Positions 1 to 20,863 of a stretch of 20,863 bases of DNA are shown here, piece after piece. The stretch is from NCBI GenBank assembly GCA_046760225.1, contig JBHIDR010000013.1, positions 1 to 20,863 of the forward strand, written 5' to 3'. Below the pieces are notes generated by a model, which did no database searches, was not told the origin of the DNA, and saw only the letters and a program-made list of their open reading frames with translations. This stretch comes from Candidatus Aenigmatarchaeota archaeon (lineage in GTDB: Archaea > Aenigmatarchaeota > Aenigmatarchaeia > Aenigmatarchaeales > JACQIB01). The position numbers and the translations under genes were made by a program. Each line of letters begins with the position of its first letter. Positions within the stretch are counted from its first letter, which is position 1.

Positions 1-754
1 TGTCGCTTGTGTCTATGTTTGTTGGTGAATCACAAGTCATGCCCGGGTCTGTACCGTTAATCTGCAAGTCAATTCGTACATTTCCATAGTTGGTTACATC
101 ATGTCCTTTCCCTGTGACAAGTGTATCACCAGGTGCATGTGATCCGAATGACAGTACACCAGGTACACCAACTGCGAGCAGCTCGTCCACATCAAATGTG
201 TCATTGTCCTGGCCGTCTCCTCCATTGCTCGTGGTGTCAGAGACATTCATCCATCCGTACCAGTCTCCTGAATCTGATGTGTTGTCTGCATGGTACCAGA
301 GATCAAATGTACATTCAAAGTACTGTGCTGTTGCATTCTTGACTCCGAGCACTTCACAGCTGCTGTTCACATAGCAGTCTGTTGAGTCTGCTGTGCAAGC
401 AGATGTTTTTGTTGAATCATATACTCTTCCGTCAATGCTTCCGGACACAGTACCGTTTATTTCCCAAGCACCATTGTCATCAGCTCCTGTACCATTGCAA
501 ATCACCCTTGCTGTTGTTCCGCCCTTGAGCGCAAGCTCATTGGCTCCTGCCATTTGTGTCAGCAAGTCACCATTGTAGTCGTAACAGAGCACGTTTTCCA
601 TTGTTGGTGCTATTGACGTTATGTTCAGTGTTGGTGCTGTTTGGTTGACCGTCTGTACTTGGTATGCTGTTATCACTTCGCCGCCCTTGATGAATAGAGC
701 AACTGCTAGTACCGCTACTGCGAGGATCAATACTGGTGTTAGATATTTACTCAT
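1..754 (-). CDS. Secreted Cys-rich surface protein, 3' end truncated by the window edge (absent from the ORF track)
   Basis: Manual translation from ATG at 754: MSKYLTPVLILAVAVLAVALFIKGGEVITAYQVQTVNQTAPTLNITSIAPTMENVLCYDYNG...ECTFDLWYHADN...NYGNVRIDLQINGTDPGMTCD. The frame is open to position 1. It has an N-terminal hydrophobic segment, several Cys, NxS/T sequons, and GGAGG just upstream. Confidence 0.85.
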   Translation of the reverse strand, partial: MSKYLTPVLILAVAVLAVALFIKGGEVITAYQVQTVNQTAPTLNITSIAPTMENVLCYDYNGDLLTQMAGANELALKGGTTARVICNGTGADDNGAWEINGTVSGSIDGRVYDSTKTSACTADSTDCYVNSSCEVLGVKNATAQYFECTFDLWYHADNTSDSGDWYGWMNVSDTTSNGGDGQDNDTFDVDELLAVGVPGVLSFGSHAPGDTLVTGKGHDVTNYGNVRIDLQINGTDPGMTCDSPTNIDTSD

Positions 755-758
755 TTTT

Positions 759-989
759 TCATCCTCCTTCCACGTGTAGTGTTGTTAATGAACTTGTTCC
801 GAAAACTGTCAGTGTTGTAACTGAACCGCTGTTAATAACCGGAGCCTTGTAAACAGCTGGTTTTGGTGCTGGTTCGCTAATAACAGGTACGTACTGTACT
901 GGTTCAGGTATTGGTATGAGTTCTACTGCGATTATTGCAATCACTAGTACACCAATTAATGCTAGCATATATGTATCGGTTTTATCCAT
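759..989 (-). CDS. Small membrane-anchored hypothetical protein (76 aa)
   Basis: One N-terminal TM helix then a Pro-rich segment. GGTGA SD-like motif upstream. Ends 4 nt before the next co-oriented gene. Confidence 0.7.
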   Translation of the reverse strand: MDKTDTYMLALIGVLVIAIIAVELIPIPEPVQYVPVISEPAPKPAVYKAPVINSGSVTTLTVFGTSSLTTLHVEGG

Positions 990-1090
990 TGTCTCACCAT
1001 TTTTTGCTACCTTTTTCGCGAAAAGGCTATTACTCTATACGTTAATTATATATTTAAAATTTTTTGAGGAGAATATAACATTGTTATATT

Positions 1091-2572
1091 TCAATAAGAC
1101 TGTGCAACATAGGCGATTTCCTTTGCTTTATTGCCGCATATGGCACACTTTGTCCCTTTCTTTAATTCTATTTCACCACCAAACAGCGTCCCCCTTACTT
1201 CAGCACCAGTGGAATCTTTCAGTTTCTTGTCGCACTTCTCCTGCATGCAGAAAGGTATGCGTATGAACCCTCCTGTTCTCAGCCTTTTCTTTAGCTCCTT
1301 GAAGTTCTCTGCACCCTGAACAAGCATTGTCTCATTCGCCCTCTTGTGCAGCTGGAAGGTTATTGAGTCAAGTACTTCCAATAGGTGCTCCTCGAGCTTT
1401 TCCTCAGGAATTGTTGCCCTTTCCAAAAAGTCCCTTCTTGACATGCTTATTGTCCCTGTCTCCACTTCCTTTGGTCCTATTTCTATTCTCACAGGCACGC
1501 CCTTGAGTTCCCATTCATGGAACTTGAAACCTGGTGTATATTGTTCACGCGAATCAAAATGAACACGAAAGTCCTTTTCAGCAAGACAGCCCAGCACCTC
1601 ACCGCACTTTGCATAAACAGCTGCCTTGTTGCCTTTTGTGTATATCGGTACTATTACTGCCTGTATTGGAGCCACAGCTGGCGACAATATCAGTCCCCTG
1701 TCATCCCCGTGCAGCCCTACCAGCGTAGCAAATACCCTTGATATGCCTATGCCAAAGCATGTTTGGTGTGCATATTGCTTCTTGCCTTTCTCATCCAGGA
1801 ATTTTATTCCAAAGACCTTTGCAAACCTCTGCCCCAAGTCATGCGTGGTTGCTATCTGAAGTGCTTTTCCATCAGGCATCATGGTCTCAAACGCATAGGT
1901 GTTGTCTGCTCCAGGAAATTTGTCCCAGTCCGGCTTCTTTAGCAGTAGAAAAGGTATGCACAGCTGATCTGTCACAACCTCTTTGAAAATCGCCATGTCC
2001 TCCTCCACTTGCTTGACCGACTCCTCCTTTGTCTTCTGAACATTATGCGCCTCAATCCATCTGAATTCCCTTGACCTCAACAAAGGACGTGTCATCTTTG
2101 TCTCATACCTGTAAACCCTTCCTGCTTGATAGAATTTGAGTGGTAACTGCAGATGAGACCTTACCCAGAGCGAATATAGCGGATACATGGCTGTCTCTGA
2201 AGTTGGCCTCAGCACAAGCTTCTCCTCAAGCTTTCTCTTCCCTGAGTGCGTTATCCAGAAGACCTCCTGCTCAAACCCCTTTATGTGTATTGCCTCCTTT
2301 TTGAACTCTGATTCAGGAATAACGTTCGGGAACATAAGCGGCATATGGCCAGTTGCCCGCAGCGCCCCCTCAAATAACCTGTACATCTCCTCTATTACGA
2401 GCATTGCAGTTGGCATGTAGACATCAAAGCCCTTTACCCTGAACCTTATATCAATCAAGTCTGCCTTCTGCAGGACCTCGTAGTACCATTTCATGAAGTC
2501 CTTGCCTTTCTTTACCTTTACACCAAGCTCATGCGCCTGCTCTTCCTGCTCCTTTATCGTCTTCTTTTTCAT
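1091..2572 (-). CDS. proS: Proline--tRNA ligase, archaeal/eukaryotic type
   Basis: WYYEVLQKADLID, LRPTSETAMY, motif 2 (VYRYETKMTRPLLRSREF), QTCFGIGISR, APIQAVIVPI, WELKGVPVRIEIGP, C-terminal Cys cluster and terminal SY. Confidence 0.97.
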   Translation of the reverse strand: MKKKTIKEQEEQAHELGVKVKKGKDFMKWYYEVLQKADLIDIRFRVKGFDVYMPTAMLVIEEMYRLFEGALRATGHMPLMFPNVIPESEFKKEAIHIKGFEQEVFWITHSGKRKLEEKLVLRPTSETAMYPLYSLWVRSHLQLPLKFYQAGRVYRYETKMTRPLLRSREFRWIEAHNVQKTKEESVKQVEEDMAIFKEVVTDQLCIPFLLLKKPDWDKFPGADNTYAFETMMPDGKALQIATTHDLGQRFAKVFGIKFLDEKGKKQYAHQTCFGIGISRVFATLVGLHGDDRGLILSPAVAPIQAVIVPIYTKGNKAAVYAKCGEVLGCLAEKDFRVHFDSREQYTPGFKFHEWELKGVPVRIEIGPKEVETGTISMSRRDFLERATIPEEKLEEHLLEVLDSITFQLHKRANETMLVQGAENFKELKKRLRTGGFIRIPFCMQEKCDKKLKDSTGAEVRGTLFGGEIELKKGTKCAICGNKAKEIAYVAQSY

Positions 2573-2670
2573 GAGACCACTATATAATAGATTGCGAACT
2601 GGTTAATATAATTTATTTTTTTCTCAGGATAAAACTTATATCCTTTCAGGGACATTATTAAGCGAGGCTT

Positions 2671-3882
2671 ATGAAAATAGCTATTTTTTCTGATTGCCAC
2701 TGCGGCCATGCATTTGGCGAAGAAAGAGGAGAAGACTCTTTTCTTGGCCTGGAAGAGGCAATCAGGGCCAACATGGATGTTGACCTTATCCTCATAGCAG
2801 GCGATATGTTTGATTCAAGAGTGCCCAAGCAGGAGGTGTTTGCCAGGACAGCCAAGATACTCGGGCTCTCCCAGGGCCTGCCCGGCAGTACAAGACTTGT
2901 TGACCTAAAAGGAAAGGAAAAAACAGACATATCACCACTTGCCCTGCGCGGAATACCAATTGTTGCTATCCACGGCACGCATGAGAGAAGGAGCACGCAC
3001 ATGGTAAACCCTGTTCAGGCCCTGGAGCATGCAGGCCTCTTGATCCACCTGCATTGCTCTGCTGCTGTATTTAATATAGGCGACAAGACAGTGGCCATCC
3101 ATGGGATGTCAGGTGTTCCTGAGCGCTATGCAAAGGATGTGCTAAAGGAATGGAACCCGCAGCCAATCCCAGGTGCAGTCAACATATTCATGTTCCACCA
3201 GAGCATTGAGCCCTATATTTATTCGCCCCTTGACCCGCCGTCCCTGAAAATAGAGGACCTTCCGCCCGGATTTGACCTCTATGTGCTTGGCCACATACAC
3301 TGGAGGGACATAAAGGACCTTCACAGCGGCAAATTATTGCTGTGCGGGAGCACAACGCACACAAGCTTGCACAAAACAGAGTCAGACCAGCAAAAAGGAT
3401 ACTACATCTTCAATGGAAAGCATCTGGAATTTGTTCCCTTGAAGTCCCAGAGAAAAATCATCTGGAAGGAATTCTCCTACAATGCGCTATTAAAACAGGA
3501 AATGATGTCTTTTCTGTCAGAGCTCCCTGAATACAGCAAAAAACCCATATTCATTGCCAAGATAAGCGGCAGGCTCCCAACAGGTGCTGCGCCTCCTGTG
3601 TTCAATGATATTGAGAAGATGTTCAGCAACAAGGTGATATTCAACATAAGCAGAAGGATCGACTCAGAGGACTTTGCAGAAGACAAGGAACTCATCCAGG
3701 CACTGCGGGAGCAAAAACTTTCACCAGAGGAGCAGGGAATAAAAATCCTTGTTGAGAACCTCAATCAAACAAGGTGCGGAATAAAGGTAGAGGAGGTCTT
3801 CGAGCTGCTTGTGGACGGAAAAACAGACCTGCTGTTCAATCTCCTAACAGGAAAACAGAAAACACTGGGTGCTTCGCAATGA
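2671..3882 (+). CDS. mre11: DNA double-strand break repair nuclease Mre11
   Basis: Phosphoesterase motifs SDCHCG, AGDMFD, HGTHE, FHQ, LGHIH. Its stop overlaps the Rad50 start (ATGA). Confidence 0.92.
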   Translation: MKIAIFSDCHCGHAFGEERGEDSFLGLEEAIRANMDVDLILIAGDMFDSRVPKQEVFARTAKILGLSQGLPGSTRLVDLKGKEKTDISPLALRGIPIVAIHGTHERRSTHMVNPVQALEHAGLLIHLHCSAAVFNIGDKTVAIHGMSGVPERYAKDVLKEWNPQPIPGAVNIFMFHQSIEPYIYSPLDPPSLKIEDLPPGFDLYVLGHIHWRDIKDLHSGKLLLCGSTTHTSLHKTESDQQKGYYIFNGKHLEFVPLKSQRKIIWKEFSYNALLKQEMMSFLSELPEYSKKPIFIAKISGRLPTGAAPPVFNDIEKMFSNKVIFNISRRIDSEDFAEDKELIQALREQKLSPEEQGIKILVENLNQTRCGIKVEEVFELLVDGKTDLLFNLLTGKQKTLGASQ

Positions 3883-6251
3883 TCACCAAAATAAAATTAA
3901 GGAACTGGCGCTCACATGATAAAAGCGAGTTTAGTTTCTGCGAGGGCACGAACGCCCTTGTCGGGATAATGGGCTCTGGAAAGAGCTCTGTGATGGCAGC
4001 GCTCTGCTTTGCACTGTTCGGCACATTCCCTGAACTGCAGAGCAGGAAGATAAGGCTCGAGGACATAATGATGAAGAAGCCTGTACCAAAACAGGATGCA
4101 GAAGTCGAAGTGCACTTCTCAGTCGGCAATGACGAATACAGGGTCACAAGGAAAATATCCAAGACAAAGTCAACTTCTGCTGAGCTGAGGAAGAACAACA
4201 CTGTTGTGGAGTCCCCACAGCCCTCAAAGGTGACAGCTGAAATTGAAAACCTTCTAAAGATGAACTACGACCTTTTCACCCGGGCAATATACTCAGAGCA
4301 GAACGCCATTGACATGTTCCTGACCATCCCCAAGGGGCAGAGGATGAAAAAAATAGACGAGCTCCTTGCAATACACAAGTTCGAGAAGGCAAGAGCAACA
4401 ACAACTTCGCTTGTGAACAGGTGCAGGTTCGCTGCATCTGAAAAACAAAAGCTATTGGCAGGAATGCAGCAGGAGGCTGTGCTCAAGGAAATCGAATCAA
4501 TCAAGAAAGAGCTCCAGGGTCTTGCTGCTGAAAAGGAAAGTGCTGAAAAGAAGCTGGACAGCATGGTGAACAAGAAAAAATACATATCAAGGACACTGGA
4601 AGACCAGAAGAAGAACAGGGAAGAACTCATGAGAATAGAGAACGAGATAAGCACTTCCACTGCTCTTCTGAAGGAAATAAGAAAGGACATAGACGAGTTC
4701 CAGCTTGACGCAATAGAGTACGCTGAAAAAACAGAAAGTGAGATAATGCAAGTAATCAGAAGCATGGAAAGGGAAAAGGATGTTCTTTCACATGACCTTG
4801 AGGCAGAAAAGAAGAAGCATGAGGGGATGATAAAGATAATTGCACTCAAGGATGCAAAGGTCAAGCTTCTTAAGGAGGAAAGGATACCTGAGCTGAAAAA
4901 GCTTGTTTCTGAGAAAAAGAAGCTGGAGCAGATAATGGGGGGCAGGGGGATAGAGAAGCTCAGGAAGAAAATGGAGGAAGCAAAAAAGCTGACAGAAAAG
5001 GAGAACGAGATAATGCTTCAGCACATTGCAGCTATAGGAGAGATTGAGAAGAGCATAAAGGAGCTCTCTGCCTCAGGCGCTACATGCCCTGTATGCGACC
5101 AGAAGCTGACAGAAAAAAAGAAGAAGACCATAGTCAAGTCAAAGAAGGACAGAATAAGGAAGCTCAAGTCCGAGGCAACAAAGCTGAAGGACAGAATAGG
5201 GAAAATGAAAACAGGTATAGGAAAGCTCGAGAAGGAGTTAAGGAAGATAGAGTCCCTTGAGCAGAAGGCAAGCGACCTTGTTGATGCTGACAGCCAGCTA
5301 AGCTTTGCAAAGGCAGCGCAAAAAAAGCTGGAAGAGGAGGTAGCTTCCCAGGAAACAGAAGAAAAGATGCTTAACAAGACAATCTCTATCTCCCAAAAGA
5401 AATTTGACGAGCTAAAGGAAAAAATGGACAAGATAAAGCAACACCTGTCTGTGCGCCAGCAGATACAGTCAAAAACAAAGGCGTCCAAGGAGCTTCAGCA
5501 GAAGATATCTGACCTCATGTTCAAGAAGCAGCAGATGCCTGCTGTGTCAGAGCTTTCAATTGCCCAGCTCGAATCAGAATTTAAGTCTGTAATAGCTGCT
5601 GAAAGTACTCTCAGGGCAAGAGTAGAGAACATCTCCTCCCTCAGCAGCGAGAAGAGTAAAAGGATGGAGGAACTCGAGTCAAAGAACAAGATGGTTGATG
5701 GATACAGAGCAGAAATAAGGAAACTAGATGTACTTGCAGCCCAGCTCCGCCTGCTCGAATCGTCACTAACAGCAACACAGGAGCAACTCAGAAAGAACTT
5801 TGTGTCTGCTGTCAACCAGGCCATGCAGATAATATGGGAGAGCACATACCCCTATAAGGACTTTTACAGCTGCAGGCTTGGTATTACAGAAGGTGACTAT
5901 ATGCTGCAGCTGCAGGACAGCACAGGATGGGTGCCTGTTGATGGAATAGCATCAGGTGGCGAACGAAGCATAGCCTGTTTAACCCTTCGAATAGCGTTCT
6001 CCCTTGTCTTGGCGCCCCAGCTCAGCTGGCTTGTGCTGGATGAGCCCACCCACAACCTTGATAGCCGTGCAGTAGAGGACCTGGGAAATGTGCTCAGAGA
6101 GAAAATAACTGATCTTGTGGAGCAAGTGTTCCTCATAACCCATGATCCCCTGCTTGAGAGCGCTGTATCTGGCTATCTTTACAGATTAGAAAGACAAAAG
6201 GAAAAGGATGCTGCAACCAGCGTTATAATGGTTGCAGGCCCTGAGGACTAA
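3879..6251 (+). CDS. rad50: DNA double-strand break repair ATPase Rad50 (790 aa from ATG 3879)
   Basis: Walker A GIMGSGKSS, Q-loop YSEQ, coiled coils around Zn-hook CPVC, signature SGGE, Walker B LVLDEPT, ITHD. Likely start MITKIKLRNW at 3879. Confidence 0.95.
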   Translation: MITKIKLRNWRSHDKSEFSFCEGTNALVGIMGSGKSSVMAALCFALFGTFPELQSRKIRLEDIMMKKPVPKQDAEVEVHFSVGNDEYRVTRKISKTKSTSAELRKNNTVVESPQPSKVTAEIENLLKMNYDLFTRAIYSEQNAIDMFLTIPKGQRMKKIDELLAIHKFEKARATTTSLVNRCRFAASEKQKLLAGMQQEAVLKEIESIKKELQGLAAEKESAEKKLDSMVNKKKYISRTLEDQKKNREELMRIENEISTSTALLKEIRKDIDEFQLDAIEYAEKTESEIMQVIRSMEREKDVLSHDLEAEKKKHEGMIKIIALKDAKVKLLKEERIPELKKLVSEKKKLEQIMGGRGIEKLRKKMEEAKKLTEKENEIMLQHIAAIGEIEKSIKELSASGATCPVCDQKLTEKKKKTIVKSKKDRIRKLKSEATKLKDRIGKMKTGIGKLEKELRKIESLEQKASDLVDADSQLSFAKAAQKKLEEEVASQETEEKMLNKTISISQKKFDELKEKMDKIKQHLSVRQQIQSKTKASKELQQKISDLMFKKQQMPAVSELSIAQLESEFKSVIAAESTLRARVENISSLSSEKSKRMEELESKNKMVDGYRAEIRKLDVLAAQLRLLESSLTATQEQLRKNFVSAVNQAMQIIWESTYPYKDFYSCRLGITEGDYMLQLQDSTGWVPVDGIASGGERSIACLTLRIAFSLVLAPQLSWLVLDEPTHNLDSRAVEDLGNVLREKITDLVEQVFLITHDPLLESAVSGYLYRLERQKEKDAATSVIMVAGPED

Positions 6252-6254
6252 AAT

Positions 6255-6437
6255 CTACAGAAGAGCGTTGTATCCGTTTTTAAATTCTTCTACAGCTTCT
6301 CCAGACTCGTTTTCAGCGTGCTCTCTGAGTGCCCTCTGGTTGTTTCTGGAATTCCTTGCCTTGTATTCCCTTGTCTGCATATGCCTTTCTCTGTCCATTG
6401 GCTTCTCATAATTTTCGGTAATTGTCGTAGGTCTCAT
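6255..6437 (-). CDS. Small charged hypothetical protein (~60 aa)
   Basis: MRPTTITENYEKPMDRERHMQTREYKARN... fills the gap convergent with rad50. TTTAAATA TATA-like box about 25 nt upstream on the minus strand. No recognised motif. Confidence 0.45.
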   Translation of the reverse strand: MRPTTITENYEKPMDRERHMQTREYKARNSRNNQRALREHAENESGEAVEEFKNGYNALL

Positions 6438-6559
6438 AATTATAGTTATACCCAGAAAATATTTAAAGTTATCGTTTTTTAACTCTTTTTGCCGAGTTAA
6501 AAATTTATCAATATATCGAGCTGCAAAAAGCTTAAAGGCTTCTCCCCCCAATTCACACT

Positions 6560-7300
6560 ATGGAGATGAAGTTCCTTACAGAGCCCGCAGTGCTCATAGA
6601 CAATATCCTTGTGATAGCAGACCTGCACATAGGCATAGAGCAGGAGCTGGCGCGCAGCGGAATAACAATCCCGTCTCAGCTGCCTGGGATCCAGAAAAGG
6701 ATAGACTCGCTCCTGAAGGAGACAAAGGCCAGGCACCTTATAATATTGGGGGATGTGAAGCACATGGTGCCTGAAATAAGCTGGCAGGAAAAAAAGGAGC
6801 TGCCTGAGTTCCTGAAGCAGCTTTCTGACAGGGTAAAGACCTCTATTGTAAAGGGCAACCATGACGGCAACATAGAGTATCTTGCACCAGAAGGTGTTGA
6901 TGTATATGACTCAGATGGCTTCAGAATCGAGAATTTCGGCTTTGTGCATGGTCATGCATGGCCAGACAAGCAATTGCTTGACTGCGAATACCTGATAATC
7001 GCACATGCACACCCTGCTATTGAGTTCTATTCGGGTGGTGCAAGAATTGTAGAGCATGTATGGCTGCGCTGCCCTGTGAACAAGAAGGTATTTGAAAGAA
7101 GATACAAGAAGGAATGCAGGCTCAGGGAAGCAATCATAATGCCTGCCTTCAATACCTTGAGCGGTGGCTCTGCCTTCAACAGCAAGGACTTCCGACCTAT
7201 TGGTCCTCTGCTAACCAACAATGCAGTGCTGTGGAAACAGGCAGATGTCTACCTTCTTGACGGAACATTGCTCGGCAAGCTGGAGAAATTGAAAATATAA
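6560..7300 (+). CDS. Calcineurin-like (ICC-like) metallophosphoesterase
   Basis: ADLHIG, LGDVKH, GNHDG, HGH, HAHP and MPAFN motifs. Confidence 0.9.
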   Translation: MEMKFLTEPAVLIDNILVIADLHIGIEQELARSGITIPSQLPGIQKRIDSLLKETKARHLIILGDVKHMVPEISWQEKKELPEFLKQLSDRVKTSIVKGNHDGNIEYLAPEGVDVYDSDGFRIENFGFVHGHAWPDKQLLDCEYLIIAHAHPAIEFYSGGARIVEHVWLRCPVNKKVFERRYKKECRLREAIIMPAFNTLSGGSAFNSKDFRPIGPLLTNNAVLWKQADVYLLDGTLLGKLEKLKI

Positions 7301-7317
7301 AGAAAAAGGAAACAGAC

Positions 7318-7764
7318 CTAAGCTGCCTCACTGTCCCCTTCAGGAACTTCTGGCTCAGCAATCTCCTTTTCTGTTTCCTCCTCACTAAATACCTCAGCTG
7401 TTGGTTCTTCTGTAACAGCTTCCTTTACTTCCTCTTCAGTAGGCTCTTCAGCAGGCTCTGCAGGAGCTTCTTCTGCAGGAGCTTCTTCCTTTGCTTCTTC
7501 CACAACCTCTGCTTCAGCAAACTTCATCCTCACGGTCTTTATTCTTATTTTCACCTTGTCTCCTTTCTTTGTCCCTGGAACGAACACAACAAAGTTCTTT
7601 ATCCTCGTGATACCGTCTCCTCTTTCACTTACCTCGGTTATCTCAACATCGTATTCCTCTCCTTCCTTTACAGGCTTTTCCTCCCTGAACCTCGGCCTTC
7701 CGAACCTTCCTCTGTCCCTACCGAATCCTCCTCTTCTCTCTCTCCTTCTATGGAATTCTCTCAT
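7318..7764 (-). CDS. TRAM-domain RNA-binding protein with Arg/Gly-rich N-terminus and acidic tail
   Basis: KPVKEGEEYDVEITEVSERGDGITRIKNFVVFVPGTKKGDKVKIRI matches archaeal single-TRAM proteins. Confidence 0.9.
   Translation of the reverse strand: MREFHRRRERRGGFGRDRGRFGRPRFREEKPVKEGEEYDVEITEVSERGDGITRIKNFVVFVPGTKKGDKVKIRIKTVRMKFAEAEVVEEAKEEAPAEEAPAEPAEEPTEEEVKEAVTEEPTAEVFSEEETEKEIAEPEVPEGDSEAA
7457..7486. repeat. Perfect 15-bp tandem duplication coding EEAPA x2
   Basis: TCTGCAGGAGCTTCT at 7457-7471 and again at 7472-7486. Confidence 0.8.
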
Positions 7765-7834
7765 CCGTTTTCACCTCTTTTGCTGTATCAATTTTGGTTG
7801 CAACATTTATAAAAGCCTAATCAGAAATCTTAAT

Positions 7835-8128
7835 ATGCCGATTCAGCTGATTCCTGGCATTTCCGGGATGGTCGTCAACATTGTTCTGGCTGTCATAGTA
7901 TTTGTTCTCATATGGAAGATTTTCAAGAACATCCTGGGTGCTATAATACCTGCCGTAGCGCTCCTCATTGTGCTATGGCTCTGGACCACTATCATGAACG
8001 CTGTTATAAGCATCATAATCATATTTGTGATATTCATACTTTTCTGGAAGGTCTTCAAGAAACTTCTTATAGCAGGCGTGCTCTCCTTTATCCTGCTGTT
8101 CCTGCTTTATTTCATGGGCTGGATATGA
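7835..8128 (+). CDS. Small multi-pass membrane protein made of two similar halves (97 aa)
   Basis: ATG at 7835, about 25 nt after TTTATAAA. Two units: ...VFVLIWKIFKNIL... and ...IFILFWKVFKKLL.... Confidence 0.7.
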   Translation: MPIQLIPGISGMVVNIVLAVIVFVLIWKIFKNILGAIIPAVALLIVLWLWTTIMNAVISIIIIFVIFILFWKVFKKLLIAGVLSFILLFLLYFMGWI

Positions 8129-8525
8129 ATTTCCTGTACTCCCTGTGCAGCTTTTCAACTTCCCTTTTTCCAATCCTTATTGTCCTGTGCCCCCCTTTCC
8201 CATCAAACACCCTTGCCCTGTGGTTGACCAGTGCACCAGAAAAGGTTTTGGGCACGTGCAGCAGTTCGTGTATCAATGTCTTCTCCTTCTCACTCTCATC
8301 AAAACCATCATACTTCTCAGACAGCACCTCTATGACATAGTGCGCCTTGATTCCCAGTGCCTTCTTCCATATTCTTGGCATGCTCCATATTCTTGCATGA
8401 GCATCACTCGTGCTCCCGAATGAGCGCATGCACACCACTCTTTCTGTGTCTATGTGCTCCATGCCAAGTGCAAGCACTATTCTTTCTAGTTTTTCCTTGA
8501 CATCAGGAGCTTGCTCAAACCTCAT
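8112..8525 (-). CDS. Putative zincin-type metallopeptidase
   Basis: HELLH (HExxH) within TLIHELLHVPKTFSGAL, plus ARIW and YVIEVLSEKY, typical of a small archaeal predicted metallopeptidase family. Confidence 0.85.
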   Translation of the reverse strand: MRFEQAPDVKEKLERIVLALGMEHIDTERVVCMRSFGSTSDAHARIWSMPRIWKKALGIKAHYVIEVLSEKYDGFDESEKEKTLIHELLHVPKTFSGALVNHRARVFDGKGGHRTIRIGKREVEKLHREYRKFISSP

Positions 8526-8526
8526 A

Positions 8527-8952
8527 CTACCACGGAATCGATACTTGGATTACCCCAAGCAGATATGCAATAGCTACTATGACTCCTATTGCAATTATGT
8601 ACTCTGTAACCCCGCCTGTTCTGAAGGGCCCTCTGAACCTTGGCTTTGGCAGTGGCCAGAAGGGCATTATGCCAGTTACTGTCAATGCATCTGCTATAAG
8701 GTGCGAGAGAAACCCTATGGAGAGCGAAATCGCAATCTCAGTGCTCATTATCTTCATGCCCATTCCAAAGAAGATGATCAGTGCAAGCACCCATACATTG
8801 TGCAGCAGCCTTCTGTGCATGAGTTTTATGTCAATGTCCGGTATAGCTGTGCCTATTAGTGCAAATACAAGGAAGAGCAGGGGATATCCCAATTTTATAT
8901 TGAACAGTAGGAAGAGCAGTGCTGCAAACAAAAAATGGGTCCTTTTCAGCAT
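8527..8952 (-). CDS. Membrane-bound metal-dependent hydrolase (YdjM-like)
   Basis: TH..., PDID, HRRLLHN, SHLIADALT..G..FWP motifs with TM segments. Likely start MLKRTH at 8952. Confidence 0.85.
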   Translation of the reverse strand: MLKRTHFLFAALLFLLFNIKLGYPLLFLVFALIGTAIPDIDIKLMHRRLLHNVWVLALIIFFGMGMKIMSTEIAISLSIGFLSHLIADALTVTGIMPFWPLPKPRFRGPFRTGGVTEYIIAIGVIVAIAYLLGVIQVSIPW

Positions 8953-9012
8953 ATGAATAGTTGAACTTACTTGAATAAAAAATTTTAAAAGCATTGATGT
9001 CAAACCATTTAC

Positions 9013-9630
9013 ATGAAAATTGCACAGGGTGCTGAAGCAGTGCTCTACAGGGAAGATGAGAAACTCATAAAGGAGCGAATAAAGAAGGGCTACAGGATAG
9101 AGGAGCTGGACCAGAGCATAAGGAAGGAAAGGACGCGCAGGGAAGCCAGGCTGCTGAGCGAAGCAAGAAGGGCAGGTATTGACACACCAACAATTATTGA
9201 AGTGGATGAAAGGAATTTCAAAATAATAATGGGTTTCATTGACGGCAAAAGGCTGAAGGAGCTAATCAATTCTGTGACTGATGAAGAAAAAAAGAAAATA
9301 GCAGAAAAAGTGGGCAGGGCAATAGGCCTCCTGCATTCAGCAGGGATTGTCCACGGCGACCTCACAACAAGCAACATGATAGAGAAGAACAGCAGGGTGT
9401 ATTTCATAGACTTCGGCCTTGGTTCGTTCTCAAAAAGAATAGAGGACCAGGCAGTTGACCTGTCTGTGCTGCACGAGGCAATCAAGTCAACCCATTTCAA
9501 ATATTTAAATATGCTTTGGGGGTATATAATTCAAGGTTACAAGGAGACCAACAAGGACTGGGAAAGGGTCTTAAGGTCCTTGGACAACATAGAAATGCGT
9601 GGTAGATATGTCAGAAGAAGGTGTGACTGA
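9013..9630 (+). CDS. bud32: KEOPS complex kinase/ATPase Bud32
   Basis: GAEA, KERIKKGYRIEELD, RTRREARLL, HGDLTTSN, IDFGL, EDQAVDL, C-terminal RGRY. Confidence 0.95.
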   Translation: MKIAQGAEAVLYREDEKLIKERIKKGYRIEELDQSIRKERTRREARLLSEARRAGIDTPTIIEVDERNFKIIMGFIDGKRLKELINSVTDEEKKKIAEKVGRAIGLLHSAGIVHGDLTTSNMIEKNSRVYFIDFGLGSFSKRIEDQAVDLSVLHEAIKSTHFKYLNMLWGYIIQGYKETNKDWERVLRSLDNIEMRGRYVRRRCD

Positions 9631-9910
9631 GGAAATAAAAAAAGAGGAAAGGAAGTTCATGAAATGGCTCAAGGGCAGTGATAGAAAGGAGTATATTGAA
9701 AACATGAGCTACGTAATAATGTTTATATCTGCTTTCTTCATCTTCCTTGGCCTGGGACTTGGAAGCTTTGTTCCTTATTTTGTTTACCTTGCAGCCTTTG
9801 GCTCCTTCCTCCTGCTGGTAGGCATAGCCATTTATATAGCTTCACAATTAATAGAAGAGAAGTCGACTGGCTCAGCGCAGAGCTTGGCCAGATCATCCGG
9901 TGAAATTTAA
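9608..9910 (+). CDS. Hypothetical two-TM membrane protein (~100 aa)
   Basis: Two hydrophobic helices. Overlaps the bud32 end and is coupled to uS15 by TAATG. Confidence 0.7.
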
Positions 9911-10368
9911 TGGCAAGAATTTATGCAAGAAGAAGGGGAAAATCCACGAGCAAGCGCCCGCTTGTTCCAGCGCAATGGGTGACTTATTCTGGCGATGAGG
10001 TTGAAAAACTGGTGGTCAAGCTTGCAAAGGACGGCCTGCAGTCAGCACAAATCGGGCTTGTGCTGAGGGACCAGTATGGAATCCCCTCTGTAAGGGCTGC
10101 AACAGGAAAGCCTGTCATGAAGATTCTGGAGGAAAATGAAATTACACCCAAGATACCTGAAGACCTGTTCAACCTGCTGAAAAAGGTAGTGAAGCTCAGG
10201 TCGCACCTTGAAAAGAACAAGAGGGACGCGCACTCCAAGAGGGGTCTTGAGCTTCTTGAAAGCAAAATCAGGAGGCTGATCAAGTATTACATCAAGACTA
10301 AAAGGCTCCCGGCTGGCTGGAGATATGACCCTGAAAGGGCCAAGCTGATAGTGGAAAGGGGTGAATGA
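9910..10368 (+). CDS. rps15: 30S ribosomal protein uS15 (S15P/S13e)
   Basis: [50 protein letters not shown]. Confidence 0.97.
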
Positions 10369-10370
10369 AC

Positions 10371-10916
10371 ATGGCAAAGGTAAAGGGAAAGGAATGGTAC
10401 CAGATTGTTGCACCCAAGATGTTCGGAAACAAGGTGCTCGGTGAGACATTTGCACTTGACCCTGACGCCATCCCCAGCAGGGTGATGGCAGCCACCTTGC
10501 TCGACCTCACGGGAGAGCCCTCTAAATATTATTTCAAGCTCTTCTTCAGAATCACTGACCTTAAGGGAGGGAAGGCGAACACGACCTTTGTTGGGCATGA
10601 ATGTACCCGCGACTACATAGCCAGGGTAGTGAGCATCAGGACAAACAGGATAGACACGAACAATGTTTTTCATCTCAAAGACGCAAGGATAAGGGTAAAG
10701 ACAATAGCAATAACAACCAGGCATGTGAGGGCAAGCGTTGCAACAGACATAAGGAAGAAGATAGGCGAGCTTCTCTCTGAAAGGCTTTCCAAGATGTCGC
10801 TCGAAGATTTTGTAAAGGAAATGGTAGCCGGAAAAATCCAGTCCTATGTACGTTTTGAAGTCAACAAAGTCTATCCTCTTCGCGCATTCGAGATAAACAA
10901 GACAGGGGTTTTCTAG
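10371..10916 (+). CDS. rps3ae: 30S ribosomal protein eS1 (S3Ae)
   Basis: KEWYQIVAPKMFG, TLLDLTG, FVGHE..RDYI, KVYPLR. Start is 10371 or 10365. Confidence 0.93.
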   Translation: MAKVKGKEWYQIVAPKMFGNKVLGETFALDPDAIPSRVMAATLLDLTGEPSKYYFKLFFRITDLKGGKANTTFVGHECTRDYIARVVSIRTNRIDTNNVFHLKDARIRVKTIAITTRHVRASVATDIRKKIGELLSERLSKMSLEDFVKEMVAGKIQSYVRFEVNKVYPLRAFEINKTGVF

Positions 10917-10917
10917 C

Positions 10918-11118
10918 TCACTCGAAATGCGATATTGCAACAGTTATCCAGAACATCCCGCCAATCAGTATAAGGAAGAATGCCAGGAAGGTGCCGATGG
11001 CTATGCTGGTTGTTGAGGATTCTGTCCATCCAGCAGCTGATGCTCCTGCAAACATTGCACCGAAAAGTATGCAGACGCTTCCGAGCACCCAGAACCCTAT
11101 TGACCTTTCTCTGCTCAT
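10918..11118 (-). CDS. Small two-TM membrane protein (66 aa)
   Basis: Two hydrophobic helices. CTTTAATA TATA-like element upstream. Convergent with eS1. Confidence 0.7.
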   Translation of the reverse strand: MSRERSIGFWVLGSVCILFGAMFAGASAAGWTESSTTSIAIGTFLAFFLILIGGMFWITVAISHFE

Positions 11119-11154
11119 GGAGAAATGTTTGGAGATATAGATATTAAAGCCTTT

Positions 11155-12090
11155 CTATCTCCTTCTTGCCTTATACCTGTAGCCCTTCTTCTTTGTTTTC
11201 AAGAAGTATGCTGCACCTGCTATTATTAAAATAACCACTACTGCAATCAGGACTGTGTAATCAGCAGCTTCTGTGGGTGCTTCTCCACCAGTTGGTTCTC
11301 CTTCATCTCCTGCTGGCGCACCTTCTCCTTCAGGAACACCCTCATCTGTTGGTGTTTCGCCCGGTTGTGCTTCAGCCTCTTCTGTCTCATTTGTTGGTGG
11401 TGCTCCTGTTGGTGCTGCTTCTCCTCCCTCTGCACCATCTCCTCCATCACCAGCACAGTCAGTGCAGCTTACTGAGAGCGATGCTGACTGGGAGCCTGCA
11501 TTCGAGCTTGTTATGCTTATTGATGCAGTGGTTGTAGCGCTTATGGTATAGCTGCATGTAAGGCTCTTGCTCTCGCCGCCGCCCACTCCGCCTGCTATTG
11601 TCCCATAGTCAAGAGAAGACGGGCTGCAGCCTGAAAGGGTTGCAGTCACGTCCTTTGCATTTGTCTCGCCAGTGTTCTGTATGTTTATGTTCACTGTCTG
11701 TGATGAGCCAGAAGTGCCAGAGATTGAATCAGCTGATACTGAGAGCGAGGGCGGAAGTATTACGTCAAAGCTGCTTGATGTGCCGGAATCAGGGGTACTG
11801 GATGTTGCGCTTATTGTCTGTGCGCTGAGCTTCTGGTCAGCTGTCACTGTCCATGAAAGCGGGCTGCTCCCTGTTTTCGTAAGCGAGTCAGATGTGGAGA
11901 AGCCTGTGGGAAGGCTCAGGCTGACCTGTGCTGTGCCTGACCATCCTGAAACAGAAACAGTGAAGGACCTTCCTTTCATAACTGTCCCTGGGTCTGCTCC
12001 TGCCTGGGATATGCCCACTGTGAGTGCTGCATGGCCAGGAAGGGAAAAAAGTAAAAATAAGACAATGGAGAACAAACTCATCCTCTTCAT
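11155..12090 (-). CDS. Secreted Ig/CARDB-like protein with acidic linker and C-terminal membrane anchor
   Basis: Signal peptide. Ser/Thr-rich beta domains with INIQNTGETNAKDV. E/G/A/P-rich linker, TM helix and basic tail KTKKKGYRYKARRR. Confidence 0.85.
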   Translation of the reverse strand: MKRMSLFSIVLFLLFSLPGHAALTVGISQAGADPGTVMKGRSFTVSVSGWSGTAQVSLSLPTGFSTSDSLTKTGSSPLSWTVTADQKLSAQTISATSSTPDSGTSSSFDVILPPSLSVSADSISGTSGSSQTVNINIQNTGETNAKDVTATLSGCSPSSLDYGTIAGGVGGGESKSLTCSYTISATTTASISITSSNAGSQSASLSVSCTDCAGDGGDGAEGGEAAPTGAPPTNETEEAEAQPGETPTDEGVPEGEGAPAGDEGEPTGGEAPTEAADYTVLIAVVVILIIAGAAYFLKTKKKGYRYKARRR

Positions 12091-15000
12091 TAAGGTCCAC
12101 CTCCACCGCCTTCAGCCTGTGCCCAAAGGTCTCCTATCTGGAACCAGTTGTCAACTGTCTCCGAGGTGCTGCCATATGTCACGTTCGTATTCAGCATGTA
12201 ATCTCCATCAGGCCATGCTCCAACAGGAGCCAGCTCTATCAGTGCATACCCCCCATCATCTGTGACGTTCTGTACGTAATTGACCGTATAGTCAGTGCTC
12301 TCTGTCAGTTTGGATGCACCGAATGCCCCGAACCTGTAGACAGTCAGCACTTCTGCTGTTGCACCTTGGATTGCTGACTGGTCAAAGTCATAAATCCTTA
12401 TTGCAAATGTGATGTTGTCCGTATTGTTTATCGTCCACCTGTCCTTGAAGAGCAGCATGTCTGTTTTGTTGTACCTCTTTATGTTCCATTCTGGCCTTAG
12501 CTCATATGGATAGCTCTCATTTATTTCCGCGAACCTCACGTTTCCATAATAGATTCCTGTCGGAGCATTGCCCCACTGCTCGCTTATTGAAGCCTGCTCA
12601 TTGCCGTAATAATCCGTGTAGGCTGCGCCTGAACCAGAGCTGTTCTGCCACCAGGGCTCTGTAATCATGGTATCATCATCTGTCAGTATGTTTGTCAGGT
12701 CCTGCTGCCCGTCCTCCCTGTCGTCAAACCCTATCATGTAGAACGTGCTGCCCAGCGACTTGTCCATGTCAAGGTCAAGTCCAACACTCGCCTCTGATAT
12801 TGCACCCGACCAGTAGGCTGGTGAATCATCAGCTGCCCTTACGTCAGCAGCAGGTACTGGCGGGGACACGCCAGTGCTGTTTATTATTACCATTCCGTCC
12901 CATGAGCCTGGTCCCACCCTTCCAAGGTAGAGGTCTGTGGCAAAGCTTCCGCCAATTGGCGTGCCTGAAACCCCAGTAAAGTTGCCGTCTGTACTGAACC
13001 ATGCGCTCTTTGCGCACTCATCAGTGTTCCATCTCGTGCACATCGGGTATTCAACTGATGTGTTGTTCGAAAGCAGCGCCATGTACTCTGCTCCGCTCAC
13101 ATTGTATGCTCCTGTCAGTGCCATTGCCCTCCATTTCGGTGCAGGGTTGCCTGACCAGTCCGAAATCCTTAGCGGTTCAATCACAGAAGAGTTCACGCCA
13201 TCAAAACCTACAACCACGCTGGCACTCGTTGCACTTGCATTGAGCACAAACAGCATGTATTTCTTGCCCTGATAGGTTATGTTTATCGGGTCGTACATAT
13301 CATACAGTGCTGTGCTTGATGTGTCATTGAACGTGCAGTTGGCTGTATTGACCCATAGCTTTGATGCATTTGCAGCAGTAACAAAATAGTAGTATCCCGG
13401 CAGGCTGCTCACAAATGTCCTGTTAACAGGGTCTATTCCAGCATCATCAGGCGGATATGCAACACTCCCAGGGCAATTGCTTATGGCCAGAGGGGATACT
13501 CCGGGGCATTCCAGGCTTGTGCTGCTGTTCTCTACAACCCTGTCACAGCCGTCAAAGTCAAGCACGCCCTCAATGTACATGTCTATGCTGGTGTCATTCA
13601 CAGTATACAGGTCCACCGGATCGCCGTAGTTTTCAGGGTCATACCTGTGGACATAAACCGGCTTGAAGTTTCTTATGTATCCTCCCATTCCCTGTTCAGA
13701 CCTGCTCAGGAATAACCTCACCCTTGTGAAAGGCCATTTCCATTCATCCAGATTTTCTGTTACGCCGTTTCTCTTCCCTATGATCTCGAACCTATACTCG
13801 CCTGCACCAAGAGCATAATCAGAAAGGTTTACCTTTATCTCGCCCTTTCCTGTTATCTCTTCTGTGACCCCGCTTCCAAGTGGCTTTATTTCCTCACCTG
13901 CTGTGGTCCTTACTCTTGCGTTCTTTACTGTGACATTCGCTGTTGTGTCAGCTCCTGCAGGTGTTGTAACAACAACAGGTATTGATATGTTGTCTCCTAG
14001 CTTGTATTCACCTATATCAGACCATTCACCTACTCCTTTGGAATATACCTTTATGTCCTCTGCCCTCGGATCGATATTAAGCAGTGTTATTGTGTCATTA
14101 TCCCCGAATGTTCTTGTGGATATATTGTCATTGATGCTTATCGGGTTTGTGAAATTGCTGTCACCAGAATAAAAGAACATGTCATAATATCCTGAGCTCG
14201 CATTGTCTGTCAGTGCAAAGTATACTGTATCATTGGTCATCCCGTTACCATTTATGTCAAGTCCTTTGTTGCCTGACATTGTCCATGCTCCCATCTGCTC
14301 TTCCCTCAGCATTCCTATCTTCACTTTCTTGCTTTGAGTATAGTTCGTATTTATGTAGGACCCTGTTTCTGCAAGCACGTTCTCCCCGCTAAGCTTCATT
14401 ACATTGTTGCTCAATGACTTTACCTTCCATTCCCCTCCATACGGGTCTGGTATTACCTGGTCTATGGCATAAGCAGTTGCACCGCTCATGTCAGTTCCTC
14501 CAGACATCCAGAGGTGCGTTGTGTTATGATAAGCATAGGCTGGCTTTGTTGTATTGAATCCTGGGAACTGTTCTTCCAGTCCCTCACTCCTTGCAAGGTT
14601 GACATATCCATGATAATAGGTTGTATCGGTTTGAGGAGGTATAAGAACATAGCTGTTCTGAGCACAGCCACCTGTGCCACAAACCCAGCTTTCACCGCAT
14701 ATCTTTCCGTCTGTATGCCTTAACTGAAGGTCATTGCTATCAATATTGGTTATGTTCCATGTCTTTCCTGCCAAGCTGAAAGTAGAATAGTTTGTCATTG
14801 CTGTTTCTGCAGAAAGATTTGAGCTGTTCCCTATCCATGCATGCGTATCATTCCTGACAACATACGCCTCGGTCCCGTTCGGGAAATAACTGCAGTCCCC
14901 CCACATCCATTGGCCAACAGTGTCTATGCAGTACTGTGCAGACCTGTAGCTGTCGCTAATATCTTTCTGTAAAAACTCTATGTCCACGCCATCACATACA

Positions 15001-18000
15001 TGGGTTGTGTTGGACGAGCACGTGTCAGGCACAGCATTTATTTGGTTGTCGCACCTGTCCTGGTTGTAGACGTCTCCTGACTCAAAATCAGGGCTGTCTG
15101 TTGTCCATACCCATCCCTCGCTTAAAACAGGGACCCCAAGCACATAGTTCTTGACAAAGAAGTCTATTCCCTCTGTCTTCTCCACCCCACTGGTGTCATT
15201 GATGTTGAACTCTGCAAAATAGAATCCTGATGTCAGGCTTACATTGAATGTCACATTGCATACATTGCCTGTACAGCTTGTTGAATAGTTGGCCTTCTCA
15301 GGCTTTCCGAGCTTCTCATTGAAGATCCTGTAAAGCCCTGTGCCTTGCGTACTGAGGTTGTGCGGGCTGTTATTGAAATCAGTCGCAGTGAACGTGACTG
15401 TTATGTTCTCGTACGGCTCGAAAACAACAGGCCACTGGTCGCTTCCCCTGTACTTTGTATCAACCTTGTAGCTTGATGTCTCAAACCAGAAGCTTCCTAT
15501 ATCAGATTTTCCGCCCACAGTGAACTTGACATTTGCCTGGTGCTCTCCTTCCCTTTCCAGGCCTGTCAGATTGAAGACATACATCTCTTCTGTACAGCCA
15601 GGCCCATAGCATCCTTCCATACTGACATTCTGGAGGCTTACGCTGGATGAATATGAAACAGGCGAAGGTGGTCCCCTCATGCTGTAGTACAGCACGTTTT
15701 CTACCACAGGAGCGCTGTCAGGAGTCAGTATGTCCCAGGTTCCTGGGTTTCTTGCCACAGCAGAGAACAGCACATCACCGCTCTTTTCAAAGCTTCTTGT
15801 TTCCCAGCTCATGGTATAGTTCTGGCCGTCATACTGCACCCCAGCCGTATCAATAAAGAAGTTCCTTATCTCGAACCAGCCCCATCCCATATAGGTGATG
15901 TTTGAGTTGTCAGGGTCCCTGAGTATTATGTCAACACCATACCAGCCTGTTGGGATGTCAAGTGTGGGTTGCGCTGCGCTCGGCCCTGTCAGCGTTATGG
16001 TTGCGCCTGATGTTGAATTTGTCACAGCTCCCTTTGACACATTGTAGTCTGATGTTGGTATTTCCTTCTCAATCTGGAAGTTTATCAGCTTGTCCACCTC
16101 AGCTATCAGACCTGTGCAGCCAGTGCAGCTCATGCTCCCGCCAACACCGCCCACAAACTTTCCTTTCTCAATGTCAACAACATTTACCTTCAGTGTCACG
16201 TTCTTCCCTGAATTAACAAAACAGAAGTTCTGGCCGCAGTCAACTTCTGCCCAGATGAAATACTTCTTTAGCATGAAGAACACATCGCCTGTTCCTTCCA
16301 TCTCTGTTCCTCCCACATCAGCCTTGAACCTGAATTTTGCCAGGAAGAAGCCCTCGCTGTTTGGTGATGTGAAGGAAATCGTGCCATTGGCAACGCTCTC
16401 ATTTGCAGCTGCCCTGTATGCAGGAGTGAACACATCCTGTCTTGGCTCTGGGAACTCCTTCCACATCTCAATTAGTTTTACGCTTGTTATGTTTTCTCCT
16501 GGTATTTCTGTGTCCGTCAGAAGGTCCCTTACATTCAGCTTTATCCTCACAGTGCTGTTCGGTGCAAAGAAGCCGAACTCCTCCCCATGGAAGTCCACTG
16601 TCTTTCCCCGGGCAAACAGCCTTTGCACACCAAAGGTAGAGCCTGCTTCCTTTGTCTCGAGCGGATGCGCAACCTTGACAACTGCATTGTATATCCCTGT
16701 CTTGTTGGGAGCAACGAATATTATCATGCACTGCCTCTGCACTTCTTTTGGTGGTCCCTCACCTCCTGGAGGCTGCATATCAGAAGGGAGGTAGTCAATA
16801 GCATCAGTAAGGTTCTTCACTAAGTACGATATGCTGCCCAGATAGGAGACCCCGTTCTCGTCTGTGAGCTTTTCCAAGGTCACATAGTCATCACATTCAT
16901 CGTCTGCTGTTGAGGAATTGTCGATGTCAACCATGCCTGTTGGCCCTTCAGGACCGAATCCCCCTCCTGTAACATTCTGCAGCATCACCATCAGTGTCAT
17001 GTTCTTTCCTGGTGCGAATGCTGTTACAAATGCTCCTGGCCCCTCGGCCTCATCAACATACTTCGTGTTTATGGGCTGTATTGTAAGCGTTAATGTCTCG
17101 ATTGCAAACCCGAGGTTTATTGTCTGCTGGTTGCTGCTGCTGTCTGTCCCGGTTATCTGTACCCCGTATTCGCCTGTTGGGTATCCTGTAGAGTCCCATT
17201 CACCTGAATAAGAGCCTGTTGAATCAACAGACATGCTCACAGATGTTGAGCTCCCATTTGGCAGGATTATCGATGTGGATATGGAGGAAAGATTGAACAG
17301 CGCTCCGGCAAGTGTTTTCGAAAGTGCTTCGAATTTTATTTTCGAGTTTGGTGCAAAGCTGTAAGTGGGGGAGCCTGTTACATCGGTTACCTTGCCAAAG
17401 AGCCTGAAGGCCTCCACGCTGAATATCTCTACTGCAGTGTCATTGGCATTTATTGTATAGATACCTGCTGTGCTCGGTGTGCTGAAGCTTGAATTGAAGT
17501 AACCCCAGCTGTTCGTGGTACCAACCAGGCTGTTGACAACAGTGCCGGCCTTGTTCCTTATTGTGATGTTGACAGCTACTGCCTGGTCCTGCTTCAGGTG
17601 GTGCGTGCTGTTTTCCACGAACATCATGAAGTAGGCTGTTTCTCCTGTGCCATAAACAGAATCAGGCACAGGAATGGCAAGGAACACCTTGTTTCCTGTA
17701 CTGAACTCTATCTTCTTTATTAAATAGCTTTCGAAAAGCTTTCCTTGTTTCAGCTGCCTTTCCACATTGTCCCCGTCCCCACTATCCTCTGTATCATTGT
17801 AGAGCCGGAAATCCATGTCATCATCTACATAGAGGGTGTCATAGGTCTCGTTTAAGTTCTCATCAACAAGAACAAAGCTCCAGTTCCTTCCTGAGAAATT
17901 GTAAAACCCATAATGCAGTGTTCCTGACTTGGAGAGGTCCCTCAGCTCAGTGAAGTTCCCTCCCATTGCATTGTCTGTTGTAATAAGTGTGCTCGTGTTT

Positions 18001-18389
18001 ATCGGTATTATGCTCGTGTTGTTTATCAGGTTCGCCTCATGGGTCAGCAGCTCTGAAACAACCTTGTAATGTATTAGCACATAGTCCGAGCCGTTGTACA
18101 CCCTTGCAGTATAGTCATCAGCTGCACCTGCAGAAAAAGAGAAAACATAGCTCCCACCAGAAACGCTCGTGTTTGTTGTGCTGAGCACAACATCAGAGGT
18201 GGAGTTTGTTACATTGAGCGTTAGCAGAACACTCGCAGCACTTGCATTTCCTGTTATTCTTACTGTGTCACCTGTCTCGTATATTATCTTGTCCGCACTG
18301 CCGCTTATTGTATAGGCACCTGCTGCTGAAGTCAGCACAAGCGAAAAAAATACAGTTATGATTATAAATTTTCCTTTATTCAATCCCAC
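12090..18389 (-). CDS. Giant secreted multi-domain surface glycoprotein (~2099 aa)
   Basis: Signal peptide, many NxS/T sequons, repeated Ig/MG2-like domain starts, Cys pairs, no C-terminal TM. Start is GTG 18389 or TTG 18383 (after GGGGTG). Confidence 0.9.
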   Translation of the reverse strand: MGLNKGKFIIITVFFSLVLTSAAGAYTISGSADKIIYETGDTVRITGNASAASVLLTLNVTNSTSDVVLSTTNTSVSGGSYVFSFSAGAADDYTARVYNGSDYVLIHYKVVSELLTHEANLINNTSIIPINTSTLITTDNAMGGNFTELRDLSKSGTLHYGFYNFSGRNWSFVLVDENLNETYDTLYVDDDMDFRLYNDTEDSGDGDNVERQLKQGKLFESYLIKKIEFSTGNKVFLAIPVPDSVYGTGETAYFMMFVENSTHHLKQDQAVAVNITIRNKAGTVVNSLVGTTNSWGYFNSSFSTPSTAGIYTINANDTAVEIFSVEAFRLFGKVTDVTGSPTYSFAPNSKIKFEALSKTLAGALFNLSSISTSIILPNGSSTSVSMSVDSTGSYSGEWDSTGYPTGEYGVQITGTDSSSNQQTINLGFAIETLTLTIQPINTKYVDEAEGPGAFVTAFAPGKNMTLMVMLQNVTGGGFGPEGPTGMVDIDNSSTADDECDDYVTLEKLTDENGVSYLGSISYLVKNLTDAIDYLPSDMQPPGGEGPPKEVQRQCMIIFVAPNKTGIYNAVVKVAHPLETKEAGSTFGVQRLFARGKTVDFHGEEFGFFAPNSTVRIKLNVRDLLTDTEIPGENITSVKLIEMWKEFPEPRQDVFTPAYRAAANESVANGTISFTSPNSEGFFLAKFRFKADVGGTEMEGTGDVFFMLKKYFIWAEVDCGQNFCFVNSGKNVTLKVNVVDIEKGKFVGGVGGSMSCTGCTGLIAEVDKLINFQIEKEIPTSDYNVSKGAVTNSTSGATITLTGPSAAQPTLDIPTGWYGVDIILRDPDNSNITYMGWGWFEIRNFFIDTAGVQYDGQNYTMSWETRSFEKSGDVLFSAVARNPGTWDILTPDSAPVVENVLYYSMRGPPSPVSYSSSVSLQNVSMEGCYGPGCTEEMYVFNLTGLEREGEHQANVKFTVGGKSDIGSFWFETSSYKVDTKYRGSDQWPVVFEPYENITVTFTATDFNNSPHNLSTQGTGLYRIFNEKLGKPEKANYSTSCTGNVCNVTFNVSLTSGFYFAEFNINDTSGVEKTEGIDFFVKNYVLGVPVLSEGWVWTTDSPDFESGDVYNQDRCDNQINAVPDTCSSNTTHVCDGVDIEFLQKDISDSYRSAQYCIDTVGQWMWGDCSYFPNGTEAYVVRNDTHAWIGNSSNLSAETAMTNYSTFSLAGKTWNITNIDSNDLQLRHTDGKICGESWVCGTGGCAQNSYVLIPPQTDTTYYHGYVNLARSEGLEEQFPGFNTTKPAYAYHNTTHLWMSGGTDMSGATAYAIDQVIPDPYGGEWKVKSLSNNVMKLSGENVLAETGSYINTNYTQSKKVKIGMLREEQMGAWTMSGNKGLDINGNGMTNDTVYFALTDNASSGYYDMFFYSGDSNFTNPISINDNISTRTFGDNDTITLLNIDPRAEDIKVYSKGVGEWSDIGEYKLGDNISIPVVVTTPAGADTTANVTVKNARVRTTAGEEIKPLGSGVTEEITGKGEIKVNLSDYALGAGEYRFEIIGKRNGVTENLDEWKWPFTRVRLFLSRSEQGMGGYIRNFKPVYVHRYDPENYGDPVDLYTVNDTSIDMYIEGVLDFDGCDRVVENSSTSLECPGVSPLAISNCPGSVAYPPDDAGIDPVNRTFVSSLPGYYYFVTAANASKLWVNTANCTFNDTSSTALYDMYDPINITYQGKKYMLFVLNASATSASVVVGFDGVNSSVIEPLRISDWSGNPAPKWRAMALTGAYNVSGAEYMALLSNNTSVEYPMCTRWNTDECAKSAWFSTDGNFTGVSGTPIGGSFATDLYLGRVGPGSWDGMVIINSTGVSPPVPAADVRAADDSPAYWSGAISEASVGLDLDMDKSLGSTFYMIGFDDREDGQQDLTNILTDDDTMITEPWWQNSSGSGAAYTDYYGNEQASISEQWGNAPTGIYYGNVRFAEINESYPYELRPEWNIKRYNKTDMLLFKDRWTINNTDNITFAIRIYDFDQSAIQGATAEVLTVYRFGAFGASKLTESTDYTVNYVQNVTDDGGYALIELAPVGAWPDGDYMLNTNVTYGSTSETVDNWFQIGDLWAQAEGGGGGP

Positions 18390-18501
18390 ACCCCATTTTA
18401 GTTTACTTAAGCCTCCTTATAAAGGTTTTGCTGTATTTAATTGTAATATTTATTGTTACAACTCCAATATATATTTAACGTTCTGCCTCAAAACGGGCCT
18501 A

Positions 18502-18509
18502 TTTATAAA
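18502..18509 (+). promoter_or_regulatory. TATA box of the SRP RNA gene
   Basis: TTTATAAA centred about 26 nt upstream of the predicted 5' end (G18532). Confidence 0.75.
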
Positions 18510-18701
18510 GATTGATATTCAAGATTTCATTGGCAGGGAGCTAGACTGGGGGGCTCGTCCTACCCTGTAAGCGCAAATGGGCGTTATGGTGCGGTCGAAG
18601 CTTGAGGGCGGTGCAGGAAGTCTGTAAGGTCCTGCTAGCCAACTGAGAAGCGCCGTCCTGCAGAGTTGGTGTTATAGCGAACTGGGTCAGACTGGGAACA
18701 G

Positions 18702-19338
18702 AGGAGGATAAGTGATGGAAATGAACGAAGCATATTTGGTAGGATACACTATTGGAGACGGCTGTCTGTATAGCTGTAGCCATGTGTTTAGTTTGGACCC
18801 TAGAAAGAGTCTAATGGACTACGAAATTACGTGGGGCGATAAAGATTTGGAACAGTTGGGGCTAATTGAGAGAATAGTAAAATCTTTGTTTCCTCATGTA
18901 TACCTAAAAACAAAGATTAGAAAAAAATCAAAGGGCAAAATCCTCAGGTGTCGTAGAAAAAAAGTTTTTTTACACCTTAAAGAGCTGCTCTCTAAAGATA
19001 TGAAAAGTGAGACAAAGGAAAACATAGCAGCCTTTATAAGTGGGTTTTGTGATGCCGAAGGTGATATCGGCAAAACCAATAATGGAACATACAAAGGCAA
19101 GATATACTACAAGCCCCGTATCCAAGTAACTCAAAAAGATAAGGCTATCTTAGAACAAATAAAGGAGTTACTTGAAAAAAAATTCAATATAAAATCTAGA
19201 ATTCATAAAAAATGGGATCAAGACGCATATATCTTGCAGATAAGTGGATGTAAACAAGTATCTATTTTCAAAAAGGAAATAAATTTTAGAAATCCTACCA
19301 AATGTGCAAAGTTAGAAAGTATACTTTCCTCCGTTCAA
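18702..19338 (+). mobile_element. 637-nt bulge-helix-bulge archaeal intron in SRP RNA helix 8, carrying a homing endonuclease gene
   Basis: Central 4-bp helix GAAC (18696-99)/GTTC (19333-36). 3-nt bulges AGA (18700-02) and AAA (19337-39). Intron-side helix GGAGGA(T)AAGT (18703-13)/ACTTTCCTCC (19323-32). Cutting after the second nt of each bulge restores the SRP54-binding motif. Confidence 0.88.
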
Positions 19339-19356
19339 AGCAGCCCTAAGTTGTAG
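18715..19356 (+). CDS. Double-motif LAGLIDADG homing endonuclease (intron-encoded)
   Basis: Motif 1 AYLVGYTIGDG, motif 2 AAFISGFCDAEG, then RIQVTQKD..ILEQIKELL..F.I.S.I. SD GGAGG at 18703-07, start ATG 18715 (or GTG 18712). Visibly AT-richer than the flanking genes. Confidence 0.9.
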   Translation: MEMNEAYLVGYTIGDGCLYSCSHVFSLDPRKSLMDYEITWGDKDLEQLGLIERIVKSLFPHVYLKTKIRKKSKGKILRCRRKKVFLHLKELLSKDMKSETKENIAAFISGFCDAEGDIGKTNNGTYKGKIYYKPRIQVTQKDKAILEQIKELLEKKFNIKSRIHKKWDQDAYILQISGCKQVSIFKKEINFRNPTKCAKLESILSSVQSSPKL

Positions 19357-19446
19357 CATCAGCGTTTGCAGGGTCGCGGCGTGGAGAAGGCTGACAGGGT
19401 AAGCTTTATGGGTTTTCTGTATCAACCAAAGGCATGCTTCCTGCCA

Positions 19447-19455
19447 TTTTTATTT
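19447..19455 (+). terminator. T-tract terminator of SRP RNA, overlapping the TATA-like TTTAAA of the next gene
   Basis: TTTTTATTT directly after the 3' strand of helix 1. Confidence 0.6.
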
Positions 19456-19475
19456 AAAGGGATGCAATGATTTTT

Positions 19476-20249
19476 ATGGCCAGGAAGAGAAGGAAAACAA
19501 GCAATCTCCAGCTTGTCCTAGTTGTACTGGTTGTGTTCCTTGCAGGCGTTCTCACAGCCCTGCAGTTCATGGAGCCAAAAGAAATTATTCAGCCAATACA
19601 GGTAATAAAGAACCTCACTGTCCCGCCCCAGATTAGTGAAGGTTCTCGGGTGGAGATGCTCGTTCCAGCAGTGGACACGGATGGCAATGGCGTCACAACC
19701 AGGCTAATGGTAGAGGCAAAGCCAGGCACAGGAAAGGTGCTTACCAATATCGACATACTGCTCTTCTGGGTGGACACCCAGCAATCGATACAGGTTGCAA
19801 GGGACGTTGCAAAGAACATAACAGGCATAGACACTGATGCGCTTGACATCACATATGCAATAGAGGCAGACAATGTGAGCCTTGTTGGCGGTCCTTCAGC
19901 AGGCGCTGCCCTCACAGTTGCCACTATTGCTGCGCTCCAGGCAAAGCAGCCCGACCCAAATGCAGCAATAACAGGCACAATAAACCCGGACGGAACAATA
20001 GGAAAGGTCGGTTCTGTGTATGAAAAGGCAAGGGCAGTGAAAAGGGACAATGTCATGACATTGCTCGTGCCCACCGGTGAAGGCGTTGAAATCACAGTAA
20101 GGCCAATTGAGAAATGCATAGAAGAGCCCGAGTTTACTTTCTGCGAGACCTACTACAAGCAGAAGAAGGTCAATATAGGGGAAGCACTTGGCATGGAAGT
20201 CATAGAGGTTGGCAATGTCTCAGAAGCACTGCCCTATTTCTTTGAATAA
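19476..20249 (+). CDS. Membrane-anchored Lon-type (S16) serine protease domain protein without ATPase
   Basis: N-terminal TM, GGPSAGAALTVA (catalytic Ser), ITGTINPDGTIGKVG..YEK (catalytic Lys). Start is 19476 or 19467. Confidence 0.9.
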   Translation: MARKRRKTSNLQLVLVVLVVFLAGVLTALQFMEPKEIIQPIQVIKNLTVPPQISEGSRVEMLVPAVDTDGNGVTTRLMVEAKPGTGKVLTNIDILLFWVDTQQSIQVARDVAKNITGIDTDALDITYAIEADNVSLVGGPSAGAALTVATIAALQAKQPDPNAAITGTINPDGTIGKVGSVYEKARAVKRDNVMTLLVPTGEGVEITVRPIEKCIEEPEFTFCETYYKQKKVNIGEALGMEVIEVGNVSEALPYFFE

Positions 20250-20280
20250 GCTTAAAAAACTTTGATTCCCAATTATTAAT

Positions 20281-20351
20281 TGGCCCCAATGACTACTGAT
20301 AGGCGGAAGGAGCGAAAGCTGTGACCGCAAATGAGGTGAATCGAGGGGTCA
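20281..20351 (+). ncRNA. Candidate small structured RNA with kink-turn-like motifs
   Basis: GC-rich island in an AT-rich spacer. TGGCCCC/GGGGTCA terminal stem, inner GCGG/CCGC, apical AGC-GAAA-GCT. TTAAAAAA about 25 nt upstream. Confidence 0.5.
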
Positions 20352-20381
20352 TTAATTCTAGAAAAATAAATTGAGAAAGGC

Positions 20382-20506
20382 CTATTTCTTTGCCTTTCCC
20401 ATTATCCTGAAGACCTTTGTCCCGCAATTCGGGCAGACTCCCTTCATTGCCCTCATCTTGTTCTTCATTATCACTTCCTCTGCGTCCTTTATCTCTCTTC
20501 TACCAT
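20382..20506 (-). pseudogene. Frameshifted small Zn-ribbon protein (DUF5679-like)
   Basis: AGGTG SD then ATG 20506 reads MVEER-stop. Another frame continues REIKDAEEVIMKNKMRAMKGVCPNCGTKVFRIMGKAKK-stop. The span is 125 nt and the first CxxC is missing. Confidence 0.6.
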
Positions 20507-20567
20507 AAAAACACCTAGAATGTATATAATATAGATATTTAAAAACCTTCGCATTTCTATTACTCTT

Positions 20568-20863
20568 ATGCTGTCAGACAAGCAGAAAAAACAGCTGCAG
20601 AAGGCAGATTACAGGCTAGTATGCGGGCATGGAGCTGTAAAGCTCTGCCTCTGGTGCAAGAAATCAGTGAAATCAGGTGAAAAAGACATCTGCTACAAGC
20701 AGATGTGGTATGGCATCAAGTCCCATCGCTGTCTTCAATTAACACCGCTCATAACAGCCTGCAATCTTCGCTGTGAGTACTGCTGGCGCAATCATGCATA
20801 CTTCTCTCCAAAAGTACCAGAACATGTTGCCAAACCAAAAGAGCTTGTTGACCAGGCAATAAA
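20568..20863 (+). CDS. taw1: 4-demethylwyosine synthase Taw1/TYW1 (radical SAM), 5' part, truncated by the window edge
   Basis: Manual translation: MLSDKQKKQLQKADYRLVCGHGAVKLCLWCKKSV...CYKQMWYGIKSHRCLQLTP..ACNLRCEYCWR, containing the CxxxCxxC motif. Confidence 0.93.
   Translation, partial: MLSDKQKKQLQKADYRLVCGHGAVKLCLWCKKSVKSGEKDICYKQMWYGIKSHRCLQLTPLITACNLRCEYCWRNHAYFSPKVPEHVAKPKELVDQAI

Follow-up and report, generated by a model that had tools for sequence, protein, structure and literature searches.

An SRP (7S) RNA gene of a DPANN archaeon is very probably split at its SRP54-binding helix 8 by a 637-nt intron, which we infer to be spliced by proteins as other archaeal introns are. The gene lies on the forward strand of the 20,863-nt stretch of DNA analyzed here (the window). 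According to the Rfam model RF01857, exon 1 (18534–18701) contains the 5′ strand of the terminal helix, the Alu domain, the 5′ strand of helix 5, and helix 8 through its GGAA hairpin. Exon 2 (19339–19443), assigned from the same model and from its pairing with exon 1, supplies the AGCA side of helix 8, the 3′ strands of helices 8 and 5, and the closing strand of the terminal helix. The interruption (18702–19338) separates the GGAA-tetraloop hairpin of helix 8 from the AGCA strand of that helix.

An intron occupying the same SRP RNA site was found on L001, an independent public MAG contig from a second DPANN genome, of which the endonuclease is 50% identical to that of the window. In the literature searched we found no precedent for an SRP RNA intron and no earlier report of an SRP RNA gene carrying one, which agrees with the original prediction, to which no described mobile intron with a homing endonuclease gene in SRP RNA was known.

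The flanking sequences are parts of one SRP RNA

When searched against Rfam as a separate piece, the sequence 18534–18701 matched positions 1–212 of the Archaea_SRP model (RF01857) with 56.4 bits (E 1.6e-12) and was flagged as cut off at its 3′ end. The downstream piece, 19339–19443, matched positions 213–317, weakly (24.4 bits, E 2.7e-4), and was flagged as cut off at its 5′ end. The two pieces thus abut exactly at 212|213 of the model, which is where helix 8 had been predicted to be split, after 18701, and resumed, at 19339. Since the cut points were taken from the predicted junctions and not found blind, the abutment is a test of those junctions and not a blind discovery. An AG is repeated at the junction, so that registers 0 to +2 yield an identical spliced product. 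Neither half reaches the gathering score of RF01857 (96.5 bits), and base pairs between the halves are not counted in the scores of the halves.

The gene escapes standard annotation, as had been anticipated: at the gathering score, Rfam returned 0 SRP RNA matches in the uncut window, because the gene is interrupted. With a relaxed threshold the uncut sequence gave just a 35.1-bit match to the Alu domain. Apart from the SRP match, the relaxed Rfam scan of the whole window produced nothing at E≤0.05, and no tRNA was detected in the window. The order of the two pieces, with model positions 1–212 upstream of 213–317 on the same strand, led us to reject a permuted SRP gene of the Thermoproteus type.

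Characteristic elements of the SRP RNA are present in the spliced form. Rfam alignments of both the window and L001 place UGUAA in the Alu domain (helices 2–4, UGUNR motif), and in the folds of both RNAs the 5′ and 3′ halves together build a long helix 5. After removal of 18702–19338, helix 8 folds with the GGAA hairpin and a symmetric loop; the predicted product has the exon 1 end ...GGGAACAG joined to AGCAGCC.... The Rfam alignment also shows the deviation in the SRP54-binding loop that had been pointed out before, CAGA in the window against CAGG in both the model and L001. A feature passed over in the original prediction is that helix 6, the SRP19-binding hairpin, is absent: in both the window and L001, 1 nt replaces 40 model positions, and neither spliced RNA folds with a three-way junction. 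The lack of helix 6 makes this RNA unusual among archaea, and with such an S domain one may ask whether SRP19 has become dispensable in these archaea.

Folding energies indicate that the two exons belong together. Joining the exons of the window gained −38.6 kcal/mol, compared with −9.7 ± 3.5 kcal/mol for 200 shuffled versions of exon 2, none of which reached the native value (0/200). For L001 the gain was −25.8 kcal/mol, again reached by 0/200 shuffles. Both spliced RNAs are predicted to be rods with helix 8 at the tip, with MFE z-scores of −4.42 (window) and −3.85 (L001) that were reached by 0/200 shuffles in either case. With the Rfam matches to 1–212 and 213–317 and this strong mutual pairing, the flanks of the LAGLIDADG reading frame are two abutting parts of one archaeal SRP RNA, as had been proposed.

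Because the exons pair extensively, a nicked particle could hold together, and the joining gain of the window would also suit removal of the intron by EndA without ligation, leaving a two-piece SRP RNA held by helix 5 in the way of fragmented rRNAs. We consider this improbable, as the nick would fall within the SRP54-binding loop and, in the study on Thermoproteus SRP RNA, archaeal EndA cleavage is described as coupled to RtcB ligation, also for that RNA (PMC4731332).

The gene is bordered by the control elements that had been noted earlier, both read directly from the DNA. A TATA-like box, TTTATAAA, is located at 18502–18509, some 28 nt upstream of 18534, a position that we take to fit an archaeal promoter. 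A T-run, TTTTTATTT, follows exon 2 at 19447–19455 and is likely to act as an archaeal terminator. The promoter and terminator scan searched for sigma-70 type promoters and intrinsic terminators, which is not informative for an archaeon.

Predicted splicing motif at the junctions

The junctions were examined in the unconstrained MFE structure of the 913-nt precursor. The 5′ strand of the motif (18692–18708) consists of CUG(G) at 18692–18695, GAAC at 18696–18699, AGA at 18700–18702 and GGAGGA at 18703–18708. The 3′ strand (19327–19343) consists of UCCUCC at 19327–19332, GUUC at 19333–19336, AAA at 19337–19339 and (G)CAG at 19340–19343. In this structure, GAAC and GUUC form a central helix of 4 bp, AGA forms a canonical 3-nt 5′ bulge, and GGAGGA pairs with UCCUCC as the intron stem. 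On the 3′ side, the MFE structure has a 2x2 loop in which AA of AAA faces GG; alternatively, AAA forms a 3-nt bulge closed by a G·G mismatch. The model suggests a relaxed bulge-helix-bulge (BHB) motif with a canonical 5′ half, whereas the 3′ half amounts to no more than a relaxed bulge or loop. The BHB that had been proposed at the junctions is thus retained for the central helix, the AGA bulge and the stem, and in relaxed form for AAA, which gives no clean 3-nt bulge. Because the 3′ half is non-canonical, an EndA with broad specificity would be needed.

In BHB motifs, cleavage takes place after the second bulge nucleotide. The cuts predicted by this rule, 18701/18702 and 19338/19339, coincide with the Rfam boundary at 212|213, and both define the limits given for the intron. 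The L001 precursor has an identical central helix (161–164 with 800–803), a canonical AGA 5′ bulge and the same layout of the 5′ strand at 156–180, also in the unconstrained MFE; its intron is taken as 167–805. In L001 the intron stem has 13 bp; in the window it has 6 bp and a further 5. With the stems in register, both partners differ in L001 for four of the six window pairs, and pairing is maintained. The outer exon helix, CUG(G) with (G)CAG in the window, has just 3 bp and is invariant between the two loci. Folding and covariation with L001 together indicate that the junctions fold into the relaxed BHB.

The half motif by itself is not rare. When defined as 4 bp, a 3-nt bulge and 6 bp, all Watson-Crick and 300–1500 nt apart, it occurred 44 times on the plus strand, where 50 shuffled sequences averaged 24.4, and was dropped as stand-alone evidence. 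Only one of the 44 falls at the junction defined by the SRP model.

The insert carries a LAGLIDADG endonuclease gene

A reading frame of 213 codons on the plus strand (18715–19356, starting at ATG 18715) encodes a protein that matches Pfam LAGLIDADG_3 with E 2.4e-15. The sequence GGAGGA lies 6 nt upstream of this ATG, and homologues begin at the equivalent ATG. The first 208 codons are in the intron; the frame then extends for 18 nt into exon 2, where the remaining 5 codons and the TAG stop lie. The proposal that the intron encodes a homing endonuclease is therefore supported by the Pfam match and the I-DmoI-like fold described below, and has to be amended in that the reading frame ends in exon 2.

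Profile searches matched I-DmoI (E 7.7e-6) and other archaeal rRNA-intron enzymes. Two LAGLIDADG motifs are present, at residues 7–17 and 106–118, each ending in an acidic residue. These residues, D16 and E116, are conserved without exception (12 of 12 sequences), align to GDG and AEGD of I-DmoI, and are presumably the catalytic residues. The AF2 model (pLDDT 88, pTM 0.81) shows the order alpha-beta-beta-alpha-beta-beta-alpha twice, and its best Foldseek match was I-DmoI (E 3.7e-11, TM 0.65/0.77), followed by I-Tsp061I (E 3.1e-10). The insert is thus a gene for a monomeric, two-motif enzyme of the I-DmoI-like LAGLIDADG type, with predicted endonuclease activity.

Of the 637 nt of the intron, 624 are coding. 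Group I introns often carry LAGLIDADG genes, which might suggest that the insert is a self-splicing group I or group II intron. With the reading frame filling all but 13 nt, there is no room for a ribozyme core, and the Rfam search of 18400–19560 detected neither group I or group II introns nor any further intron family at E≤10, so that these intron types were rejected. Retention of the insert as an unspliced expansion of the mature RNA would part the two strands of the SRP54-binding loop. Self-splicing and retention, taken together, are very unlikely. The G+C content is 0.35 in the intron and 0.56 in the exons.

A second locus and the endonuclease family

L001 was the one locus confirmed from 68 pattern matches in an endonuclease-profile scan of genome contigs, and the comparison at DNA level covers two loci, the window and L001. 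L001 provides a second case of a split SRP RNA around a LAGLIDADG reading frame, for which a screen had been suggested, with the intron at the same site and covarying stems. Exon 1 of L001 matches RF01857 positions 1–212 with 44.6 bits (E 1.6e-9); exon 2 by itself gave no Rfam match at E≤1. The spliced RNAs of the window and L001 are identical in 136 of 276 columns. Among 57 consensus exon pairs, 26 are unchanged, 12 show changes on one side, 19 are compensatory and none is broken. We count this conservation of pairing as probable selection on the interrupted gene.

A search of 5.8 billion proteins yielded 15 at E≤1e-5. About 16 related endonucleases have C-terminal tails that read as SRP exon 2. 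A conserved Val is reached by 16 of 17 close members, after which 11 have Q/Y/H followed by Ser and 5 have a stop. Judged from these protein sequences, the tails would fit GUU-YAN-AGC at the intron end and the start of exon 2. The window intron is probably one of a small family in DPANN archaea. On balance we favor the broader view that these are mobile BHB introns with endonuclease genes, a family that by homing targets specifically the SRP54-binding helix 8 of SRP RNA genes in several DPANN lineages.

The comparison also bears on whether the window gene is a dead copy, inactivated by an endonuclease element in a cell that uses an intact SRP RNA gene located elsewhere. The window covers just 20.9 kb of the genome, and finding no other SRP match in it is silent on the rest; the CAGA in the SRP54 loop and the unmatched exon 2 of L001 could also be taken as decay. 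Against decay, structure is kept across two genomes with endonucleases only 50% identical, as the 19 compensatory and 0 broken pairs show, and the junction motif is conserved, with four of six stem pairs compensated. Moreover, the promoter-like box and the T-run are retained, and the tails of some 16 family members read as SRP exon 2. We regard inactivation as improbable, and a functional, spliced gene as the better reading.

An assembly artefact is the least credible explanation, practically negligible. The window is probably metagenome-derived, its closest relatives being MAG proteins, and a chimeric contig could have brought together an SRP gene and an unrelated endonuclease gene. Misassembly was rejected because the same architecture occurs on the independent contig L001, a 99%-identical endonuclease is present on three contigs, and the flanks are complementary halves of one RNA.

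Proposed processing and relation to known introns

In the pathway that we propose, one promoter would give a precursor of about 913 nt. The I-DmoI-like endonuclease, for which the reading frame is present, would be translated from this precursor because its stop codon is in exon 2. Following the example of tRNA and rRNA introns in archaea, EndA would cut after 18701 and 19338, and RtcB would join the exons to a 276-nt SRP RNA and circularize the intron. At the DNA level, the endonuclease may cut intron-less SRP genes at the highly conserved site, allowing the intron to spread by homing.

The closest relatives in organization are archaeal rRNA introns such as those encoding I-DmoI (Desulfurococcus 23S), I-Tsp061I and I-Vdi141I. 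They share the protein-spliced type and an essential structural RNA as host, and the I-DmoI-type introns are likewise nearly filled by a gene of about 200 codons for a monomeric two-motif LAGLIDADG protein. In both sequence and fold, the window protein comes closest to such rRNA-intron enzymes. Unlike the I-DmoI-type introns, the window intron has an SRP RNA gene as host, its reading frame ends in the downstream exon, and the 3′ half of its motif is relaxed. The known LAGLIDADG-bearing archaeal rRNA introns are from Crenarchaeota, whereas the hosts here are DPANN archaea. Splicing of the EndA type outside tRNA and rRNA also has a parallel in BHB introns of archaeal mRNA (cbf5), but these are short, without an endonuclease gene, and located in a protein-coding host.

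Non-canonical tRNA introns provide a parallel for the relaxed motif. Relaxed BHB/BHL tRNA introns and split tRNAs occur in Nanoarchaeum, Crenarchaeota and ARMAN, and relaxed motifs are cut by (αβ)2 and ε2 endonucleases (PMC2761253, PMC4033280). In the forms described there, one canonical bulge-helix unit is combined with a looser second bulge, as in the window. There, the substrate is an RNA other than tRNA, and the 637-nt intron codes for a protein.

The SRP RNA of Thermoproteus is permuted, BHB-processed and circularized, and its authors postulate a collinear "simple BHB intron" stage from which permuted SRP RNA genes would have arisen (Plagens et al., 2015, PMC4731332). Maturation by the tRNA-splicing endonuclease and RtcB would be common to both systems. 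From the Thermoproteus gene, the window gene differs in being collinear and not permuted, in having a true cis intron with a homing endonuclease gene as insert, and in being interrupted in helix 8. If our reading is correct, the window gene would represent that collinear stage, a living intermediate toward the permuted genes.

An endonuclease-bearing intron at the most conserved site of SRP RNA, an RNA that is universal to our knowledge, widens the range of hosts of archaeal mobile introns beyond rRNA. If the proposed splicing is true, the protein-targeting particle could be made only with the help of tRNA-splicing enzymes, the SRP RNA precursor would also serve as messenger for the endonuclease, and standard annotation would overlook SRP genes of this kind. 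Among the 14 ORFs examined in the window, none encodes EndA or RtcB. The genes adjoining the SRP locus are archaeal, and the best named matches of the ProRS were from Aenigmatarchaeota (74%) and Nanoarchaeota (62%).

The two halves of a split SRP RNA

Direct reading of 18300-19700 gave, all on the plus strand, a TATA-like TTTATAAA at 18502-18509, two G+C-rich stretches (one from 18534, the other ending at about 19443) with an A+T-rich ORF between them, and a T-run at 19447-19455. When the whole 20,863-nt window was compared with Rfam at gathering score, no family was matched, and at a relaxed threshold the uncut sequence yielded only the Alu domain of the archaeal SRP RNA model (RF01857, 35.1 bits). 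Cut at the junctions of the original prediction and searched separately in the truncated-hit mode of Infernal, both flanks matched this model: exon 1 (18534-18701) covered model positions 1-212 (56.4 bits, E 1.6e-12, cut off 3') and exon 2 (19339-19443) covered positions 213-317 (24.4 bits, E 2.7e-4, cut off 5'). Neither half reached the 96.5-bit gathering score, as scored separately with all pairs between the halves uncounted. Since the cut points were imposed by us, the abutment of the matches at 212/213, a point that separates the helix 8 GGAA hairpin from the AGCA of the symmetric loop, is a test of the predicted junctions; an AG repeat at both junctions makes registers 0 to +2 yield the identical spliced product.

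The spliced exons (168 + 108 nt) fold as a 276-nt rod of -122.0 kcal/mol that comprises the terminal helix, the Alu domain and a long helix 5 and is tipped by helix 8 (z = -4.42), and none of 200 dinucleotide shuffles was as low in energy. The energy gained by joining the two exons was -38.6 kcal/mol, compared with -9.7 +/- 3.5 kcal/mol for shuffled exon 2 (0/200 matched). The abutment and the joining gain confirm the proposal that the flanks are an SRP RNA split in helix 8, and a TATA-like box and a T-run, as named with it, were both found.

The insert and its endonuclease

The 637-nt insert has a G+C content of 0.35, against 0.56 in the exons, and the endonuclease ORF occupies 624 of its nucleotides. 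Rfam at E<=10 across the insert returned no family, hence neither a group I nor a group II intron, so that there is neither room nor signal for a ribozyme. A self-splicing intron of either group is therefore very unlikely.

As called, the ORF runs from 18712 to 19356 (+) and encodes 214 aa from GTG; the ATG at 18715, which is the start in homologues, gives 213 aa. The claim of a LAGLIDADG homing endonuclease was borne out by Pfam (LAGLIDADG_3, E 2.4e-15), by profile searches and by structure. Two LAGLIDADG motifs are present in the protein, residues D16 and E116 being invariant in 12/12 aligned sequences, and the family profile matched the PDB sequences of PI-PfuI (8.8e-7), I-DmoI (7.7e-6, spanning both motifs), 2dch ('putative homing endonuclease', 4.2e-4) and 3e54 ('rRNA intron-encoded endonuclease', 1.9e-3). 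The AlphaFold2 model (pLDDT 88.0, pTM 0.81) shows a twofold alpha-beta-beta-alpha-beta-beta-alpha order, and its best Foldseek matches were I-DmoI (E 3.7e-11, TM 0.65/0.77) and I-Tsp061I. From the motifs, the profile matches and the predicted fold, the endonuclease is apparently intact, monomeric and of the archaeal-intron type.

A predicted, relaxed splicing motif at the junctions

The 913-nt precursor was folded whole and without constraints, and the MFE structure was inspected. It contains the central helix GAAC 18696-99 / GUUC 19333-36, an unpaired AGA bulge at 18700-02 and the intron stem GGAGGA 18703-08 / UCCUCC 19327-32, followed by five further pairs. In this predicted fold, the 5' side of the junction motif is a canonical helix-bulge-helix, and these three elements of the originally proposed bulge-helix-bulge (BHB) stood. 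Its AAA bulge did so less well: the 3' side appears in the MFE structure as a 2x2 loop, with AA 19337-38 opposite GG 18694-95, or, drawn otherwise, as an AAA bulge with a closing G.G mismatch and then three pairs. The tRNA-splicing endonuclease EndA cuts after the second nucleotide of the bulge; under this rule, the predicted cuts after 18701 and 19338 are exactly the Rfam boundary. With a 2x2 loop or G.G-closed bulge on its 3' side, the motif would be a relaxed BHB rather than the strict 3-4-3 form defined in passages of PMC2761253 and PMC4033280, where relaxed forms are described as cut by the (alpha-beta)2 and epsilon2 endonucleases of Nanoarchaeum, Crenarchaeota and ARMAN.

The half motif occurs 44 times on the plus and 45 times on the minus strand of the window (plus-strand shuffle mean 24.4, n=50) and is worthless as a statistic by itself. 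It carries weight because one of the 44 lies at the place required by the SRP model and is conserved elsewhere. The end of the endonuclease gene (19327-19356) overlaps the 3' strands of both the intron stem and the central helix as well as the bulge, and extends over 18 nt of exon 2, which places this segment under both coding and RNA-structure constraint.

A second interrupted SRP RNA gene

A scan of genome contigs with the endonuclease confirmed one locus (L001) among 68 pattern matches, on a MAG titled Nanoarchaeota archaeon, with an endonuclease 50% identical to the window protein. Exon 1 lies at 1-166, beginning at the contig end, and is followed by a 639-nt intron and by exon 2 from 806. 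Exon 1 matched RF01857 at model positions 1-212 (44.6 bits, E 1.6e-9); exon 2 by itself gave no Rfam match at E<=1. The MFE structure of the precursor has the GAAC/GUUC helix and AGA bulge of the window and a 13-bp intron stem of other sequence; in register, four of the six window stem pairs are altered on both sides with pairing kept. The spliced RNA folds into a rod as in the window (z -3.85, 0/200 shuffles).

The two spliced RNAs have 136 of 276 alignment columns in common, and none of their 57 consensus pairs is broken: 26 are unaltered, 12 differ on one side and 19 are compensatory. The shared layout and compensated pairs, with none broken, indicate that the RNA structure of the interrupted SRP gene is under selection in both lineages. 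Neither a dead copy inactivated by the insertion nor a misassembled intron-SRP junction fits this well, given that a structure-conserved interrupted gene is present at both loci.

Helix 6, the SRP19-binding hairpin, is absent from the SRP RNA of the window (18660-18690) and of L001 (125-150): 40 Rfam model positions are reduced to 1 nt in both, and the folds of both spliced RNAs contain no three-way junction. According to passages of the review PMC2905702, SRP19 and helix 6 occur together, and SRP19 was present in all archaeal subgroups known by 2010; taken with the missing helix, this suggests that the two DPANN lineages may have a bacterial-like S domain, perhaps without SRP19. In the symmetric loop of helix 8, the 5' side (window 18691) reads CAGA, as predicted, against CAGG in the Rfam consensus and L001; the change sits within the SRP54-contact loop.

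The endonuclease family and its C-terminal tails

Among 5.8 billion proteins, 11 relatives had 50-99% identity to the endonuclease, and a profile search of the same set gave 15 at E<=1e-5. Among 1.84 billion cluster representatives, 321 were found at E<=1e-3 and only 5 at E<=1e-30. By these searches the endonuclease belongs to a small, tight clade.

In the window and L001, exactly 208 codons of the ORF are intronic, the 3' splice site falls on a codon boundary and the ORF continues into exon 2. Tails were compared in 17 close members (the window protein and its homologues P0001-P0016) as protein sequences, with DNA for the window and L001 only. A conserved Val is reached by 16 of the 17, P0006 alone ending earlier. 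In 11 members the next residue is Q (6), Y (4) or H (1), with Ser after it in 11/11; in 5 a stop comes directly after Val. A YAN and then an AGC codon are what GUU-YAN-AGC (end of the central helix, bulge, start of exon 2) predicts, and this fit suggests that nearly the whole clade is located at the same SRP RNA site.

Precedent and proposed mechanism

Full-text searches of open-licence PMC papers and bioRxiv preprints turned up no paper describing an SRP RNA gene with an intron; this agrees with the lack of precedent originally noted. Review PMC2905702 nowhere uses the word 'intron'. The I-DmoI-type rRNA introns are alike in intron and enzyme type but reside in rRNA rather than SRP RNA. Thermoproteus, as described in PMC4731332, has a permuted and BHB-processed SRP RNA that is alike in RNA and processing enzymes, with splicing predicted here; unlike the window gene, the Thermoproteus gene is permuted and has neither a cis intron nor an endonuclease gene.

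The reading as an SRP RNA gene with an endonuclease-bearing BHB intron is supported by our analysis, from which we infer splicing itself. Gene anatomy, junction motif with its covariation and an intact endonuclease gene are observed. The TATA-like box and the T-run would bound a single transcript, and the precursor would be translated into the endonuclease; GGAGGA lies 6 nt ahead of the ATG in the window, and L001 has no such element. EndA would then cleave, the ligase RtcB would join the exons and the intron would circularise, and the endonuclease could home at the DNA level into SRP genes without the intron. Read as a circle, the window intron has a stop after 231 codons; the L001 intron (167-805; 639 nt, a multiple of 3) has no in-frame stop and thus an endless frame.

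Host and neighbouring genes

The other window genes are archaeal (class-I ProRS, Mre11, Rad50, Bud32, ribosomal proteins S15 and S3Ae, TYW1), and the best named relatives of ProRS are from Candidatus Aenigmatarchaeota (74% identity) and Nanoarchaeota (62%), which identifies the host, by gene relationships, as a DPANN archaeon. Directly upstream on the opposite strand lies a 2099-aa ORF (12090-18389, -); its hydrophobic segment at the N-terminus and its very numerous N-x-S/T sequons give it the look of the giant surface proteins reported for DPANN archaea in passages of PMC10266531. Starting 24 nt past the SRP RNA, a 260-aa protein (19467-20249, +) has an N-terminal hydrophobic segment and as its sole domain a Lon C-terminal (S16) protease (Pfam Lon_C, E 4.9e-9). 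The Mre11-like (2671-3882) and Rad50-like (3774-6251) genes, both on the plus strand within 2671-6251, overlap by ~109 nt as called, and the true start of Rad50 is probably further downstream; their NCBIfam scores are far under the curated cut-offs, so both are divergent.

Follow-up and report, generated by a model that had tools for sequence, protein, structure and literature searches.

Among the closest described relatives of the locus studied here is the permuted SRP RNA gene of Thermoproteus tenax. According to the accessible part of the report by Plagens et al. (2015; PMC4731332), T. tenax EndA cleaves a BHB motif at the helix-8 tip of the permuted SRP RNA, the open RNA binds SRP19 and SRP54 worse, and an ancestor with simple BHB introns is plausible for the permuted gene. 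BHB introns of about 630 nt that encode single-chain, double-motif LAGLIDADG enzymes are described for archaeal 16S and 23S rRNA, among them those of I-DmoI from Desulfurococcus mobilis and of I-Tsp061I (consulted parts of PMC3608112, PMC8598171, PMC13565253 and PMC3326292). For phage T4 SegB beside tRNA genes and the cyanophage psbA system, the accessible text of PMC13565253 describes a free-standing enzyme beside a stable-RNA gene, and ORF-less and composite introns for one target. The archaeal SRP RNA itself (RF01857), as presented in the available part of Zwieb and Bhuiyan (2010; PMC2905702), has helix 1, a UGUNR motif, a 5e region and a helix 8 with GGAA loop and SRP54 motif, and the same text reports SRP19 in all archaeal subgroups then known and a GGGA loop in Thermoproteales and Nitrosopumilales. 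Circular 7S RNA segments of unknown function were found in Sulfolobus and Halobacterium, as stated in the consulted part of PMC3326292.

The window analysed here, a whole stretch of 20,863 nt, is contig C13 of the host assembly G000 (851 kb, 83% complete), and judged from its sequence it quite probably holds the resident SRP RNA gene of the host, split by a mobile-type, protein-spliced archaeal BHB intron (Table 1). Of 33 matches to the ribosomal protein S3Ae encoded there, the 4 with a named organism all come from Aenigmatarchaeota, and we place the host in that group. As for the T. tenax RNA, maturation would proceed through a helix-8-tip BHB cut by EndA, plus RtcB as proposed there (accessible part of PMC4731332), but in the window the gene order is normal, with the 5′ half first and helix 1 kept, unlike a permutation of the Thermoproteus type, and a linear product and an excised coding intron would result. 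The BHB junctions, the length and the type of enzyme are those of the rRNA introns, whereas the host RNA is SRP RNA, the organisms are DPANN archaea, the enzyme is only 19–26% identical, and its sisters stand free beside SRP genes. The SRP family resembles the T4 SegB and psbA systems in having free-standing, ORF-less and composite forms, and differs from them by its archaeal chromosomes, protein-spliced introns, LAGLIDADG enzyme and target, which is predicted. The RNA has the named elements of RF01857 but is interrupted and without helix 6. The chemistry of splicing and homing belongs to a known kind; what is new, as far as searched, is the gene that hosts the intron, the agreement with a published prediction and the series from free-standing enzyme to intron. 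The original prediction knew of no mobile endonuclease intron in SRP RNA, and our search of the full-text literature, with subscription journals and preprint supplements outside its scope, likewise found no SRP RNA intron; the accessible parts of PMC7714728, PMC12397907, bioRxiv 10.64898/2026.10.13.758758, PMC13565253, PMC8598171, PMC4238349, PMC5829648 and PMC3608112 do not mention SRP. SRP RNA would thereby join the short list of archaeal intron hosts, and protein targeting would be made dependent on tRNA-splicing enzymes.

Table 1. Features of the interrupted SRP RNA gene and its surroundings (positions in the window)
Feature	Position	Strand	Evidence and remarks
TATA-like box	18502-18509	+	Sequence; ~23 nt upstream of helix 1; putative function
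SRP RNA exon 1	18532-18701	+	RF01857 model 1-212, 56.4 bits, E 1.6e-12; helix 1 5′ strand, Alu domain, helix 5 5′ strand, helix 8 5′ strand, GGAA tetraloop, 3-bp tip stem
Helix 1 strands	18532-18541 / 19436-19445	+	Sequence
UGUAA of Alu domain	18566-18570	+	Sequence
BHB central helix	18696-18699 (5′ strand) / 19333-19336 (3′ strand)	+	5′ strand: last three tetraloop bases and C
5′ bulge	18700-18702	+	Putative cut 18701/18702, between model positions 212 and 213
BHB intron	18702-19338	+	637 nt; GC 0.35 vs about 0.52-0.58 in exons
Intron stem	18703-18708 (5′ strand) / 19327-19332 (3′ strand)	+	
LAGLIDADG homing endonuclease ORF	18715-19356	+	213 aa, double-motif; in-frame GTG at 18712
3′ bulge	19337-19339	+	Putative cut 19338/19339
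SRP RNA exon 2	19339-19445	+	RF01857 model 213-317, 24.4 bits, E 2.7e-4; AGCA strand of SRP54-binding loop, 3′ strands of helices 8, 5, 1
T-rich terminator-like tract	19447-19455	+	Sequence; putative function
Lon-like (S16) membrane protein gene	19467-20249	+	Syntenic marker; also after empty SRP gene in G001

Searched unsplit, the window gave only 35.1 bits with Rfam RF01857 (gathering cut-off 96.5). We then searched the stretches 18500-18701 and 19339-19480, whose inner ends were set at the proposed cuts while the resulting model positions were not chosen, and they matched contiguous parts of the model. Joined exons were scored on a profile of 30 intact relatives (the Rfam model itself was applied to the two halves) and reached 234 bits, within the relatives' own range of 146–247; on this profile shifted joins of the same length tied or nearly tied, joins altering the length were at least 6 bits lower, and variants of the cut position on the 3-nt bulge, which amount to the same pairing, were excluded as controls. 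Moreover, the joined form keeps 89 of 91 consensus pairs, and comparison with the SRP gene of G001, a member of the same genus (76% identical), showed 8 compensatory and 12 one-sided changes and 0 broken pairs; thus the exons are under selection as a folded RNA. Helix 8, with its GNRA loop and SRP54-binding motif, is complete only once the intron is removed. The flanks of the insert had been predicted to fold together into an archaeal SRP RNA, and this identification holds; the TATA box, helix 1, UGUAA, T-tract and BHB parts all lie where they had been placed, and the predicted intron limits agree with the contiguous model positions and with the recurrence of introns at this one site described below. 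An intact second SRP gene, which would have made this copy a dead insertion, was not found: the sole SRP match in the 83%-complete assembly is this gene, and a second copy could lie in the missing 17% of the genome. In G001 an empty, intron-less SRP gene occupies the matching locus, again before the Lon-like gene and with S15, S3Ae and small membrane genes upstream. Between the small membrane gene and the SRP gene the window also carries genes for a 2099-aa MG2-domain surface protein and a 311-aa surface protein (11155-18389, minus strand), both missing from that position in G001. A sigma-70 promoter and terminator scan of the window, which is unsuited to archaea, gave chance levels.

A canonical BHB is cut after the second base of each bulge, and such a cut restores the host RNA exactly at the model junction and with the pairs counted above. 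The BHB geometry, with a 4-bp helix and two 3-nt bulges on opposite strands, is present in all nine distinct copies of the intron that we compared, and every one of the 36 cells of the central helix is paired; for the first five stem pairs 43 of 45 cells are paired, compared with 17–26 of 45 when the strands are slid, with up to 4 pair types per column. The BHB stems are thus conserved and covarying in 9/9 copies. For the precursor, ensemble folding gives the central helix and the intron stem pairing probabilities of 0.92–0.99 at 37°C (0.99 for the 5′ strand of the central helix) and 0.83–0.93 at 60°C, and the mature helix-8 tip a probability of about 0. The predicted BHB geometry holds, but the exon-side helix is imperfect: a G-G mismatch lies beside the 3′ bulge at its start in 9/9 copies, which makes this a BHB of the relaxed form. 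A Shine-Dalgarno-like GGAGG, 7 nt upstream of the ATG, coincides with the 5′ strand of the intron stem, and the ribosome-binding site of the endonuclease is thus probably sequestered in the stem, which suggests a role in translation.

These features suggest the following course of events. A single transcript of ~914 nt would be made, in which the helix-8 tetraloop pairs with the 3′ end of the intron and blocks the mature helix-8 tip. The two-subunit EndA of the host would cut after the second base of each bulge, and RtcB would join the exons into a helix-6-less SRP RNA of ~277 nt with a complete SRP54 site and would also close the excised intron into a circle. The endonuclease may be made from the precursor (213 aa) or from the circle (231 aa), and its yield is probably low, since the intron stem contains its ribosome-binding site; it would cut intron-less SRP alleles near helix 8, and repair would copy the intron, co-convert adjacent exon bases and so spread it between lineages. 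Because related archaea carry this intron again, as well as shorter ones, the essential RNA very probably must be spliced, and in all likelihood the intron is indeed spliced and the exons are ligated. Spread by homing is likely as well, with somewhat less assurance.

The predicted LAGLIDADG frame gave a Pfam LAGLIDADG_3 match (E 2.4e-15); it was thought to be encoded by the intron, but its stop codon sits in exon 2, outside the intron. Its predicted structure (pLDDT 86) has I-Tsp061I and I-DmoI as best folds, with TM about 0.7, and in sequence and predicted structure two LAGLIDADG helices with acidic residues and a two-domain fold characterize it as a single-chain enzyme. I-DmoI reportedly has two forms, which the different readings of the window frame in the precursor and round the intron circle recall. 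A reading in which the intron is spliced while the endonuclease is a passenger, having stopped homing or not being directed at this site, and in which an old insertion was repeatedly lost, is unlikely. It would accommodate the strain contigs, where four of the five differences inside the endonuclease gene alter an amino acid, which fits present-day drift, and the endonuclease tree, which broadly separates Nanobdellota-linked from Aenigmatarchaeota-linked copies and has a poorly resolved base; also a 17-nt ORF-less intron in G139 (L119), at the window's own site and with the same flank, may be a decayed end state. But dN/dS is 0.13–0.18 in 6/6 pairs computed, the frame is intact and D15 and E115 are invariant in all 11 aligned endonuclease sequences, presence in <1% of genomes would require hundreds of losses, and every close homologue among the loci recovered lies at an SRP gene.

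Homing is also the context in which we consider the distribution of the intron. Ten endonuclease homologues are 50–61% identical to the window protein, and this identity across hosts equals that of SRP54 (48–60%) across comparable hosts. Endonuclease loci were recovered from 1 of 66 candidate stretches in genomes and 8 of 88 in metagenomes; relatives were found in 0 of 107 candidate stretches in viral contigs, and none in the phage collection. Eight of the nine recovered loci lie inside SRP genes at the same nucleotide as in the window, and the ninth (L045, 25% identity) lies outside SRP genes and was rejected as a family copy. L037 and L043, seemingly identical, were counted once among distinct copies. 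One more copy was added from G173, a genome of another family: of 19 weaker LAGLIDADG loci only L047 has SRP sequence, with its intron at the same site. The suggested screen for split SRP genes flanking LAGLIDADG frames was thus productive: eight other distinct copies, 628–641 nt long, occupy the identical SRP site, some of them in Nanobdellota and one from a named Nanoarchaeota (Nanobdellota) genome. Strong endonuclease matches occur in 2 of 371 genomes of the host phylum, and 1 intron copy was found among 401 genomes of a second phylum; the endonuclease intron is patchily distributed. Against a profile made from members of the host's order, the joined Nanobdellota forms reach a weak 52–77 bits, and searching for the 3′ exon of L037/L043 by itself did not recover it. 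The 639-nt intron of L037 (167-805) is a multiple of three and its circle has no in-frame stop over the translated length, so that this circle could encode an endless frame.

The exon flank YUG-GGAA-CAR is found in 8 of 371 genomes, comprising 3/3 alleles occupied at this site and 5 empty ones, and its U pairs with the invariant A of AGCA in 9/9 precursors. Between L038 and the near-identical empty gene of G027, 12 of 273 columns differ, two of which form the tip pair beside the intron. The shared flank looks like co-conversion and may be that; a splicing requirement explains it equally.

Relatives of the endonuclease also stand free. In G519 an intact SRP gene, scoring 142 bits in Rfam, is followed by a relative of 245 aa that has a TATA-like box of its own, and the pair (L073, 995-2160) is enclosed by remnant-like older 5′ and 3′ SRP ends that pair over 9 bp, a layout possibly representing an SRP-plus-endonuclease cassette that took the place of the resident gene. 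In G614 the arrangement is similar and the SRP 3′ end is duplicated; this genome is unpublished and may not be published unless its depositors permit it, and only the present statement and one row of the tree depend on it. The 15 proteins of the intron type group in one clade with support of 98/96, and the free-standing forms, which are longer at the N terminus, fall outside; because the tree is midpoint-rooted and its base is open, it does not give the order from free-standing to intron. Taken together, these forms make up a family of homing endonucleases, in small archaea of the symbiont type, whose single target can be predicted, and they offer a natural series of a free-standing enzyme, an empty and a composite intron in which to follow how BHB introns turn mobile.

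Processing by the host was considered next to its encoded machinery, which includes EndA paralogues and RtcB. Two adjacent EndA paralogues lie on contig C2 (G000:C2, L032; 238-729 and 1195-1803). By eye, both appear to lack the usual triad lysine; in the catalytic-type paralogue this change, shared with G001 and G015, weighs against the proposed processing. In the catalytic-type protein a lysine-rich insertion precedes the catalytic histidine; G001 and G015 have it too, G371 does not. Relaxed BHB motifs need two-subunit or epsilon-type EndA, or loop insertions, according to the consulted part of PMC5829648. Introns are present in 13 of 21 predicted host tRNAs, and host rtcB (G000:C35, L035) carries BHB inserts of 30 and 32 nt (1544-1573 and 1646-1677) in conserved motifs, its frame being 481 aa only without both. 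Hence the host evidently uses its splicing machinery. The 67 candidates from a strict BHB scan of the whole genome, which had no control, were considered only for the two rtcB introns and the tRNA sites.

It is very improbable that EndA excises the insert and leaves the exons unligated, with SRP RNA as two base-paired fragments: helices 1 and 5 would keep the halves together in the fold, but the nick would fall directly beside the SRP54-binding loop, where the weaker binding by the open T. tenax S-domain (accessible part of PMC4731332) is of concern, and the host encodes RtcB. Less probable still is an insert that stays unprocessed, the gene being dead or the insertion tolerated, and SRP lost or encoded elsewhere. 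SRP54 and SRP19 were indeed not found in the 83%-complete G000 assembly, which such a loss would explain; SRP54 is, however, present in 29 of 30 relatives and encoded by the intron-bearing G371, and we read its gap in G000 as probable assembly incompleteness. SRP19 was found in 0 of 41 genomes searched, by a search whose control missed Sulfolobus, and it is missing together with helix 6. Against a dead gene there are also the absence of broken pairs relative to G001, with 20 pair-preserving changes, and the covarying BHB in every copy. An assembly chimera or a self-splicing group I intron is scarcely credible and already largely refuted, since single contigs span both junctions in 4/4 DNA runs (one study, labelled hydrothermal vent metagenome and possibly the source of the assembly, which leaves the misassembly reading some room), 8 other copies come from unrelated assemblies, no Rfam group I match was found in the window, and the ORF takes up all but 13 nt of the insert, too little for a ribozyme.

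Ligated exons remain the reading that we prefer, and the mature RNA would have a peculiar S domain. In the window SRP RNA, 40 model positions of helix 6 are replaced by 1, and intact relatives of this order have SRP RNAs of about 270 nt without helix 6 that score above the Rfam cut-off. This apparent co-loss of helix 6 and SRP19 would leave a helix-8-only S domain with an Alu domain. FtsY is present in G000 and is cut at a contig end. Exon-exon joints, representing an empty allele, were not found in the 4 DNA runs, and a mixed population of empty and filled genes was not seen there.

Shorter introns were sought among RF01857 matches, which were present in 323 of 371 host-phylum genomes and 142 of 151 Nanobdellota genomes. 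We examined 61 over-long or odd matches (56 from the host phylum and 5 from Nanobdellota), and since many matches of 280–290 nt were left out, the intron counts are lower bounds. The best deletion, chosen blind to structure, had a BHB in 17 of 61 matches (one without a real insertion), compared with 2.75% at random positions of the same length, and among placements within 6 bits, the 3-nt-bulge geometry occurred in 24 of 58 loci with an insertion, compared with 5–10 of 58 for other bulge sizes. After three of the 24 strict calls (L084, L085 and L132) were dropped as doubtful placements, there were at least 18 strict ORF-less SRP introns in the host phylum and at least 3 in Nanobdellota; a relaxed list, judged by eye and without a control of its own, adds 18 among the 323 host-phylum matches. 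Intron sites cluster in the Alu UGUNR motif, the helix-4 loop, both helix 8 strands and just past helix 8. These placements suggest that a wider set of SRP RNA introns exists in DPANN archaea. L104-L106, L109 and G011 were rejected as introns and read as Alu hairpin extensions, the reading of L082 and L089 as helix extensions was rejected, and L098, L116-L118, L123-L125, L127, L129, L131, L134, L075, G016 and G024 carry no class assignment. It had been suggested that such introns explain SRP RNAs missed by annotation. This holds for the endonuclease-bearing copies, which score 35, 24 and 21 bits in Rfam, but not for the 48 of 371 genomes without a match, since strong endonuclease matches occur in only 2 of all 371; because these copies fall far below the cut-off, SRP RNA should be called absent from a DPANN genome only after a search that allows for introns.

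Five ORF-less introns (G246, G081, G223, G245 and G068; four families) sit exactly at the junction used by T. tenax, which lies 1 nt past the tetraloop as read from the 'Open' and 'BHB' oligonucleotides in the accessible part of PMC4731332, whereas in the window the offset is 3 nt. The suggestion that the window resembles a precursor of permuted SRP genes needs refining, in that these relatives have the exact junction and the window's own site lies 2 nt off. In G081 (39-nt intron) the two helix strands and the two bulges match the published T. tenax substrate letter for letter, as far as that source is available. A GGGA loop occurs in 4 of 5 introns at this junction, compared with 0 of 63 parsable uninterrupted tips among 91 sequences; common origin and convergence on a stronger helix both fit. 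We tentatively propose, as a view that we would not yet favour, that SRP RNA is a general, unrecognised archaeal intron host with its own endonuclease family at three stages (free-standing, ORF-less intron and composite), and that the introns at the T. tenax junction are precursors of the permuted gene by shared origin; if so, the intron and its exon flank were transferred between DPANN archaea and Thermoproteales. In any case, Plagens et al. had proposed an SRP gene with introns as forerunner of the permuted one; actual cases of such a gene now exist, some of them with the intron at the T. tenax junction, which makes the proposal testable.

Several SRP genes showed further peculiarities. In Nanobdellota, L095-L097 (G413, G386 and G458) have 37–46-nt BHB introns inside the CAGG strand of the SRP54-binding loop, and the SRP match of L098 (G489) is its 5′ part only, helix 8 and the 3′ half not being found in 1.4 kb. 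L089, L093, L094 and L075 seemingly have two separate inserts each. The inserts of family f21 (L076, L079, L083, L085, L087, L090 and L092) share AT-rich T-run/A-run hairpins, which resemble a repeated miniature element and are also found just downstream of some of those genes. Outside SRP genes, the host has a tRNA-Tyr gene with a 693-nt intron holding an unrelated LAGLIDADG gene (G000:C3, 24967-25736), and distant LAGLIDADG relatives in G027 (L048) and G183 (L062) lie near intron-containing tRNA genes.

Follow-up and report, generated by a model that had tools for sequence, protein, structure and literature searches.

The window considered here, a stretch of 20,863 nucleotides from a Candidatus Aenigmatarchaeota archaeon (GenBank assembly GCA_046760225.1, contig JBHIDR010000013.1), contains on its forward strand an archaeal SRP (7S) RNA gene, at approximately 18532-19446, that is host to a 637-nt intron. 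Exon 1 (18532-18701), recognized from a partial match to the Rfam family RF01857 and from alignment, ends with the 5′ strand of helix 8, a GGAA tetraloop, and the trinucleotide CAG. Exon 2 (19339-19446), placed by alignment, begins with AGCAGCC, a conserved sequence in the asymmetric loop of helix 8. The intron (18702-19338) is positioned in helix 8 between the GGAA-tetraloop stem and this AGCAGCC. Two flanking elements are read from the sequence: a TATA-like box, TTTATAAA (18502-18509), located about 27 nt upstream of the SRP RNA 5′ end and presumed from this spacing to be an archaeal promoter, and a T-run directly after exon 2 (19447-19451), which we infer to be the terminator.

The host gene is poorly visible to covariance searches. 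A scan of the whole window at the Rfam gathering threshold returned no match, and under permissive thresholds RF01857 matches 18534-18645 only in part, covering the Alu-domain portion (35.1 bits, E 3e-6). The unspliced gene is therefore below the family cut-off of 96.5 bits, and its membership rests not on the Rfam score but on a colinear alignment with 20 relatives whose SRP RNAs score 113-188 bits. The same partial match is the only SRP RNA match in the genome of the window, a metagenome-assembled genome of 851 kb in 83 contigs that is 83% complete. Uninterrupted SRP RNAs of about 270 nt score above the cut-off in 22 of 30 relatives, all with small genomes (0.4-1 Mb). A tRNA search of the window found none.

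For the comparison, 20 intronless SRP RNAs were aligned with window positions 18530-19450, while three more matches without a locus were excluded. The window aligns with these relatives from end to end with a single insert, and its exons line up base for base with the intron-free SRP RNAs of L012, a relative from the same genus, and of the 19 others. Once 18702-19338 is removed, helix 8 has exactly the length found in L012, and its parts follow in the order of 5′ strand, GGAA tetraloop, CAG, and then the conserved AGCAGCC. Because an AG repeat occurs at both borders, three equivalent pairs of cuts (18701/02, 18702/03, or 18703/04, each with the matching 3′ cut) give identical products, so that intron borders of 18703-19339 and 18704-19340 are equivalent to those used here.

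The insert has the features of a BHB intron, identified by the gap against intronless relatives, by its fold, and by covariation. The BHB was derived by folding the 914-nt precursor and by co-folding the junction stretches. Its 5′ half (18696-18702) consists of the central-helix strand GAAC (18696-18699) and the 3-nt bulge AGA (18700-18702). An intron-internal helix, h2, follows, with a 5′ strand at 18703-18714 that pairs with 19322-19332, contains the SD-like GGAGG (18703-18707), and serves as the leader of the open reading frame (ORF). The 3′ half of the BHB (19322-19339) lies inside the coding sequence and comprises the 3′ strand of h2 (19322-19332), the central-helix strand GUUC (19333-19336), and the bulge AAA (19337-19339); it is translated as ...LSSVQ. 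The central helix formed by GAAC and GUUC has 4 bp and is present in all 10 introns of the family described below. Cleavage of a BHB occurs after the second bulge nucleotide. The cuts predicted from the structure, 18701|18702 and 19338|19339, agree with the borders obtained from homology, and the splice sites proposed in an earlier note on this DNA are thereby upheld by both approaches. The outer helix 3′ of the bulge at 19337-19339 is weak: a G.G mismatch precedes the CUG/CAG pairing, or else, as in the ViennaRNA fold, the bulge becomes part of a 2x2 internal loop, so that the 3′ side of the BHB appears slightly relaxed relative to the canonical form. The arrangement with bulges placed 5′ of the central-helix strands was also considered; it gave no motif, and folding yielded the opposite arrangement. 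A group I intron was rejected as well: with 624 of the 637 nt taken up by the ORF, a ribozyme core could not fit, and a BHB is present.

Covariation among 10 distinct related introns argues for this structure. Pairing is kept in 98.1% of the 160 cells of the alignment, a value that is somewhat favored by the structure having come from the same sequences. None of 500 shuffles paired as well, and sliding the partner strand by 1-3 columns lowered pairing to 35-47%. Compensatory changes are seen in 10 of the 16 BHB pairs overall, including all six tested pairs of h2. The enzymes expected to process such an intron are encoded in the same genome, which has an RtcB (497 bits) and two EndA paralogs of 163 aa and up to 202 aa, each with both PF02778 and PF01974 (N and C domains). 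The pair of paralogs suggests, by analogy, an (alpha-beta)2 enzyme of broad specificity, the EndA type that copes with relaxed BHBs according to the accessible text of PMC6379350. Reviews state, as far as the available part of PMC4344496 goes, that excised BHB introns become circularized. With a covarying BHB, the EndA paralogs, and RtcB, circularization of the 637-nt intron is therefore plausible.

Nearly the entire intron is occupied by an ORF whose intron-coded part (18715-19338) spans 208 codons and contains no stop. The ATG at 18715 aligns with the starts of homologs, and a GTG at 18712 is an alternative; the in-frame TAA at 18709-18711 makes a start in exon 1 impossible. The product matches Pfam LAGLIDADG_3 (PF14528; E 2.3e-15, 57 bits against a cut-off of 22.5) and LAGLIDADG_1 (PF00961; E 8e-7, 30.3 bits against a cut-off of 23.1). 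Its best PDB match by sequence is I-DmoI (E 3e-4), and chains of I-DmoI are also the top Foldseek matches (E 3e-11, TM 0.66/0.77, ∼23% identity), with I-Tsp061I (PDB 2dch) next by fold (E 2e-10). The AF2 model (pLDDT 92.3, pTM 0.88) displays a pseudo-dimeric alpha-beta-beta-alpha-beta-beta-alpha fold. Two LAGLIDADG motifs are present, and their residues G14-D15-G16 and D113-A114-E115 are invariant in 14 sequences; we take the acidic residues of both motifs to be catalytic, as in the I-DmoI literature. On the sequence and model matches, the ORF product is predicted to be an I-DmoI-like, two-motif monomeric LAGLIDADG homing endonuclease. The last helix of the AF2 model covers residues 194-208, so that nothing of the predicted fold extends past the final codon of the intron.

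The intron belongs to a family. A search of a large protein database gave 13 homologs of 204-225 aa with 50-61% identity, several of which end in S-x-P-K-L/S as does the window. A scan of genome contigs produced eight pattern matches, of which three were confirmed and two gave loci, and a scan of metagenome contigs yielded 15 loci from 136 pattern matches, 10 of these loci being close relatives. Merging L029 with L023 and L030 with L022, which have equal values, left a set of 10 distinct complete introns that includes the window; one locus at a contig end (L033) and five distant or partial metagenome loci (L034-L038) were left out. All 10 share one position in SRP helix 8, and in all 10 the ORF is intact and of full length. 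Each ORF also runs exactly up to the 3′ splice site, although these introns are homologous and hence not independent trials. The last codon is CAA in three introns, CAT in one, TAT in three, and TAA in three, so that seven of the 10 have an intron-coded ORF that lacks a stop. The base that opens this codon is also the last of the central helix, where C makes a G-C pair (four introns, including the window with C19336) and U makes a G.U pair (six introns). Since the last codon doubles as part of the BHB, a stop can be gained or lost by single substitutions, and on the protein tree the state has changed at least two to three times among the 10 introns.

The family is distributed sporadically. Of 371 sampled genomes of the phylum, two have a close homolog of the endonuclease, that of the window itself and G173, where the first 200 coding bases of the locus are the same as in L022; the phylum scan also gave 14 distant LAGLIDADG matches that fall outside this count. 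Relatives are labelled as metagenome-assembled genomes of both ‘Aenigmatarchaeota’ and ‘Nanoarchaeota’. Sporadic spread at one conserved site fits what a homing element would give. The intron of the window was also found, with 2-4 base differences, in four DNA runs of one hydrothermal-vent study. A search of sequencing runs for this locus returned these four and not a single RNA run. No intronless allele occurs among the contigs of these four runs, a count to be read in light of the fact that contigs drop rare variants.

The missing stop allows the same ORF to end in different ways on different RNAs. The in-frame codon CAA (19336-19338) is the last of the intron and ends exactly at the 3′ splice site. 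On the unspliced precursor, the frame from 18712 (GTG) or 18715 (ATG) to 19356 reads ...SVQSSPKL, the exon 2 codons (19339-19356) contributing SSPKL and the stop TAG (19354-19356). On a circular intron, whose 637 nt leave a remainder of 1 on division by 3, reading would resume from 18702 in the +1 frame and add the 23 residues RRISDGNERSIFGRIHYWRRLSV before the stop TAG at 18771-18773. Both reads, together with the flush position of CAA, had been proposed in the earlier note, which also placed the circle stop beyond the ORF's own start codon; translation of the frames and the splice sites from alignment and BHB confirm each of these points. That account stopped at two template forms. Its frames and tails are right, yet it omitted the linear excised intron, which has no stop anywhere in 18715-19338 and would be a non-stop message, so that the candidate mRNAs number three and the earlier interpretation is partly supported. 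The corresponding products would measure 213 aa (precursor), 231 aa (circle), and 208 aa (linear excised intron).

Neither tail is conserved among the seven stop-less introns. The precursor tails read SSPKL, SNPKLQLPRLMDN, SSH, SRPKS, SKPKL, SRPKL, and SSFNHNH. The circle tails are, in turn, the 23 residues of the window, KREST, none, R, R, RWISNEQ, and WIKANGYG, an erratic series of 23, 5, 1, 1, 7, and 8 codons. The entry without a tail is L023/L029, where a 15-nt stop-free leader and an intron of 639 nt mean that the circle would carry an endless ORF. In the window, residues 211-213 of the precursor product, at the end of SSPKL, have a pLDDT below 50. The fold is complete by residue 208, and the TAA-ending relatives stop at residue 207; the tails would thus be additions to an already finished fold. 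Unconserved and beyond the predicted fold, they make a distinct function of the isoforms unlikely, and the difference between isoforms is probably neutral as judged from sequence and model.

The stop-less ORF is best explained, from the sequence comparisons, by the overlap of coding sequence and splice signal in an ultra-compact mobile intron. One strand of the BHB is the 5′ leader and the other the last ∼17 nucleotides of coding sequence, which is why the frame invariably runs right up to the 3′ splice site. As the last codon of the window is CAA and not UAA, termination is left to whatever comes next. In the course of events that we propose, the main template would be the nascent, still unspliced SRP RNA precursor, in which the leader is free as long as its 3′ pairing partner in the intron is yet to be transcribed. 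Ribosomes would traverse the 3′ BHB strand and stop at TAG 19354-19356, adding an exon-coded tail of five residues that is presumably disordered and functionally neutral. After ribosome clearance the BHB would fold, EndA would cut at 18701|18702 and 19338|19339, and RtcB would join the exons and circularize the intron. In the excised intron the ribosome-binding region would be locked in a hairpin of 11-13 bp, making the circle at most a minor template; if read, it would give the 231-aa form with its 23-residue basic tail.

Precursor-dominant translation of the endonuclease, with an incidental exon tail, is given about an even chance, the comparative evidence leaning weakly in its direction. 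Exon 2 provides an in-frame stop within 3-13 codons in all seven stop-less introns. Among the 20 intronless relatives, the same frame stops within 13 codons in seven, at 15-30 codons in another seven, and nowhere within the RNA in six. A one-sided Fisher test of the contrast gives p = 0.004, or 0.015 when collapsed to five clades, although the statistic draws on few, related sequences and on a threshold picked after the data were seen. Exon tails would be longer, at 10, 11, and 20 codons, in the three introns whose last codon is TAA. A second line of evidence concerns access to the start. One strand of h2 is formed, in all 10 introns, by the leader as far as the AUG; in the excised form this leader is enclosed, again in 10 of 10, by a hairpin of −12.9 to −17.6 kcal/mol (−12.9 in the window) with a 7-nt loop at the junction. 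The helix can mask the leader in the full-length precursor too, so this argument favors only nascent transcripts. The SD-like leader of the window is not general among the family introns; in a rough count, SD-like motifs precede 5 of 16 long ORFs of the window against 657 of 4170 background 15-mers, a modest enrichment.

In the principal alternative the circle is a real mRNA, and a ribosome crossing from 19338 to 18702 in the +1 frame would yield the 231-aa isoform beside or instead of the 213-aa form. Correct frames and a BHB accompanied by EndA and RtcB, which make circle formation likely, speak for it, as does precedent. I-DmoI is reported, in work of Dalgaard et al. in 1993, to have been expressed from the linear and the cyclized intron and not from the precursor; if so, the one experimental precedent points away from precursor reading and toward excised forms. 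The circular intron of Desulfurococcus mobilis encodes a 194-aa endonuclease, according to the accessible part of PMC11724312. The earlier note went further and named I-DmoI as the precedent for an ORF completed across the circle junction, but the papers searched do not say where that ORF lies relative to the junction. The circle frame, moreover, stops in six of the seven stop-less introns, and within 8 codons and close to the AUG in five of the seven, with a TGA that overlaps the ATG in L022. Such stops next to the AUG are compatible with termination-reinitiation on the circle. Against a circle isoform stand a tail that is conserved in neither length nor sequence and lies beyond the predicted fold, the endless frame of L023/L029, and the −13 to −18 kcal/mol hairpin over the leader of every excised intron, and we regard the isoform as rather unlikely. 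A stronger proposal would make these introns natural prokaryotic circular mRNAs, with the endonuclease produced from the RtcB-closed circle and the missing stop an adaptation: the ribosome would cross the junction, melt the hairpin that hides the start, stop by the AUG, and re-initiate. Considered from the sequences, this is quite unlikely. If it were true, endonuclease output would be coupled to SRP RNA splicing, and the L023 lineage, with 639 nt and no in-frame stop, would undergo rolling-circle translation of an endless ORF.

Three further alternatives carry less weight. Archaea rescue ribosomes on non-stop messages with machinery of the Pelota/ABCE1 type, and translation of the linear excised intron would bring ribosomes to its 3′ end, where such rescue would release the 208-aa product. 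A linear intermediate must exist between cleavage and ligation, and no stop occurs between 18715 and 19338; however, translating a message without a stop is costly and is usually counterselected, the burden would be common to seven of the 10 family members, the linear form would be short-lived if RtcB is active, and the same masking of the leader applies. From the sequences this template seems very unlikely. Homing endonuclease genes commonly degenerate after fixation, and the lability of the stop state could accordingly be taken as early erosion of a decaying passenger that is no longer expressed. That explanation is highly improbable in view of ORFs that are intact in 10 of 10 introns, homologs at 50-61% identity with both motif acidic residues invariant, a high-confidence structure model, and a sporadic spread (a close homolog in two of 371 phylum genomes) that fits an active mobile element. 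An assembly chimera or misplaced splice sites would void the argument from frames, and the window does come from a metagenome-assembled genome in 83 contigs. The probability of such an artefact is close to negligible, given that the same insert recurs at ≥99% identity in contigs of the four DNA runs of one study, that nine more distinct introns, from other assemblies, are inserted at exactly this site, and that the splice product matches relatives base for base. Precursor reading, at its even chance, is the reading retained here.

The closest known system is the intron that encodes I-DmoI in the 23S rRNA gene of Desulfurococcus mobilis. It likewise resides in a stable RNA, is excised through BHB and EndA, the route predicted here as well, measures about 0.6 kb, and consists almost entirely of an ORF for a monomeric two-motif LAGLIDADG enzyme; that intron forms a stable circle. 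It differs from the present intron in its host, which is rRNA and not SRP RNA, in its protein (∼23% identity), and in the stop that the present ORF does not have within the intron. Other archaeal rRNA-intron endonucleases, such as I-Tsp061I (PDB 2dch), have the same fold class and belong to the same kind of element, but their introns are found in 16S and 23S rRNA genes of Thermoproteota, whereas here the host is the SRP RNA of DPANN-type genomes. In the papers searched, the archaeal protein-coding BHB introns described are in rRNA genes.

There is precedent for SRP RNA itself maturing through a BHB. The permuted SRP RNA of Thermoproteus is processed by the tRNA splicing endonuclease and RtcB through a BHB and then circularized, as described in the accessible text of PMC4731332. 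In contrast, the gene described here is unpermuted and contains a true intron with an endonuclease gene; it would be this intron, and not the SRP RNA, that forms the circle. The same 2015 study, in the part available, proposed that an ancestor bearing simple BHB introns gave rise to the permuted SRP RNA genes (PMC4731332). The circular 7S species of Danan et al. are segments of the RNA and not introns, to the extent covered by the accessible portion of PMC3326292. Translated circular RNAs whose ORFs cross the junction or are endless include eukaryotic circRNAs and a viroid-like satellite RNA (reviewed in PMC11724312). In common with these, a circle with a length that is not a multiple of 3 shifts frame on crossing its junction and so acquires a circle-specific C-terminus, and the L023 relative (639 nt, no stop) would be a case of an endless ORF. 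Unlike eukaryotic circRNAs, the circle considered here would be a prokaryotic one made by RtcB and not by backsplicing, and its translation is hypothetical.

What is most novel is where the element sits. An endonuclease-bearing BHB intron in SRP RNA is apparently unreported: a literature search with most subscription journals outside its scope turned up neither an SRP RNA intron nor a LAGLIDADG gene within SRP RNA. The family adds SRP RNA as a new host gene for archaeal endonuclease BHB introns, with insertion in the SRP54-binding helix, and it supplies the SRP RNA introns that had so far merely been postulated as ancestral (PMC4731332, as far as its accessible text goes). Introns of this kind break the Rfam detection of SRP RNA, reducing the score to 35 bits against a threshold of 96.5 in the present case. 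They are so compact that splicing signals and coding sequence share nucleotides and the stop flips via single-base changes. The family consequently offers a natural system for asking which form is translated, precursor, linear intron, or circle, a question that dates from I-DmoI, and a member of the L023 type would test rolling-circle translation in a prokaryote.

Among the related introns at the same SRP RNA site, the intron of locus L023 (167-805) is 639 nt long (3 x 213), and a stop codon is absent from both its ORF and its 15-nt leader, so that a circularised copy would be an endless reading frame. Locus L029 gives identical values. The sister introns at L027 and L028 retain TAA as the last codon. 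In the window, an in-frame TAA (18709-18711) is located directly 5' of the endonuclease start, within the leader formed by the 5' strand of the intron-internal helix. Were the length of this leader a multiple of 3, the codon would end reading around the circle right at the start site.

The window's own genome encodes two paralogs of the BHB splicing endonuclease on contig C2 (locus L056, 1297-1788 and 2254-2862), each consisting of an N and a C domain and separated by a 189-aa ORF. Judged by eye, only the second paralog seems to have kept the His in the stretch where the catalytic motif is expected. A His apparently confined to one paralog would suggest an alpha/beta heterotetramer. RtcB, the ligase that joins exons and circularises introns, is represented by a match split between two frames on contig C35 (1477-2834, loci L057/L058). 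Profile positions 3-52 are found at 1477-1704, in a frame differing from that of the main body (1677-2834), and this N-terminal segment contains two TAG codons. A frameshift could explain the split, as could an insertion or a misassembly.

Six single-base differences distinguish the window from contigs of four DNA runs, five in the endonuclease ORF (18956, 19108, 19113, 19195, and 19216) and one in exon 2 (19387). Such variation is a sign that the source study sampled closely related strains. The SRP RNA gene is flanked by a giant ORF of 2099 aa on the opposite strand (12090-18389, minus), ending ~140 nt upstream, whose sole Pfam match, at residues 245-319, is to an MG2 domain of the alpha-2-macroglobulin type. 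Just 3' of the putative SRP RNA terminator, a 260-aa ORF (19467-20249, plus) combines a hydrophobic N-terminal stretch with a Lon_C proteolytic domain (E 5e-9).

Elsewhere in the phylum, 14 other genomes of the 371 sampled carry distant LAGLIDADG ORFs, with E values from 1e-11 to 1e-13. One lies in the same-family genome G005 (contig C12, 436-996; L043), for which the SRP RNA profile search of relatives' genomes gave no match. The host genes of these 14 distant ORFs could be further interrupted RNA genes.
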